DNA from: Candidatus Latescibacterota bacterium
GTDB lineage: Bacteria > Latescibacterota > UBA2968 > GCA-2709665
DNA: 64,000 nt
Assembly: GCA_965219455.1 (NCBI GenBank)
Contig: OZ244744.1
Location: forward strand, 5,696,001 to 5,760,000
Reading direction: 5' to 3'
The notes below the pieces were generated by a model. That model was not told the DNA's origin and searched no databases. It saw only the letters and a program-made list of their open reading frames with translations. Each line of letters opens with the position of its first letter. Within the stretch, counting starts at the first letter, position 1. This document shows positions 1 through 64,000 of this stretch, piece by piece. The position numbers were made by a program, and so were the translations under genes.

Positions 1-1920
1 ACTCTCCTGATGGTACAGGGGTTGCCTTACGACAGTGCGGGAGCAAGGGCCAATTGCGCCGCCATCACTGCGATCATGTGTGGACAGGCCTACGCAACGT
101 CGGCCCGCATGGCAGCTGACAAAAGCACCTTTTCGGGCTTCGAGAAGAACCGTGGCCCCATGCTCAACGTAATGAACATGCACCGGGGCGCCGCTTACAA
201 TATCGATGCCCACGCCTGCCCACGCGATCTGCATCGGGCCGCCCGGGAAGATTGGGACCTGGCGGTTGAACTGGGCGAAAAATACGGCTATCGCAATGCG
301 CAGGCCACGGTGATCGCACCCACCGGAACCATTGGCCTTCTGATGGACTGTGACACCACCGGTATCGAACCCGACTTCGCTCTGGTCAAATTCAAAAAGC
401 TCGCGGGCGGCGGCTATTTTAAAATTGTCAACCACGCCGTGCCCAAAGCCCTGGAGCGCCTCGGTTATACGCCTGAGGAAATCGCGGATATTCTCACCTA
501 CCTCTGCGGCAGGCTCACACTGAAAGATACGCCGCATATCAACGCCGAATCGTTAAAGGCGAAAGGCTTCGGTCCCGGGGATCTAAATAAAGTGGAAGGA
601 GCGCTGCCCGGCGTCTTTGAACTGGAATTTGCCTTCACCCCCTGGATTCTTGGAGAAGGCCTGATGGATCGCCTGGGCTTCTCTCCCGAACAGTACAGCG
701 CACCCGGCTTTCATCTGCTTGGCGAACTCGGCTTTACCGCTGGGCAAATCAGCGACGCCAACGAAGTCATCTGTGGCCGAATGACCGTCGAGGGCTCGCC
801 TCATCTCAAAGATGAGCATCTACCCATATTCGACTGCGCCAACAAATGCGGCAGACATGGAAAACGCTTTATTGCACCCATGGCGCACCTCGGCATGATG
901 TCCGCCGCCCAGAAGTTTGTCTGCGGAGCCATTTCCAAAACCGTAAACGTCCCCAGCGAAACCACCGCCGGAGAGATTGAAGACCTTTACATCAAGGGCT
1001 GGAATCTGGGGCTAAAGGCCGTGGCCATTTATAGAGACGGCTCGAAACTCTCTCAGCCACTGAGTACCGCCACCAAAACCGACGCCGAAGCAGAAGCCGC
1101 CGAGTCCGAAGAATCGCTTACGGATTCAGCGGGACGGGCGACGGGAAAGAACACACCAGCGCCCGTCCCGCTGGTAAGCCAGCCCACAAGGCGGCGGCTC
1201 CCGCAACGACGCAGCGGTTTTACGCAGGAAGCCCGCGTGGCCAATCAAAAGGTCTTCTTGCGCACCGGCGAATATGAGGACGGTTCCCTGGGTGAAATTT
1301 TTATCGACATGAGCAAGGAAGGCGCACCTTTCCGCAGCATGCTGAACTGCTTTGCCATCGCAGTGTCCAAGGGCCTGCAATACGGCGTACCCCTTGAGGA
1401 ATACGTAGACGGCTTCACCTTCACGCGTTTCGAGCCATGGGGAACCGTCGACCACCCGAATATCAAATTCGCAACTTCCGTCATCGATTACATCTTCCGC
1501 GTCCTCGGCTACGAATACCTCGGCCGGACCGACTTTCTCCAGGTGAAACCGGAAGATATTGCTTCCGACATCAACGACCACCACGATCTGGAAACGGAAG
1601 TGATTTCACTATCAACGCAAAATCCCGAATCCCCCGGTGAGCGTGCCGACGCGCCGGGCGCTTCAGCGCCGCCAGACCCCACCCCGAAAGCCAATCCGGC
1701 CTCCAATGGCGCGACGGGTGCCGGTTCACAGCACGAGGCTTCCAACGGGTCGTCGTCCCACACGGAAGCGCATATACATACTCAATCGATGGTCCTCGAC
1801 GATCAGCTCTCGCAGATGATGGGGGATGCCCCCTTTTGCGACACCTGCGGTCACATTACGGTTCGAAACGGTTCGTGCTATCGCTGCCTGAATTGTGGAA
1901 ATTCAGTCGGCTGTTCATAG
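1..1920 (+). CDS. nrdJ: Vitamin B12-dependent (class II) ribonucleotide reductase, 5'-truncated by the window edge
   Basis: YRNAQATVIAPTGTIG, GAISKTVN and LKAVAIYRDGSK motifs; TSCPD-like domain (RTGEYEDGSLGEIFID); C-terminal Cys zinc ribbon CDTCG...CLNCGNSVGCS. Frame is open from base 1. Confidence 0.95.
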   Translation, partial: TLLMVQGLPYDSAGARANCAAITAIMCGQAYATSARMAADKSTFSGFEKNRGPMLNVMNMHRGAAYNIDAHACPRDLHRAAREDWDLAVELGEKYGYRNAQATVIAPTGTIGLLMDCDTTGIEPDFALVKFKKLAGGGYFKIVNHAVPKALERLGYTPEEIADILTYLCGRLTLKDTPHINAESLKAKGFGPGDLNKVEGALPGVFELEFAFTPWILGEGLMDRLGFSPEQYSAPGFHLLGELGFTAGQISDANEVICGRMTVEGSPHLKDEHLPIFDCANKCGRHGKRFIAPMAHLGMMSAAQKFVCGAISKTVNVPSETTAGEIEDLYIKGWNLGLKAVAIYRDGSKLSQPLSTATKTDAEAEAAESEESLTDSAGRATGKNTPAPVPLVSQPTRRRLPQRRSGFTQEARVANQKVFLRTGEYEDGSLGEIFIDMSKEGAPFRSMLNCFAIAVSKGLQYGVPLEEYVDGFTFTRFEPWGTVDHPNIKFATSVIDYIFRVLGYEYLGRTDFLQVKPEDIASDINDHHDLETEVISLSTQNPESPGERADAPGASAPPDPTPKANPASNGATGAGSQHEASNGSSSHTEAHIHTQSMVLDDQLSQMMGDAPFCDTCGHITVRNGSCYRCLNCGNSVGCS

Positions 1921-1934
1921 CATTTGGTGTAAAT

Positions 1935-1976
1935 AAGAAGAAGGGCCGGACGGCTTGCCGTCCGGCCCTTCTTCTT
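1935..1976. terminator. Bidirectional intrinsic terminator
   Basis: Perfect 20-bp inverted repeat AAGAAGAAGGGCCGGACGGC-TT-GCCGTCCGGCCCTTCTTCTT between convergent genes. Confidence 0.85.
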
Positions 1977-1994
1977 TCAATCAACCCGAAGCAT

Positions 1995-2594
1995 TCATTC
2001 ACCGGTCGAACGGGGCAAAAACTCCGCCTCACCGATGTGGCAGGTTGCGCAGGTGGCCGGTACTCCGTCTGACGTGATCAACGATCCCTCGTAGTGGTCC
2101 ATCATATATTTGGCCATCAGCTTGTGTTTGGTCGGCTGCTCGGGCGCGAGCCGTCCGTCTTCGCGCCTGACGTGGCAGAAGTCGCAGTTTACCCCCAGCG
2201 CTTTCTCGATGGCTTTCATCTTCCGAAATATCTCCCGCCGGGGCAGCCGCCCAGAAAGGTTGGACGGCCTGGCGTCCTCGAGGTCCCGAGGAATGAACCG
2301 GGCTCTGCCCTGGTGGCAGAACATGCAGTCCAGCGTCTTCCCTTCTGCTGTATTCAGCCCACCCACAAAGTGAACTTTCATATGGATGGCTGTTTGCTTG
2401 AACAATGAAGGCGCTTCGAAATCGGGTTTTCCATCTGGTCTCCTTGCAGTATGACAATGAGTACACCGTACCCCGAGAGACCTGGCAATTCGCTTCATGT
2501 TCTCTTCGCTTGTGTCCAGCACGTGGCCCCGATCGGCATGGGCGGCAACTGCCGAAACACCCATTCCAATCGCAATCAGCAGCAATTTCGTCAA
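1995..2594 (-). CDS. Exported tetraheme c-type cytochrome resembling the reaction-centre cytochrome (PufC-like) diheme repeat
   Basis: Four CxxCH motifs (CTHCH, CMFCH, CDFCH, CATCH) in two duplicated M..I...LGV.CxxCH...M...CxxCH units. Signal peptide ends AAHA. TTG start at 2594 follows GGAGGT. Confidence 0.8.
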   Translation of the reverse strand: MTKLLLIAIGMGVSAVAAHADRGHVLDTSEENMKRIARSLGVRCTHCHTARRPDGKPDFEAPSLFKQTAIHMKVHFVGGLNTAEGKTLDCMFCHQGRARFIPRDLEDARPSNLSGRLPRREIFRKMKAIEKALGVNCDFCHVRREDGRLAPEQPTKHKLMAKYMMDHYEGSLITSDGVPATCATCHIGEAEFLPRSTGE

Positions 2595-2725
2595 AACACC
2601 TCCACAAAGAAATCCCCGGCTATCGCCAGAGCAACCGCACCACATCGCTCACCTTCATCCACTTGAATAACCGCTTTCGCGATCGCTGTATTTTCACGCG
2701 CGGCGCTGGTGTGTGTCATTGTGCC

Positions 2726-4090
2726 TCAGTTCACTTTTCCGGCAACGATAGAGCGCCCGTCGACACCACCGGGAACATCCAGACCGACGGCGTCGAAGAG
2801 CGTTGGAAACACGTCGATCAGTCGAACCTTTTGTTGTGATAGATCCGCCTTGCGATTGATGAAAAACATCGCGTCCGAGAATGTATGGGTGCCATTTACA
2901 GGACCGCGCTCCATCAATTCCCCGCTCTCAAACCCGCCCTTCAAATCGTAGCCTTCCGCCGGCATGGCCACCAGATCCGGCGCCTGTTCAAAGGCATCGC
3001 CTGCATAGAGTTCCTCGCGCTTGAAAATCCTATGGATCACCGGTTCACCCGTTACAGGATTTCGGATTTCCATCAGACCGCTGGCGATGTCCTGTCTCAG
3101 CGCCTCGTATTCCGCTCCCGGTTCCACGCATCCACCACGCTCCCGCCCACGTAAACAAAGGTAAAAACGCCCAGGCAGGAGCGAATAACATCTCGTGCCG
3201 GGCGCCAGGTCGCGAAGCCCCCTGGCCGTTCTACCCAGGAAGCGCAAATAACCAGCCTGGCGCAGCCAGTAATTCAATTGTACTTCATACTTCAGCTTGC
3301 AGAATCCATGATCGGATATTATCATCAGCAGGACATCATCGTTAAGCCGGTCCGCCACGTCACCGATTGCACGGTCCACCCGAGCATAAAACCGGTGGAA
3401 CCACGGCAGATACGCCTCGCTGCCGTCTTCAACCAGTCCCCACAAAAAATGGTGTAACCTGTCCGTTTCTATAACGTGGGCGACAAACAGGTCCCATGGC
3501 TCCTGGTCCAGGTAGTGGAACATCGCGTCGAACCGCCGTTCCATGGCCTGGAAGACGTCGTCCAGGAATCGCTCCCTATCCTTGCGGGCCAGCCACGCGT
3601 CGATGTCAATCCGATATCCCATTGAAGACAGTTGACGTGCAACCGCGGCGGGATAGGTTCCCCTGTTCAGATCCGGCGCCAGAAATCCGGAAATCAGAAT
3701 GCCGTTCACCGCCCTGGGTGGATAGGTGGTCGGCACGCCCATGGAAAAGACACGCCTGCCCATCCCGCTGAAAATCTCCGTCCAGGTTCTGACACGCATC
3801 GTTCTGGACGAGGGGATGTACATTTCATGAGTCTTCGGCACACGATCGATGAAGCCATAGATATTGTGCCTGCCGGGATTGCAGCCGGTTACCAGCGACG
3901 CCCAGGCCACCGACGATACGGTAGGCAAGACCGACTCCATGCGCGCCAGGCTTCCGCTACGCATCAAGGCGGCGAGATTCGGCATGCTGCCGTCGGAAAC
4001 TAGGCGTTTTATCAAACTGCAGGGGGTTCCATCCAGGCCAATAATCATGGCCCGTGAAGGCCCATCTCGAGGGAGGTTAACCGAAATCAT
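2726..4090 (-). CDS. Alkaline-phosphatase-superfamily protein (type I phosphodiesterase/nucleotide pyrophosphatase)
   Basis: IIGLDG, PTVSSVAWASLVTG.NPG.H.IYGF, ETDRLHHFLW, ISDHGF and C-terminal GTH motifs. Confidence 0.85.
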   Translation of the reverse strand: MISVNLPRDGPSRAMIIGLDGTPCSLIKRLVSDGSMPNLAALMRSGSLARMESVLPTVSSVAWASLVTGCNPGRHNIYGFIDRVPKTHEMYIPSSRTMRVRTWTEIFSGMGRRVFSMGVPTTYPPRAVNGILISGFLAPDLNRGTYPAAVARQLSSMGYRIDIDAWLARKDRERFLDDVFQAMERRFDAMFHYLDQEPWDLFVAHVIETDRLHHFLWGLVEDGSEAYLPWFHRFYARVDRAIGDVADRLNDDVLLMIISDHGFCKLKYEVQLNYWLRQAGYLRFLGRTARGLRDLAPGTRCYSLLPGRFYLCLRGRERGGCVEPGAEYEALRQDIASGLMEIRNPVTGEPVIHRIFKREELYAGDAFEQAPDLVAMPAEGYDLKGGFESGELMERGPVNGTHTFSDAMFFINRKADLSQQKVRLIDVFPTLFDAVGLDVPGGVDGRSIVAGKVN

Positions 4091-4107
4091 GGAAAATTAC
4101 GGACGTT

Positions 4108-4147
4108 AAAAAAACCTTTGGCTCCATATTCCACCGGGAGCCAAAGG
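4108..4147 (-). terminator. Intrinsic terminator of the tRNA pair
   Basis: 11-bp stem CCTTTGGCTCC/GGAGCCAAAGG followed by T7 on the minus strand, just downstream of tRNA-His. Confidence 0.85.
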
Positions 4148-4167
4148 CGGGGTTAGCGAAAGAATAA

Positions 4168-4245
4168 TGGGGTGAGTGAGGGGACTTGAACCCCCGACCT
4201 CCTGGGCCACAACCAGGCGCTCTAACCATCTGAGCTACACCCACC
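4168..4245 (-). tRNA. tRNA-His (GUG)
   Basis: Cloverleaf with G-1:C73 pair, anticodon arm CCTGG-TTGTGGC-CCAGG, TTCAAGT T-loop and encoded CCA. Confidence 0.97.
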
Positions 4246-4261
4246 ACAAGTTGTCACAAAA

Positions 4262-4335
<74 letters not shown>

Positions 4336-4379
4336 CTCAAGTCCGGCGCACGAAGCTTTCTACTAGAAATCGAACATTA

Positions 4380-4408
4380 AAGATAGCCCAATCTCCCTGT
4401 GGTGTCAA
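4380..4408 (-). promoter_or_regulatory. sigma70-type promoter of the tRNA-Arg/His pair
   Basis: TTGACA-17 nt-TATCTT on the minus strand. Confidence 0.75.
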
Positions 4409-4486
4409 GCGAAAACAGTGCGGCGCCGGGTTATGTAAAGATCTGTAAATTTGGGCTCTATGTAGTCTCGAGAAACAAAATCCGCC

Positions 4487-4515
4487 TTGCTATCCGGACG
4501 CATGTGAGGTATATT
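4487..4515 (+). promoter_or_regulatory. sigma70-type promoter for the barrel/propeller operon
   Basis: TTGCTA-17 nt-TATATT, ending 62 nt upstream of ATG 4578. Confidence 0.6.
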
Positions 4516-4577
4516 TCAGCGCGAGAAACCCAGGCTCTCGCCTCACGTCCACATCTTACGGATCGGGGAAATCCCGC

Positions 4578-5549
4578 ATGCGACCCTTCTCAGCCCTCTA
4601 TCTGTTCCTGTTCCTTGTAGCGCTAATTTTCGCGGCGCCCGCCGCCCATGCTCAAGGTGGCGTCAGCTGACGGCGCCCCGTGCTCCCGGGCGGGAGCTTG
4701 ATGAAGAATAGTTCGTCAGTAAAGGATCAGCTGAAGCTCAGCGTTCATTACGATTACGAATTCTTATCAGACCCACACTACGGTTCCCGCGCCATACCGA
4801 ACGTTAATCGCGAGCGAACGGATAATGCCACGACCACCGTTTTTGCCTCGCACGGCGTTACCGAACGCATCGGCCTGACGCTCGCCCTGCCTTTCCGTTC
4901 AGTAACCAACGAAAAGGTGCTGTTGCGCGGACAGAATCACAACCAGTACGAGGGTGGGAAGTATGTTCGGCATGCTTCCGGACTGGGCGATATTGTGGTT
5001 ATGTTGAATTACGCGGCACCCATTGCAGTGGGCTTTCCCGGTTTGAATTTCGGCATCGGATTGAAGCTGGCAAACGGATCCACCAATGACAAAGACCAAT
5101 ACGGCGAACGTTTCTCTGACAATCTGCAGATCGGGTCGGGAAGCGTGGACCCGATTCTCGCGTTGAATGCATTCCATCGTCTAAAAAACCTGACGGTCTC
5201 GGGCGGTGTCTTCACGCGCATAACGACGAGGCAAAACATCTACGGCTACAAATATGGAAACGAACTGCACGCCACCTTCTCCGTTGAGTACGCTAACGAA
5301 GGCTTGTTCTACGGCGGGCTGAGTCTGAAAAACCTGATCACCTCACGGGACCGTTACCAGTTCGGTCAGATAACAAGAGAACGGGGAGGGAGGTGGTTGT
5401 ATCTTTCGCCTGAATTGGGGGTCAACATCCTGGACGATCTAAGCGTTGAATTCCGTCTGCCCATTGTCGTATTTCAAAATGTGAATGAGAGCCAGCTGAC
5501 GTCGGGCTATCTGATTGAGCTGAGCACGTCATACGTCTTCTCGCTTTAG
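4578..5549 (+). CDS. Outer-membrane beta-barrel (transporter/MetA-phenol-pathway-like family), candidate selenoprotein with TGA at codon 31
   Basis: ATG 4578 gives signal peptide MRPFSALYLFLFLVALIFAAPAAHA, then QGGVS, then in-frame TGA 4668-4670, then the 289-aa ORF with GLGDI, LQIGSGSVD, YKYGN motifs and a terminal SYVF strand. A SECIS-like hairpin follows the TGA. Confidence 0.75.
4671..4697 (+). promoter_or_regulatory. Candidate bacterial SECIS element
   Basis: 11 nt after the UGA lies stem GCUCCC/GGGAGC (4682-4697) with a G-led loop GGGC. Confidence 0.65.
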
Positions 5550-5559
5550 GCGATCCGGC

Positions 5560-6636
5560 ATGCACCATACAGGAAAAACACACGGCCGGTTCGTTTTTTT
5601 TACTCTGTGCATGTTCCTTTGTGTGTTGGGCTGTTCGCTTTATCTGGACGACGAAGAGCCGGATCATTTCTACGAATTCAAAGATTTCGAAATCCTGAAA
5701 CTCGGCGTGAATATCTCGGATATGGTCATGGATCCGAACCAGCCATTTCTCTATCTCGCAGACTATGGAAACAACCGGATTCTCCGCATCCACATTGGCA
5801 AGCAGATGGTCGTTGAAGGGAACCTCCAGGTGGGTTCCCACCCCATCGACCTCGACATTACACCGGACCAACGCCATCTGGTGGTGGGTTTAAACGGTGA
5901 ATCGAACCTGAAAATAATCGACCTGAGTACATTCGCCATTGTGAAGACCGTTCCCTTCTCACTGAACGATATCTCCCACATCGTCTGCGGAACCGACTCA
6001 ATTGTCTATGTATCTTCGCTGGACGAACCGCTGCTGATTGCCGTATCCATTGTGGACGACCTCGAGACCAGCGGGAATGTGCGTTCCGGCACCCTTCTCA
6101 TGAATCACCGCGACCGTAAGCTCTTCGTTGCTGCCAGGAACAACGTCCTGAAATACGACGCTTCAGGTCATTTTCCAACAACCGCGACCACTTCGACCCG
6201 TTTCAGTTTTTCAGCCAGGATAAACGATTTCGTGATGGGCCCTCTTAACGACCATCTCTACCTGGGTCTGGCGGATCCGCTGGACCGTGACCACGTAAAA
6301 GATCTTTGGTCATTCAGCACCGACAATCTGACGCTGACGGGCAAATACGAAATCAAGTCTCCTGCTCTGGGGCTTGCGCTGAGCCGCGACGGCCGGCGTT
6401 TGTTCGTTGCACCTACAGACGCGGATGAAGCGGGTGTTTTCATCGTTGAATTCGATACTCAAACCAAGCTGGAGAAAAACTATTTCCTTGCGGCGGGAAA
6501 CCTCAAGGAACGGGGCATTGCCATAGACAACAACGATCAATACCTTTATGTGGCGGTGTTTACGCCCGGCGACGACGATACCTTCGAACCCTACAATGTC
6601 AATTCGTACGATCTTCAGCGAATCAGAGTCGACTGA
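5560..6636 (+). CDS. YncE/YVTN-type beta-propeller lipoprotein
   Basis: Hydrophobic N-terminus with a VLGC lipobox. Repeated blades: VGSHPIDLDITPDQRHLVV, GLALSRDGRRLFV, GIAIDNNDQYLYV. Starts 10 nt after the barrel gene. Confidence 0.75.
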   Translation: MHHTGKTHGRFVFFTLCMFLCVLGCSLYLDDEEPDHFYEFKDFEILKLGVNISDMVMDPNQPFLYLADYGNNRILRIHIGKQMVVEGNLQVGSHPIDLDITPDQRHLVVGLNGESNLKIIDLSTFAIVKTVPFSLNDISHIVCGTDSIVYVSSLDEPLLIAVSIVDDLETSGNVRSGTLLMNHRDRKLFVAARNNVLKYDASGHFPTTATTSTRFSFSARINDFVMGPLNDHLYLGLADPLDRDHVKDLWSFSTDNLTLTGKYEIKSPALGLALSRDGRRLFVAPTDADEAGVFIVEFDTQTKLEKNYFLAAGNLKERGIAIDNNDQYLYVAVFTPGDDDTFEPYNVNSYDLQRIRVD

Positions 6637-6705
6637 CCCGTACCTGACTGCTCCTCCGGAGGAACCCGCTGGCGCTCGCAATATTGGGGCGGTTCCCATT
6701 TGGGC

Positions 6706-7428
6706 TCACCCGCCTTGTGTTTCGTGATCGTATCTGCACAGATGGGAAATCGGACAGACACTGCAGGACGGATTCCTCGCCGTGCATACTGTCTTGCCTA
6801 AATCAACCACGTTCATGTGGAAAGATATAGCCTGACCGCCCGGAATCAGTGGCGCGAGTTCCAGGTGTGCTTTCTCTCGGCCACATCGCGCTGAAATAAT
6901 CCCCACCCGGCGCAGGATGCGATACACATGCGTATCCACTGCGCACAGATCCCGATCAAAAGCGAAGGCCAGCACAATATAAGCCGTTTTGATCCCAATG
7001 CCTCGATGTTGGGTCAACAGGTCCACTGCGGTCTGATTCGGAAGATCCCGCAGGAAATCCAAATTCAAGTTCCCCCGTTCGCGCTTCAACCAACGCAAAA
7101 ACGCATGCATATTCGGGGCTTTTGTATTCGCCAATCCTGCCACGCGGATGGCGTCCTTCAGGTGCGCCACGTCTGCGGCCATCACGTCGCTCCAATCAGG
7201 AAATCGCGAACGCATCCTGTTATAGGCCCTGTCTCTGTTTTCGTCGTTCGTATTTTGAGACAGGATGGTCCGCATCAGCGCATCGAGGCCATCCGGCCGG
7301 ACACGTTTAAGGTCCCAGGCTGCGCCCCCGAACGTTTCGTTGAGTACACTGGACATTTCAGCTATCACCGCAACACGCGTCTGACTTAACGGGCTGTTCC
7401 ACCACGCCATGAAAGTACACATTGGCAC
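6706..7428 (-). CDS. Endonuclease III-like HhH-GPD DNA glycosylase with 4Fe-4S motif (start uncertain)
   Basis: TILSQNTND, GIGIKTA, AVDTHVYR and CTARNPSCSVCPISHLC motifs. Confidence 0.85.
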   Translation of the reverse strand: MPMCTFMAWWNSPLSQTRVAVIAEMSSVLNETFGGAAWDLKRVRPDGLDALMRTILSQNTNDENRDRAYNRMRSRFPDWSDVMAADVAHLKDAIRVAGLANTKAPNMHAFLRWLKRERGNLNLDFLRDLPNQTAVDLLTQHRGIGIKTAYIVLAFAFDRDLCAVDTHVYRILRRVGIISARCGREKAHLELAPLIPGGQAISFHMNVVDLGKTVCTARNPSCSVCPISHLCRYDHETQGG

Positions 7429-7599
7429 CCTCTCCGAAACACGGTCGGCCTCAGGAAAGTTCGGGGCTGGTGTTGCCGGGGGCTTGCGACAACGTCAGTA
7501 CCGGCTCACACCTTCCCCCTGTCCCGCGGCTCGTACCGTTTTGCGAAATTCGGAGTTCGACTGACCATGCCCCGCGCCGAATCGTTCCGGGCATGAGAC

Positions 7600-7628
7600 T
7601 TGACATCCGAATCTCCGATACCGATATT
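7600..7628 (+). promoter_or_regulatory. sigma70-type promoter upstream of tetR
   Basis: TTGACA-17 nt-GATATT. Confidence 0.5.
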
Positions 7629-7748
7629 TCAAAAAATCCGAACAAGCAAAAACGCGTCCCCTGCCGACGTCATGCCGGTGGTTTTCGGTAGATTTCAACA
7701 CCACCGGGTTTCTTTTCAATTTCAGATCCCAGAACTCGTCATTTATCC

Positions 7749-8384
7749 ATGCCCAAAAAACGACTTTCTCAATATGAAAGACGCCACCAGATTATCGATG
7801 TCGCAATTTCCCATTTTGCCTCCAAAGGTTTTAAGGGCGCCACAACACGAGCCATTGCCCGGGCCGCGGACGTCTCGGAAGCAATTATCTTCCGGCATTT
7901 CGCCACCAAAGAAGACCTATATGACGCCATAATCAACGACACGGTCGCCAGGTGGCTGCACTTCTGGGAGCAGGAAGGCAGTCCCGGCGATTCAGACGAC
8001 CTGGAATCCATGTTGCGCCACTTCGCCTGTTTCTACATCCAGCGAAATCGTCGGGATCCCACGTTTATCCGCCTGATGATGTACAGTGCGCTGGAAGACC
8101 ACAAATTCCGGGAGAAATTCTTCACCATTTACTCGTCTCCAAGTATGAGAGCCATTCGGCAGGCCATCGAAGAGGGTATCTCACAAGGACGTTTCAGAGA
8201 CGTGGACGTGCAACTGACCTTGAGATCTTTTTTCTGGGCTCTCCTTCACTATTGTATTAGCAGGTTCATTGCCAGCCACGAAAACGTCGACAGGGCCGAA
8301 GATCGCAAAATGATCGACAATCTGGTGCAGATCTTTATGGATGCATTGACCATGCGGCCATCTGCAGTAACTCCGCAACGATAG
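7749..8384 (+). CDS. TetR/AcrR family transcriptional regulator
   Basis: N-terminal HTH: FASKGFKGATTRAIARAADVSEAIIFRHFATKEDLY. Confidence 0.92.
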   Translation: MPKKRLSQYERRHQIIDVAISHFASKGFKGATTRAIARAADVSEAIIFRHFATKEDLYDAIINDTVARWLHFWEQEGSPGDSDDLESMLRHFACFYIQRNRRDPTFIRLMMYSALEDHKFREKFFTIYSSPSMRAIRQAIEEGISQGRFRDVDVQLTLRSFFWALLHYCISRFIASHENVDRAEDRKMIDNLVQIFMDALTMRPSAVTPQR

Positions 8385-8525
8385 AGGATCCGTTCGCCGT
8401 TCTGCGGGCCTTCACAAACTTACGCGCCGCCGGAACAGTCGCGTTACGGGGAGCGGAAATGTTTTCGCCGACATCAAAAAAACAGACCTCCTTCCACTGA
8501 ACGGCCTCCCACCGAGCTTTTTTCT

Positions 8526-9875
8526 ATGCATATCGACCTCCGGTTTCTGGATACAGGCAAGGCCATCCGGGATCCCATCTGGGGGCATATCCACATTCCC
8601 CAATATCTGGTGCCGCTCGTTGACGCCGAGGAATTCCAGCGCCTGCGAGACATCTCCCAGCTTGGCCACGTGCTTCTTGTGTATCCTGGCGCACGCCACT
8701 CCCGATTTGAACACTCTCTGGGAGTCTTTCATATTGCCGGACAGTTTCTTCGCCAGCTTCTCCAGGCTGATCCACCGCTGGACATCACGATTGAAGACGT
8801 ACGCGTACTACTGGCGGCCAGCCTGCTGCACGACATTGGTCACTACCCATTCTGCCATGTGCTCGAAGAAATGCAGATGTTTTTTACTGACCACGAGGAA
8901 CGGGGCCGGCAGATCATCCTGGACCCCTCCACCGAAGTCAACTGCGCCTTGTTACGGGCGGAGACCGACCCCCTTCGGGTGGCCAACGTAATCGACTATC
9001 GCAACGAAAACGTGGTCATTCCCGATGAAGACATGCAACTGGCGCACATTCTGAGTGGTACACTCGACCCGGATAAAATCGACTATCTCCTGAGAGATGC
9101 ACGCTATTGCGGGGTGCCTTTTGGCGAATCTGTCAACCGGGACCGCTTGTTGGGTTCGATCACGTGTGATCCGGAGGGACAGCGGCCCGCAATCACCTAC
9201 AAGGGTGTCTCGGCGGTGGAGGCCCTCATATTCACCAGTTATCTGATGTATCGCAACGTCTACTGGCACCACGCCGTGAGGTCGGCCAATGCGATGTTCA
9301 AACGGGGCGTTCAGGATCTGCTGCACCACCCCGCTTCCAGCCTCGGGGAAGGAGACTTCAACCGGGCGACGGAAGCCGACCTGATTCATCGCCTGGAACT
9401 GGAGATGGATCGGTTGGGTATCGATCGACGAAACAGCATGATAGGGCGCCTGAAACGCCGCAAACTCCACAAAGTTGCCCGAATCTTTTTCCCTCACGAG
9501 AGAGAAAAGGATCTTACCGCCAAACTTGAAAGGCTGTATTACCACCCGGCCGACCGTCGGAAACTCGAAATCGACTTATGCAAGACATTCGGCGTGAAGA
9601 CCGGGCTCAGACTTGAGGGCAACGAAATCCTGATCGATATTCCCCGCCTTGGAAAAAGCCCCGAAGTAGACCTGAATGTCTACTTCGGGTCCCACATCCC
9701 GGTCGACAAAGCCGACCCTCTCCGGTTCGATGACCCGGAAGTCTCCATGCTCAAGGAATATTTAATTGGCAATTTTGAAACGCAGGCCAAGGTCGTACGT
9801 GTCTTCTGCGTCGATCGCCCGACTCTCAAAGAAGCGCTTAGGACCGAGGTGATCGACCACATCAAGTCAGCTTAG
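8526..9875 (+). CDS. HD-domain phosphohydrolase (SAMHD1/dNTPase-like)
   Basis: IRDPIWG, FQRLRDISQLG, HSRFEHSLG, LLHDIGHYPF.H, DPDKIDYLLRD and VYWHH motifs. Confidence 0.9.
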   Translation: MHIDLRFLDTGKAIRDPIWGHIHIPQYLVPLVDAEEFQRLRDISQLGHVLLVYPGARHSRFEHSLGVFHIAGQFLRQLLQADPPLDITIEDVRVLLAASLLHDIGHYPFCHVLEEMQMFFTDHEERGRQIILDPSTEVNCALLRAETDPLRVANVIDYRNENVVIPDEDMQLAHILSGTLDPDKIDYLLRDARYCGVPFGESVNRDRLLGSITCDPEGQRPAITYKGVSAVEALIFTSYLMYRNVYWHHAVRSANAMFKRGVQDLLHHPASSLGEGDFNRATEADLIHRLELEMDRLGIDRRNSMIGRLKRRKLHKVARIFFPHEREKDLTAKLERLYYHPADRRKLEIDLCKTFGVKTGLRLEGNEILIDIPRLGKSPEVDLNVYFGSHIPVDKADPLRFDDPEVSMLKEYLIGNFETQAKVVRVFCVDRPTLKEALRTEVIDHIKSA

Positions 9876-10216
9876 CGAACAACACGGCGCCAGCGGCAAT
9901 CCGCCCCGCCCGCCGGTCGGTATGTCGCGTTGCGGGTCGAACTCTGCGCTTGACGTCGCCGACATGCGTCTCCCTTCCAGGGGTAGAGAAAACACAAGAT
10001 CCGTATGACGTTACTTGAGTTCGACCGCTCCAAAGCTCCCAATGGCATCCTCGATTCGTACATGCAATCACGGGTGCTGGTGTTGCGTCTGATTCAAATC
10101 AGTCGAGTTTTGCCTTGACATAAACACGAAAAAGTCCTTTATTTTCGGACTGGTCGGCTAGGTGTCAGACGCAATGTACCTTTAACAGTAAAAACCACTG
10201 ACGAAAGGCGCTGTCT

Positions 10217-11191
10217 ATGTGGAAGAGAAACCTGACGCTAATGGTCATACCCCACAATAGAGACCGGATGCGTCAAGTCAGGGCCTCTCGTCCCACCGTT
10301 TGGGGGCTTGGGGCCGCATTGCTGTTTGGATGTCTTACCCTCGCTGTCGTCTTTTATGCATTGGGGTATTTTGTAAACCGCCATCAGGAGACAAAACTTC
10401 TGGCTTTGACGTCTGAAAACTCCGTACTCAAACACCAGGTCAACCGGTTGCAGCATAGAGTCGAAGGATTGCGGGAAAACGTAAACGACCTTACGGAAAT
10501 GGATCGCATGTTCCGAACCTGGGTCAACCTGGCCGAACCGGGAGACGAGGTGCGGAAAATGGGTGTGGGCGGATATTACACGGGTGAACCGGATTGGGAA
10601 GGCCGGGTGACTCAGGACATTGGCGAGCGGCTAACAAGAGCATATACGGATGTGGACCAACTCTTGCGAGAAGCCCGTTTTCTGGAAGCCAGTTACGAGC
10701 ATATTGCCTCCATCCTCAACCAGAACGAGATCGCCCGCCTGCATACCCCTGCCATACTCCCGGTACCGCCTCAGTCAGGTTGCTGGATTTCTTCAGGCTT
10801 CGGCTATCGAACCAATCCCTTTTCCGGCGACAGGCAGTTTCATAGAGGCATAGACATCGCGGGGCGGTCCGGTACAAAGATTCTCGCCACCGCCAACGGT
10901 CGGGTGGAATCTGTCGGCAGAGACAGGCAACTCGGATGGTTTATTTCCGTTGACCATCCCCCACACTATCGGACACTGTACGCCCATTTGTTGGAGAAAC
11001 CATCGCTCGGAGAGGGCCAGATCGTCAAACGCGGGCAGGTGATTGGCAGAATGGGCAGGTCAGGGCGTGCGACGGCGCCGCATCTGCATTATGCCGTGAA
11101 GAAGAAGAGTGGGGAGAAAGAACTTGCGGTAAATCCTCGCAAATTCATTCACAGTCGAAAGAGCCCGAGAAATCGGCTTTCGCGATACTAA
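10217..11191 (+). CDS. M23 family metallopeptidase with N-terminal TM helix and coiled coil
   Basis: ISSGFGYRTNPF, HRGIDIA, TLYAHL and SGRATAPHLHYAV motifs. Confidence 0.92.
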   Translation: MWKRNLTLMVIPHNRDRMRQVRASRPTVWGLGAALLFGCLTLAVVFYALGYFVNRHQETKLLALTSENSVLKHQVNRLQHRVEGLRENVNDLTEMDRMFRTWVNLAEPGDEVRKMGVGGYYTGEPDWEGRVTQDIGERLTRAYTDVDQLLREARFLEASYEHIASILNQNEIARLHTPAILPVPPQSGCWISSGFGYRTNPFSGDRQFHRGIDIAGRSGTKILATANGRVESVGRDRQLGWFISVDHPPHYRTLYAHLLEKPSLGEGQIVKRGQVIGRMGRSGRATAPHLHYAVKKKSGEKELAVNPRKFIHSRKSPRNRLSRY

Positions 11192-11273
11192 TTGGTCTTC
11201 CGAGTAGAAATCCCGTAGTGAGGCGCATCGACAATGCGTCTTTTGTTTTTGTGCGTCCAGTGGTATGAATCCT

Positions 11274-12344
11274 CTACCTCCGGGTTCGCGCAAGCAGGCC
11301 AACGCCCAGACTCAAAAACAGGATATTGGCCGCCCAAGCGCTCCACAATGGTGGCAGTATGCCGTTCCAGCCCATCACCCGCCCGGCCTGAATGCACCCA
11401 TAATACACAAACGAGATCAATAAACAGATACCCACGAGAAGGGGCTTGCCCGCGCCTTGGGTTCGGGAAGAAAGGGAAATGCCAAATAACACCATCACGA
11501 ACCCGGTAAACGGGAACGACAGACGCATGTAACGCGCGACCCGGACCCGAACAACGTCATCCCCCATTCTCCTTTTGCGCAGAATAAGGGTGGTGAGTTC
11601 GGAAAAACTCAACTCATCCGCAGAGCGAACGTCCCGGCCCAGATCTTCGGGCCTCAGTGTGATATCGCGCGCAGGCATCGCCGTGAATTTGATTACGAGT
11701 TCTCCTCCGTCTGTTGAAAACTTCCGCACTTCGCCCCTGCGAAACGTCCACCCCCCGGTCTCCCACTCCATCTCTTCGGCGCGCAGTTTCTCGACCAGAC
11801 GCACTCCGTCATACCTGTCCAGCGTCACCTGCGTCCCGCGCGCTTCATTTCGGAAGTAGGTGCCAACCGAGAGGATTTGCCCGTTTACGTCCTGCAGGAC
11901 AACCTGCGAGACGATGGGTGCGAACACGGCTCGACGTTTTCCCTGAACAACAGCCGCACGTTTCCGGTTTGCGCCCGGCATCACCGTGTCGGTCAGGAAG
12001 AATGATGCCGCACAGGCTATAAGAGCAGCCGCCAAAACCGGCGCGGCAATATTGTAAAGCGAGATACCCGCGGACTTCATTGCGGAAAGCTCTCCGAAAC
12101 GTGCGAGATTGCCGAAACAGAAGAGACTGGCCAGCAACATCGCCATGGGCAAAATCAGAATTCCCATATAGGGAATGGAGAGCGCGTAATACGAGACAAT
12201 CGTGCCAACGCCCACCCCTCTGTCTATGAAGCCACTGAGTCGGCCGGCCAGGTCCACAACCACAAAAACGGCCAGGAATCCTGAAAAACACAGCGCAAGG
12301 TATACGAAGAATTGCTTCTGTACGTATCGGCTCAAGATACGCAC
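11274..12344 (-). CDS. lptG: LPS export ABC transporter permease LptG
   Basis: GTG start after GGAGG (MRILSRY); GELSAMKSAGISL; C-terminal LPPLWSAWAAN; overlaps the end of lptF. Confidence 0.85.
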   Translation of the reverse strand: MRILSRYVQKQFFVYLALCFSGFLAVFVVVDLAGRLSGFIDRGVGVGTIVSYYALSIPYMGILILPMAMLLASLFCFGNLARFGELSAMKSAGISLYNIAAPVLAAALIACAASFFLTDTVMPGANRKRAAVVQGKRRAVFAPIVSQVVLQDVNGQILSVGTYFRNEARGTQVTLDRYDGVRLVEKLRAEEMEWETGGWTFRRGEVRKFSTDGGELVIKFTAMPARDITLRPEDLGRDVRSADELSFSELTTLILRKRRMGDDVVRVRVARYMRLSFPFTGFVMVLFGISLSSRTQGAGKPLLVGICLLISFVYYGCIQAGRVMGWNGILPPLWSAWAANILFLSLGVGLLARTRR

Positions 12345-13630
12345 GGTCTCGTCCTCCACAGACCGAAACGCCACTCGAGCAAGGTACCGAATACCAGCCA
12401 CGAGCCGCATGAGAGAACAATGAAATTTGGGCTCCACATGGCAGCCCACGGCGGCACGTATCCGCGATCGGCCAGCGTTTCTCCGCTGATCAGACAGAGC
12501 CACCACAGAAGAAAAAAACCTATGCTGATTCCTGCCCCGACAGCGGGGCTACCCCCGCGTACCCGGATGCCGAGCGGCGCGCCGATTAAAATGAAGACAA
12601 TGCATGCAACAGGAATCGAGAGCTTTTTGTGGATCTCAACCCGGTACCGATCCGCCTGCCGGAGTTTGTGATTTCGAATTTCGCTGTCGGTTCGGAACTG
12701 CATGGCCAGGTGCGCGATCATCCCGAAAGGTCGGCGTACCGTGTCGGGCTCAAGAAGCAGACGTCTCAATGCGGCACCCACGCTGTCAGCGGCTTCGGCC
12801 TGCAGGGCAGCCGCTTCCTGCTGATAAGCGTTCACGCGGTCCATCATCGCACCCAATCCCATCTCTCTGTCCGTCCGGTAGTGCGACATGGTGCGAATCA
12901 GCTGCCGGCCGGCTTCTCCAAGCCGCAGGTTCTTTTTTTTGAAACGGGCTCGTATGTAGACATCCGGATCTGCCTGATCCACCCGATGCCACTCTCCGTG
13001 CTCCAACGTCACCAGCGCTTCGTCACTTTCCCTGTCAATTCGAATCCGGCCGGTTTCGGCGGCAATGGATACCGGATAACCGCCCGGTTCGTATTTATAA
13101 ATCAGGACATCCTTTAGAATCGAAGTCCGCCTGTCGATATCGCCTATCAGAATCCTGTAGTTGGCGAAATCCTGAATGAAAACACCGCTCCGGTCCTCCA
13201 GGGCGACAGCGGGGCGTTTTCGCTGAATGTCCCCCATTAGCAACCGGGCCCGATAGTTGAATTCCGGCAGTACCTGGTCATTGAAGATTACCAGCGCGAG
13301 TGCGAGCGTGATGCCAGCCAATAACACCGGCCAGATCACACGGAAGATTCCGATGCCCAGCGCATGCATGGCAGAAATCTCACCGTCGGCGCTCAGTCGT
13401 CCGAATGCCATCAGGGTGGCAACCAGTACCGCCATTGGAACTGCCAGGGCAATCATCCAGGCGGTATTCAAAAGAAACAACTCCAGAACAACACCCGGTG
13501 CAATTCCCTTACCCAGCATCAGATCCATCTTCTGCAGAATCAGGTCAACCACCAGGAGAAACATAATGACGGAGAAGCCGAATACAAACGGCGCGACATG
13601 CTCCTTAAGCACATATCCGGACAGCACCAT
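12332..13630 (-). CDS. lptF: LPS export ABC transporter permease LptF
   Basis: FGRLSADGEISAM, VEIHKKLSIPVAC and AMWSPN motifs. Confidence 0.88.
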   Translation of the reverse strand: MVLSGYVLKEHVAPFVFGFSVIMFLLVVDLILQKMDLMLGKGIAPGVVLELFLLNTAWMIALAVPMAVLVATLMAFGRLSADGEISAMHALGIGIFRVIWPVLLAGITLALALVIFNDQVLPEFNYRARLLMGDIQRKRPAVALEDRSGVFIQDFANYRILIGDIDRRTSILKDVLIYKYEPGGYPVSIAAETGRIRIDRESDEALVTLEHGEWHRVDQADPDVYIRARFKKKNLRLGEAGRQLIRTMSHYRTDREMGLGAMMDRVNAYQQEAAALQAEAADSVGAALRRLLLEPDTVRRPFGMIAHLAMQFRTDSEIRNHKLRQADRYRVEIHKKLSIPVACIVFILIGAPLGIRVRGGSPAVGAGISIGFFLLWWLCLISGETLADRGYVPPWAAMWSPNFIVLSCGSWLVFGTLLEWRFGLWRTRPCVS

Positions 13631-13914
13631 GCCACGTCTCCTGGGAACCGCGTGTTTACAAAAGCGTTAAAGATCCAGGCACCGGAAGACGCCGGAATAT
13701 ACGGGTTTTTTTTTCCCACGGAAGCCCTTTCTCATCACATCACAGGATCCGGGATCTCGATCCTTCTTCTTAACTCACTGTTTCTGTTTGTCTTATTTAT
13801 GGATCTTCCGGTTCGGATTTTCCCTTGATCTTTAACACGGGGTTCGGTATTATTAGTCTAACTCTTAACCTCTACGTGTGGTCCCGCCCCGGAATAAGAC
13901 TTTCCAATTCACGT

Positions 13915-16900
13915 ATGCACACCCCATACATCTCCAAAGCTTCACGAAGGGGATTGACCCTCCCGCTGCCTACGGTCATCGCTTGCATTCTCAGCACGTG
14001 TCTTCTGGCCGATTCGGATACCCTCCGCGCCGAACCGGGTATTCAACTCTCTTTCGGAAAGACACCCGCACACGTCTTCCATCGTTCTCCCGTCAAGCTG
14101 ACTTATTCCAGTTCCACTGCCTTTCAGCCGCTTTTTCGGCAACGGCGCCAGTTCACCCAGACGGTCACCCGCCTGCTGAACACGGATACCGGAACGCTGA
14201 TGGTTTATCGAGCCGCCGGCGACGTGGTCCATGGCATACCAGCGGTCATCACCCTGAAAAGCCTATCCGCTTACAAATTCGATGCTGATTTTGGTCGCGT
14301 GGCCGCAGAAAAACTCAGCGTGCCGGCACAAGCTCGCCGGGGCGTGGGTAGTGCACTGGTGGATATCAAGATACCCGTCAAAGTACCCAAGGCGCTCAGC
14401 GTAATTGCCGGCGAAGGCGACACCAATATCAAGATTACCGGATCCCGGCGCATCGATCTTTCCGGCGTGAATACCACCGTGGGTGGACAGGCCCAGACCG
14501 TTCGCGCACGGGCAGCCGAAGGCTTTACCGTCAATTTCGAGCAGCAATCCCAACTGAACGTGCAGGGCACCATCGGTGACCGCATTACGCTGAACCTCCA
14601 ACAGGACAGCCGCGGTCAGACCGATATCAGCGAATCGCTTCAATTTCGTTACGACGGAGACGAAGACGACATTGTTCAAGAAATTGAAGCGGGCAGGACC
14701 TCCCTCAGCCTGCCCGGCACCCGCCTGGTTGGCTTCAGTTCATCCAACCGAAGCGGGCTTTTCGGAATCAAGGGCCGCGGACGCCTGGGCGGATTGGACG
14801 TGACGGTGGTCACCAGCCACGACAGAGGCGCCAGCAACCGGAAATCCTTCCAGGGACAGGCAGAGGAGATCGCACATAGAATACGAGACTACGATTACGA
14901 AGAGAATCTCTACTTTTTTCTCGACCACGTGTATCGCCAGAGTTTTCCGGACGAACCCACCCGGCCGGATCTGGTGGACATTGGCTCTGTCCGTGTTTTC
15001 CTGAACGACTTCAACGATCGCAACGACATCGAGGAGCGCGCCGGACGCGGGGTTGCCTTTGCTTTCTGGACCGCCGGACCCATTCCAGAGCCCGACGCCA
15101 GCGTCAATGGCGAGCAGAGCGGGGGCATTGAAGAGGGGTTTTTCCACGAACTGGACCGCTCCGAGTTTCTGGTCGACGCCAGAGGATATCTGATCATGAC
15201 CCGTCGGAATATTCCACGAGGTCACACCCTTGCGGTCGCATACCGGACGGCCGATGGTCGGGTTTTCGGCGACCTGAATTTTATCCAGAACCCCTCAAAT
15301 CCGGATGCCAAGATCAGACTGAAACTCATTCACGCCCGACAGCAACGGCCGGAATTTTCAACGTGGGATCTGGCGTGGCGAAACGTGTATTACCTGGGAA
15401 GCCGCGACATCGAGCCGGAGGGCTTTGAACTGGAGGTCCTCAGAGATGTGGCCGGTCAGGAGGCGGTGGACAACCAGCGTGGCACGCCGTACCTCCGGAT
15501 CTTCGCCCTGGACAGACACACCAACGGCTCCTCGGAATCCTCGCCTCCGGACAACCTCATCGATATCGACGGCGGCACAAATCTGCCCGGACTTAATCTA
15601 CGCACAGGCCACCTGATTTTTCACGATCTGGAGCCATTTGGTGAACGCGGTGTCGGTGCAGAGGCGCTGTCAGACGACGCCCGGGTGCCCGAAATCTACA
15701 ACACCACCAATAACACCACACGCGCCCAAAAAGGACAATATTTCCTGCGCATCCGATCCAAGAGCAGGGCCACCACATTCAACCTGGGTTTTGGCCTGAT
15801 CGAGAACAGCGAAGAGGTTCTGCTGAACAACCGTCGCCTGACCCGTGGGCGGGACTACAACATCAAATATCAAATCGGCTCAATAGAGTTGGTTGGAGAG
15901 GCTGCAGACCTTGCGGCCGACCCTTCCGCCAACCTGGTGATAAATTACGGATCCAAGAGCCAGTTTGGTTTCGGAGGCGGGCAGAAAAGCCTTGTTGGCC
16001 TTCGGGCGGAACACCCGTTCAAGGACAACGTTTCGATGGTGGGAATAAGCCTGCTGTACGGTAGCGAAAGCGCCAACACTCAACGGATTCGCGTGGGCGA
16101 CGAGCCGGCCCGGACCCTGATCTGGGATATGAACGGCAGGTTCCGTTTCAAGCCACAGATCCTCACCGACTTCGTCAACAAGCTGCCGTTTATCTCCACA
16201 CAGGCGCCCTCGGCGTTTAACGTCGACATGGAAATCGCGCAGAGCCTGCCCAACCCGAATACGAAAAATGTAGCGTACATTGATGATTTTGAAGGCGCCG
16301 AAAGCAGAAAATCGTTTTCCACGTTTAAATTCGACTGGTCCGCCGGCAGCTCCCCAAACCGGAACGGTCTCCAACTTTCGATGCCAAGGGGACGCCTTAC
16401 CTGGTACAATCTGGTGGACCGAGACCGCATTTCCGTCTACGACATACAGCCTGGGCGAGACGATATTCCCGCGGAAAGCAGCATCGTCGACGATGTTCTC
16501 AGTATCCGATTCGAACCCCATCGCACCAACGGTTTTCCTGAGACCTCACGGAACCCCGCCGGAGGCCTCCCGGAAAACTCCTGGGCGGGCGTTACGAGGT
16601 GCCTGTTTGGCATGGACTTCTCACGTTCCAAGTTTATCGAACTGTGGATCAGGGGGAATTCGGGACGGCTCCATATCGATCTCGGTGAAATCTCCGAGCG
16701 GGCCGATCTGCTGCTCGACCACGCAACGTTTAATGCACCGCCGCCCGGTCAATTTCGCACCGAAGACCGCCCCCTGCCCGGGTTTCCCACGGGCGACGAC
16801 GTTGCCATTCCGGAAGAGGACATCGGCCTGGACGGCCTGACCGACGCCCAGGAAGATTCGGTCTTCCGCCTGATCTTCCCCGGCGTTACCGTGCCCGACG

Positions 16901-19900
16901 ACCCGTCGGACGACAACTTCAAGGACGTGGACCTCAACCAGGAGAACCTTCGCTTCCGGTACCCGTCGGGTGTGAACGGCACCCAGAACAACAATCCCGA
17001 GCGGGAACAGAGGCCGGATTCCGAAGACCTGAACCAGAACGGCATCCTGGACAGCCGTAACCATTACCTCCACTATAACGTCGATCTGGCATCCGATCGG
17101 GGCTGGAATGCGATGACGGGCGATTACGACGGACCTTCCATGCTCGTCGTGGGCAGCCAGTCGGATCCTTCCGACCGTCCCTGGAGGTTGTTGCGCATCC
17201 CATTGCGCGGCAACAATGCCCCGCGCACCGTCGAAGGCAATCCGGACACGACCTTCGCCGGCGTATTTGATTTTGCGAGAATCTGGATCGAACACGACGA
17301 CACGACCTCGCTCGACATCTACACACTTGCCGTGGTAGGAAGCGACTGGCTCGAAGATGAAACCCCCGAAGGACAGCAATCGGGAGACTTCAGAGTGGCC
17401 ACCATCGGTACCGACAACCAGGTCTATGAACTTCCGCCGGGCCTCGAACGGGAGACCAACCCGCAAACGGGAAGACAACTCCTCGAACGGTCACTCGTTC
17501 TCCGATTTGAAGACCTCTTTCCCGGCGAGAGCCTGACAGCTTCACGAACCTTTACGGAGGGGCAAGATTACACGCGATACGGTCTGATGACCATGTTCGT
17601 CCACGGCGGCAATCCCACGCAACCCACTTACGATGCCAATTTTCCCGCCGGACCCGATTCAACATCCGGAAGCTTCAGCCCGGTTGAACTGTTCGTAAAA
17701 TTTTCACCCATCGGTGAAGATACGCTCAACTTCTACGAGTACAGGAAGCCCATCTACCGGGGCTGGTCGCCAGAAACCAATACATTCAAAATCGAACTCG
17801 ATGTCCTTTCGCAGATCAAAGGAAAACTCACGGACCTGAAGGCCACGGGCCAGGCGTCCGACACCCTGCGCCTTTCCCTTCCAACAGACGAGATCCTGGC
17901 CGACTATGACAGAGAAGCCAATCAGATACGCGCAGACGTACACGGCGCCATATATACCGTGCGGGGCAACCCCGCGCTTTCAAAAATCAAGTCGTTCGTG
18001 ATCGGCGTCAGCAACGGGGGAGAATTTCTTCTGGAGGGAGAAAACGAGATCTGGCTGGATGAACTTCGTGTCGATCGAATCCGAAAGAAAAATGCCGTAT
18101 CCATGTTATTGAACGTACAGTCCACGCTGGCAAATCTGGGCAACGTGACCCTGAACCTGGAACGCCGGAGTGGCGACTTCCAGGATCTTCAGGGGCGCTC
18201 CACGGGCAATTCGACGACACAAATCAGCCTGAATGGTTCGCTGAATCTGAACAAATTCCTGCCCGATCAGTGGAACACCGCCATTCCGATGCGATACAAT
18301 TATCTCCGCAACGGTTCCGTTCCCCGTATTCGACAGGGTTCGGATATCGTCTTGACTGATCAGCAAAAATCCAAGGAGAGCGCGGTCCGCGCTTCGTCCC
18401 GGTTCAATGTCTCCATGCGCAAACGTCCGGCAACGCAGAACCCTCGCTGGATCGCCCGGCTCTTTTTCGACCGGATCAATGCGTCTCTGAACTTCCTGAC
18501 CAACAGCGCGGTCAGCGGCGCCATCACGCGGCGCCGGTCCAACAACGATCAGAATTTCAACGGTAGCTTCAGCTATGACGTCAGCTGGCCCACACAGCAG
18601 GGATTGAAAATCCTCAATTGGGTTCCGCGTTTGGGTTCCTATTTTCAGGAAGTCCAATTCTTCTACCTTCCGTCAACCCTTCGCTACAACCTGCGTTTTG
18701 ATCGTAAGAGCATTAACAGACGTTCCTTTTCCGCCGTTGAAGGCGACACGTCGGACGTCATCGCTGTATTGAACGAAACCTTCAACCTTAACGAGAGTTT
18801 CGTTGTAAAACTGACACCCTTTCGAAGCGTGAACGCCAACTATTCCCTCGCGGTGAACCGTGATCTCCGGAATTCATTCGATTTCTCCAAGCTACAGTTC
18901 GGCCGCGAAACCACGCGAAGTCAGAAAGTGGGCTTCAACTTCACACCTCGCGTTTCCAAGTGGCTCAGCATCAACACCGACTACTCTTCGGGCTATCGTG
19001 AGCGGCTTGAAACCGGGAGCCAGCGGATTTCCATTGGCAACGAACGCAGGGGTCTCACCGTGGGCAACAGCAGCCGTGTTGGCGCCCGATTCAGCCTGAA
19101 CCTTCCAGGTCTTTTTCGCCCTCTGGCCCGTCCATCGAAAGGCCAGGCCGGGTTTTCGGTAATCCGACTTATCGGCAGGCTGGGCGGAGCGCTGGATGCC
19201 GTACAGGTCAACGCCTTTCGCACTCGCCAATTTAATCTTTTTGGCCTGAGGCGTCGACCTGCGCTAAGATTTCAACTTGGCCTCACCGACACCACGATGT
19301 CGCCTCGTTACAGATCCGGGGGCGTTACACGCGTAAATACCAGAAACATCTCCGACAATGCCGATATCAAAGGCGCTGTCCGCCTGCCTGCCGGATTTCG
19401 AGGCTCTTCCGGGTTAAATTTTAACCATACCAGAAGTTTTGGCAACGCCAATAAGGAAGAACAGAAACTGGAGTTTCCCAATTTTTCAGCGCAGTGGAGG
19501 GGACTTGGGGAATTACCTGTCTTAAGGTGGATCTTCACCAGTTCCAATCTCAGCTTTAATTACAAGTCAAATCGTATCTTTCGGGGCGACGGCGGCCTGG
19601 GTGATAACGTCCTGACAAACGATACACGCAGAACGGAGTTCCGGCCCCTGATACGGTGGCAGGCCCGATGGAAGAACAAAATGTCAACGAATTTCAGTAC
19701 AAACCGCAGCCGACAGAACGACCTTCGTTACCAGCGCAACGTGGCCACCGACAGCACCGTCACACAGCCGACGCTGGAGGAGCGGCTGATTGGAACGACC
19801 ATAACCGAAACGTCTCAATTCACGGCATCCCTCAGATACTCACTGAGTTCGAAATTCTTCAGTAAGATGCAGAGCAACCTCGACCTCACCGTCGAGTACG

Positions 19901-20139
19901 GCACTAATAACAGTCTGAAAAAGGAAATTCCCCGAAGCGCGGAAGCCATAGAAGCCGCTGAGGCCGTTGTTCGCCAAAGAGATGATCGCTGGCACGCCAG
20001 TCTGGCCGGGCAATATCAGTTCAGCAGCAAATTCACCGGTGGTACCCGTTTCAGGCACGAGAATCGGAAGGACAAGCTCCGCGACCTGAACAACAGGGTA
20101 TGGGAATTCAAGGTATGGGGAGAGATTCGCTTTAACTGA
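13915..20139 (+). CDS. sprA: SprA-like giant outer-membrane beta-barrel (T9SS translocon homologue), about 2070 aa; start uncertain (13825 or 13915)
   Basis: YDGDEDDIVQEIEAG, GLFGIKG, LAWRNVYYLG, AYIDDFEG, RGRLTWYN, IDLGEISE, DSEDLNQNG, FYEYR and EIWLDELR motifs; long amphipathic C-terminal strands ending GEIRFN. Confidence 0.85.
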   Translation: MHTPYISKASRRGLTLPLPTVIACILSTCLLADSDTLRAEPGIQLSFGKTPAHVFHRSPVKLTYSSSTAFQPLFRQRRQFTQTVTRLLNTDTGTLMVYRAAGDVVHGIPAVITLKSLSAYKFDADFGRVAAEKLSVPAQARRGVGSALVDIKIPVKVPKALSVIAGEGDTNIKITGSRRIDLSGVNTTVGGQAQTVRARAAEGFTVNFEQQSQLNVQGTIGDRITLNLQQDSRGQTDISESLQFRYDGDEDDIVQEIEAGRTSLSLPGTRLVGFSSSNRSGLFGIKGRGRLGGLDVTVVTSHDRGASNRKSFQGQAEEIAHRIRDYDYEENLYFFLDHVYRQSFPDEPTRPDLVDIGSVRVFLNDFNDRNDIEERAGRGVAFAFWTAGPIPEPDASVNGEQSGGIEEGFFHELDRSEFLVDARGYLIMTRRNIPRGHTLAVAYRTADGRVFGDLNFIQNPSNPDAKIRLKLIHARQQRPEFSTWDLAWRNVYYLGSRDIEPEGFELEVLRDVAGQEAVDNQRGTPYLRIFALDRHTNGSSESSPPDNLIDIDGGTNLPGLNLRTGHLIFHDLEPFGERGVGAEALSDDARVPEIYNTTNNTTRAQKGQYFLRIRSKSRATTFNLGFGLIENSEEVLLNNRRLTRGRDYNIKYQIGSIELVGEAADLAADPSANLVINYGSKSQFGFGGGQKSLVGLRAEHPFKDNVSMVGISLLYGSESANTQRIRVGDEPARTLIWDMNGRFRFKPQILTDFVNKLPFISTQAPSAFNVDMEIAQSLPNPNTKNVAYIDDFEGAESRKSFSTFKFDWSAGSSPNRNGLQLSMPRGRLTWYNLVDRDRISVYDIQPGRDDIPAESSIVDDVLSIRFEPHRTNGFPETSRNPAGGLPENSWAGVTRCLFGMDFSRSKFIELWIRGNSGRLHIDLGEISERADLLLDHATFNAPPPGQFRTEDRPLPGFPTGDDVAIPEEDIGLDGLTDAQEDSVFRLIFPGVTVPDDPSDDNFKDVDLNQENLRFRYPSGVNGTQNNNPEREQRPDSEDLNQNGILDSRNHYLHYNVDLASDRGWNAMTGDYDGPSMLVVGSQSDPSDRPWRLLRIPLRGNNAPRTVEGNPDTTFAGVFDFARIWIEHDDTTSLDIYTLAVVGSDWLEDETPEGQQSGDFRVATIGTDNQVYELPPGLERETNPQTGRQLLERSLVLRFEDLFPGESLTASRTFTEGQDYTRYGLMTMFVHGGNPTQPTYDANFPAGPDSTSGSFSPVELFVKFSPIGEDTLNFYEYRKPIYRGWSPETNTFKIELDVLSQIKGKLTDLKATGQASDTLRLSLPTDEILADYDREANQIRADVHGAIYTVRGNPALSKIKSFVIGVSNGGEFLLEGENEIWLDELRVDRIRKKNAVSMLLNVQSTLANLGNVTLNLERRSGDFQDLQGRSTGNSTTQISLNGSLNLNKFLPDQWNTAIPMRYNYLRNGSVPRIRQGSDIVLTDQQKSKESAVRASSRFNVSMRKRPATQNPRWIARLFFDRINASLNFLTNSAVSGAITRRRSNNDQNFNGSFSYDVSWPTQQGLKILNWVPRLGSYFQEVQFFYLPSTLRYNLRFDRKSINRRSFSAVEGDTSDVIAVLNETFNLNESFVVKLTPFRSVNANYSLAVNRDLRNSFDFSKLQFGRETTRSQKVGFNFTPRVSKWLSINTDYSSGYRERLETGSQRISIGNERRGLTVGNSSRVGARFSLNLPGLFRPLARPSKGQAGFSVIRLIGRLGGALDAVQVNAFRTRQFNLFGLRRRPALRFQLGLTDTTMSPRYRSGGVTRVNTRNISDNADIKGAVRLPAGFRGSSGLNFNHTRSFGNANKEEQKLEFPNFSAQWRGLGELPVLRWIFTSSNLSFNYKSNRIFRGDGGLGDNVLTNDTRRTEFRPLIRWQARWKNKMSTNFSTNRSRQNDLRYQRNVATDSTVTQPTLEERLIGTTITETSQFTASLRYSLSSKFFSKMQSNLDLTVEYGTNNSLKKEIPRSAEAIEAAEAVVRQRDDRWHASLAGQYQFSSKFTGGTRFRHENRKDKLRDLNNRVWEFKVWGEIRFN

Positions 20140-20196
20140 TATCACAGCTTCGCCGATCGATCTCGACCACGCCCCGCAATGAAAATCGGAGTTTGT

Positions 20197-20583
20197 ATGT
20201 TTTCCTTTAATCGCAAAGAACGGTTTGTGTTGCTGGGTCTGACTGCCGCATTGCTGATCGGCGGCGCAGTCAATCTGATTGAACGGTATGGCGACCGCGA
20301 CCTCCCGGACTTTCACGTTCAAAAAGGCGCGGTACCCGTTCCCGATAGTCCGGGTAAAACGGAAATTGTGGAGCAGCACGCAGGCCCCATCGATCTGAAC
20401 CGGGCCTCAGCCGTACAACTCACGCGCCTGCCGGGCGTCGGCCCCAAGATCGCCCGGCGAATTGTGGACGATCGCAATACCCGTGGGCCGTTTAAATCCG
20501 TGGAAGACTTGACCCGGATAAAGGGGATTGGAAAAAAGACACTGGAAAGACTGAGTTCAAAGATTACGGTGAGCGCTCCATGA
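20197..20583 (+). CDS. comEA: ComEA-family helix-hairpin-helix DNA-binding protein
   Basis: IDLNRAS..QLTRLPGVGPKIARRIV...GPFKSVEDLTRIKGIGKKT, with an N-terminal TM helix. Confidence 0.9.
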   Translation: MFSFNRKERFVLLGLTAALLIGGAVNLIERYGDRDLPDFHVQKGAVPVPDSPGKTEIVEQHAGPIDLNRASAVQLTRLPGVGPKIARRIVDDRNTRGPFKSVEDLTRIKGIGKKTLERLSSKITVSAP

Positions 20584-21536
20584 GCAGGGCAACGGGGATC
20601 CATATCGCTGAAGAAATGCTCCGGCTGACCTGTTTGGAACGAACGCCGGCGGGATACCGCCTCTGCGGCTTATTCGAATCCCGACTGGTATCGCCCATTC
20701 TTCCCCGGTGGCCTATTCAACCTCGGGTTCGGCGATCCCTGAGTGAGAGCCTACAGGAGGGATTTGCCCAGGTGCAGGGCGCGCCGGGTGCCATCGTGCT
20801 GTCTCTCGGAGGTGGTTTCTTCCACCTGCAAAGGACTCCGCTTGAACTGGCGTCGTCCGAAGCCCGGCAGGAACACATCACCTGGGAGGCAACGCAGACC
20901 CTGGTCGACCCCGTCAACAGGTACGTCGTCGATTACGTCGCTGCCGGGCGAACAGCATTCTGGATTGCCATCCGCAAGGAGGTTTTCGAATTCTATTCTG
21001 ATTTGCTGTCGCCCCTTCGCGTGAGACAGTATCGGCTGGAAGCAGAGCCCCTGGGCCTGTTTTACGCCTGTCTGCTGGCGAAAACCGGAGCCGCATTCCG
21101 GGTTGCAGCCATCAGAGTTGGACATCCCTGGCTCCATTTTGTGGCGGCGGCGTCCGGAAATTTGATTTCGGCCGAGGCTGTCTGCCTGGAAAACCCGGGC
21201 ATGGTCAACGGGTTACCTGCGGACCACTCACGCCAATACTCGAACGAAGAAAAAACCGACGCCACAATACGTCGCTGGCTCGATGGAGGCGGCCACTCCA
21301 ACCAACGCAGACCCGACTTCCAACGGGTTCTGTTATGCGGCGAGGATCCCGAGATCGCGACCCTTGTGGAACGTGTCGAAATGCCTAATGGACCAAAACT
21401 CGAAACCCTCGCTCCCTTTTCGAACTGCACGACGGAGACACTTCCGGATTCACAGAAGCGTTTCCTGGTGAGCCCGTCCACGTTCAGCGTGGCTTGTGGG
21501 TTGGCTTATAGGGAACTCGCAAAGGATCAAATATGA
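20580..21536 (+). CDS. Hypothetical protein, degenerate PilM/actin-like fold
   Basis: N-terminal GIHI strand, EHITWEA...YVVDY, VLLCGE and C-terminal FSVACGLAYR resemble the PilM layout. ATGA-coupled to comEA and coaD. Confidence 0.5.
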   Translation: MSRATGIHIAEEMLRLTCLERTPAGYRLCGLFESRLVSPILPRWPIQPRVRRSLSESLQEGFAQVQGAPGAIVLSLGGGFFHLQRTPLELASSEARQEHITWEATQTLVDPVNRYVVDYVAAGRTAFWIAIRKEVFEFYSDLLSPLRVRQYRLEAEPLGLFYACLLAKTGAAFRVAAIRVGHPWLHFVAAASGNLISAEAVCLENPGMVNGLPADHSRQYSNEEKTDATIRRWLDGGGHSNQRRPDFQRVLLCGEDPEIATLVERVEMPNGPKLETLAPFSNCTTETLPDSQKRFLVSPSTFSVACGLAYRELAKDQI

Positions 21537-22009
21537 CCGCGGCGATCTATCCTGGCACCTTCGACCCAGTGACATACGGCCATTTGGACTTGATCGAACG
21601 AACGGCGAAAATCTGCAGCCGGCTGGTCGTCGCCGTGGGTCTGAATCCCGATAAGCATCCGCTGTTTTCACCAGATGAGCGCGTCCGCATGATTCAGGAA
21701 GTCTCATCCCATTGTCCGAATGTCGAAGTCACAAAGTACAGCGGATTGCTCGTTGACTTTGCCAGGAGGACCGGCGTTTTCATCGTTGTACGAAGTCTGC
21801 GTACCACAACTGAATATGAGTTGGAAATCTCAATGGCGGTTGCCAACCGTCAGATGGAACCCCGATTGGAGGTTCTCTTCTTGATGCCCAGTCTTGACTA
21901 TGCGTATCTGAATTCTACCCTTGTTCGAGAAATCGCCCGTTTAGGAGGCGACGTGACCGCTTTCGTACCACCCGCTGTTGAAAATAGACTGAAGGCGAAG
22001 TTCCTGTAA
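21533..22009 (+). CDS. coaD: Phosphopantetheine adenylyltransferase
   Basis: AIYPGTFDPVTYGHLDLIER and LVREIARLGGDV motifs. Confidence 0.96.
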   Translation: MTAAIYPGTFDPVTYGHLDLIERTAKICSRLVVAVGLNPDKHPLFSPDERVRMIQEVSSHCPNVEVTKYSGLLVDFARRTGVFIVVRSLRTTTEYELEISMAVANRQMEPRLEVLFLMPSLDYAYLNSTLVREIARLGGDVTAFVPPAVENRLKAKFL

Positions 22010-22176
22010 CGATTCCATACGACAAGCCGAATACGAACGGCAACCCTGCAACCGACAAATCGATACCCTACCGCTCCGGGCACTCCGGCAGACTAATGGC
22101 TCCTCAGAGACAAGAACCGGGTCCGGCCTGATAAAATCACCCTCCACAGACGGGGCCAGGCGCTCCGAGTACCTGA

Positions 22177-23202
<1,026 letters not shown>

Positions 23203-23251
23203 TCGGACGCTGACAAACCCCGCCGGACCGGGCAAGCGATACCCTTTCTCG

Positions 23252-23267
23252 TGGCATCATCTCTGCA
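23252..23267 (+). promoter_or_regulatory. Candidate sigma54 (-24/-12) promoter 1 upstream of dprA
   Basis: TGGCAT-CATCT-CTGCA, with GG-N10-GC spacing. Confidence 0.5.
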
Positions 23268-23350
23268 ATATCCTTTCGAATCCCATACCGCTTCTGAAAG
23301 CCCCTTTCACCCCGCCGCGTCTTCTGTCCCGGAATACGGTGCTTTTTTTC

Positions 23351-23366
23351 TGGTACTTCTTTTGCA
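23351..23366 (+). promoter_or_regulatory. Candidate sigma54 (-24/-12) promoter 2 upstream of dprA
   Basis: TGGTAC-TTCTT-TTGCA, one mismatch to TGGCAC-N5-TTGCW. Confidence 0.6.
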
Positions 23367-23444
23367 TGCTTTTAAATTGAACCTTTCATACACCACACCC
23401 GGCCCTCGCCGACGGAATTGGCGCACTGGGCCTTTCCGGCTACG

Positions 23445-24566
23445 ATGTCCAAAGATATATTAGACTGGTTGACGCTTCATTCGGTCTCCGGGCTGGGACC
23501 TGTCGCGTTTACCGCATTGATAACTCATTTTTGCAGCCCGGGAGCCGTCTTAGGGGCAACCCGCGCCCGTCTGTGCGCGGTGCCTGGCATTGGTCCCGAA
23601 CTTGCCGGTGCCATCCATACGGCACACGACCCGTCCTGGGCTGAAGAACAGCTGCGACGGGCCGAGGACGCACGAGTTCACCTGCTGACTCTGCAGTGCC
23701 CCGACTATCCAGTTTATCTTCGACAAACCTACGCCCCGCCACCCATCCTGTATGTGCTTGGAAACATCGACGCGTGTGCGCTTCCCACCGTTGCGATCGT
23801 CGGCTCCCGTTCATTCACATCCTACGGGCGAGATATCGCCTATCAGATTTCGGGAGAACTGGTTCGGCGCGGAATTACCGTGGTCAGCGGGCTGGCCACC
23901 GGCATCGATACTCATGCCCACCGGGGAGCGCTTGCCGAACGTGGATACACCGTCGCCGTACTGGGTAGTGGATTGGACAGACCATATCCACCTCAAAACA
24001 AAGACCTGTTCCACGTTATCAGCGAGACCGGCGCCACCCTTTCCGAATTCCCGATGGGCGCATCCGCCGAAGCCCACAACTTTCCTCGTCGCAACAGAAT
24101 TATCAGCGGCCTCAGCCTGGGAGTGGTGGTTATCGAAGCAGGGGATCGCAGTGGCGCACTGATTACCGCCCGGCTGGCGCTGGAACAGAATCGGGAGGTC
24201 TTCGCCATTCCCGGTCCGGTTCATTCGGGCCGAAGCCGAGGCACAAACCGGCTGATCAGACAGGGCGCCGTTCTGGTACAATCGGTCGAGGACATTCTGG
24301 ATGAACTTCGTCCACACCTGACGCAACTCCGTCCACCATATGTCCGCCAGCACCTGGCGGCAGAGCCCGCAGAACTCTCGAAACCGGAACGTCAAGTCTT
24401 TGAGTGCCTGTCGGCCGACGTGCCGTCCCACATCGATGCCATTGCCGACCGTGCGGGTATGCCAACCGCCAGCGCGCTTTCGGTACTGCTAGGTCTGGAA
24501 CTGGCCGGCATTGCGGAGCAGCTACCCGGCAAACGCTTCATTCGGAAGCTGGTTCGAACCGGATAA
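23445..24566 (+). CDS. dprA: DNA-processing protein DprA
   Basis: VAIVGSR, VSGLATGID, NFPRRNRIISGLS and SGALITA motifs; C-terminal winged helix LLGLELAG. Confidence 0.96.
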   Translation: MSKDILDWLTLHSVSGLGPVAFTALITHFCSPGAVLGATRARLCAVPGIGPELAGAIHTAHDPSWAEEQLRRAEDARVHLLTLQCPDYPVYLRQTYAPPPILYVLGNIDACALPTVAIVGSRSFTSYGRDIAYQISGELVRRGITVVSGLATGIDTHAHRGALAERGYTVAVLGSGLDRPYPPQNKDLFHVISETGATLSEFPMGASAEAHNFPRRNRIISGLSLGVVVIEAGDRSGALITARLALEQNREVFAIPGPVHSGRSRGTNRLIRQGAVLVQSVEDILDELRPHLTQLRPPYVRQHLAAEPAELSKPERQVFECLSADVPSHIDAIADRAGMPTASALSVLLGLELAGIAEQLPGKRFIRKLVRTG

Positions 24567-24692
24567 GGCAAGGCGCCAAAAAAAGATACACGACATTGGG
24601 TTGTTTGACCCCGCCGGATGCATCCCGCCGAAGAAACGTCGAGATCCGGGAATAGAATGCGCAACGCGCCGTGAATCGACCGAACCTCAACC

Positions 24693-24719
24693 AAAAACCC
24701 CCTCGAAAATCAAGGGGGG
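24693..24719 (-). terminator. Intrinsic terminator of lexA
   Basis: Minus strand CCCCCTTGA-TTT-TCGAGGGGG followed by TTTTT. Confidence 0.65.
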
Positions 24720-24747
24720 CGGAATCCTCGGACCTTTGCGTATTGCC

Positions 24748-25377
24748 TCAGAATCGACGCATCAGGCCCACAATTTTGCCTGCGATGCGGAACTCGTCCC
24801 GGACCGGATGCACGACGATGGTTTCGAACGCTTCGTTTTCGGGGCTGAGCCGTACCCGCCCTGCCTCCGGAAAATACCGCTTCACGGTCGCCTCCTCCCC
24901 AATTACCGCCACCACAATTTCACCCGGGCTCGCCGTTTCCTGCTGCCGTGCCAGCACATAGTCTCCATCCAGAATGCCCGCATCGCGCATGCTCTCACCC
25001 TTGACCCGAAGAACGAAAACGTCCTCCGACGGCAAAAAAGAACGATCCACAGCCACCGTGCCCTCGACGTTTTCAGTCGCCAGGATAGGCTCCCCGGCAG
25101 CCACCCGCCCAATAACCGGCACCTCTCGGGACTCGGATGCCCCGGGAATGTCGCGTACCAAATAGTCCGTAAGCTCGATCCCTCGGGACACCATGGGACG
25201 TCGCCGGATATAACCCTTTTTCTCGAGGGCGGCCAGGGTGGTTCGCACGCCGTTCGTGGAGGCGATGTTGAAGGCATCCATGGTCTCCCGAATTGTTGGA
25301 GGAGCGCCACCATCTCGGATCGTCCGGGCGATAAAATCGTAAATGTCCCTCTGTCTGTCCGTTAATTTCTGACGCAT
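24748..25377 (-). CDS. lexA: SOS repressor LexA
   Basis: LTDRQ...PPTIRE HTH, VAAG cleavage site, GESM Ser and TVK Lys; GAGGAG RBS. Confidence 0.96.
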   Translation of the reverse strand: MRQKLTDRQRDIYDFIARTIRDGGAPPTIRETMDAFNIASTNGVRTTLAALEKKGYIRRRPMVSRGIELTDYLVRDIPGASESREVPVIGRVAAGEPILATENVEGTVAVDRSFLPSEDVFVLRVKGESMRDAGILDGDYVLARQQETASPGEIVVAVIGEEATVKRYFPEAGRVRLSPENEAFETIVVHPVRDEFRIAGKIVGLMRRF

Positions 25378-25475
25378 CGCGCATCTCCTCAATAACCAAC
25401 GGACTGCTATGGATACATAACGAACCCGTCCTGCTCACTACGGAACAGGCTACAAACGACAGCACTGCTCATTTG

Positions 25476-25504
25476 AATATAGTGAACATTAGTTCATTCG
25501 TCAA
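25476..25504 (-). promoter_or_regulatory. lexA sigma70 promoter with SOS box TGAAC-ATTA-GTTCA (25483-25496) in the spacer
   Basis: TTGACG-17 nt-TATATT on the minus strand; the palindromic GAAC-N4-GTTC lies between -35 and -10. Confidence 0.8.
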
Positions 25505-25705
25505 CACCTGTTTTGTATGGTGCGACACAATGCCCCACTGCAAACGAGTCCTATACGTCATTGAACGCAAACCGGTCAAGAATACCTATTGCAACTCCCT
25601 GCAAAACCTATATTTAGTTAAATCACAAAGTGCTTGACAGGTGTGCCGAGTTACTTATATTTGTCCATTCGGTGTATCGAACCTTTCGGTAAAGGGCGGC
25701 GTCAC

Positions 25706-26674
25706 GTGAAGTCTTTGCGTTATTCAGACTGGTCCCTGTTCGGATGGCACGGGCTCAACCTCCGGGTGCCTTTGGAGTGGAATCCCGGCAAGATAACCGG
25801 CGACTACAAAGCCGGCAGCGTCCGCCTGGACGATCCCACGTTAGCCAGGCTGGAGATCGAGTGGAAAGATGCCCGTGGCGACAAGAGAGTCGCACCGATT
25901 GTGGATCGCTATGTTGATGGACTCGCCCAAAGCGCCCACAAGGAAAAGAAAATCCTCGACGTCGAACGCAATACCGACGCGAGCTGGCTTGAACTGCCGG
26001 ATGCCTGTTCGCCAGTCTTTTTCGGCTGGCAAGCCGAGTACCGAATCCACGCACTGGCGTTCTACAGCATGTCGTCCGACCGACTCTTTTTCGTCAAAAT
26101 CAGGACGAAACTGGACGAGGACGCCGGGGTCAATATCAAGCGAATTCTGAATTCTATTCGGGATACCGCACCCGACAATGACCGGACGTGGGCGCTATAC
26201 GATCTCGTGTGTTCATCGCCCCCTCAGTTCTCTCTGGAAACCTACGACCTCAAATCCGGTCACCTTCGGCTCTGTTTTCAGCACGGACAGACTATTCTTC
26301 AGGTCGACCGGCTCAGCCTTGCCGAAGTGCTCCTAAAGAAGCGCACCCTACTGGACTGGTACCAGGAATTCTTCCGTAAGAACCTGCGTCAAGTCAATCT
26401 GGACTCCCAGGAGACCAGCGTCGGGGACCACTGTGGTCTGACCGTCCGCGGAAAACCCAAGAGCCGCTGGCGGGGGCTGCTGATGCCTCTGCCGTTCTGG
26501 AATGCCAGACCGCGTTTGAATATGGAAGCCCGCGTCTGGACCTGTAACCACGTCAACAAGATTTACGCAGTTCACACATACTACAAAAAGCAGAAGGATG
26601 CGCCGGACATTGAAAATGCCCGGCGCGCCGTTGTCTGCCACCGGGAATCCGTCCCGGATGGTGGAAAAGCCTGA
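25706..26674 (+). CDS. Hypothetical protein with apparent internal two-domain repeat
   Basis: Long ORF with a GTG start downstream of TTGACA-16-TATATT (25634-25661). The halves resemble each other (FGWHGLNLRVPLEW...KAGSVRL vs WALYDLVCSSPPQF...KSGHLRL). Confidence 0.7.
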   Translation: MKSLRYSDWSLFGWHGLNLRVPLEWNPGKITGDYKAGSVRLDDPTLARLEIEWKDARGDKRVAPIVDRYVDGLAQSAHKEKKILDVERNTDASWLELPDACSPVFFGWQAEYRIHALAFYSMSSDRLFFVKIRTKLDEDAGVNIKRILNSIRDTAPDNDRTWALYDLVCSSPPQFSLETYDLKSGHLRLCFQHGQTILQVDRLSLAEVLLKKRTLLDWYQEFFRKNLRQVNLDSQETSVGDHCGLTVRGKPKSRWRGLLMPLPFWNARPRLNMEARVWTCNHVNKIYAVHTYYKKQKDAPDIENARRAVVCHRESVPDGGKA

Positions 26675-26713
26675 CGTCCGGCCCGCCCGTATCCCTGAAC
26701 CGCAGGAAGCCAA

Positions 26714-27139
26714 ATGTCCTTGTTTTCCTTAAAAAGACAACCCAAGATCAGCCGAGAGGCGATGTTCAACTCCAAACCGACGCGGAACAGCCAGTTGGAA
26801 TGGAAAACGAACAAAGACGACGAAGTGACCATTTCACTGAAACGCGCAGATACCACCAAAGTGAAGATCCTTTCCAAAATCTTCTGGGTGCCCGAGAAAC
26901 GAACGCTGGTACTGGATGAAATCGGCTCTCAGGTCTGGGAGATGTGCGACGGGCGCACGACGGTGGGCGCAATGATAAAACGTCTGTGCGAAACCCACAA
27001 GCTCAACGCAAAGGAAGCTGAAATTTCTCTTTTGAGCTACCTGAGAACACTGGGACGCAAAAATCTGCTCGGGTTTCTGGTGGAGAAAAGCGATCTTCGG
27101 AAAAAGAAGAGACGCGCAAGCGGAAAGGCCTGGAAATAG
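26714..27139 (+). CDS. PqqD-family (RRE-like) protein
   Basis: LVLDEIGSQVWEMCDGRTTVGAMIKRL...LLSYLRTLGRKNLL matches the PqqD winged-helix pattern. Confidence 0.8.
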   Translation: MSLFSLKRQPKISREAMFNSKPTRNSQLEWKTNKDDEVTISLKRADTTKVKILSKIFWVPEKRTLVLDEIGSQVWEMCDGRTTVGAMIKRLCETHKLNAKEAEISLLSYLRTLGRKNLLGFLVEKSDLRKKKRRASGKAWK

Positions 27140-27162
27140 ATATGAATTCGCCGTCCCAACCG

Positions 27163-27199
27163 AAGAAGGCCCCGCGATGCAACACCGCGGGGCCTTCTT
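27163..27199. terminator. Bidirectional intrinsic terminator
   Basis: 14-bp inverted repeat AAGAAGGCCCCGCG/CGCGGGGCCTTCTT between the convergent PqqD-like gene and nuoN. Confidence 0.8.
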
Positions 27200-27285
27200 A
27201 ATGTCTACCCTGAAACAACCTTTCCGTATCGAGTCTCACGCAATCTGGCGCATCTTGGTACCTTCCGCCAGATCCTTACTTGCGT

Positions 27286-28815
27286 TTACCGCATCAATGC
27301 CCGAACTGCTCCATTTTCGTTTAAAAAGATCGCGGTAGACGTTTCGGCCAAATCGGCCAGCGGTGCCCAATAGACGCCAAACAGCACCGTGCCGGCAAAC
27401 AACACCGCCAGGGTGGCTGTGGCGAACCGGGAAATAACGACCGGTGTATCCGAAAGGGGCTTCTCCAGGTACATAGCGCGCACGACCCTTGCATAATAAT
27501 ACAAAGAAACAGCGCTGTTTAACGCACCCACCACCGCCAGCCAGTATAACCCACCATCTACCACGGCGGCAAACAGATACACCTTTCCTATAAACCCTGC
27601 TGTCGGCGGCAATCCCGTGAGCGAAAAGAGAAACGCAGACATCGCCAGCGCGATCCATGGCGACCGCCAACCCAGCCCCCTGTAATCCTCAATGTCCTCA
27701 CTGCCGATACTTTCGGCCAACAGCAACACAACCAGAAATGCACCCAGATTCATAAAAAGATACGCGCCAGTATAAAACATCACTGCTTTCAATCCCGCAG
27801 ACGACAACATCACCACGCCCATCATCATATATCCCGCGTGGGCAATGCTGGAGTACGCCAGCAGTCTCTTCAGGTTGCGCTGCCAGATGGCCGTCAGATT
27901 GCCCAGCGTCATCGTAAAGGCCGAAATGAGGGCAAGCAACTGCGGCCATGCCACACCCAGCGTGGTACCCGTACCCGAAGTGCCATCGTAGGCGGATAAG
28001 CCCACATAGAAGAACCGCGCCAGCATGGCGAAACCGACCGCCTTGGGTGCGACCGATAAGAACGCCGTCACGGGTGTAGGCGCACCCTCGTAGACGTCAG
28101 GACACCAGAAATGAAATGGAACCGAAGCCACCTTGTAGCCAAAGCCTGCCATCGCGAGCGTCGCACCAAGAAACAACGTCATTTCGTACGGCGCGGTGGT
28201 CCCCAGGCGGGCCGCAATCCCGTAGATGTCCAGCGTCCCCGTCAATCCGTAGATCAAGGAAAATCCATACAGCATGATGCCGGAAGACACCCCGCCGTAT
28301 ACCACGTATTTCAGCGCAGCCTCGTTGGATCGCCGGACCCGTTTTTGATAGCCCGCAAGCACAAAGGACGGCAGGCTGACCAACTCGAGCGCAAGGTACA
28401 TCATCAACAAATTCGTCGCGCCCGCCATCAAAAAGCCGCCCAATGCGACCGAAAGAAAGAGCGCGTAGAATTCACCGATGCGGTCCGCGTCGATGTCCCG
28501 CGACTGCAAACCGAACAGGGTGACCACGAGGGTTGCGATCACAATCAGAAGTTTGAAGAACAGGGCAAAACCATCCAAGGCGATCATGCCCATGAACAAC
28601 GACCTGGGCGGCTCATCGTACAATCCGGCGATCGAAAACAGGCATGCCACAAGCACCAGAAGCGAGATGCCCGTCAACAATGCCTTCTTCTTTCCGGTCA
28701 GGATCAAATCGACGGTCACAATACCTAAAATTGCAGCCGTGATGATGATCTCCGGCCAGATGTATTGCAGCCCGTCCAGATTCACTGCGACCGCGTTTTT
28801 AATGGCCTCGGCCAA
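27286..28815 (-). CDS. nuoN: NADH-quinone oxidoreductase subunit N
   Basis: SNEAALKY, KVASVPFHFWCPDVYEGAPTP and KRLLAYSSIAHAGY motifs. Confidence 0.95.
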   Translation of the reverse strand: MAEAIKNAVAVNLDGLQYIWPEIIITAAILGIVTVDLILTGKKKALLTGISLLVLVACLFSIAGLYDEPPRSLFMGMIALDGFALFFKLLIVIATLVVTLFGLQSRDIDADRIGEFYALFLSVALGGFLMAGATNLLMMYLALELVSLPSFVLAGYQKRVRRSNEAALKYVVYGGVSSGIMLYGFSLIYGLTGTLDIYGIAARLGTTAPYEMTLFLGATLAMAGFGYKVASVPFHFWCPDVYEGAPTPVTAFLSVAPKAVGFAMLARFFYVGLSAYDGTSGTGTTLGVAWPQLLALISAFTMTLGNLTAIWQRNLKRLLAYSSIAHAGYMMMGVVMLSSAGLKAVMFYTGAYLFMNLGAFLVVLLLAESIGSEDIEDYRGLGWRSPWIALAMSAFLFSLTGLPPTAGFIGKVYLFAAVVDGGLYWLAVVGALNSAVSLYYYARVVRAMYLEKPLSDTPVVISRFATATLAVLFAGTVLFGVYWAPLADLAETSTAIFLNENGAVRALMR

Positions 28816-28889
28816 AATGTCGTTCCTTCCATCCGTGATGGGCTCGAATCGCGTTGAAGCCCGGCAGAATCGGACTGTCTATCTCGCGT

Positions 28890-30467
28890 TTATCGCTGTA
28901 ACGCGGACATAACCGGCCCGTTAAGATCCTTTACGAGCTCTCCGAGAGACTGCGCCAGCAGGTCCAGCACGGGCGCGGGATAAATGCCCAGAACGATGAC
29001 AATGACCGCCAGCGGCGCCAGGCAGAAGATCTCGCGACCGTTAATCTCGGGCAGGTCCCGCCACCTTTCGTTAAACGGCCCCATGAACAGTCGCTGAAAG
29101 GCCCAGAGCATGTATGCCGCACCCAGAAGCACCCCCAACGTGCCCAGGATTGTCATCGTGCGATGGACCTGGAAGGCACCCAGGAAACATAGCGCTTCGC
29201 TGATAAACCCTGAAAGCCCCGGCAACCCCAATGCGGCAAAATAAGCCACCATCGTCAGACTGCCGTATACCGGCATGTGCGACCATAATCCGCCAAATCC
29301 CAGTTTTCCGCGCAAATCCGGATCTTCGTAATCATTGGGATAGACAATATACCGGTGGTGGGCCCGGTCGTAAATGACGCCCACCAGAAGAAACAACATC
29401 GCCGTGATGGTGCCGTGGTTGAACATCTGAAATACCGCCCCGTTGATTCCATGAGGCGTAAACGACGACATGCCAAGCATCACAAAACCCATATGACTGA
29501 TACTGGAGTACGCCACCAATTTCTTCAAATCGGTCTGCGCCATTGCAACAAGTGCGCCATAGATGATGTTAATGACCCCGATCACGGCCAGAAAATAGCT
29601 GAAATCGCGTGTCACGTCGGGCAACATAGGGTAATTGAACCTCAAAATACCGTAAGTGCCCATTTTAAGCAGCACGCCGGCCAGAATCACACTGATGGCC
29701 GTAGGCGCTTCGACATGCGCGTCGGGAAGCCAGGTGTGGAATGGAAACAGGGGCACCTTTATGGCGAAACCGATAAACATGGCAAACCAGATCATTACTG
29801 GAGCCGAGTAACCGAAAATCATCCCGGCCCGCAGCCAATCGGAGTGGTTGGCCTGATCCATCATCACCAGCATATTGAACGTATGTTTGCCCGTATCCGG
29901 ATCGGTTACATTGAAGTAAAGCGCCAACATCGCCAGCAATAACAATACGCTCCCCGCCAATGTAAACAGGAAGAACTTAATGGCGGCATACTCCTTTCGA
30001 GGACCTCCCCAGATCCCGATCAGGAAATACATCGGCAACAGCATCACTTCCCAGAACACGTAGAACAGAAAAAAATCAAGGGACACGAACACACCCTGCA
30101 TGCCGGTCTCAAGCAGCAGAAACAGCGCGAAATATCCCTTCACGCCACGGTTGATGGACCAGGAGGCGGGAACGCACAGGAAACCCAGCAGCGCCGTCAA
30201 CAGCACCATCGAAACGCTCAGGCCGTCTATGCCCATATAATAGTGGATGTTGAACGACTCGATCCAGGGTAGCCGCACTTCGTATTGCATATCGGGCACG
30301 GACCGATTGAAATCCTGAAACAACCAGATCGCCAGCAGAAGGCAGAGCCCGGTTGCAGCCAGCGCAACCCGGCGGATCGCATGGACCGCCCTGCCCGGCA
30401 ACAGCAGAATCACTACGGCACCCAGAACTGGAATAAACGTTAAAAGCGTTAGAATCCATTGAGCCAT
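28890..30467 (-). CDS. nuoM: NADH-quinone oxidoreductase subunit M
   Basis: FYVFWEVMLLPMYF and KVPLFPFHTWLPDAHVEAPT motifs; GGAGGT RBS. Confidence 0.95.
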   Translation of the reverse strand: MAQWILTLLTFIPVLGAVVILLLPGRAVHAIRRVALAATGLCLLLAIWLFQDFNRSVPDMQYEVRLPWIESFNIHYYMGIDGLSVSMVLLTALLGFLCVPASWSINRGVKGYFALFLLLETGMQGVFVSLDFFLFYVFWEVMLLPMYFLIGIWGGPRKEYAAIKFFLFTLAGSVLLLLAMLALYFNVTDPDTGKHTFNMLVMMDQANHSDWLRAGMIFGYSAPVMIWFAMFIGFAIKVPLFPFHTWLPDAHVEAPTAISVILAGVLLKMGTYGILRFNYPMLPDVTRDFSYFLAVIGVINIIYGALVAMAQTDLKKLVAYSSISHMGFVMLGMSSFTPHGINGAVFQMFNHGTITAMLFLLVGVIYDRAHHRYIVYPNDYEDPDLRGKLGFGGLWSHMPVYGSLTMVAYFAALGLPGLSGFISEALCFLGAFQVHRTMTILGTLGVLLGAAYMLWAFQRLFMGPFNERWRDLPEINGREIFCLAPLAVIVIVLGIYPAPVLDLLAQSLGELVKDLNGPVMSALQR

Positions 30468-30572
30468 CTTTCGGCTACCTCCCTCAACAATGTCGCAACG
30501 CAAATGACGGACGGCAGACCGGCCCGCCTTGTATCAATTGACTGTGATATCCGTCGAATCACTACCGGGATT

Positions 30573-32651
30573 TCAAGCAACCATCAATCGGATCACCATA
30601 AGGACCAGGATGCCCGCCATCACCAGAACAACGTAGGTCTGAAGGCGTCCCGTCTGAATGTGTCTGAGTCCGGCGCCGGCCCACCTGATCACCCCGGCAA
30701 CGGCGTTCACGAGCCCGTCGACCACCCATTCGTCGAACAGTCGGTCGATGAATGAAATACCCCGGGTCGCCGTGGCTGACAGATTCACGAGACCGTCCAC
30801 AATGTAAGCGTCGAACCAGTTCAACGCCGTTCGCCCGACCATTACGGCGCGGACAAAACTGGCTTCGTATATTTCATCGAAATACCACTTCCGGTTCAAC
30901 GTGTGGAAGAACCCACCCGACTGAAGCGATACTTCCTCCAAAGCGATCATTTCCTCCCGCCGATTATAGTACCGCCGATAGGCCGTATAGATGCCCGCGC
31001 CGGCAACCAGTAAAGACAGGATCATCGCCGGGTAGTGCGCCGTGTGCGCCGCGTCGTTTTCCGCACCGGCCGCATAAACCTCAACCTCGGTTCCCAAGGG
31101 CAACCCTTCGCCGTTGGCCGCAAGCAGGCCCGCTTCAGGCGCCTTCACGAGATGGTGAAACCAGCCCTCTCCGCCAAGTGGGTTCCAGGCATAGAAGATC
31201 CAGATACTCAGCACCGCCAGCACAATCAGCGGAACCGTCATCACTCCCGGGGATTCGTGGGCGTATTCGAGGAGGGACTTCTCCTTCGGCTTTCCGTAGA
31301 ACGTAAGAAAGATCAGCCGGAACATGTAATAGGCCGTTAAACCAGCGGCGGCAAACCCGAGAAGGGGCAGGAGGAAATGCACCGGACGGGAGAATCCGCC
31401 GAATCCCAGCGCAGCGGCCAGTATTGCGTCTTTGCTGAGAAATCCGGACGTTAACGGTACCCCCGCCAGGGCCACGGTCGCAACAAGAAAGGTCCAGAAA
31501 GTCAGCGGCATTTTCGCTCGCAGCCCGCCCATATTTCGCATATCCTGCGGGTCGTTGTCGTTATGTGTCGCGTGGAACGCATGCTCCACCGCATGGATCA
31601 CGCTGCCCGATCCGAGGAAGAGGCATGCCTTGAAAGCCGCGTGTGTCATCAGGTGAAAAAATCCCGCCGCGTAGGCGCCTACGCCCAAACCCATGATCAT
31701 ATATCCCAACTGGCTGATAGTCGAATAGGCCAGAACGCGCTTGATGTCGTACTGGGCCACGGCGATGGTTGCACCCAGAATTGCAGTAATCGCTCCGATG
31801 TAGGCGATCACCAACAGGGCGTCGGGCGTCAGGATCGGGAACATCCTCGTTACCATATACACACCGGCGGCAACCATAGTAGCGGCATGGATCAGCGCGC
31901 TGACGGGTGTCGGACCTTCCATAGCGTCCGGCAACCAGACATGCAGCGGAAACTGCGCCGACTTGCCCACCGCGCCACAGAACAGACACAGGCCCGCAAT
32001 CGTCAGCAGTCCCCCGCTGAGCCGCCCGCTGGCTACCCCGTCGTAAACACTTGCGAAGTCGAAAGCGCCGACCTTCCAGAACACGATCATAATACCGATG
32101 AAAAAGCCGAGGTCGCCCACACGGTTCACCAGAAATGCTTTCTTGCAAGCCGCTGCCGCCGACGGTTTTTCGTACCAGAATCCGATCAGCAGATAGGAAG
32201 AGAGCCCCACGAGTTCCCAGAACACGTAAAGCAGCAGGAAGTTGTCAACCAGAACCAGACCCAACATCGAAAACGAAAAAATCGCCAGAAACCCGAAAAA
32301 CCTGGAATAACGCGGATCTCCGTGCATATAACCTACCGAATACAGGTGCACCAGTCCACTCACGACCGTTACAACCATCAACATGACGGCAGTTATATTG
32401 TCGACCAGCAGGCCAACGGTAATCTTCGCGGCGTTCAAATCAAGCCAGACCCAAGAATCGAGCTCGAGGCGCCAGCCCGGATCGTAGGCCGAAAGCGCCT
32501 GGATGAAATACCGGAGAGAAAGAAGAAACGCAACGGCAATGGCCGCCAGGGGTACCCAATCGCCGCCACGGGGCAGGCGCCGTCCCACGAAAGTCTGTAC
32601 GACAAAGGCCGCAAGCGGTAGAACAGGGATTAGTAGCAGATCTACGGGCAT
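30573..32651 (-). CDS. nuoL: NADH-quinone oxidoreductase subunit L
   Basis: GKSAQFPLHVWLPDAMEGPTPVSALIHAATMV motif; C-terminal transverse helix and QTG.LQTY. Confidence 0.96.
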   Translation of the reverse strand: MPVDLLLIPVLPLAAFVVQTFVGRRLPRGGDWVPLAAIAVAFLLSLRYFIQALSAYDPGWRLELDSWVWLDLNAAKITVGLLVDNITAVMLMVVTVVSGLVHLYSVGYMHGDPRYSRFFGFLAIFSFSMLGLVLVDNFLLLYVFWELVGLSSYLLIGFWYEKPSAAAACKKAFLVNRVGDLGFFIGIMIVFWKVGAFDFASVYDGVASGRLSGGLLTIAGLCLFCGAVGKSAQFPLHVWLPDAMEGPTPVSALIHAATMVAAGVYMVTRMFPILTPDALLVIAYIGAITAILGATIAVAQYDIKRVLAYSTISQLGYMIMGLGVGAYAAGFFHLMTHAAFKACLFLGSGSVIHAVEHAFHATHNDNDPQDMRNMGGLRAKMPLTFWTFLVATVALAGVPLTSGFLSKDAILAAALGFGGFSRPVHFLLPLLGFAAAGLTAYYMFRLIFLTFYGKPKEKSLLEYAHESPGVMTVPLIVLAVLSIWIFYAWNPLGGEGWFHHLVKAPEAGLLAANGEGLPLGTEVEVYAAGAENDAAHTAHYPAMILSLLVAGAGIYTAYRRYYNRREEMIALEEVSLQSGGFFHTLNRKWYFDEIYEASFVRAVMVGRTALNWFDAYIVDGLVNLSATATRGISFIDRLFDEWVVDGLVNAVAGVIRWAGAGLRHIQTGRLQTYVVLVMAGILVLMVIRLMVA

Positions 32652-32667
32652 TACTCCCCCGGGGACG

Positions 32668-32973
32668 TCATCCGCTCAAAGAGTCCAGTCTATCGATGTT
32701 GACCATCTGATAATTGCGGTAGATATTCAAAACGATCGCCAGCGCAACCGCCGCTTCCGCCGCCGCAAGAACAATGACGAAAACGGCGAAAACCTGCCCC
32801 TCCAATCCCGAATCGGAGAACCGCGCAAACGCGACAAGATTCAGATTCGCGGCATTCAGTATGAGTTCCACACCCATCAGAATGCTGATCGCGTTGCGGC
32901 GCGTGGCAACCGCCAGAATACCCAGGCAGAAAAGAATGGCCCCCACGACCAGATAGTGCTCCAATCCAATCAT
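32668..32973 (-). CDS. nuoK: NADH-quinone oxidoreductase subunit K
   Basis: RRNAISILMGVELILNAAN and LAAAEAAVALAI motifs; ATGA overlap with nuoJ. Confidence 0.95.
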   Translation of the reverse strand: MIGLEHYLVVGAILFCLGILAVATRRNAISILMGVELILNAANLNLVAFARFSDSGLEGQVFAVFVIVLAAAEAAVALAIVLNIYRNYQMVNIDRLDSLSG

Positions 32974-33491
32974 AAGTCCCCCTCCTCCTCCTCCTCCCCC
33001 TTCCCCTTTCCGGCCAGCATCGAAGCCCCGATCAGGGCCGCCAGCAACAGCATGCCAGCCACCTCGAACGGCAGGACGTAAGTTGTCATCAGCGACTTGC
33101 CGATCTCCGCGGTACTGGAAGCCGGCGTGGGACCCTCTGAAAGCGGCCAGGACGTTTTCACGATCACCATAACCAGCAGCGCGAAACCGGCGCCGACAAC
33201 AACCACGCTGGGCAGAAACTGCACCCGTTCGGCCAGCAAATTCAAATCGTAGATCCGGTTGGTCAACATCACACCGAAGAGCAATAGAATCAGGATTCCT
33301 CCGACATAGATCAATACCTGCGCGCCCGCCAGGAAATCGGCATCGAGAAAGACGTACAGACCGGCAACACCGAAAAACGTAAACAGCAGGGCAAACACAG
33401 CATAAATCAGCCGGCTCACAAACACGACTGCTGCCGCCGAGCCCACGGTCACGGCGGCAAACAGGTAAAACACGATCGTCGAGAGCTCCAT
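32970..33491 (-). CDS. nuoJ: NADH-quinone oxidoreductase subunit J
   Basis: QVLIYVGGILILLLFGVML and YVLPFEVAG motifs. Confidence 0.95.
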   Translation of the reverse strand: MELSTIVFYLFAAVTVGSAAAVVFVSRLIYAVFALLFTFFGVAGLYVFLDADFLAGAQVLIYVGGILILLLFGVMLTNRIYDLNLLAERVQFLPSVVVVGAGFALLVMVIVKTSWPLSEGPTPASSTAEIGKSLMTTYVLPFEVAGMLLLAALIGASMLAGKGKGEEEEEGDL

Positions 33492-33597
33492 ACAACAACC
33501 ATTTCCGGAAGCCCCGGGACATCAATAGACGACCGCCTTCGTCTGCAAGGCTGGCCCCCATGTTCCCGGCACCCTGAAGTGACGGGGCCGCCGCAGT

Positions 33598-34086
33598 CTA
33601 TTGACGCTCCGCCGACTCCGCGACAGCGGGCTTTTGTTCGTAGTCCCAGGGACGGGCGTAACGGTAGATCAGATCCGTCCGATCGTAAACGGACGACTCG
33701 TAATTGGGGGTCATAATCAGACATTCGGTGGGGCAGGGATACACACAAAGACCGCAATAACAGCAAAGCCCCATGTCGATATCAAAACGCAAAACTTTGA
33801 GCCGCTTCTTTGTTCCCTTGGACGTCAGGCCCAGATCCTCGTCCGGACCGGCCTTTTCGCATTCGATATAAATGCAATCCACCGGACAGGCTCTTGCGCA
33901 CTGATCGCAACCGATGCAATCGTCGATATCGTTGAATAACTGATTGCGCGACCGCTCAGGCATCTGCCAGCGCTCGTCCGGGTACTGCAGGGTAACTGAT
34001 GGCGTGAACATATGCTTCAATGTGATATTCAAGCCCACCCAGATGGAAGAAGCCGACTGATAGAGATTCCTGAAATACAAACCCAT
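33598..34086 (-). CDS. nuoI: NADH-quinone oxidoreductase subunit I
   Basis: TLQYPDE, and two 4Fe-4S motifs CIGCDQCARACP and CCYCGLCVYPCP. Confidence 0.93.
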   Translation of the reverse strand: MGLYFRNLYQSASSIWVGLNITLKHMFTPSVTLQYPDERWQMPERSRNQLFNDIDDCIGCDQCARACPVDCIYIECEKAGPDEDLGLTSKGTKKRLKVLRFDIDMGLCCYCGLCVYPCPTECLIMTPNYESSVYDRTDLIYRYARPWDYEQKPAVAESAERQ

Positions 34087-34156
34087 TGCATCACCTCTGG
34101 AGAAAGTGTCCGGTTGATCCTGACCGTGGCTCAAATGCGCAAAGCTCGCGCGATAC

Positions 34157-35329
34157 TCAGGCTGTCTGGGCCCGCTGTGTCCGCCCCTGCATCAACCCCT
34201 GGGCCGCCGAACGCAACAGGAAGAATAGAACGACGGCCATCACGCCCATCAGTCCAACCTTGGCGAGCTCCTGCAGCCATCCTGGAGCGGCGAAGTGCCA
34301 AACGACCGATCCGAGCAGACACAGAAACGCGCCAGGCGTCAGTACTTTCCAGCCCACGAACATCAACTGATCGACGCGCAACCGGGGAAGCGTCCATCGT
34401 ATCCAGATCTGCACCGCCACCAGCAGGAGGCCCTTTCCGATCATCCAGATGGGACCCGCCGGAAACGAACCGCCCCAGGGCGCCTGCCAGCCACCCAGAA
34501 ATACCACCGCGCCTACCATGCTTACAGCCACCATCGCCGCGTATTCCGCCACGAAAAAGAACGAGAAGCGCATGCCGCTGTACTCGGTATGATATCCCGC
34601 CACCAGTTCGGATTCGGCTTCAGGTATGTCGAATGGGGTCCGGTTGACCTCTGCGAGCGAGGCGATAAAGTAAAGGATGAATGCAAGAAACGTAAACGGA
34701 TTGCGAAAGACGAACCAGTGATATAACGACCCGGACTGCGCTGCGACCAGGTCCTGCGTGCTCAGTGTACCCACAAGCGGAATCACACTCAAAAACGCCA
34801 TGGCCACCGGGATTTCATAGCTCACAACCTGGGCCGCCGAGCGCATTGCGCCGAGCAGAGACCACTTGTTATTGGACGCCCACCCGGCCATGAGTATACC
34901 CAGAACGCCCAACGACGAAATGGCCAGAATATAAAAGATACCGATATCCAGATCGCTCACGATCAGGTTGCCGCCGAAGGGGATGCACACAAAGACGGCC
35001 AGAGCCCCGGAAAAGACCAGCAAGGGCGCCAGAATGAACAGCCCTTTATCCGCCGCCGCCGGAATGATGTCCTCCTTCAGCAGGAGCTTGACGCCGTCGG
35101 CAAGCGGCTGAGCCCAGCCGTGCCACCCCCCGGTTCGCATCGGCCCCAGACGGTCCTGGATATGGGCGGATATCTTCATTTCCATGTACACCATAATCAG
35201 GCCCAGTACGGCGACGAGCGTTACGACAACGATCCCGGCGAGCAGCCCCAGCGCAAGGGACACCAGACCGACCGGCACGGCGCTCAAAAAGCCCACCTGA
35301 TTTACAAGAGCCTCCGCTAACTCCAGCAT
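34157..35329 (-). CDS. nuoH: NADH-quinone oxidoreductase subunit H
   Basis: QDRLGP, QPLADGVKLLLKE and NRTPFDIPEAESELVAGY motifs. Confidence 0.96.
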   Translation of the reverse strand: MLELAEALVNQVGFLSAVPVGLVSLALGLLAGIVVVTLVAVLGLIMVYMEMKISAHIQDRLGPMRTGGWHGWAQPLADGVKLLLKEDIIPAAADKGLFILAPLLVFSGALAVFVCIPFGGNLIVSDLDIGIFYILAISSLGVLGILMAGWASNNKWSLLGAMRSAAQVVSYEIPVAMAFLSVIPLVGTLSTQDLVAAQSGSLYHWFVFRNPFTFLAFILYFIASLAEVNRTPFDIPEAESELVAGYHTEYSGMRFSFFFVAEYAAMVAVSMVGAVVFLGGWQAPWGGSFPAGPIWMIGKGLLLVAVQIWIRWTLPRLRVDQLMFVGWKVLTPGAFLCLLGSVVWHFAAPGWLQELAKVGLMGVMAVVLFFLLRSAAQGLMQGRTQRAQTA

Positions 35330-35339
35330 AGGGTACTCC

Positions 35340-36539
35340 TTACCTGTCGATCTCGCCCAACACGATATCGATGCTTCCGATAATGGCAATGATATCGGCC
35401 AGATAATGGCCCCTGGCGAGTTCGTCAAAAACACTCATCACGGTAAAACAGGGCGACTTCACCCGCACCCGGTAAGGCACGTTGGAACCGTCACTGATTA
35501 CGTATACCCCCAGTTCGCCCCTGGGATTTTCGCTACGAACGTAACACTCCGCGTCTTTGGGGGGCCGTACGTTTCTGGGGACCGCCGCCTGAACGTCTCC
35601 GCCCTCGGGCAGTTGATCGAGCGCCTGAGACACGATCCTGGCGCTTTGCTCCATCTCGCGAATCCGCACCATGTAGCGATCCCAGCAATCCCCCAGGGTC
35701 CCCATTTCTCCCATGCCGACGGGCACGTCGAACTCGAACCGGTCGTAAATTGAATAGGGTTCGTCCCGACGCAGGTCCCATTTCACCCCGCAACCCCGAA
35801 GATTCGGTCCGGTAATGTTGTGACTGTAGGCCAACTCCCGCGACAGGACGCCAACCTTGGCGGTGCGTTCAATGAAAATCTTATTGTACGTGAGCAGTTC
35901 GTTATACTCATTCAATTTGCCCTTGAATGCGGCCAGGAAGTGCCGGCAGCGTTCGATGAACCCCGGCGGCAGATCGTGGGAGACCCCGCCCACCCAGATG
36001 TAATTGTACAACATCCGGGCTCCGCACGTCATTTCAAACAGGTCGAAAATATCCTCCCGTTCCCGGAAGGCAAACAAAAAGGGCGTAAACGCCCCTATAT
36101 CCATCCCATAGGTCCCGAAAGAAACCAGGTGGCTGGCAATCCGGTTCAACTCACACATGATGATCCGGATGTAGTCCACGCGTTCCGGAATCTCGAGTCC
36201 CAGGAGTTTTTCAACGGCCAGAACATACCCCATATTGTTGTTCATCGCCGCCAGATAATCCATCCGATCCGTGAATGGGATCACCTGCGGATACGGCAGA
36301 TTCTCGGCGTGTTTTTCGAAGCAACGATGCAGATAACCGATATGGGGTTTTGCCTCTTCGACAATCTCTCCGTCTGTCTTGATCTCCAAACGCAGCACCC
36401 CGTGCGTACTCGGATGCTGAGGCCCCATATTAATTGTCATCAACTCGCTGTTTAGATTATCGTCCCCCATGTCCGCTACCCGCGGCAGTCCCGGCCGCTC
36501 CACCGTCACTTCTGCCGCCCCCCGTGAAATCTCTGCCAT
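35340..36539 (-). CDS. nuoD: NADH-quinone oxidoreductase subunit D
   Basis: NMGPQHPSTHGVLRL, GYLHRCFEK and terminal DIVLGEIDR. No NiFe CxxC ligands, so not a hydrogenase large subunit. Confidence 0.96.
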   Translation of the reverse strand: MAEISRGAAEVTVERPGLPRVADMGDDNLNSELMTINMGPQHPSTHGVLRLEIKTDGEIVEEAKPHIGYLHRCFEKHAENLPYPQVIPFTDRMDYLAAMNNNMGYVLAVEKLLGLEIPERVDYIRIIMCELNRIASHLVSFGTYGMDIGAFTPFLFAFREREDIFDLFEMTCGARMLYNYIWVGGVSHDLPPGFIERCRHFLAAFKGKLNEYNELLTYNKIFIERTAKVGVLSRELAYSHNITGPNLRGCGVKWDLRRDEPYSIYDRFEFDVPVGMGEMGTLGDCWDRYMVRIREMEQSARIVSQALDQLPEGGDVQAAVPRNVRPPKDAECYVRSENPRGELGVYVISDGSNVPYRVRVKSPCFTVMSVFDELARGHYLADIIAIIGSIDIVLGEIDR

Positions 36540-36542
36540 AAT

Positions 36543-37013
36543 TTATACCTCAACCCTGATGCCGCGATAAAATTCCTGGACCTGGTAATCCTTGCGCAGC
36601 GGCCACCCTTCCCAGTCGTCGGGACACAGAATCCGCCGCAGATCGCTGTGCCCGTCGAAGACAATTCCGAACATATCGTACGTCTCCCGTTCGTGCCAGT
36701 TCGCCACACGCCATATACCCTCCACTGTTGGCACACGGGGACCGTCTCTACCCACGTCCGCCTTCAGCGTTATCTTGTGACGGCAGGACGTTGAAAACAG
36801 ATGATAGACCAGCGTCAGGTGTTCCGGATAATCCACGCCGCTCAGACACATCAACGACTCGAACCCCATTGCTTCGTCGTCTCGCAGATACAGACCAATT
36901 TCTGCAATTGCATCGGCCCTTACCCGAATAAAGGGATCCACATTTTGAGTCAGATCCAGAACCTGATCGGCGAACTTCGTCTTTAGCCGGTCGTAAATCT
37001 CCTGCGGCGTCAT
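36543..37013 (-). CDS. nuoC: NADH-quinone oxidoreductase subunit C
   Basis: WHERETYDMFGIVFDGH.DLRRIL and PLRKDY motifs. Confidence 0.95.
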   Translation of the reverse strand: MTPQEIYDRLKTKFADQVLDLTQNVDPFIRVRADAIAEIGLYLRDDEAMGFESLMCLSGVDYPEHLTLVYHLFSTSCRHKITLKADVGRDGPRVPTVEGIWRVANWHERETYDMFGIVFDGHSDLRRILCPDDWEGWPLRKDYQVQEFYRGIRVEV

Positions 37014-37057
37014 TGATCACCCCCACATCCGGTCCGGCGAAAGTCTGTTGGCGCTGC

Positions 37058-37543
37058 TCAACCTACTTTCGCGATGGAATCGATGCGGATCTTGTCCTGG
37101 AGTTTCAGAACGCCCTCCAACAAGGCCTCCGGCCTCGGAGGGCAGCCCGGTACATAGATATCAACCGGTACAACCCGGTCGACACCCTTCAATACGTGGT
37201 ATCCGTGCTGCCAGTACGGGCCGCCGGAAGTGGCGCAACAACCCATGGACATCACGTATCTGGGTTCAGCCATCTGGTCGTACAATTTCTTCACGCGAGT
37301 GGCCATTTTCAAGGTAACCGTGCCGGCCACAATCATCAGATCGGACTGCCGGGGCGTGGCGCGCGGGACCATGCCCAACCGCGACCAATCGTACCGCGAC
37401 GCCCCCGTGGCCATCATTTCTATGGCGCAACACGCCAATCCGAACGTCATCGGCCAGAGCGAGGACAGCCGCGCCCAGTTGACGAAATAATCGACCGACG
37501 TTACAATTACGTTATCCTGAAAACGGCCTGTGAGCTTTCCCAT
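37058..37543 (-). CDS. nuoB: NADH-quinone oxidoreductase subunit B (operonic copy)
   Basis: [16 protein letters not shown] and [10 protein letters not shown] motifs. Confidence 0.96.
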
Positions 37544-37687
37544 GGACGAACATGCCTCCTGAAGCGTCCAACCAAGACTATGGAACTCGAACACCGTGAA
37601 AGGCTGCGAATTGAGACCAGGTAAACAAAACAAGTGGGGCGCGGTTCAACCCACGCGCCTTGGGCCTGACCGGATCCGGTGAGCGGA

Positions 37688-38107
37688 TCAGGCAACGCGG
37701 CTCCCGGCGACGGAAGCTGGCACCGGCGCCTGCCGCCCGGACAGTTTTGGGCGAACCCATTCGAGGGCGCCCTTCCGCCAGGCATACGCGAGACCGAGCA
37801 AGAGCACGGCCACAAATATCGACATCGCCCCGAAGCCGTACCAGCCGAAATCATTCGCCACCACCGCCCACGGATACAGCAAAACCACCTCTACATCGAA
37901 GATGATGAAATCCAGGGCAATCACATAGAAGCGAATATTGAACTGAATCCACGATCCACCCACGGGTTCTTCACCGCACTCGTACGTACTCAGTTTCTCC
38001 GCGCTGGGATTCCGGGGTCGGATCAGACTGCCAATGAACAGATTGACCACCACGAATAGAGCGCCGATCCCAAGAAAAATCAGAACGTTGGCATATTGAT
38101 CCAGCAT
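37688..38107 (-). CDS. nuoA: NADH-quinone oxidoreductase subunit A
   Basis: YECGEEP, FIIFDVE and WRKGALEW motifs. Confidence 0.95.
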   Translation of the reverse strand: MLDQYANVLIFLGIGALFVVVNLFIGSLIRPRNPSAEKLSTYECGEEPVGGSWIQFNIRFYVIALDFIIFDVEVVLLYPWAVVANDFGWYGFGAMSIFVAVLLLGLAYAWRKGALEWVRPKLSGRQAPVPASVAGSRVA

Positions 38108-38332
38108 CGTATCAGGGCCTCCTGAGGAGCGGCGCAATAAAACGGGGACGGCGACATGGCGCAGGCCTTATTTCCATCGTTGACTGCAATCCGAACCAAC
38201 GGCGATAAATTAGCGAAATCCTGGCGCATCTGTCAAGAGAAAAGCACCCCTCGCGCATCCATTCCCCCGGTTGAGCCGGTCCCCGCCTGATAGTGAATCC
38301 ATGAAACTTGACTTTTTCGTACATTTTTGATC

Positions 38333-38361
38333 TTGACACACGGATACGGATTGGGTATGTT
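38333..38361 (+). promoter_or_regulatory. sigma70-type promoter of the suf operon
   Basis: TTGACA-17 nt-TATGTT, 85 nt upstream of sufB. Confidence 0.7.
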
Positions 38362-38446
38362 AAGTTTGAATTCAGAAAATGTTATCGTCGCGTTGCATAA
38401 ACAACAACAAAACTAATGCCCTTTCAAGCGATGGAAGGAGCACCCG

Positions 38447-39913
38447 ATGAGCGAAGAAGTTCAGGAAATCGAAGAACTGGCGACCAGAGAATACAAATAC
38501 GGGTTCATAACGGACATCGAACAGGACGCCGCGCCCCCGGGTCTGAATGAAGATATTATCGCCTTCATTTCCGAGAAGAAGAGCGAACCCGACTGGCTCT
38601 TGCAATGGCGCCTTAAAGCCTATCGCAACTGGCTCAAAATGGATGATCCGACCCGTCGCAAGCGAAGCCGGCAATGGGCCATGGTCGACTATCCGGATAT
38701 CGACTATCAAAAAATCATCTATTACTCGGCGCCCAGGAATGCGGAGACACTGCAGAGCCTCGACGAGGTCGACCCCGAAATCCTCCGTACATACGAAAAA
38801 TTGGGCATCCCCCTTGAGGAGCAGAAAATACTTTCCGGCGTCGCGGTCGACGCCGTTTTCGACAGCGTTTCCGTGGCCACGACCTTTAAGGACAAGCTTT
38901 CGGAGGTGGGCATCATTTTCTGCTCGTTCTCGGAAGCCGTGCAAGAGCACCCCGACCTGGTAAAGAAATACCTCGGTTCGGTCGTGCCTTACAATGACAA
39001 TTTCTTCGCCGCACTCAACTCCGCGGTCTTTACGGACGGCTCCTTCTGCTACATCCCCCGGGGCGTGCGATGCCCCATGGAACTGTCCACTTACTTCCGC
39101 ATCAACGCGGCCAACACAGGCCAGTTCGAACGGACGCTCATCGTCGCTGAGAAAGGGGCTTACGTATCGTATCTCGAAGGCTGCACGGCCCCCAAGAGAG
39201 ACGAGAATCAGCTCCACGCCGCCGTTGTGGAATTGGTTGCCCTCGACGACGCGCAGATCAAATACTCGACCGTGCAGAACTGGTATCCAGGCGACGAAAA
39301 CGGCGTGGGCGGCGTCTACAACTTTGTCACCAAACGCGGCGCCTGCCGCGGCGTCAACGCCAAGATCTCCTGGACGCAGGTTGAAACCGGATCGGCAATC
39401 ACGTGGAAATATCCCAGTTGCATTCTCCAGGGCGACAACTCCATCGGAGAATTCTACTCCGTGGCCCTTACCAGCGGGCGGCAGCAGGCCGATACGGGCA
39501 CCAAAATGATCCATCTCGGCAAAAACACCCGCAGCATTATCGTATCGAAAGGCATCTCCGCGAAGAACGGGCAGAACACCTATCGGGGCCGCGTGCAGGT
39601 CCTGAAGGGTGCAACGAACGCCCGGAACTTCACCCAATGCGACTCCATGCTCATCGGCGACCGTTGCGGGGCCCACACCTTCCCGTACATCGACGTGAGA
39701 AACACCACCTCCCAGGTAGAGCACGAAGCCTCCACATCAAAGATCGGTGAAGATCAGATATTCTATTGCAACCAGCGGGGCATCTCCACCGAAGACGCCG
39801 TGTCCATGATAGTCAACGGATTTTGCAGGGAGGTGCTGGCCGAACTCCCTATGGAATTCGCCGTCGAAGCGCAGAAGCTGCTTGGCATCAGCCTGGAAGG
39901 CAGCGTCGGATGA
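38447..39913 (+). CDS. sufB: Fe-S cluster assembly protein SufB
   Basis: [29 protein letters not shown] and terminal LEGSVG motifs. Confidence 0.97.
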
Positions 39914-40049
39914 AACGGATGAACGAACTCGCTCTGACAACGCAGAGCATCTGAGAACACGTCGAAGGCTTTGCTAGTGGCCCGAAGTTACCCCCTGTCA
40001 CACCGGGTTTCACGACTGCAACAAAAACAGTTTTCCAAAAGGAACACGC

Positions 40050-40823
40050 ATGCTTGAAATCAAAGACCTCCGCGCAAGCGTCGACGGCATCGGCATCCTT
40101 TCCGGCATCGACCTGAAAATCGACGCGGGCGAAGTCCACGCCATTATGGGTCCCAACGGGTCCGGTAAGAGCACCCTCGCCCAGGTATTGGCCGGGCAGG
40201 AAGAATACGAAGTGACCCAGGGTGAAGTTCACTACGAAGGCGAAGACCTGTTGGAGTTGGATCCGGAAGAACGCGCCCATGCCGGCGTATTCATGGCCTT
40301 TCAATACCCGGTGGAAATTCCCGGCGTCAACAGCGCCTATTTTCTCCGGACAGCACTCAACGAACTCCGCAAGGCACGCGGCCAGGATGAACTCGATGCC
40401 ATGGATTTTCTAGTCCTCTCCAAGGAGAAGCTCAAACTGGTGGAAATGGATGAATCCTTTCTCAATCGGGCGGTCAACGAGGGCTTCTCCGGTGGCGAAA
40501 AAAAGCGAAACGAAATTTTCCAGATGGCAATGCTCGAACCCAGGCTGGCCATCATGGACGAAACGGACTCCGGATTGGATATCGACGCCCTGAAAATCGT
40601 GGCCAACGGCGTGAATGCGCTCCGCCAAAGAAACCCCGAAAGCGCAATCCTCTTGGTCACCCACTACCAGCGGCTGCTGAACTACATTGTACCGGATTTC
40701 GTACATGTCCTTCTGAATGGCCGGATTGTTAAATCGGGCGGCAAGGAACTCGCCCAGAAGCTGGAAGCTGAAGGCTACGATTGGATTCGCGAAGAGTCGA
40801 CGGCCCGATTCGCCAGCCCATAA
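40050..40823 (+). CDS. sufC: Fe-S assembly ATPase SufC
   Basis: [29 protein letters not shown] and DETDSGLD motifs. Confidence 0.97.
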
Positions 40824-40839
40824 AGGAGATCGCCTTACC

Positions 40840-42165
40840 ATGGGGATCAATGGCACGCACGCCTATCTGTCGGCGTTTGCTACATTTGAAGAAAGCCTGA
40901 ACGGGCGGTCCGGCTCGCCCCTGCACGCACTTCGCAAGTCGGCAATCGGACGATTCGAGGAACTCGGATTTCCGGGCAGGAGGGACGAAGCCTGGTTTCA
41001 CACAAATGTCGCACCGCTTGTCCGTACTCCGTTTCGCACAACGACGGCAAAGGACGCACATCAGGTCTGGAACACGGAAGACGCCATCCGGAAACTGGCT
41101 GCGACACGCCTGGTTTTCGTCAATGGGTTCTACAGCGCTGAAAATTCCCGCACCGGGAACCTCTCTAACGGCGTGCGGGCGTGCAGTCTTTCCGAATTGA
41201 TGGCCTCCGAACCCGGATGGGTGGAACGCCATATCGCGCGGCACGCCGCCTACAAGGAGCACGCCTTCGTCGCGCTCAACACCGCATTTCTGCAGGATGG
41301 CGCCTTTATATATATCCCTCGAGGCACCGCTGTAGAATCTCCCATTCACGTTGTGTTTAATTCAACACCTTCAGGCGCCCCTTCCATCTCACACCCCCGC
41401 ACGCTTGTCCTGGCTGAAGAAAACAGCCAGGCCACGATTGTCGAAACATATACGGGCGGCGGGACCTATTTCACAAACGCGGTCACCGAAGTCATCGCGG
41501 ACGACGGTGCGGTGGTGGACCACTACAAACTGGAACTCGAGAGCCCGGACGCGTTTCATATCGCCACCATGCAAAGCCGTCAGGGCGCCCGGAGCAATCT
41601 GTCCACGCACGCCATTTCTCTCGGCGGAAAATTGGTGCGCAACGAAGTCAACGCGTTGCTGGCCGGTGAAGAAGGTGAAGCCACGGTCAACGGCTTCTAT
41701 CTGACCGACTGCGAGCAGCATATCGACAACCATACCCTGATCGAACACGCCGAACCGAATTGCAACAGCCACGAACTCTACAAGGGAATACTCGGAGGCA
41801 GATCCAGCGGCGTGTTTCGCGGCAAGATACACGTCCACCGGAAGGCTCAGGAGACCGACGCCTACCAGAGCAACCAGAGCCTGCTCATTTCCGAAAACGC
41901 CGGCATCAATACAAAGCCCCAACTCGAAATCTACGCCGATCAGGTCAAGTGCTCCCACGGCGCAACAATTGGTCAACTCGATCAGAACGCGGTCTTTTAC
42001 CTGCGCTCGCGCGGGTTGCGTCTCCCGACCGCACAGCGCATCCTGGCACATGCGTTCGCGGTCGACATCCTGAACAGAATCAAACCCGATTCGGTTCGGA
42101 ACTATCTCGAACGGATTGTAATGGATAAATTCGAACGGGCGCAAGGCGCCGGGAACATGCCATGA
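40840..42165 (+). CDS. sufD: Fe-S assembly protein SufD
   Basis: KPQLEIYADQVKCSHGATIG and FYLRSRG motifs; AAGGAG RBS. Confidence 0.95.
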   Translation: MGINGTHAYLSAFATFEESLNGRSGSPLHALRKSAIGRFEELGFPGRRDEAWFHTNVAPLVRTPFRTTTAKDAHQVWNTEDAIRKLAATRLVFVNGFYSAENSRTGNLSNGVRACSLSELMASEPGWVERHIARHAAYKEHAFVALNTAFLQDGAFIYIPRGTAVESPIHVVFNSTPSGAPSISHPRTLVLAEENSQATIVETYTGGGTYFTNAVTEVIADDGAVVDHYKLELESPDAFHIATMQSRQGARSNLSTHAISLGGKLVRNEVNALLAGEEGEATVNGFYLTDCEQHIDNHTLIEHAEPNCNSHELYKGILGGRSSGVFRGKIHVHRKAQETDAYQSNQSLLISENAGINTKPQLEIYADQVKCSHGATIGQLDQNAVFYLRSRGLRLPTAQRILAHAFAVDILNRIKPDSVRNYLERIVMDKFERAQGAGNMP

Positions 42166-43442
42166 GCCTTGCGGCGCATCCCCTCGCCGAGCGGCTTTCC
42201 TGCCCGCTCATCGAACGCACGGGGCCTTTCGATCCCTACCATATCCGGCGGGATTTTCCGGTTCTAAGCCAATCCATTCGGGGCAAACCGCTGGTTTACC
42301 TCGACAACGCCGCGACAACCCAGAAGCCCAGGGATGTACTGGACGTCCTTGAAGTCTTTTACGAGGCGGCGAATGCCAACGTGCATCGGGGGGTTCATCA
42401 TCTCAGCCAGATCGCAACGGATTCCTACGAGGGCGCACGCAGCAAGATCCGTCAGTTTCTGAATGCCTCCCACGACCGTGAAATCATCTTCACCAGCGGC
42501 ACGACGGACAGCATCAATCTGGTTGCCCAGACGTTCGGGCGTACGAACGTAGAAACAGGCGACGAGATCCTCGTTTCCACCATGGAGCACCACTCGAATA
42601 TCGTGCCCTGGCAGATGCTCTGCGAGGAAAAAGGCGCAAAACTGCGCGTAATTCCCATTAATGACCGGGGGGAGTTGCTGATCGACGAGGTTGAACGACG
42701 ACTGAACGAGCGTACGAAACTCGTGGCCGTCGTTCACGTATCGAACGTCCTCGGTACCCTCAATCCGGTTGCCGAAATCGTGAAAATGGCACACGAACGC
42801 GGTATCCCCGTCCTGCTGGACGGCGCACAGGCGGTCCCGCATTTCAAAGTGGACGTTCAGGCGTTAGGGTGCGACTTCTACGCCTTTTCGGGGCACAAGC
42901 TGTACGGTCCGACAGGCATTGGAGTACTTTACGGGAAAAGTGAACTGCTGGATTCGATGCCGCCATACAGGGGTGGCGGCGGCATGATTCGCGAGGTTTC
43001 GCTCGAAAAAACCACCTATGCCGCTCCACCGGCCCGTTTCGAAGCCGGCACACCCCATATTGCCGGTTGTATCGGCCTGGGCGCCGCCGTCGACTATTTG
43101 GACCGGATCGACATGGAATCGGCAGCCGCATACGAGAATGACCTGCTCGCCTATGCCACAGACGCCCTTTCCGAGATATCGGGTCTGCGAATCATCGGAA
43201 CGGCGGAAGAAAAAGTCAGCGTCATTTCCTTTGTTATGGATGGAGTACACCCGCATGACGTCGGCACCGTCGTTGATCAGCATGGCGTGGCGGTCCGCGC
43301 CGGACACCACTGCGCCCAACCCGTCATGAGGCATTTCAACATTCCCGCGACGACACGAGCGGCCACCGCGTTTTACAATACGCGGGAAGACATCGACATG
43401 CTCGTACGAGCGTTGCTCGCGGCCAATGAGGTTTTCCATTAA
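42162..43442 (+). CDS. sufS: Cysteine desulfurase SufS
   Basis: YLDNAATTQKP, SGHK PLP lysine and RAGHHCA motifs. Confidence 0.96.
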   Translation: MSLAAHPLAERLSCPLIERTGPFDPYHIRRDFPVLSQSIRGKPLVYLDNAATTQKPRDVLDVLEVFYEAANANVHRGVHHLSQIATDSYEGARSKIRQFLNASHDREIIFTSGTTDSINLVAQTFGRTNVETGDEILVSTMEHHSNIVPWQMLCEEKGAKLRVIPINDRGELLIDEVERRLNERTKLVAVVHVSNVLGTLNPVAEIVKMAHERGIPVLLDGAQAVPHFKVDVQALGCDFYAFSGHKLYGPTGIGVLYGKSELLDSMPPYRGGGGMIREVSLEKTTYAAPPARFEAGTPHIAGCIGLGAAVDYLDRIDMESAAAYENDLLAYATDALSEISGLRIIGTAEEKVSVISFVMDGVHPHDVGTVVDQHGVAVRAGHHCAQPVMRHFNIPATTRAATAFYNTREDIDMLVRALLAANEVFH

Positions 43443-43894
43443 TGTCCGACCTCCGAGAACTCTATCAACAGGTCATCCTGGACCACAATCGGAGTCCGCG
43501 AAACTTCCGGTCCATGTCCAACGCGGATTGTACATCCCAGGGGCACAACCCGTTGTGCGGCGATCATCTGAACCTCTACGTCAAACTCGACGGCGCCAGG
43601 ATAACAGATATCGCTTTTCAAGGCGCCGGATGCGCCATTTCCAAGGCTTCGGCTTCTCTGATGACCGACGCGGTCAAGGGACGGACCCTTCATGAAGCCC
43701 AATCGCTCTTCGGTAAGTTTCGCGACATGGTGACAAGCGACGTCTCTACCCAACCCGTCACCGACGGCATAGGCAAACTGGCCGTCTTTGCAGGCGTGAG
43801 AGAGTTCCCTGTGCGCATCAAATGTGCAACACTGGCTTGGCATACGCTCGTGGCTGCACTTGAAAACCGCGAATTTCCGGTGACCACCGAGTAG
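43442..43894 (+). CDS. sufU: SUF system sulfur-transfer protein SufU
   Basis: LYQQVILDH, NPLCGD, GCAIS.ASAS and RIKCA.LAW motifs. Confidence 0.95.
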   Translation: MSDLRELYQQVILDHNRSPRNFRSMSNADCTSQGHNPLCGDHLNLYVKLDGARITDIAFQGAGCAISKASASLMTDAVKGRTLHEAQSLFGKFRDMVTSDVSTQPVTDGIGKLAVFAGVREFPVRIKCATLAWHTLVAALENREFPVTTE

Positions 43895-43917
43895 GCATCC
43901 ATCGGGAGGAATCCATC

Positions 43918-44427
43918 TTGCTAGAGCGACTGTTAAACCGCCTGTACAGAAACGAAGAAGAAGATGCGCCGCGAAAGGACGTACCGAACGCCAACACGAC
44001 AGACGAGGCGAATCCCGTCGACACGAGCGCGCTGGAAGCGCACACCGCCATACGCCAGAAGGAAAAGCAAGAAATGGCCGAAGCGGGCGAGACCGCGGCC
44101 GAGTCCGACGATCCGATAGACACCGAAGTCGTCAGGGAGAACATTATCGCGGCCCATCGCACGGTCTTCGACCCGGAAATTCCGGTCAACATTTACGACA
44201 TCGGCCTCATTTACGAAATCAAAGTCGAACCCACCGGGATGACTTACGTCCAGATGACCCTGACCTCCCCCGCCTGTCCTGCCGCGGGAATCTTGCCCGG
44301 ACAGATAGAAAGCGCTACCCGCTCGGTTTCCGGTGTCCGAGACGTCAACCTGGATCTGACCTTCGACCCGCCGTGGAACCCGGAAATGATGTCCGAAGCC
44401 GCAAGACTCGAACTCGGGCTGCTTTAG
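43918..44427 (+). CDS. sufT: DUF59/SufT Fe-S maturation protein with acidic N-terminal extension
   Basis: DPEIPVNIYDIGLIY, MTLTSPACP and FDPPWNPEMMS motifs. Confidence 0.9.
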   Translation: MLERLLNRLYRNEEEDAPRKDVPNANTTDEANPVDTSALEAHTAIRQKEKQEMAEAGETAAESDDPIDTEVVRENIIAAHRTVFDPEIPVNIYDIGLIYEIKVEPTGMTYVQMTLTSPACPAAGILPGQIESATRSVSGVRDVNLDLTFDPPWNPEMMSEAARLELGLL

Positions 44428-44568
44428 TCGGATTCCATTTACAAGCCGGCAAATTCCCCCGTCGCGTACGCGGAGTTCGAATACGCAGTCTCTGGGGATC
44501 TGTGGAGCCGCTAACCGAACCGGTACAATAAACCAGACGTCCAACCCATCCAGGAATGCGATAGCTCC

Positions 44569-45048
44569 ATGAAATTGAGCGCTGGGGAAGAATACGGGCT
44601 TCGGTGCCTGCTTCAGATTGGCCGGCGGCAGAAAGAAACCGGCGGCGGCCTTTCCATACCGGAGATCAGCCAGATGGAAGGCCTCTCCATCCCCAATGTC
44701 GCAAAACTGATGCGCCTTCTGCGCCTGGGGGGATTCGTGGCGAGCGTTCGAGGTCAGTCCGGAGGGTATAGACTCGCGCAATCGTCCGATCTGATTGTTG
44801 TTGGCGACGTACTGGAGGCGCTCGGGGGTCGTCTGTTCAGTCCGGAATTCTGCGAAGAGCACGCTGGCCAGGAAGCACTGTGTACGCACTCCGTGGACTG
44901 TTCTATTCGGTCGCTTTGGTCCTCAGTGCAGTCCGTGATCGATCAGCTGCTGAGCCGAGTTACACTGGATGACCTGCTGGGAGAAGAACAGGCCATGGAT
45001 GCCTGTCTTCAGAACGTCACGGACGAGCTGATACAGGTCTCCGGTTAG
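44569..45048 (+). CDS. Rrf2-family (IscR/SufR-like) regulator with three Cys ligands
   Basis: EYGLRCL, VRGQSGGYRLA and FCEEH...LCTHSVDCSIRSLW motifs. Confidence 0.92.
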   Translation: MKLSAGEEYGLRCLLQIGRRQKETGGGLSIPEISQMEGLSIPNVAKLMRLLRLGGFVASVRGQSGGYRLAQSSDLIVVGDVLEALGGRLFSPEFCEEHAGQEALCTHSVDCSIRSLWSSVQSVIDQLLSRVTLDDLLGEEQAMDACLQNVTDELIQVSG

Positions 45049-45082
45049 CAGCCCGTCTGTGGCGCGCAGCGAACCGGATGAG

Positions 45083-45106
45083 TCGGCGGTGGCTTGCCGC
45101 CGCCGA
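45083..45106 (+). other. Stable intergenic hairpin (CUUG tetraloop) with no U-tract
   Basis: TCGGCGGTGGC-TT-GCCGCCGCCGA between rrf2 and the second nuoB. Confidence 0.5.
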
Positions 45107-45153
45107 TGCACAAACGCAGGCGACGAATCCAACCAAACTGTCAGAGGTGATCA

Positions 45154-45648
45154 ATGGGACTTGAGACGGGACTTGGCGACAACGTTATCACGACCACGCT
45201 GTCGAAAATGATTAACTGGGCGCGCAAGTCATCCCTCTGGCCAATGCCATTCGGCACGGCTTGCTGCGCCATCGAAATGATGGCCACGCTTTCCGGGCGC
45301 TTCGACATGGCTCGCTTCGGCGCGGAAGCTGTACGGTTCTCGCCACGTCAGTCCGATTTGCTCATTGTATCAGGCCGGATATCGATCAAGATGATGCCGG
45401 TACTCAAGAAGATATACGATCAGATGCCGGATCCAAAGTGGGTGATCTCGATGGGCGCCTGCGCATCGTCTGGGGGTGTTTTCAATACGTATACGCTGGT
45501 ACAGGGCGTCGATCAATTCCTGCCGGTCGATATCTACGTGCCCGGCTGTCCACCCCGACCCGAGGATCTGCTGTTTGCGCTGATGAAGATCCAGGAAAAA
45601 ATAGACCGGGAACATCCTGCAAAGCCAGCAGTGGCGCTTGAGTCCTGA
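45154..45648 (+). CDS. nuoB: Second, stand-alone NuoB paralogue inside the suf cluster
   Basis: [27 protein letters not shown] and [10 protein letters not shown] motifs; GAGGTG RBS. Confidence 0.93.
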
Positions 45649-45688
45649 CCGCCCTGGCAACGCACATCTCTCTAGGGGGAAGGTCGAT

Positions 45689-46273
45689 ATGAACATTACC
45701 GTAACCGAAGCCGCGCAGAAGGAGGTTGTCAACCTGATCCGGAATCAGGAGTCGGCCATCGTTGGCGTTCGTGTCAAGGCAGAGGCTGTATCGCCTCTGC
45801 AGGCCAACTACCGACTCGCTTTTGTCGCCAGTGGACAGGAAGACGAAGAAGACGACGTCACCCCGTTCGATGGGTTCAATGTCTACATAGACACGGAAAG
45901 CGCCCCGTATGCCCAGGACATCATCCTGGACTTTGTGGACGGCCTGATGGGTAGAGGTTTCAAGATAGAAAACCCCAACAAGGTACCCCCTCACCTGAAA
46001 GGCACCACTGCCGAGAAGATCCAGAACATCATCGACGAGAAGATCAACCCCAGCGTGGCCATGCACGGCGGACATATCTCACTGATCGACGTAAGAGACA
46101 ACAAGGCATACATCCAGTTCGGGGGCGGATGCCAGGGTTGCGGCATGGTGGACGTGACGCTCAAGCAGGGGGTCGAAGTCCTCATCAAGGAGGGCGTGCC
46201 CGAAGTCGAAGAAATCCTCGACGTGACCGAACACGCGGATGGCTCAAACCCCTACTACCAGCCCTCGAAATAA
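45689..46273 (+). CDS. nfuA: NfuA-type Fe-S carrier (degenerate A-type domain plus Nfu domain)
   Basis: ITVTEAA, GFKIENPN, INP.VAMHGG and GGGCQGCG motifs. Confidence 0.9.
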   Translation: MNITVTEAAQKEVVNLIRNQESAIVGVRVKAEAVSPLQANYRLAFVASGQEDEEDDVTPFDGFNVYIDTESAPYAQDIILDFVDGLMGRGFKIENPNKVPPHLKGTTAEKIQNIIDEKINPSVAMHGGHISLIDVRDNKAYIQFGGGCQGCGMVDVTLKQGVEVLIKEGVPEVEEILDVTEHADGSNPYYQPSK

Positions 46274-46349
46274 CAAGAGTATACACCAATCGGCAGACTT
46301 CCGGGGGGTGCCCCCGTGTCTGCCGTATTGTTTTCAGGACAAACAACCG

Positions 46350-47777
46350 TTGCCTACCATCTCCCGATCGCGTCCGTTCAAAGTCGTGCTGGTGTCCACC
46401 TACGAATTGGGTCGTCAGCCGTTCGGTCTGGCCTCGCCGGCCGGATGGCTACGTAGAGCTGGTTTCGACGTTGTCCAAGCGGACGTTTCAATAGACGACT
46501 TTCCTGACAAAGCCGCTCGCGACGCCGATCTGGTGGCATTTTACGTGCCCATGCATACCGCGACGCGGCTTGCCGTACCGCTTGCCTTAAGAACCCGCGA
46601 ACAGAATGCCGACGCTCACCTGTGTTTCTATGGGCTTTACGCTTCCGTTAACGAATCCTTCCTGCGAAGCCTGGGCGCACAGACCATACTCGGCGGTGAA
46701 TTCGAAAACGGACTGCTTCAACTCTGCAACCGCCTCCGGGGGACTTCAGGCACTACGGGAAACCAGGACGAAACCGTCGTTTCCCTCGACAGACAGCGGT
46801 TTCTTCCGCCCGACAGGACAGGCCTTCCGGACCTGTCCCTTTACGCGCGACTATCCACGGGTGACGGGCATCTGAAAACCGTCGGCTATACAGAGGCCAG
46901 CCGAGGCTGCAAACACCTCTGTCGCCACTGCCCCGTCGTACCCGTGTACGGGGGCAGATTCCGGATCGTGCAACCGGAGATTGTGCTGGACGACATCGTG
47001 AAACAGGTTGCAGCGGGGGCCGGTCATATCACGTTTGGTGATCCGGACTTCTTCAACGGCATCGGCCACGCAATGCCACTTGTCGAAAAGCTCCACGCGG
47101 AATTTCCCGACGTGACCTACGACATCACCGTCAAGATCGAACATCTGCTGAGGTATAGTCGCTATCTGACCGTCCTCAGAGATACCGGGTGCGCACTTGT
47201 CACGACTGCCGTAGAGTCTCTCGACGACCGCGTCCTCACGCTGTTGGACAAGGGCCATACGGTCGCCGACTTTTTCGAGGTCGTACACCTCTTCCGAAGA
47301 CACGGACTCGTCATGAATCCGACGTTTATCCCGTTTACGCCCTGGATCACCGTGGCGGGGTATGCCGGCTTCCTGGACACCCTCGCCGACCTGAACCTGA
47401 TCGAGCATGTCTCCCCCGTTCAACTCACCATCCGGCTGCTCATCCCCAGGGGATCAAAGCTTCTGGACCTTGCCCAGGTTCGCGACTCGGTGGGTCCGTT
47501 CACACCCGAAGCCCTGTCTTACCCGTGGGCGCATCCGGACGTCCGTTTGGACCGTCTCCAACGCGAACTTACCCGGTTGGTCACCCGGTGTCAGAATCGG
47601 GACGCCACCCGACGAGAGATCTTCCACGGAATCCGGTCGTATGTCCACGGCCTGATAGGCCGCCCGGCCCCAGTGACAGATTCCGACGCGGACTCGACCC
47701 GCCAATCCCTTCCCCGCCTGACCGAGCCGTGGTATTGCTGAGCGGAGCCAACCGAAGAGCAGTTCGCTCTTGTCTAA
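46350..47777 (+). CDS. CUAEP-tail radical SAM selenoprotein with N-terminal B12-binding-like domain; TGA 47739-47741 read as Sec; start uncertain
   Basis: STYELGRQP N-terminus and ASRGCKHLCRHCP (CxxxCxxC). Readthrough gives PRLTEPWYC-U-AEPTEEQFALV then TAA, the family tail. A SECIS-like hairpin follows the TGA. Confidence 0.9.
47742..47771 (+). promoter_or_regulatory. Candidate bacterial SECIS element
   Basis: 13 nt after the UGA lies stem AAGAGC/GCUCUU (47755-47771) with loop AGUUC (G at position 2, then U). Confidence 0.75.
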
Positions 47778-47848
47778 TCGGAAGAACCTCGTAGAAAGAA
47801 TGACCTGGACACACCGGTCTCGGTCCCACCGGATTGCATGTGACTTTT

Positions 47849-49078
47849 TCATCCCTCAATCACAACTGCGATCCGGCCGTTTGCCTCGCGAAGGGCCGCT
47901 TCCGCCGCCTCGGGTGTCTTCTCGCGTACGAGGATGAACCCCAGATACCGGTCTCCCTCGGGCAGCGGTTGTACGGACTGACCCGGAGCAATGGTTATCA
48001 TGACGTCGATAATTCCAGGCACACGCCGTGCACGTGTGATCCCCCGAACGCACCGCAGAATCCCCGGCTTCGACACCGGCAGCATCAAAACGCCGGCCGC
48101 GGTGTTTTCCCTCCGTAAATCGCCAGGAGCGCGCCCCGTTGCCTGGCGTAGAATCAGTTCCTCCAACGACCTGCCGGTGCCAAAACGCAATACGCGCGAA
48201 CACAGCCCGCCGATGGACCGCGCTGCGATTTCAACCACGTAGATGCCCCGCGTGTTCAGCCGAAGCTCGGCATGTACGGGACCCACGGTCAATCCCAGGG
48301 CACGCGCGGCCTTCTGCGCGGTCTCACGGACCTGCGCCTGCAGGCATTCGGACAGCCGGGAGGGCGTTATGTACAGCGTCTCGGCAAAATACGGCCCACG
48401 CAGCGGATCCGGTTTGTCGAACAAGGCGAGGGTCTGCAACTCTCCCTCAACAAGCAATCCCTCCAGCGCCACCTCCCGGCCGGGAATGTAGTCCTCCACC
48501 AGAATACAATCTCCGCCTTCGGGCAGTTTGCGCGCAGATTCCGAAATCAACCCCAGAATCCGGTGGAAAGCAGTCACGAAATCCACTTTTTTATCTGCCC
48601 GAATCACACCGCGGCTGGCAGACAGAAACACGGGCTTCAGTACGCACGGATAGTCCACCATCGCGGCGGCGGCTTCCGGTTCTTCCGAAACTAAAAAAAG
48701 CCTGAACCCCGGCGAGGGCAGGCCTTTTCCAGCAAGCATCTGGCGCATTACGTGTTTGTACCGGGACGCCCGGACGGACTTGACCGAATTGTGCGGAAGT
48801 CCGAGTGCGCTGCAGGCCATCGCGGCGAGCACGACGGTCTCATCGTCCACTCCCACCACCGACCGGACGGGGTACGCCTTCGCAAACGCGACAATCTTCT
48901 CGACCGAGGCTGCCGGCTTTGCAAAATCCAACGCCAGCGTATTTCCCGGTGTCTGACTCGCCAGCGCCTGGCGGCGGTCGGACCCCACGACCACGGCCAC
49001 ATCGAGCGTCGCCGCTGCGGCCATAAAATCTTGAGTGCGATAGGACGTTGTCGGAATAAGTAGCAGAAGCCGGTTCAT
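47849..49078 (-). CDS. ATP-grasp domain ligase (L-amino acid ligase-like)
   Basis: YPCVLKP..LSASRGV, LVEDYIPG.E and HAELR...VEIAAR.IGG motifs. Confidence 0.88.
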   Translation of the reverse strand: MNRLLLLIPTTSYRTQDFMAAAATLDVAVVVGSDRRQALASQTPGNTLALDFAKPAASVEKIVAFAKAYPVRSVVGVDDETVVLAAMACSALGLPHNSVKSVRASRYKHVMRQMLAGKGLPSPGFRLFLVSEEPEAAAAMVDYPCVLKPVFLSASRGVIRADKKVDFVTAFHRILGLISESARKLPEGGDCILVEDYIPGREVALEGLLVEGELQTLALFDKPDPLRGPYFAETLYITPSRLSECLQAQVRETAQKAARALGLTVGPVHAELRLNTRGIYVVEIAARSIGGLCSRVLRFGTGRSLEELILRQATGRAPGDLRRENTAAGVLMLPVSKPGILRCVRGITRARRVPGIIDVMITIAPGQSVQPLPEGDRYLGFILVREKTPEAAEAALREANGRIAVVIEG

Positions 49079-49091
49079 GGCCGCCCCGGCC

Positions 49092-49154
49092 TAACAGCCC
49101 GTTAAAAAGTCCATCCGGCCTCGCCTGCAGAGCAACTTTATCAACGGACCGCTA
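49092..49154. repeat. Degenerate inverted-repeat element (possible MITE/IS remnant)
   Basis: Left end TAACAGCCCGTTAAAAAGT; right end reverse-complements to TAGCGGTCCGTTGATAAAGT. Confidence 0.4.
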
Positions 49155-49553
49155 CGCGCTCACGTCGTCATCACCGGAATCTGTCTCGGCCTCTGCCTCG
49201 GCTTTCTTCCGGTCTCTCTTCTCCTTGAACGCTTTCACCCTTGCCAGAAGGTCCGGTGCCAAATCCAACAACCCTTTAATGGACCCTTCTTTCTCCTGTA
49301 CGGGAAGAATCTGGGCCTTTCCGTCTCGAATCACAACGAATGCCACGGGTTCCACGGATGCCCCGCCTCCCGTGCCGCTTCCGCTGCCGTCCGTCTTGTC
49401 CGCACCCCCGCCCGCGCCGAACCCGAACGAAATCCTGGAAACAGGCACCACGACAGTCTCGCCTATTTCGATCGGCTCTCCCACGACCGTCTCCGCCTTG
49501 ACAATTTGTCGGAATTCCGTCATCACAGTCCTGATGAGATCCTCAACAGACAT
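49152..49553 (-). CDS. YtfJ/GerW family protein
   Basis: TVVGEPI, VPVSRISFGFGAGG and GGGASVEPVAFVVI motifs. Confidence 0.88.
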   Translation of the reverse strand: MSVEDLIRTVMTEFRQIVKAETVVGEPIEIGETVVVPVSRISFGFGAGGGADKTDGSGSGTGGGASVEPVAFVVIRDGKAQILPVQEKEGSIKGLLDLAPDLLARVKAFKEKRDRKKAEAEAETDSGDDDVSA

Positions 49554-49573
49554 AATGCCTCCTCAAAGCCCGC

Positions 49574-50272
49574 TCAACTCGTCGCGCCGACCCGCATTAC
49601 GCCCTCCTGCTGACGTTTCTTGCTGCGTCGTTCGGAAAACCATGCAAGCACTCCGCGCCATGCAATGTAAACAGACGCGCACAATAGCCGGTGTGGAAAA
49701 ATCCAGACTTCCACTTCGCCTTCACCGTCCAGGTGCTGCCGCCTGAAATCGGGTGTCGCGTCTACGCATCCTCTTGACCCCATTAAAGACGAGGCCGCCA
49801 TGAAGTATCCGAAAACCTGCCCGGTCGTGGCCGGATCGGATGCGCCGAAAGCGACCTTGCATGAAATGCGGCGCAAACGGAACCCGTTCAGAAGTTGCGA
49901 CGCAGACCGTCGCAGAGGCAACCACAGTCTTTTGAGATAGAGCCCAAACCGCTCCAACCGTTCGACCGTTGTCCGGAACCCGTCCGGAACATCCGGTTCC
50001 GTTTTAACTCGATCCTTAGCGTTTCGTTTCTTCTTTCGATCGTCTTCCTTCTTCAACGACGCTGCCCACACTGTCCACCAACCCAAAAGCGCACCCACAC
50101 GCCAGCCGCCGCCAGCATAGAAAAGCCGGATACCCGCCAAACCGATCCACGGCCTCAAACGAATTTCCAGCGCCGGTTCCCGCCCTCCGCCGAAGTGGCC
50201 GCGCGCCCACAGACGGGCCGGTGGCAAAACAATCAATACGACCGCAAAAAGCAGGAAAACGAGTATAGTCAT
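49574..50272 (-). CDS. DUF2953 (YtfI-like) membrane protein
   Basis: FGASDPATTGQVFG...PDF motif; sits directly upstream of the ytfJ-like gene. Confidence 0.7.
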   Translation of the reverse strand: MTILVFLLFAVVLIVLPPARLWARGHFGGGREPALEIRLRPWIGLAGIRLFYAGGGWRVGALLGWWTVWAASLKKEDDRKKKRNAKDRVKTEPDVPDGFRTTVERLERFGLYLKRLWLPLRRSASQLLNGFRLRRISCKVAFGASDPATTGQVFGYFMAASSLMGSRGCVDATPDFRRQHLDGEGEVEVWIFPHRLLCASVYIAWRGVLAWFSERRSKKRQQEGVMRVGATS

Positions 50273-50461
50273 ATGACCAACTCCTTATAACTGTTTCACT
50301 TACGAACAATATGCACAATGCAATCCGAAAGTCAAGCAATTTATCTGTTGATCGAGGCGTCCCATGAGATATATTAAAAAGCGCGGTACCGGCAGGCACA
50401 CACGAAGCATACGGCTTTTTGTCCTCAACGGAAATGGCGTGTATTCAACAGGAGCGCTCCT

Positions 50462-52309
50462 GTGAAAAAAACGGCGGTGGGCACTTTAAAAAAAATCAAG
50501 GACTGGGTCGCTGGGGGCGAACTCTCCGAAGCCGCCGGAAAGAACGCCGCGCTCTGGCTTACCGACCCCGGGTACGACGCTTCCGTCGAGCAAATCAATA
50601 ACCTTCTGCAGGCTGGAGACCTGGACGAACTCGAAGACGCATTTCGCGTGCGGATCGAATTCGGCACCGGCGGGATTAGAGGTGCCATGGGACCGGGCCC
50701 GAACCGCATCAACATGCGAACCGTGGGTGAAGCGGCCCAGGGAATTGCGCAATACGTCCTCAAATCCGGGGCCGATGCACCGCGTCGCGGCGTCGTAATC
50801 GCCTACGACACCAGACGCAATTCGAAAGACTTCGCCAACGAGGTTGCGGCCATTCTCGCCGGCAACGGTATCCACGCCAGTGTCTTTGAAACCTGCCGCT
50901 CCTCCCCGGAACTTTCCTTTGCAGTCCGGCTGACCAACGCTGTAGCCGGCGTGGTGATCAGTGCCAGCCACAACCCGCCTTGCGACAACGGCATCAAGGT
51001 GTACTGGTCCGACGGCGGCCAGGTCGTACCCCCTCACGACAGAAACATTATCGAGGAAATCAACTCGGTACGCGCCATCAGGAAGTGCGACTTCAATCGG
51101 GCGGTTGAACAGGGCCTCATTGGAATACTGGATAACACCGTCGACACGCCCTATCAACGGGAATTGGCCAACCTTTCGCTCAGCCCCGAACGCAACGTCC
51201 GTGTGGTATACACGCCGCTGCACGGCGTGGGTAACACGTCGATATTTCCGGTACTGAAAATCCTCGGCTACAGAGACCTGGAGGTTATCCCGTCGCAGGC
51301 GCAACCGGATGGCAACTTCCCCACGGTTCCGGGAGGCATAGCCAACCCCGAAGATCCCCGCGCGCTCGCTTTGGCCATTCAAAAAGCCGCCGAGATCGAC
51401 GCCGATTTGGTCATCGCGAGCGACCCGGACGCCGACCGGCTCGGTTGCGCCGTTCCTGTTTCCCGAACCGGATGGAACGCCCCCCCTGAGGATCTTGCAC
51501 TCAACGGCAATCAGATTGGCGTTGTTCTGTGCCACTACCTCTTACAGACAAAAAAAAACCGCCGGGAACTGCCTGGCGGTGGTATTGTCGCGAAAACAAT
51601 TGTCACAACCGACCTGATCTCCATCATCGCACGCGCCTTCGACGCCAGTGTCATAGACGACCTGCTGGTCGGCTTCAAATACATCGGCAGGATCATCGCC
51701 GATCTTCCGCCGGACGCCGAATTCCTGTTCGGAACCGAAGAAAGCCATGGCTATCTGGCCGGGTCGTTCACCAGAGACAAGGACGCTGCCGTCGCCGCCG
51801 TCCTCCTGTGCGAATGCGCCGCAGGCCTCAAAGCCCGCGGTCGCACGCTGCGAGAATACCTGGACGACATTTACGCGGAATATGGTTACTTCCGGGAGAT
51901 CCAGGAGTCCGTTTCCAGAACCGGAGCGCAGGGCAGCCGCGATATCGTCCACATTATGGAATCCCTACGGGCTCATCCACCCAGAAACGTCGGCAGCTGC
52001 GACGTCGTGGAAATCATCGACAGGAGGGCGGGGAAGGCACTGAACGTCCGGACGGGCGCCACCCGAACAATCGATGCCGCGAAGGGCGACGTCATCGCCT
52101 TTACCTTCACCCATGCCGGCCATACTCGCGTCACCGCCCGACCGTCAGGAACCGAACCCAAAATCAAGTACTACGTCTCCGCCGCATCGGTGGACCATCC
52201 CCACCTGTGCGGATCCAACCTGGAGGAGACGAAAAACGAAATCGACCGGCTTGCAGCACGGATTCTGAAGGGTATGGTGGACGAGGCCGAAGCGCGGCTC
52301 CTCGACTGA
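50462..52309 (+). CDS. Phosphoglucomutase/phosphomannomutase
   Basis: FGTGGIRG, SASHNP, DPDADR, EESHG and RPSGTEPKIKYY motifs. Confidence 0.93.
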   Translation: MKKTAVGTLKKIKDWVAGGELSEAAGKNAALWLTDPGYDASVEQINNLLQAGDLDELEDAFRVRIEFGTGGIRGAMGPGPNRINMRTVGEAAQGIAQYVLKSGADAPRRGVVIAYDTRRNSKDFANEVAAILAGNGIHASVFETCRSSPELSFAVRLTNAVAGVVISASHNPPCDNGIKVYWSDGGQVVPPHDRNIIEEINSVRAIRKCDFNRAVEQGLIGILDNTVDTPYQRELANLSLSPERNVRVVYTPLHGVGNTSIFPVLKILGYRDLEVIPSQAQPDGNFPTVPGGIANPEDPRALALAIQKAAEIDADLVIASDPDADRLGCAVPVSRTGWNAPPEDLALNGNQIGVVLCHYLLQTKKNRRELPGGGIVAKTIVTTDLISIIARAFDASVIDDLLVGFKYIGRIIADLPPDAEFLFGTEESHGYLAGSFTRDKDAAVAAVLLCECAAGLKARGRTLREYLDDIYAEYGYFREIQESVSRTGAQGSRDIVHIMESLRAHPPRNVGSCDVVEIIDRRAGKALNVRTGATRTIDAAKGDVIAFTFTHAGHTRVTARPSGTEPKIKYYVSAASVDHPHLCGSNLEETKNEIDRLAARILKGMVDEAEARLLD

Positions 52310-52312
52310 ACA

Positions 52313-53383
52313 CTAAAAGATATCGCTCCACCAGTAAAACGGTCCTTCGCACTTCGGCAAAGATTCCATCCATCCCGACGTCGATTCATCCAAACCGACG
52401 ACGTCCTGACCGAATAACGCGCGCCAGAACGCACCCTCGGCCGCCGGCGCTGGCCCGCGCGGCGGGTCTCCGTTCAGTTTTTCCTTGAGTGTGCGCCAGT
52501 TGGTCCCCTTCAACATCATTTCATCGTGGCGGCTCCATGTTGCAATGGAACCGCAGACCTCTTCGAGCGCGCGCACCAAGCCGTGGCCCACGGGAAGACT
52601 GCCCTCCACCCGCGTCAATCCGTTCCGGCGGGCGCACCGGCAGATCAAGCGTGCCAGGTCGTCGAATACTTCCTCATGCACAGGCGCAACGCAACCTTCT
52701 TTCACCCAGATCCGATCCCCGGTTGCGTCGAAGGTCGCATAACCGCACAGATCCGCATCGTGCTCAACGCCCCACTGAGGGAAAACACCCCGTAATCGCG
52801 AGGGGCCGGCCGACCAGTACTCCCCTGGTCTCATTTCAGGACCGGTCAAGCGACTGGAACATTGCTCGTAAATCGCCATCACGGCATCCAGGTCGCGTAC
52901 AACATCCAGAGCCCTGACATGGGTAGGCTTGCGGTCAGTGGGCCCAGATTCCAGGTCGATGGCAAACGTCGGCAGCGGTATCGGTGTCCAACCCAGCGCC
53001 TCGTAGAACGGTGTTCCGATAATCGTGAAGAGGAGTCCGATGTCGTATCCGGCGTTCAGCATATACGCTTCAGTATTCCGCATCAGCGCACGCGCAAATC
53101 CCCTGCCCCGGTATTCCGGGTGGGTCAGCACGCTGCCGATACCGCCGGCGCGAATCACAGCCCCGCGCACGCGAATTGCCCGATCCCATACCCGCAAATG
53201 CGCCACAATTCGCCCGTCTTTCAGGAGAACTCGCGACTGATCCAGCCGGTAGCTCGGATCGTCCCGCACGTACGTCCGGTAACGTTCGAGCGCCCCGGCC
53301 CCCTCGTCCGGACGGAATACCAGCCGCTGGAGTTCCAACGTCTCCTCGATTTCGTCCTCACGGACGGCTCGAATCTCCATCAT
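52313..53383 (-). CDS. GNAT (Eis-like) N-acetyltransferase
   Basis: GIGSVLTHPEYRGRGFA and FYEALGW motifs. Confidence 0.85.
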   Translation of the reverse strand: MMEIRAVREDEIEETLELQRLVFRPDEGAGALERYRTYVRDDPSYRLDQSRVLLKDGRIVAHLRVWDRAIRVRGAVIRAGGIGSVLTHPEYRGRGFARALMRNTEAYMLNAGYDIGLLFTIIGTPFYEALGWTPIPLPTFAIDLESGPTDRKPTHVRALDVVRDLDAVMAIYEQCSSRLTGPEMRPGEYWSAGPSRLRGVFPQWGVEHDADLCGYATFDATGDRIWVKEGCVAPVHEEVFDDLARLICRCARRNGLTRVEGSLPVGHGLVRALEEVCGSIATWSRHDEMMLKGTNWRTLKEKLNGDPPRGPAPAAEGAFWRALFGQDVVGLDESTSGWMESLPKCEGPFYWWSDIF

Positions 53384-53447
53384 TACCCCGAAAAAAGGTC
53401 GCGCGCGGACGCGATGCGCCGCCCGGGCGGATTGCGTCCGTATCTAC

Positions 53448-54221
53448 TCAAACGGGCGCGAGCCAGCCGCCGTCCACCGGCAACGCCACCCCGGTAATCC
53501 ACTCCGCATCCGTGGATGCAAGAAAAACGCAGGCCCGGCCGATATCCCGGGGCAATCCGAACCGGGGAAGGGGCGTGCTGTCCAGGGCATCCTGGATCTG
53601 TTCCTCGGTCAAATAGTCCTGTATGGCGGTTTCGATATACCCCGGACAGACCGCATTTACCGTAACCCCTTCCGGCGCCACTTCCATCGCCAGATCGCGC
53701 GTGAGGTTGACCACGCCGGCTTTGGCGGGCGCATAGGCAGGACCCCCGCCACCGCCAAAAGAATGCACCGATGCGATATTGATAATTCTCCCGGCTTGAG
53801 ATCGTTTCAAATGAGGGATCGCGGCTTTGGAGGCGACGAATACGCCCCGTAAATTGACGCCCATCACCTGGTCCCACGCCTCCAGCGAAAGAGACTGGCT
53901 ATCCCCCGGAATATGTATCCCAGCGTTATTTACCAGAATGTCCAATCCGCCGAACGCGTCGACCGTCCGATTCACCAGCGCCCCAACCGCGTCGGCGTCG
54001 CCCATGTGGGTTTCGATAAACATGCCGTCGCCACCCAACCTTCGCACCTCCTCCAGGGTGGGTGGCCGGACCTCCTGCTCGTGATATTTACCCTGCTTAG
54101 GCGCCTCCTGTACATCGGCCACCACCACCCTCGCCCCCTCTCTTGCGAATTCCAGAGCGACGCCCCGGCCGATTCCCGAACTCCCACCCGTGACGACAGC
54201 CACCCGGTCTTTCAGCACCAT
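53448..54221 (-). CDS. Short-chain dehydrogenase/reductase
   Basis: TGGSSGIG, NNAG, YAPAK and VDGG motifs. Confidence 0.93.
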   Translation of the reverse strand: MVLKDRVAVVTGGSSGIGRGVALEFAREGARVVVADVQEAPKQGKYHEQEVRPPTLEEVRRLGGDGMFIETHMGDADAVGALVNRTVDAFGGLDILVNNAGIHIPGDSQSLSLEAWDQVMGVNLRGVFVASKAAIPHLKRSQAGRIINIASVHSFGGGGGPAYAPAKAGVVNLTRDLAMEVAPEGVTVNAVCPGYIETAIQDYLTEEQIQDALDSTPLPRFGLPRDIGRACVFLASTDAEWITGVALPVDGGWLAPV

Positions 54222-54331
54222 GAAGGACCTCCGTTTCTAACGATACACGCAATTCGACGCCCAGGGATAATTCACCATCGAACACCATTGCGACCTTGCG
54301 CAACGATCATCCACTATTTGCTTGCGGTCAT

Positions 54332-55834
54332 TCAACTGGACACCCAGATGGGGCTGGCCCAGGCCCACTGATTGTTCTCCTGCGCCACCCGGACGTAATA
54401 GAAATCGGTTTGGTACTCCGGTTCGTCGTCTTCAAACACCAGTGTCGCCTGCAACTGAGCCTCCGGTACCGCCCGGTGCACGAGCATCGCCTCGGATCGC
54501 CATCCCCTGATAAACTCGCTCCTCGATCCCGTAAGGAGGTCCGACAGAAGATAGCGATAGGTCGCGCCATTGAGACTGAATTCCAGCGAGGCGGAGCGTG
54601 GCGCATCCAGTTCCAGGATCAACGCGTTTGTCCCCCGCAAGTACGGATGCGCGTTGCCCCGGGTATGGGAAAACCAGGCCACATGCCGTTCATCCTGCGC
54701 CACAATGCCGTGAATCGGCTCCTCACCGGTTGCCGTAACGGCACCGTCCGCCGAGGGCGCAAGCACGGGGTCGCCGGTGAAACAGGGCTCCGCGGAAACC
54801 AGCCGTCCACGGGAAAGCCGAACCCTCGCATCCCACCGCACCCACTCCTCTTTGTCGCCCCAGCCCCATTCCACGCGGACCTTCGCCCGGACCGGGTCCG
54901 GTGGCGCCGCAACGGGCGCGGGCCCGAAAATCCGTTTCAGCGGCCGGTTGTTCTTCACCACCTCTATCCGATCCAGTGCGTCGGCTCCACTGACGGCCAC
55001 CCTGATTTCACGGGCGCCCGAAACGGTCGTCTCCTCCCCCATCACCGCATCGTTAATGGAAAATTGCAACCCGATGCGATCCCCCGTTACCGCATAACAG
55101 CGCCTGGCGCGGATCGCGTCCCAAATCGCCTGGCGCGTGAGTTCCGGCGCGTAGACGCCCGTTCTTCCCTCTCCGTAATGTCCGGGATATCCCCCGTGAT
55201 GATCCGTGCCTCCCAGAAATCCGAACCGGTGGCCGAGTTCCAGCCCGTATGCCAGCGTCCCCCGATATTGCCTGGGTCCCATTGTGTGGTACATCGGGTA
55301 TGGCCCGCCGTCCCGCTCCGACCCCCCATGGCCGGACAGAATCTCGACGGCCGGAGACCGCCGAGCGTCGAAATGGGACCAGTTTATCCCCCGGTAACCT
55401 TTGCCATAACCGATATGATGGGGATGAATCATAACTTCCTGCCCCTTGAGCGCTTCGTCCAGTTCCTCCAGGCTATCGCGCTCCACAATCTTGCCGCCAT
55501 CCTCCAGGTAGTACACGTTGTGGTCGCCGTAAGCGCACGAGTGCCACTCATAACCCAGAAACGTGACGAACCGCCCCGGCTGATTATACCGATTCACCGT
55601 TTCCTGCACGTGCTTCCAGTTTCGCTTCAGCGTGGCAAATCCCTCTCTATGGTAGTCGATGATGAATCCGTGACGATCCCGATCGACCGGCATGTCGTGC
55701 CACGTTGCATGCCCCACCACCGAACAGAAATCCAGATGCTCGCGCCCCAGTCTGAAGGCCCGGTCCAGACTGCCGTAACCATAGCTGATCGCACAATGCG
55801 TATGCAGGTCTCCCCAGAACAGCGAATCGTCCAT
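54332..55834 (-). CDS. PHP-like metallohydrolase (DUF3604/CehA-McbA-like)
   Basis: FWGDLHTH, FLGYEWH, HPHH, GGTDHH and FYYVRV.Q...AWASPIW motifs. Confidence 0.75.
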   Translation of the reverse strand: MDDSLFWGDLHTHCAISYGYGSLDRAFRLGREHLDFCSVVGHATWHDMPVDRDRHGFIIDYHREGFATLKRNWKHVQETVNRYNQPGRFVTFLGYEWHSCAYGDHNVYYLEDGGKIVERDSLEELDEALKGQEVMIHPHHIGYGKGYRGINWSHFDARRSPAVEILSGHGGSERDGGPYPMYHTMGPRQYRGTLAYGLELGHRFGFLGGTDHHGGYPGHYGEGRTGVYAPELTRQAIWDAIRARRCYAVTGDRIGLQFSINDAVMGEETTVSGAREIRVAVSGADALDRIEVVKNNRPLKRIFGPAPVAAPPDPVRAKVRVEWGWGDKEEWVRWDARVRLSRGRLVSAEPCFTGDPVLAPSADGAVTATGEEPIHGIVAQDERHVAWFSHTRGNAHPYLRGTNALILELDAPRSASLEFSLNGATYRYLLSDLLTGSRSEFIRGWRSEAMLVHRAVPEAQLQATLVFEDDEPEYQTDFYYVRVAQENNQWAWASPIWVSS

Positions 55835-55923
55835 CGGTTACTCACCCGCGCTTTCGTGGCGGCTCCCGCCTCGATAGGATCGGCGGAAAAATGGCTCTCG
55901 TCACATTCGTCGATATCGTGGCG

Positions 55924-57123
55924 TTACGCCGCCTGCAACACCGCGGCGATCGATTCGCAGAGATAGTCCACGTTCGCAGCCGTGATGCCAGCCACGTTAA
56001 TCCGCCCCGAACCCACCATGTAGATTGAAAATTCCTCTCGAAGGGCATCCACCTGTTCGCTATTCAAGCCCGAGAACGAGAACATCCCCTGCTGCCGGGC
56101 GATGAAGGAAAAATCGCGACGAACACCCTTCCGTTCCAGGGTATCCACAAATAGAGAACGCATGCGGTTGATCCGGTTCCGCATCTCCTTCACCTCGCCC
56201 TCCCATTGGCTGCGAAGACCGGAATCGTTCAGCACCTCCGTGACGATGGCCGCGCCATGGGCCGGAGGATTCGAATAGTTGGCCCGGATGCAGATCATCA
56301 CCTGGCTCATCAACGCCCTTGCCGCCTCAGGAGACGACGCCACGAGGGTCAACGCGCCGACCCGCTCGTTATAAAGGCCGAAGTTCTTTGAAAACGAACT
56401 GGACACCATCAACTCGGCGCCCGACAGGCACAGCGCCCTCAATCCCTGCCTATCCTGCTCGAGCCCATGCCCCAGCCCCTGGTAGGCGAGGTCGACAAGC
56501 GGGATCCAACCGCGAGCGCCGGCCACGTCCGCAATCTGCGTCCACTGTTCGGGCGCGGGATCGATACCCGTCGGGTTGTGACAACAGCCGTGCAACAGTA
56601 CGACATCTCCCTCCGGAACTGCGCTCAGGGCATCGAGCATGGCGGGGAAATCCAGATCGTTTGACTCCTTTTCGAAATAAGGATACGTCTCGATGGCGAC
56701 CCCTGCGTGTCTGTAAACATTGGGATGATTCGCCCAGGTCGGATCGCTCAGCCAGATCCTGGCGTTCGGAAACAGCTTGTGAACGAAATCACCGGCAACC
56801 CGCAATCCCCCGGTTCCACCGGGAACATGTACGGTTGCCGCCCGTTTGCCGGTAACGATTTCATGACCTGGGCCGAACAACAGGGCCTGTACTGCTGCCG
56901 CATATTCCGGCCCGCCCGAAATCGGCAGATAGTCCTTTGTGGTCTGCTGTTCGAGGATCCGGGCTTCCGCGTTTTGCACCGACTTGAAAACGGGCGTGTT
57001 GCCATCGCCGTCTTTATAGACACCGACGCCGAGATTGATTCGGTTGGGATTGGTATCTGCACTATATACCGCGGTCAATCCCAGAATCGGATCTGCGGGC
57101 GCAACCTCCAACGCTTCGAACAT
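55924..57123 (-). CDS. aspC: Aspartate/aromatic amino acid aminotransferase (AspC/TyrB family)
   Basis: DPILGL, NLGVGVY, HGCCHNPTG, SFSKNFGLYNERVG and SGRIN motifs. Confidence 0.9.
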   Translation of the reverse strand: MFEALEVAPADPILGLTAVYSADTNPNRINLGVGVYKDGDGNTPVFKSVQNAEARILEQQTTKDYLPISGGPEYAAAVQALLFGPGHEIVTGKRAATVHVPGGTGGLRVAGDFVHKLFPNARIWLSDPTWANHPNVYRHAGVAIETYPYFEKESNDLDFPAMLDALSAVPEGDVVLLHGCCHNPTGIDPAPEQWTQIADVAGARGWIPLVDLAYQGLGHGLEQDRQGLRALCLSGAELMVSSSFSKNFGLYNERVGALTLVASSPEAARALMSQVMICIRANYSNPPAHGAAIVTEVLNDSGLRSQWEGEVKEMRNRINRMRSLFVDTLERKGVRRDFSFIARQQGMFSFSGLNSEQVDALREEFSIYMVGSGRINVAGITAANVDYLCESIAAVLQAA

Positions 57124-57265
57124 TACGTTTCCTCTCTCTGTTTTCACTACTCATGTGACGAAGAACCCCCTTCTCGCTTGACCTGAGGAGAATGATGACC
57201 GCAGCCCTGGCACCGCGGCGTGGGCGAAAAAACTGGCAACGGCCGGCGTGATCCACGTCTCATTC

Positions 57266-58891
57266 TCACATTGCCGCCATCGCCATTCCCGGTGAACCGG
57301 GATCCGCCCCGCCGTCGAGGGCTCCCGTTGACGGATCGAGAATAATGCCATGCACCGACGCAATACCACCGTAGCCGTCCAGCAGGGAATGAATTCCGTG
57401 GCCCATCCCACGCACGCCTTCACATACGGAAGGCGCAATTCTGGAGTGGGCGACGATCACGTCACTCTGGCAATCAAACCGGGGGGCCGCGATGGCCTCG
57501 GTCGCCGTCATTCCCTGGTCGATCACGTTCAGAATGGCGTGGAGAATCCCGGTCACAATCCGTGTACCCCCGGGCGCGCCCACACTGAAGAAGGGGTCGT
57601 CACCCATTTTCACCAGTGTCGGCGCCATTCCCGTTGTTCTTGATTTGCCCGGTTCGATGGAATTCACCTGCCCGGGCACGGGGTTGAAACAATTCATACA
57701 GTTATTGTACATGAACCCCAATCCCGGGGCAATCACATCCGAACCCGAACCCAGCGAGTGCGTCAGGCCCACAACGTTGCGCCAACTGTCCACAACGGAG
57801 ATATGCGTGGTACACGGCGGCTCCGGCGGATGCCATCGAGGGATGGTGATTTTCTCCCGGGCGTCGATGCGCCGCCGCCACGCCGCCGCGCGTTTCTCGC
57901 ACAGCAAGTCGTCAACCGGCACGTCCACGAATGCGGGGTCCCCAATCAGATTCGCCCGGTCCGTCCAGGCGGCCTTCATCGCCATCGATACAGTGTACAC
58001 GTACTCCGGCGACAGGTATTCCATATCCGCCAGATTGTAACCCTCAAGGATCTTGAGCATCTGCAGAATGGTCAGCCCCCCTCCGGGAGGCTGGTTGGAG
58101 GCGACGGTATATTCCCGATACCGTGAATGCAGTGGCCGGGTAACCGTCACCTCGTAACGTTCAAGATCTTCCAGCGTCACGAATCCGCCGCCCTTTTCCA
58201 TATCCTCGGCGATTGCCATGGCCACGTCCCCGCGATAGAAAACTTCGGCGCCGCCTTCGGCCAGAATTGAGAATGTCCTGGCCATTTCCGGGTTGGCGAT
58301 CAACTCACCCCCGCCCTCGTAGGGCGACGTCGCCACTGTTTGCCACGGAGTCGACTCAGGAGTCGGTATCCGTTTCCAGGACGCCGCCCCCGCGCGGGTC
58401 ACCTCGAATCCGTCCGTTGCAACCGCGATGCCCGGTTGGAGAGCCTCCCGCCACGGCAAGGTCCCGAAATCCGTCTGGGCTTTGTAAAGGCCGGCCACCG
58501 TACCGGGTGTCGTTACCGCGCCATAGCCGTGTTCGTTGACGTGCCCCCTGAGCGTGTATCCGTACCCCGAGGCGTTCTCGCTGATGATGTCTTGCTCCCA
58601 CATATCGGAACGGACCCGTGCGCCGGCTTTCCCGTGGAAATCCAGAATCGTATCTGTTTCCCGGGTATGAATGTACATCATGCCGAAGCCGCCGACTCCA
58701 CAGCTGCGCGGCGTCGTCACCATCTGAACAAATGCCGCCGCTACGGCCGCGTCAACGGCATTCCCTCCATCGGCCAGCACCTTAACGCCGGCGTCTACCG
58801 CCAACGGCTGGGGCGCGGTAACCATGCCTTTCACGAGATTTCCTTTCGATTGCAGGGGCGAAAATTCACATTGGTGAAGAAGTCCGGTCAC
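57266..58891 (-). CDS. ggt: Gamma-glutamyltransferase family protein
   Basis: GGNAVDAAVA, catalytic TTHISVVD, GAPGG and GGADP motifs. Confidence 0.88.
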   Translation of the reverse strand: MTGLLHQCEFSPLQSKGNLVKGMVTAPQPLAVDAGVKVLADGGNAVDAAVAAAFVQMVTTPRSCGVGGFGMMYIHTRETDTILDFHGKAGARVRSDMWEQDIISENASGYGYTLRGHVNEHGYGAVTTPGTVAGLYKAQTDFGTLPWREALQPGIAVATDGFEVTRAGAASWKRIPTPESTPWQTVATSPYEGGGELIANPEMARTFSILAEGGAEVFYRGDVAMAIAEDMEKGGGFVTLEDLERYEVTVTRPLHSRYREYTVASNQPPGGGLTILQMLKILEGYNLADMEYLSPEYVYTVSMAMKAAWTDRANLIGDPAFVDVPVDDLLCEKRAAAWRRRIDAREKITIPRWHPPEPPCTTHISVVDSWRNVVGLTHSLGSGSDVIAPGLGFMYNNCMNCFNPVPGQVNSIEPGKSRTTGMAPTLVKMGDDPFFSVGAPGGTRIVTGILHAILNVIDQGMTATEAIAAPRFDCQSDVIVAHSRIAPSVCEGVRGMGHGIHSLLDGYGGIASVHGIILDPSTGALDGGADPGSPGMAMAAM

Positions 58892-59062
58892 GCGTGTCTA
58901 TCGGTCGGTTTGTGCGACACGTGGATCGAGCGCTTCCAATTCCGGTCCAGCGACGGCTACCGGAAGCACAGGAAGCGCTGGCAAAGCTTACGGCGGGATA
59001 TTATATTCCCACTCCGTTGTAAAAGCAAGAGCAAACCCAAACCAACGACGGAGGCAACCCCC

Positions 59063-59884
59063 ATGGAAATCTCACTCGCGGGCTGGAGCATTCAACGGCG
59101 GTTCAGGAATTCCGATAACCCCCTGCGTCTCCTTGACTTTCCAGCTCTTGCCGTCGAAGAATTCGACATTCGTCTCCTGGAACTCAACAGCCCTTTCTTT
59201 GTTTACGCCGATCCGGACAGCCCCGCGACCAGTCGTCTGGCCGATGGATATCTTGTCGAACTGCGTCGACGCGCGGAGGATTCGGGCGTACGGTTGCTGA
59301 ACATCGCGGTGGACAGCCACGGCGACCTTTCCTGCCCGAACGAAAAGGAACGAAAACGAGCCGTAGAGAATCACAAAAAATGGATCGATGCATGCCTGGC
59401 GCTGGGTTGCAACGCGTTTCGCGCCAACACCGGCCCGGGTCGGGGCGAACCCGTCAACGAAACACATATGGAACAGTGTATCAACAGCTTTGGCGAACTC
59501 TCGGAACTTTGCGCCCCGGCGGGCATCCGACTGCTGATGGAGAATCACGGAGGCGTATCGGTATCGGCGGCCAACGTCCTGCGGATCATGGACGCGGTCG
59601 GAAGCGACCACTGCCGCGTACTTGCCGATTTCCTCAACTGGCCGGCCGAAGACGACAAGCTGGAAAACCTCAGAAGGGTCGCCCCGTACGCCTGGGCGAC
59701 CCACGCGAAATTTCTCAGCTTCGCGGCGGACGGGGAATCAAAGGAAATCGACTGCGCCGCTGCCCTCCGCATCCTCAGGGAGGCGGGTTACAACAACCCC
59801 TGCGGTATCGAATACGAGGGCAAAACCGACGATCACGAGGGTGTACTCAAGAGCAAGGCACTTCTCGAAAAACACGCCTGGTAG
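59063..59884 (+). CDS. Sugar phosphate isomerase/epimerase (xylose-isomerase-like TIM barrel)
   Basis: ATG after GGAGG; MENHGG, DFLN, THAK and GIEYEG metal-ligand pattern. Confidence 0.85.
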   Translation: MEISLAGWSIQRRFRNSDNPLRLLDFPALAVEEFDIRLLELNSPFFVYADPDSPATSRLADGYLVELRRRAEDSGVRLLNIAVDSHGDLSCPNEKERKRAVENHKKWIDACLALGCNAFRANTGPGRGEPVNETHMEQCINSFGELSELCAPAGIRLLMENHGGVSVSAANVLRIMDAVGSDHCRVLADFLNWPAEDDKLENLRRVAPYAWATHAKFLSFAADGESKEIDCAAALRILREAGYNNPCGIEYEGKTDDHEGVLKSKALLEKHAW

Positions 59885-59970
59885 ATCGTCTGCGGGGCCG
59901 ACTGCAAGAACGAAATGGCCTGGAAATCGGCCGATCTTTTCCAGCGAGTTCCTCAGCGGAGCTCACGGAA

Positions 59971-61521
59971 TCAACCGGAGGACGTGAATTGAAACGCATA
60001 CAGCTTGCAGTCGCGCATGACAAAACGTATCCTGATCGGCCTCCCCGACAACTCGCCGACCTTCGTCCTCTCTCCCCACCGCACGGGCATCCGTACGGAG
60101 TTGCCGCACAAAAATGAGGCGTCCGATTCGGTATAATTCGTTAACGGCCGACCCTGATGATCCTGCAACTCCACCTTCACCGAGCCTCCCCCGCCGGTAT
60201 CCAGGTTCAATTCCAGTTGCGCCCCCTCAAATCGAATTGCCGGCGTGACAAGTTCGCCGCCTCCGTAGTCGGCGTCCGCTGATACGAATCCATCCAACCG
60301 CATCACGGCACGGCCGATACCGCTGAGATGCCTTCCGGCCGACGGATCCACAACGCCGTCGTGATCCCTGTTTGTACCGCTGTAGTAAATCCACAACTCG
60401 TCCCCCATCGGTACGGGACTCGGCGTCGCCCATACCATGCGGGAAGAGAAACTCCCCTCCTTGCCGGGCGTCAGGAAGGCCTTGCGCCCGCCGCATCGCT
60501 GAAAGTTGACGCCGTCCCGGCTTACGGACAGCCGGGCGTCGAAGCGGCTGGGACCATAGATATTCTGGGTCTCTTCACGCGCAACGCCCATATCATCGCG
60601 CATGACGGTGACAATCGGCTCGCGGTCGTACCAATACCAGTTTGCGTTGGCCAGCATGACGTACACACCCTCGGGGTCCGGATATTTGAAGACCGAAGCG
60701 CCGTAGTAGTCGACCGGTACCCGACCGTAAGGGCGTTCCGGTCCCTCAGGTCGAAGGGGAAAGGGCGTCTCATAGGTGTCCATATCCACGTCGTCGGGTC
60801 GCATTACAATTCGCTGATTGCCCCATTCAAGCAGGTCGTCGGACTCCAGCCTGCGCACCGTCCGGTAGTTTATGTTTCCTCCGGCGGTCCCGTGCCGCTT
60901 TGCAAACCAGTGTCGGGTATACATGACGTAGCGCCTGACCGGCGGATCCCAGAAGACGATGGTTTGCGTATCCCACCCGCCGCGACTGAGCTCGACGTCG
61001 CGCAGCAACTTCCAGTGAATCCCGTCGGGCGACCCGTGCATGTGCAGATGCCCCCATACCTCGGGCGGCGAGTAGACTTTCGCCTGGTTCTTGTAGCGGA
61101 CCTCGGGCGGTGCGTGAGGATCGATCCACACGGAACTTCCCCCGATATCGCCGGGGATGACAACGTTATTCTGCGTTGTTCCGTTGGACTCAAACAGATC
61201 CAGGACCGGCTTGGTGAAATGGACGCCATCGTCGGACTCGGCGTAGGCCACGTGGGCTTCGTCCTTACCGGACCGGTAGTCGCCGATGCGAACGTGATAC
61301 CAGGCGCGTATCCTTCCGTCTGCGTCCTTTAAAATGCTGCTGTAAATTCCGTAACTCGCTCCAGGCCGCCGTTCCCAGGTCTGATCCGGCATCAGTACCG
61401 GTTCGTCCGCCTGATACGGCGGGTTCATCACCAAGTCGACACCTGCACTGGACGCAACGAACTTCGAATCCACGAACAACTGCTTTCCGGATCCCACTTC
61501 GATAATTTCATTCTGCATCAT
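59971..61521 (-). CDS. Hypothetical glycoside-hydrolase-like beta-propeller protein
   Basis: KQLFVD, YAESDDGVHF.KP, SPDGIHW, SRDGVNF and RLDGFVS repeats; C-terminal beta-sandwich ending LYAFQF. Confidence 0.6.
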   Translation of the reverse strand: MMQNEIIEVGSGKQLFVDSKFVASSAGVDLVMNPPYQADEPVLMPDQTWERRPGASYGIYSSILKDADGRIRAWYHVRIGDYRSGKDEAHVAYAESDDGVHFTKPVLDLFESNGTTQNNVVIPGDIGGSSVWIDPHAPPEVRYKNQAKVYSPPEVWGHLHMHGSPDGIHWKLLRDVELSRGGWDTQTIVFWDPPVRRYVMYTRHWFAKRHGTAGGNINYRTVRRLESDDLLEWGNQRIVMRPDDVDMDTYETPFPLRPEGPERPYGRVPVDYYGASVFKYPDPEGVYVMLANANWYWYDREPIVTVMRDDMGVAREETQNIYGPSRFDARLSVSRDGVNFQRCGGRKAFLTPGKEGSFSSRMVWATPSPVPMGDELWIYYSGTNRDHDGVVDPSAGRHLSGIGRAVMRLDGFVSADADYGGGELVTPAIRFEGAQLELNLDTGGGGSVKVELQDHQGRPLTNYTESDASFLCGNSVRMPVRWGERTKVGELSGRPIRIRFVMRDCKLYAFQFTSSG

Positions 61522-61562
61522 TCGGGCATCCCCTCTTTTGTGCCGAGACCGCGGTTGTGTGG

Positions 61563-63326
61563 TTAAGAGCCGTCACGACCCGGTGCGCGATTGTGTGCCT
61601 CACTCCATTCACGGACGTTTCGCCATAAATTCTCCGCATCGACTTTGAATCCGTGTTCAGTCAGACGTATGTAGGTACAACCCTCGTAGAAATTGTAGAT
61701 TTCGAATCCGTCACCGGCGATACGATGGATATTCCGCAATTCCATGTCCACGAATTCTTCCTCGCCCATGCCCTCGTATCTCGGATCGGGGGTGTAGGCC
61801 ATTCGCAGGTCAAGTTCCCTGCAGTGGTTCAGCGCTTTTCGATAGAATCGGTCGATTTCCCCCCGCTGTCCGGGCGAAAGACCCCTCGCCTGGAATCGCT
61901 TGAAATTCACAACGTCCACCCAGCCTTCCGCCAACCATTTCCGCCAGTTCCAGTACATCTGATAGATGCTCTGCTGCCGGGGCTGCCGATCCATGCCCGG
62001 ATATCCAGTCAGGTGTATCCATCGTTCTTTTCCGCGTGACCGAATCAGATCGGATGCGTCCTTCAGAAACAGATCGAAATATTCTCCCCGCAATTTCCGC
62101 CAGGCGCCCCGGTCGAATGATTCCCGCGTTATATCCACGCCGTATCGATCCCGAAACGCGTCGACAATGGGTTGCCCGAATCCGTAATTTTCCAAATCCA
62201 TATTCTGTGTATGACATTCCACCCGAATGTCCACCCCGTCGCAACCCGCGTCCAGTTCATACTGAACGACGTCGAGCAACCAGCGTCTGACGTCAGGATA
62301 CCCGAGTTCGACCGCAGAGGACAGAAACCGGTTTCTGCCACGGGCAATTCCGACAAAGGGAACCTTATCCACGTTCAGCCGATACCTTCCGGACGAATAC
62401 TGCCAGTCGACACCCCCGGGATGGTCTTCGAAAGGAACATGCCAGTTGGCGTCAAACCCGATGCCGGCTTCTTCGAACGAGCCGAGAGATTTCGAATAAT
62501 CCGACCGGGGGCAGAATCCCCACGTCAAGACGACGGGTTCTCCGTCCACGTCCTCCACTTCCACGAGTGCCGCGAGGGTGTTGGTAAGACCGACTTTATC
62601 TGCGAACCGGACACAAAAAAACGGTTGCGATATCTCGAGGCCGGAGATTTCGATGCAGGCAAAATCCCCTTCCTGCCCGAAACGTCTTTCCGGCGCCGGC
62701 GCAAATACCGGTGGCTTTCGCCTTCGCACGGAAACGTCGATCTCCCTGCGGCCCTTGTAGCGCGCGTAACGCGCATTCGTCTCACTCACAAACAACTCAA
62801 TGCCCGGAACTCTTCCCAGGCGATCGGTTTCGTGCCAGAAACGGATGGTCCCCACGGGTTTCCGGATACCCGCGGCTTCCATTTGACGGGGGTGGATCTC
62901 CACCCTCCGATCCGGGTGCTGACGGAGCCATCGGAATGCCATCTGGCCCGATCCCCCGATCTGGTGAATGCCCGGCATCACGTCGGGTGCGGTTCCCAGG
63001 GGATAAAACCGTCCTGGGCCGAAACTGGCCATATCGTTGATCTTATGCACAGCGTAAACTTTCATTCCGACACGATGCGCCTCCTCGCACAGAAACACCA
63101 GGGGATCGGGAACGGCCTCCACGAACTCGCGGGCTCTGCCCCTGAGATCGGTAGACGAACCCCGATCCCATTTGCCCATCTCCTTGTCCCCCATCTCAAT
63201 CCAGTGAATACCCGTCATCCCCAGATCGGCAACAAGGCGTATGTATTCCCGGAATCGTTCGGCGGTCCATGGAATCGCGCTGGCGGTGAAGTCGTCCCTG
63301 AAATCCAGAGTCAGATGAAATTCCAT
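61563..63326 (-). CDS. Hypothetical glycoside-hydrolase-like TIM-barrel protein (GHL10/DUF187-like)
   Basis: AHRVGMKVYA, YPDVR...DGVD, FRDRYG.D and W..WLAEGWVD motifs; AAGGA RBS. Confidence 0.55.
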   Translation of the reverse strand: MEFHLTLDFRDDFTASAIPWTAERFREYIRLVADLGMTGIHWIEMGDKEMGKWDRGSSTDLRGRAREFVEAVPDPLVFLCEEAHRVGMKVYAVHKINDMASFGPGRFYPLGTAPDVMPGIHQIGGSGQMAFRWLRQHPDRRVEIHPRQMEAAGIRKPVGTIRFWHETDRLGRVPGIELFVSETNARYARYKGRREIDVSVRRRKPPVFAPAPERRFGQEGDFACIEISGLEISQPFFCVRFADKVGLTNTLAALVEVEDVDGEPVVLTWGFCPRSDYSKSLGSFEEAGIGFDANWHVPFEDHPGGVDWQYSSGRYRLNVDKVPFVGIARGRNRFLSSAVELGYPDVRRWLLDVVQYELDAGCDGVDIRVECHTQNMDLENYGFGQPIVDAFRDRYGVDITRESFDRGAWRKLRGEYFDLFLKDASDLIRSRGKERWIHLTGYPGMDRQPRQQSIYQMYWNWRKWLAEGWVDVVNFKRFQARGLSPGQRGEIDRFYRKALNHCRELDLRMAYTPDPRYEGMGEEEFVDMELRNIHRIAGDGFEIYNFYEGCTYIRLTEHGFKVDAENLWRNVREWSEAHNRAPGRDGS

Positions 63327-63407
63327 TGTGCATCCTTTCGCGGTTTGGGTCTTATCCGGAGACGTCAATCGCCGGACACCAGACGTGGGGCATGAAGACC
63401 TCCCCCC

Positions 63408-63436
63408 TTGACATTGGCGATGCGAGGCCCTATCTT
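63408..63436 (+). promoter_or_regulatory. sigma70-type promoter
   Basis: TTGACA-17 nt-TATCTT upstream of the lectin-like gene. Confidence 0.7.
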
Positions 63437-63486
63437 GTAGCGTCAAGCCAAATCCTTTTTCGCACACAGAATCGAGTACATGCCGT

Positions 63487-63864
63487 ATGCCGCTGACCAT
63501 CAACAAAACCATCCGGCCAAACGCGATCTGGCAGGAGATGTATCTGCGGGTACAAAGCGATCAGCGCCTCGTCATTTCGGCCGAGGGCATATGGTCGCCC
63601 GAGATGCGTCCGGCCACCATCGTCTGGTGCAGCGCGAATGGAATCGAAGGCAACCTGGCCGGAGACGACTATCTTCTGCCCGGCACCAACGTAGGCGCCC
63701 TGATCTGCAGGGTCGGTTCGGATAATCCGCCCCTTGTTGCAGGGGTCTATTTCGACTTTTTCTCACCCTACCAAGGACCGCTATATATGGCAATGAACGA
63801 AAACCCCGAATATCAGAACCAGGCCGGCTCGATTCAGGCCCAGATCATTCTGTTTGAACCGTGA
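63487..63864 (+). CDS. LecA/PA-IL-like lectin-fold protein
   Basis: 125 aa. I.A.G.WS, GALI..VG, G.LY..MN and Y.N..GS...I follow the PA-IL pattern. Confidence 0.6.
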   Translation: MPLTINKTIRPNAIWQEMYLRVQSDQRLVISAEGIWSPEMRPATIVWCSANGIEGNLAGDDYLLPGTNVGALICRVGSDNPPLVAGVYFDFFSPYQGPLYMAMNENPEYQNQAGSIQAQIILFEP

Positions 63865-64000
63865 TCCTGGTCAACGTCGTCCGCTATCTCATCAGGGAGT
63901 ACGGCCTCTCCCTGGTCTTCGTTTCCCTCACGCTTGGCATATGGGAAGTGCTGGTGTTTGCATGGGACATTGCAGACTATATCCTGCCGGCGCCGTCGCG
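63861..64000 (+). CDS. ABC transporter permease (SsuC/TauC/ThiX-like), 3'-truncated by the window edge
   Basis: GTG overlaps the previous stop (GTGA). Translates MILVNVVRYLIREYGLSLVFVSLTLGIWEVLVFAWDIADYILPAPS, with the typical WE...YILPAPS motif. Confidence 0.7.
   Translation, partial: MILVNVVRYLIREYGLSLVFVSLTLGIWEVLVFAWDIADYILPAPS

Follow-up and report, generated by a model that had tools for sequence, protein, structure and literature searches.

The locus described here raises the question whether an in-frame TGA that separates an export signal-like leader from an outer-membrane beta-barrel ends a reading frame or encodes a selenocysteine (Sec). The original prediction, made on a window of 64,000 nucleotides (the whole stretch of DNA that was analysed), had proposed the latter, i.e. 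a new exported selenoprotein barrel, and this core claim is supported by the conservation of the codon, the covariation of an adjacent hairpin, the presence of the Sec machinery and the predicted fold. On these comparative grounds we consider it very probable that the gene specifies a real Sec-containing outer-membrane barrel, there being no experimental evidence of selenium, and probable that the best explanation of the locus is a single exported outer-membrane protein gene whose UGA at 4668-4670 specifies selenocysteine.

Anatomy of the barrel gene

The reading frame starts on the forward strand with ATG 4578-4580, contains the in-frame TGA at 4668-4670 and remains open to the TAG at 5547-5549, all as had been predicted. 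With the TGA read as Sec, the complete coding sequence (4578-5549) specifies a precursor of 323 aa. In the table-11 list of open reading frames the barrel indeed starts at GTG 4680 (289 aa) and lacks a signal peptide. Residues 1-25 (4578-4652, + strand; MRPFSALYLFLFLVALIFAAPAAHA) resemble, in agreement with the prediction, a signal peptide that ends in AHA, a signal-peptidase-I-type site, and are followed by QGGVS and then by the TGA, which places the putative Sec, assigned on the basis of conservation, at residue 31 of the precursor and residue 6 of the mature protein. The mature N-terminal motif QGGVS-U-RRPVLPGG (4653-4694, + strand) is near-invariant: orthologues, paralogues and members from other phyla share it with few changes or none. 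According to the AlphaFold2 model the mature protein (4653-5546, + strand) consists of an 11-residue Sec-bearing extension, a plug segment (helix 13-18) and a 12-stranded beta-barrel. The mature barrel contains no Cys, which leaves the Sec as the sole Cys-like residue (Sec or Cys).

A SECIS-like hairpin with a 6-bp stem and the loop GGGC, recognised as such by comparative data, occupies positions 4682-4697 of the + strand (G4682-CTCCC, loop, GGGAG-C4697) and begins 11 nt 3' of the TGA, as originally described. The sigma-70 promoter that had been noted upstream is present as a consensus match (TTGCTA-17-TATATT, 4487-4515, + strand), but the match is weak (9/12 consensus positions) and does not constitute evidence of function; the region holds four promoter-type matches against 1.8 +/- 1.4 in shuffled sequences. 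Downstream and co-oriented lies a gene for a seven-bladed YVTN-type beta-propeller lipoprotein (5560-6636, + strand), with lipobox Cys25 followed by SLYLDDEEPD.

Conservation of the in-frame TGA and its decoding

We found a TGA at the aligned site in 61 of the 67 related loci (species-representative genomes, genome_contigs), within a near-invariant motif that reads AxA, the cleavage site and then Q-G-G-(V/I)-S-U-R-R-P-x-L-P-G-G. Judged by record titles, the carriers come from several little-studied phyla, under the names Latescibacterota, KSB1, Calditrichaceae, Marinimicrobia/Fidelibacterota and Poribacteria, and a tally of contig names gives some 47 species-level genomes in which UGA, flanks and hairpin are conserved. 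Within the genus, an orthologue (80-86% identity) and a paralogue (~53% identity), each with one in-frame TGA, occur in 14/14 genomes; two genomes of a second genus also carry the family with an in-frame TGA, and the copies from relatives have the TGA at the aligned codon, together with the same motif, in 33 cases out of 33. The codons that flank the TGA vary synonymously and the encoded peptide is kept; between the paralogue contig and the window the alignment is confined to positions 4659-4696. The expectation that homologues keep the TGA with its flanks and hairpin was thus met by the 61/67 loci and by the covariation described below, whereas the expected close homologues with Cys at codon 31 did not turn up: no close Cys form at the Sec column was found among the homologues. 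Searches that rely on Sec/Cys pairs may have failed to report the family because no Cys form fills the position.

Independent assemblies also retain the codon, which answers the concern about the reads at 4668-4670: the TGA is present in a contig of an independent study, and a 206-nt contig from an RNA library covers 4565-4770 without any difference. The RNA-library contigs are confined to this stretch (X20) and to 4848-5053 (X19), and the absence of cover elsewhere is uninformative on expression.

The residues at the Sec column of other relatives require some comment, since Trp in close homologues had been named as an observation that would refute the prediction. Seven relatives from the protein databases do have a Trp (W) at the site. 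In the loci nearest to these W-bearing proteins the site is a TGA, and in the comparison of P0033 with locus L105 (320 of 324 aligned residues identical) W matches both TGAs, the one at the Sec site and the true stop; P0027 likewise shows W opposite the true stop TGA of its nearest locus. Because the nearest loci have TGA and a true stop TGA is matched as well, we read the W forms, from these alignments, as an artefact of calls made under a TGA=W code. Two full-length relatives (P0014 and P0020) have Ser at the site, and among the distant loci one has Pro (L125) and one Cys (L127); the Ser and Pro variants indicate that a Cys-like residue at this column is not indispensable. In most database proteins of the family the start lies beyond the TGA, and they comprise 282-289 aa (85-89% of the query), in line with the predicted truncation by gene callers. 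Public annotation systematically shortens the protein or mistranslates the site as W.

The stem of the window hairpin consists of the pairs G-C, C-G, U-A, C-G, C-G and C-G, and its loop starts 17 nt after the UGA, a spacing that suits the usual bacterial rule for the distance between UGA and SECIS. As a single sequence it does not fold better than chance (z = -1.29; 25 of 200 shuffles as good or better), and the support for the putative element comes from comparison rather than from the window copy alone. Among 57 sequences, pairing is possible in 93.6% of cells, against 27-70% with the partners slid. Pair 30-39 occurs in five types (CG 34, UA 19, UG 2, AU 1, GC 1), pair 27-42 as GC in 16, AU in 13, GU in 5 and UA in one sequence, with 22 unpaired, and loop column 34 is an invariant G. 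The covariation falls on codon third positions, in a stem of 5-6 bp. The hairpin is short, and the conserved peptide also constrains four of its six pairs, which are therefore invariant or almost so. The SECIS of selD in the same genome has the same 17-nt spacing from UGA to loop and a GGUC loop like that of the barrel hairpin.

All four genes of the Sec pathway that the prediction would need are present in the genome: tRNA-Sec (selC; 73.6 bits), selA (562 bits), selB (366.6 bits) and selD (359.8 bits), the last with an in-frame TGA of its own (Sec-containing); all matches exceed the curated cut-offs. In other carrier genomes selA scored over the cut-off in 8 out of 10; of the remaining two, one showed an incomplete match at the end of a contig and the other no match. 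The second Sec signal that had been noted near 47739 was recovered as well: TGA 47738-47740 lies in the C-U-A-E-P tail of ORF 46239-47777, which matches NCBIfam NF040546 (CUAEP/CCAEP-tail radical SAM (seleno)protein) with 609 bits at a cut-off of 500.

Three other readings of the TGA have to be weighed against decoding as Sec. That it is a nonsense mutation, a pseudogene lesion or an assembly error is the default view of an in-frame stop, and the insignificance of the hairpin in a single sequence would fit it; yet a TGA that recurs in 14/14 congeners, in the paralogue and in 61/67 loci across phyla, that is retained in the contigs of other studies and that is flanked by synonymous changes which keep the protein leaves this reading a negligible chance, and we regard it as already refuted as far as comparative data can do so. 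It is also very improbable that there are two frames, with a 30-codon leader that ends at the TGA, a barrel translated from GTG 4680 or ATG 4701 and a hairpin of regulatory function. Such an arrangement would be exactly the picture of the table-11 frames, with most database proteins starting after the TGA, and the 3' arm GGGAG does resemble a ribosome-binding site 4-5 nt before ATG 4701. A barrel from 4680 or 4701 would however have no signal peptide, while the supposed leader is a signal peptide with a conserved AxA-Q site, and the peptide runs seamlessly across the TGA (GVS-U-RRP) in 61 loci. Moreover, the downstream Met is not conserved, and the marinimicrobial sequences ...GGSLLKYS and ...GGSLLEYN have no in-frame start near the hairpin.

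A slim chance remains that a suppressor or a variant code lets the UGA be read through as Trp, Cys or Gly, or that Sec is inserted rarely while most ribosomes stop. No experiment shows Se in the protein, W is found in seven relatives, and the column evidently accepts other residues, since Ser/Pro variants occur. Against this, the W forms trace to TGA=W calls (P0033 versus L105), the Sec machinery is complete, the hairpin equals the selD SECIS in spacing and loop, and more long ORFs of the window end in TGA (17 of 33) than in any other stop; several family members, when read on, end at a second TGA, where the protein is expected to finish. Decoding of the UGA as Sec is therefore the reading that we retain in the following. 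If it is true, it adds a widespread selenoprotein family, in some 47 species-level genomes that include abundant ocean lineages.

The G-V-S-U sequence was also considered as a lipobox in which Sec stands in for Cys. This candidate was rejected, in view of the conserved AxA-Q site 5 residues earlier, the Ser/Pro variants and the Gly at position -3, which counts against the lipobox consensus.

Predicted fold and relation to known barrels

A Met start with a hydrophobic leader (crude test) was recovered in 55 of the 61 TGA-bearing loci, and the cleavage site has Ala at -1 in 53/61 and Gln at +1 in 54/61, while the leader sequence itself diverges among relatives and still remains hydrophobic. The protein matches PF13557 (Phenol_MetA_deg) over residues 112-294 (E 1.1e-5; 26.1 bits, cut-off 22). 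A search of the PDB sequences with the family profile gave 0 matches at E <= 1, and in NCBIfam 20.0 the only model that hmmscan reported for P0001 at E <= 1 was TIGR04200 (E 0.1).

The structural modelling that had been suggested yielded a plugged 12-stranded barrel (AlphaFold2, mature protein; pLDDT 86.2, pTM 0.84). The top match in VIA-align was 4rl8_C, i.e. Pput2725 of Pseudomonas putida F1 (COG4313), with Z 24.9 and an rmsd of 2.5 A over 255/268 residues at 11% identity; model residues 12..296 align onto chain residues 1..268, chain residue 1 corresponding to model residue 12. This model accordingly predicts that the Sec lies within 11 additional residues (QGGVSURRPVL) that precede the lumen plug. 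Since the first 20 residues, including the placement of the plug, were modelled at low confidence (pLDDT 58-66), the position of the Sec in the barrel is not established. Pput2725 (PDB 4RL8) is likewise a 12-stranded barrel whose lumen holds the segment that precedes strand 1, and its N-terminal ~14 residues were reported to occupy the lumen (PMC4493636, in the part of that article available to us). The Sec barrel differs from the COG4313 channels by the additional 11-residue N-terminal Sec extension and by its partners, a redoxin and a beta-propeller lipoprotein. It also resembles FapF (PDB 5O65), another plugged 12-stranded barrel (Foldseek E 1.6e-12, TM 0.66; VIA Z 23.2), but shares only 13-14% identity with it and has no fap-type genes among its annotated neighbours; to our knowledge FapF contains no Sec.

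Outer-membrane barrels with Sec have been described: the GSU2204-family MtrB/PioB (NF041027) and a TonB-dependent receptor with an FCYXU motif (NF049945), both in the portion of PMC13188914 at hand. The present barrel is of another family, barrel size and taxonomic range and carries its Sec at the mature N-terminus; P0001 had no match to the models of either family nor to GOS_B/GOS_C (NF041374, NF045500) (hmmscan, NCBIfam 20.0). The accessible part of the same review lists selenoprotein forms of metal transporters, a 'putative mercuric transport protein' (PF02411) and the SO_0444 Cu/Zn efflux transporter. The parallel with the barrel is the notion that Sec serves as ligand of a soft metal in a transport protein, but they are inner-membrane proteins of unrelated folds. 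As far as its available text goes, the review has 0 occurrences of PF13557, phenol or COG4313 and no family member in its table, and the consulted portions of PMC9312934, 10.1101/2022.07.06.499078 and PMC2398784 do not describe the family as a selenoprotein. No description of the family was found in the literature and family libraries searched, which were in part incompletely available and did not cover supplementary lists of candidates.

More distant relatives make up a much larger group, still without a name, of barrels tipped with a twin-Cys motif. A C-x0-4-C motif occurs right after the signal peptide in 88 of the 107 full-length distant representatives, which have a median of 0 Cys outside the N-terminal motif. 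By hhalign these barrels share homology with the Sec clade (probability 99.96, E 4e-39), and they resemble it in having reactive Cys-like residues right after the signal peptide and none elsewhere, and a lipoprotein gene downstream. They differ in that the Sec clade has one Sec instead of two Cys, in another column (counted back from the aligned GG, the CC is at 3 and 2 residues, the U at 7), and a beta-propeller instead of a DUF3179 partner. A DUF3179 homologue was found in 73/80 twin-Cys loci (76 copies downstream on the same strand); no homology between DUF3179 and the beta-propeller was found (hhalign probability 0.2). Pfam gave no match for 6 of the 7 twin-Cys barrels tested.

Some of the twin-Cys barrels, unlike the Sec clade, have mer-type or HMA/CusB surroundings. 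Clusters of mer type (MerR, a MerT-HMA fusion and a MerA-like oxidoreductase) enclose only two distant loci, L127 and L128, other twin-Cys loci lie near HMA or CusB-like genes, and a MerT-HMA query matched 7/80 twin-Cys loci, which may reflect the HMA domain alone. A mercury link for the Sec clade itself was rejected, as tblastn with MerT-HMA, MerA-like and MerR queries matched 0 of 63 loci (L064-L126, the set that includes the Sec clade). The link to metals, itself drawn from gene context, rests on the distant relatives only. With its lipoproteins and occasional heavy-metal clusters, the twin-Cys group makes the passage of thiophilic metals or chalcogens across the outer membrane a testable question.

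Neighbouring genes and possible role of the selenocysteine

The neighbours of the barrel gene in the window comprise a phosphodiesterase, tRNAs, the beta-propeller lipoprotein and endonuclease III; no redoxin gene adjoins the window copy. In other phyla a redoxin, a propeller and an FG-GAP protein were found. In 45 of the 61 TGA-bearing loci the gene that immediately follows, on the same strand, encodes a beta-propeller homologue, and in 24 of them the gene directly upstream of the barrel encodes a TlpA/ResA-like redoxin with a WATWCxxC motif; around the paralogue the gene order is NHL propeller, redoxin, barrel, methyltransferase. Among the annotated neighbours no genes of aromatic catabolism or for hydrophobic substrates were seen, nor any fap-type genes, and the criterion of a fap operon was not met.

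Decoding as Sec suggests the following course of events. The hairpin would act as a minimal bacterial SECIS that is read by SelB and directs insertion of Sec at mature residue 6. After export and cleavage by signal peptidase, the Sec would be exposed on the 11-residue extension (QGGVSURRPVL) ahead of the plug, where the single selenolate may bind or react with a thiophilic cargo in the channel (a soft metal, a metalloid, or a sulfur or selenium species). The co-encoded redoxin could keep the Sec reduced or re-reduce it through its CxxC, and the barrel may work together with the co-encoded beta-propeller lipoprotein. Both the fold and the neighbouring genes can be reconciled with the role at the plug that had originally been inferred, where the Sec would bind or reduce a cargo (a soft metal, a metalloid or a thiol), but the function is inferred and this cargo mechanism remains a tentative proposal. 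If it is true, the plug of an exported outer-membrane channel carries a Sec at its tip.

The Sec could instead be a redox catalyst or relay and not a ligand of cargo, either peroxidase-like or in thiol:selenol exchange with the redoxin, with envelope components or lipids as substrates. The ResA/TlpA-like redoxin directly upstream in 24/61 loci, and also beside the paralogue, speaks for such a role, as does the fact that most bacterial selenoproteins are redox proteins (PMC13188914, as far as available). The mature barrel, however, has no resolving Cys, its fold is that of a channel and not of an enzyme, Ser and Pro variants exist, and the distant twin-Cys relatives adjoin metal-handling genes. 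We judge the redox role rather unlikely, although the two roles are not mutually exclusive.

Extended to its full length, the cargo proposal would make barrel, redoxin and propeller an unrecognised outer-membrane system in which the selenolate captures a thiophilic element, be it mercury, copper, a different soft metal or some form of sulfur or selenium, and hands it over. The system would then be the selenium branch of an undescribed superfamily of twin-Cys-tipped barrels, some of which would supply the step of entry through the outer membrane that mer-type and other heavy-metal gene clusters lack. We put this forward as a speculation that is doubtful in its entirety.

A covalent connection between barrel and propeller was also considered, in the form of a selenenyl-sulfide tether. 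It was dropped as the leading idea: the lipobox Cys, kept in 45/45 of the beta-propeller partners, is the only Cys conserved throughout. A fold search with the beta-propeller recovered only generic YVTN/WD40 propellers, without a functional lead; the folds nearest to its AlphaFold2 model (pLDDT 88.9) are 1l0q and YncE.

The barrel gene and Sec decoding in its genome

From sequence evidence, we consider it very probable that the window contains a single gene for an exported outer-membrane barrel with selenocysteine (Sec) at mature residue 6. The putative coding sequence runs on the plus strand from ATG 4578 to TAG 5547-5549, holds a single in-frame TGA at 4668-4670 and yields 323 residues when this codon is read through; re-reading of the sequence confirmed the frame and positions of the original prediction. 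A 25-residue leader (MRPFSALYLFLFLVALIFAAPAAHA) is followed by QGGVS, the TGA and RRPVLPGG; the domain beyond matches PF13557 (Phenol_MetA_deg / COG4313 outer-membrane channels; E 1.1e-5, 26.1 bits, cut-off 22). The expected truncation by gene callers was also found: the standard ORF listing puts the start at GTG 4680 (289 aa) and therefore loses the first 34 codons, and the 67 relatives recovered from protein databases, mostly 276-289 aa, generally start after the TGA. The frame nevertheless stays open 5' of the TGA, and 55 of 61 TGA-bearing loci (see the next section) met a rough criterion of a starting Met followed by a hydrophobic leader. The predicted cleavage site has Ala at -1 in 53/61 and Gln at +1 in 54/61 loci and the leader itself is free to diverge, a pattern as expected of a translated signal peptide. 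The sigma70-type promoter proposed just upstream is present as a motif, but as a weak consensus match only. Two tRNA genes, for tRNA-His(GTG) and tRNA-Arg(TCT) (4168-4335, -), separate the barrel gene from a phosphodiesterase gene (2726-4090, -), and the barrel gene therefore begins its own transcription unit.

The window's genome, a single contig of 5.84 Mb, contains all of selA, selB, selC and selD: selA (562 bits), selB (366.6 bits) and tRNA-Sec (73.6 bits) adjoin at 4.374-4.378 Mb, and selD (locus L023, G000:C1:3407174-3408097, -; 359.8 bits) itself has an in-frame TGA, in ...ARTCG-U-AAKVSP.... A code in which TGA is sense throughout is excluded, since TGA ends 17 of the 33 non-overlapping ORFs of at least 250 aa in the window (TAA 10, TAG 6). 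The second Sec signal reported at 47739 was confirmed and lies in a member of a known family: the B12/radical-SAM ORF at 46239-47777 (+; TGA 47738-47740) reaches 609 bits against a cut-off of 500 with NF040546, the CUAEP/CCAEP-tail radical SAM (seleno)protein, and ends in ...WYC-U-AEPTEEQFALV, the last 12 residues being dropped by table-11 calling.

Conservation of the TGA and its downstream hairpin

A six-frame search covering 60 relatives recovered an orthologue (80-86% identity) in 14/14 genomes of the same genus, in every case with a single in-frame TGA. A paralogue, also with one TGA, occurs in each of these and in the window's own genome (loci L047 / L063, G000:C1:407393-408340, -; about 53-54% identity; motif GVS-U-RRPVLPGG), and TGA-bearing copies were found in both genomes of a second genus of the same taxonomic family. 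The TGA stands in the same motif in 33/33 copies from relatives. A scan of one genome per species gave 67 loci, with TGA at the aligned codon and conserved flanks in 61 (34-86% identity to the query), deposited as Latescibacterota, candidate division KSB1, Calditrichaceae, Fidelibacterota / Neomarinimicrobiota / Marinimicrobia, 'FCB group bacterium' and Poribacteria. The near relatives are deposited as Candidatus Latescibacterota, some having been submitted as Gemmatimonadota. By our own tally from contig names, with each genome of the window's genus taken to contribute two copies, the TGA form spans about 47 species-level genomes.

Close homologues with Trp would have refuted the original prediction, and seven database proteins seemed to be of this kind. 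Nine proteins span the site, with Ser in P0014 and P0020 and W in P0027, P0029, P0031, P0032, P0033, P0075 and P0170. P0033, however, is identical to locus L105 at 320/324 aligned residues and has W opposite both TGAs of that locus, at the Sec site and at the real stop; the same holds for P0027 and locus L102, and no TGG was found at the site among the loci examined. Trp was therefore rejected as an artefact of gene calls under a TGA=W code; such entries may mislead Sec/Cys/Trp comparisons. The six loci without TGA comprise one with Cys (L127), one with Pro (L125) and four with an unaligned N-terminus (L123, L128-L130). The Ser forms and the Pro form count against an indispensable Sec/Cys at this position, as does the finding that the genomes encoding the Pro and Cys forms retain selA, so that these forms are not explained by lost Sec decoding.

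Logan contigs were compared with 4450-5650, and runs from 9 studies match all or part of it. One run matches throughout without difference and could be the one from which the assembly was made; a 291-nt contig from another study (4625-4915) differs at 4814 and 4841 and keeps the TGA. A 206-nt metatranscriptomic contig (sponge metagenome label) equals 4565-4770 with zero differences and links the start codon to the TGA and to the beginning of the barrel without a break; carry-over of DNA into that library is not excluded. A second metatranscriptomic library with the same label gave a contig over 4848-5053, again without difference.

The hairpin with a G-led loop that had been described is present at 4682-4697 (+), 11 nt after the TGA (stem GCUCCC/GGGAGC, loop GGGC). 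The minimal SECIS of E. coli fdhF is a 17-nt stem-loop at 11 nt after the UGA. In the window sequence alone the hairpin is not more stable than shuffles (z -1.29). In a gap-free alignment of 57 distinct sequences the six proposed stem positions form standard pairs in 93.6% of cells, against 27-70% with the 3' partners slid by 1-3 columns, and the observed pairing or covariation score was reached by 0/500 shuffles. Two pairs join codon third positions and vary on both sides: columns 30-39, at the third bases of the Leu and second Gly codons (C-G 34, U-A 19, U-G 2, A-U 1, G-C 1), and columns 27-42 (G-C 16, A-U 13, G-U 5, U-A 1, unpaired 22). The remaining four are fixed or nearly so and say little alone, because the conserved peptide also fixes them. 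Loop column 34 is G in all. The selD SECIS of the same genome (AGUCC-GGUC-GGACU), whose loop begins 17 nt past the UGA, has the same UGA-to-loop distance and loop type. By this comparative evidence the putative SECIS behaves as an RNA structure.

Fold and distant twin-Cys relatives

The mature protein was modelled with AlphaFold2 from a 28-row alignment, with Cys in place of Sec (pLDDT 86.2, pTM 0.84), and the model matches an outer-membrane channel fold, in line with the original prediction. The best solved match was the COG4313 channel Pput2725 (4rl8_C; Z 24.9, rmsd 2.5 A, 255 aligned), followed by FapF (Z 23.2) and autotransporter translocator domains (Foldseek was also run). In the available part of the report on the Pput2725 crystal structure (PMC4493636), the first ~14 residues enter from the periplasmic side and fill the lumen of the barrel. 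Residue 1 of that chain aligns with model residue 12, and the TGA-bearing relatives (the Sec clade) therefore differ from Pput2725 in an 11-residue extension ahead of the plug, QGGVSURRPVL, which carries Sec and whose orientation (lumen, surface or periplasm) is undetermined. The mature barrel lacks any Cys, which makes Sec its sole Cys-like residue.

An exhaustive search of 1.84 billion representatives gave 462 relatives at E <= 0.001 and just 5 at E <= 1e-30. Among the matches listed, 148 proteins (P0069-P0216) include 107 of at least 290 aa with a Met start, and 88 of these 107 carry C-x0-4-C right after the signal peptide (AQTCCSGGVP, AQSCSCGGPP, SCGSxxCP), with a median of zero Cys elsewhere. 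Pfam gave no match in 6/7 of these twin-Cys barrels tested, and they are homologous to the Sec clade by hhalign, which aligned 276 columns (probability 99.96, E 4e-39). In this alignment GG follows CC by 1 residue and U by 6 residues, and thus Sec is not in the Cys columns. Two such loci are part of mer-type clusters: L127 (1451-4951) with MerR, a MerT-HMA fusion and a twin-Cys barrel, and L128 (3812-7938) with another such barrel, a MerT-HMA fusion and an oxidoreductase of the pyridine-nucleotide disulfide type that is MerA-like. The presence of an outer-membrane barrel inside such clusters may itself merit study; near L064-L126, the set holding the Sec clade, mer genes were found in 0/63 loci. 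The QTCCSGGVP branch (80 metagenome loci, L131-L210) has a DUF3179 lipoprotein gene in 73 loci; 76 copies follow the barrel in the same orientation at a median gap of 3 nt, and the DUF3179 proteins share an invariant YCPLTG Cys. HMA-domain genes occur in 11 + 5 of these loci, CusB-like genes in 7, thioredoxin-like genes in 7 and TonB receptor genes in 10. DUF3179 is listed as a selenoprotein family in the accessible part of a review table (PMC13188914).

Gene partners, putative function and novelty

In 45/61 TGA-bearing loci, including that of the window (5560-6636), the barrel gene is immediately followed by a co-oriented beta-propeller gene. A thioredoxin-fold gene is the immediate upstream neighbour of the barrel in 24/61, and 29/61 have an FG-GAP/ASPIC protein with a type-9-secretion sorting domain nearby. 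The propeller, modelled as seven-bladed YVTN-type (pLDDT 88.9; nearest 1l0q and YncE), is a lipoprotein with the lipobox Cys kept in 45/45 and followed by S-L-Y-x-D-(D/E)-x-x-P, an acidic stretch that presumably resembles the surface-export signal of Bacteroidota lipoproteins (a lead only). The redoxin is ResA/TlpA/DsbE-like, with WATWCxxC in 23/24 copies and WSIYCSVC in one. It is absent beside the window's barrel copy, where the two tRNA genes and the phosphodiesterase gene lie upstream; the paralogue locus reads NHL-repeat propeller, WATWCxxC redoxin, barrel, SAM methyltransferase, an order repeated at the paralogue loci of same-genus genomes found in the one-genome-per-species scan.

From the plugged channel, the single selenolate ahead of the plug, the reducing CxxC partner and the Cys-tipped relatives beside metal-handling genes we tentatively infer the most likely function, which remains doubtful: the selenolate would capture or react with thiophilic cargo at the channel, and the redoxin would keep Sec reduced. 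The main functional rival is a purely redox role of Sec.

The Sec barrel is a new family among the bacterial selenoproteins, themselves known, and is unusual in lacking close Cys forms and in where Sec sits, at the tip of the plug of an outer-membrane channel. In line with the original suggestion, no description of it as a selenoprotein family was found: the protein has no match in NCBIfam 20.0, and full-text searches found no paper or family model describing it as such (supplements and two recent large-scale prediction papers were outside their scope), so that it may already have been listed somewhere as a candidate without a name. The part of the 2026 review table available (PMC13188914) has no PF13557 or COG4313 entry and contains two other outer-membrane selenoproteins, a GSU2204-family MtrB/PioB barrel and an FCYXU-type TonB receptor. 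Every new family in the GOS study, as far as its accessible text goes, had Cys homologues (PMC2398784), and the present family may have been overlooked because close ones are lacking.

Two further ORFs were observed in the window: a 216-aa multihaem cytochrome c-like ORF at 1995-2645 (-), weakly matching both the MtrC/MtrF domain and cytochrome c7, and a very long one of 2104 aa at 13825-20139 (+).
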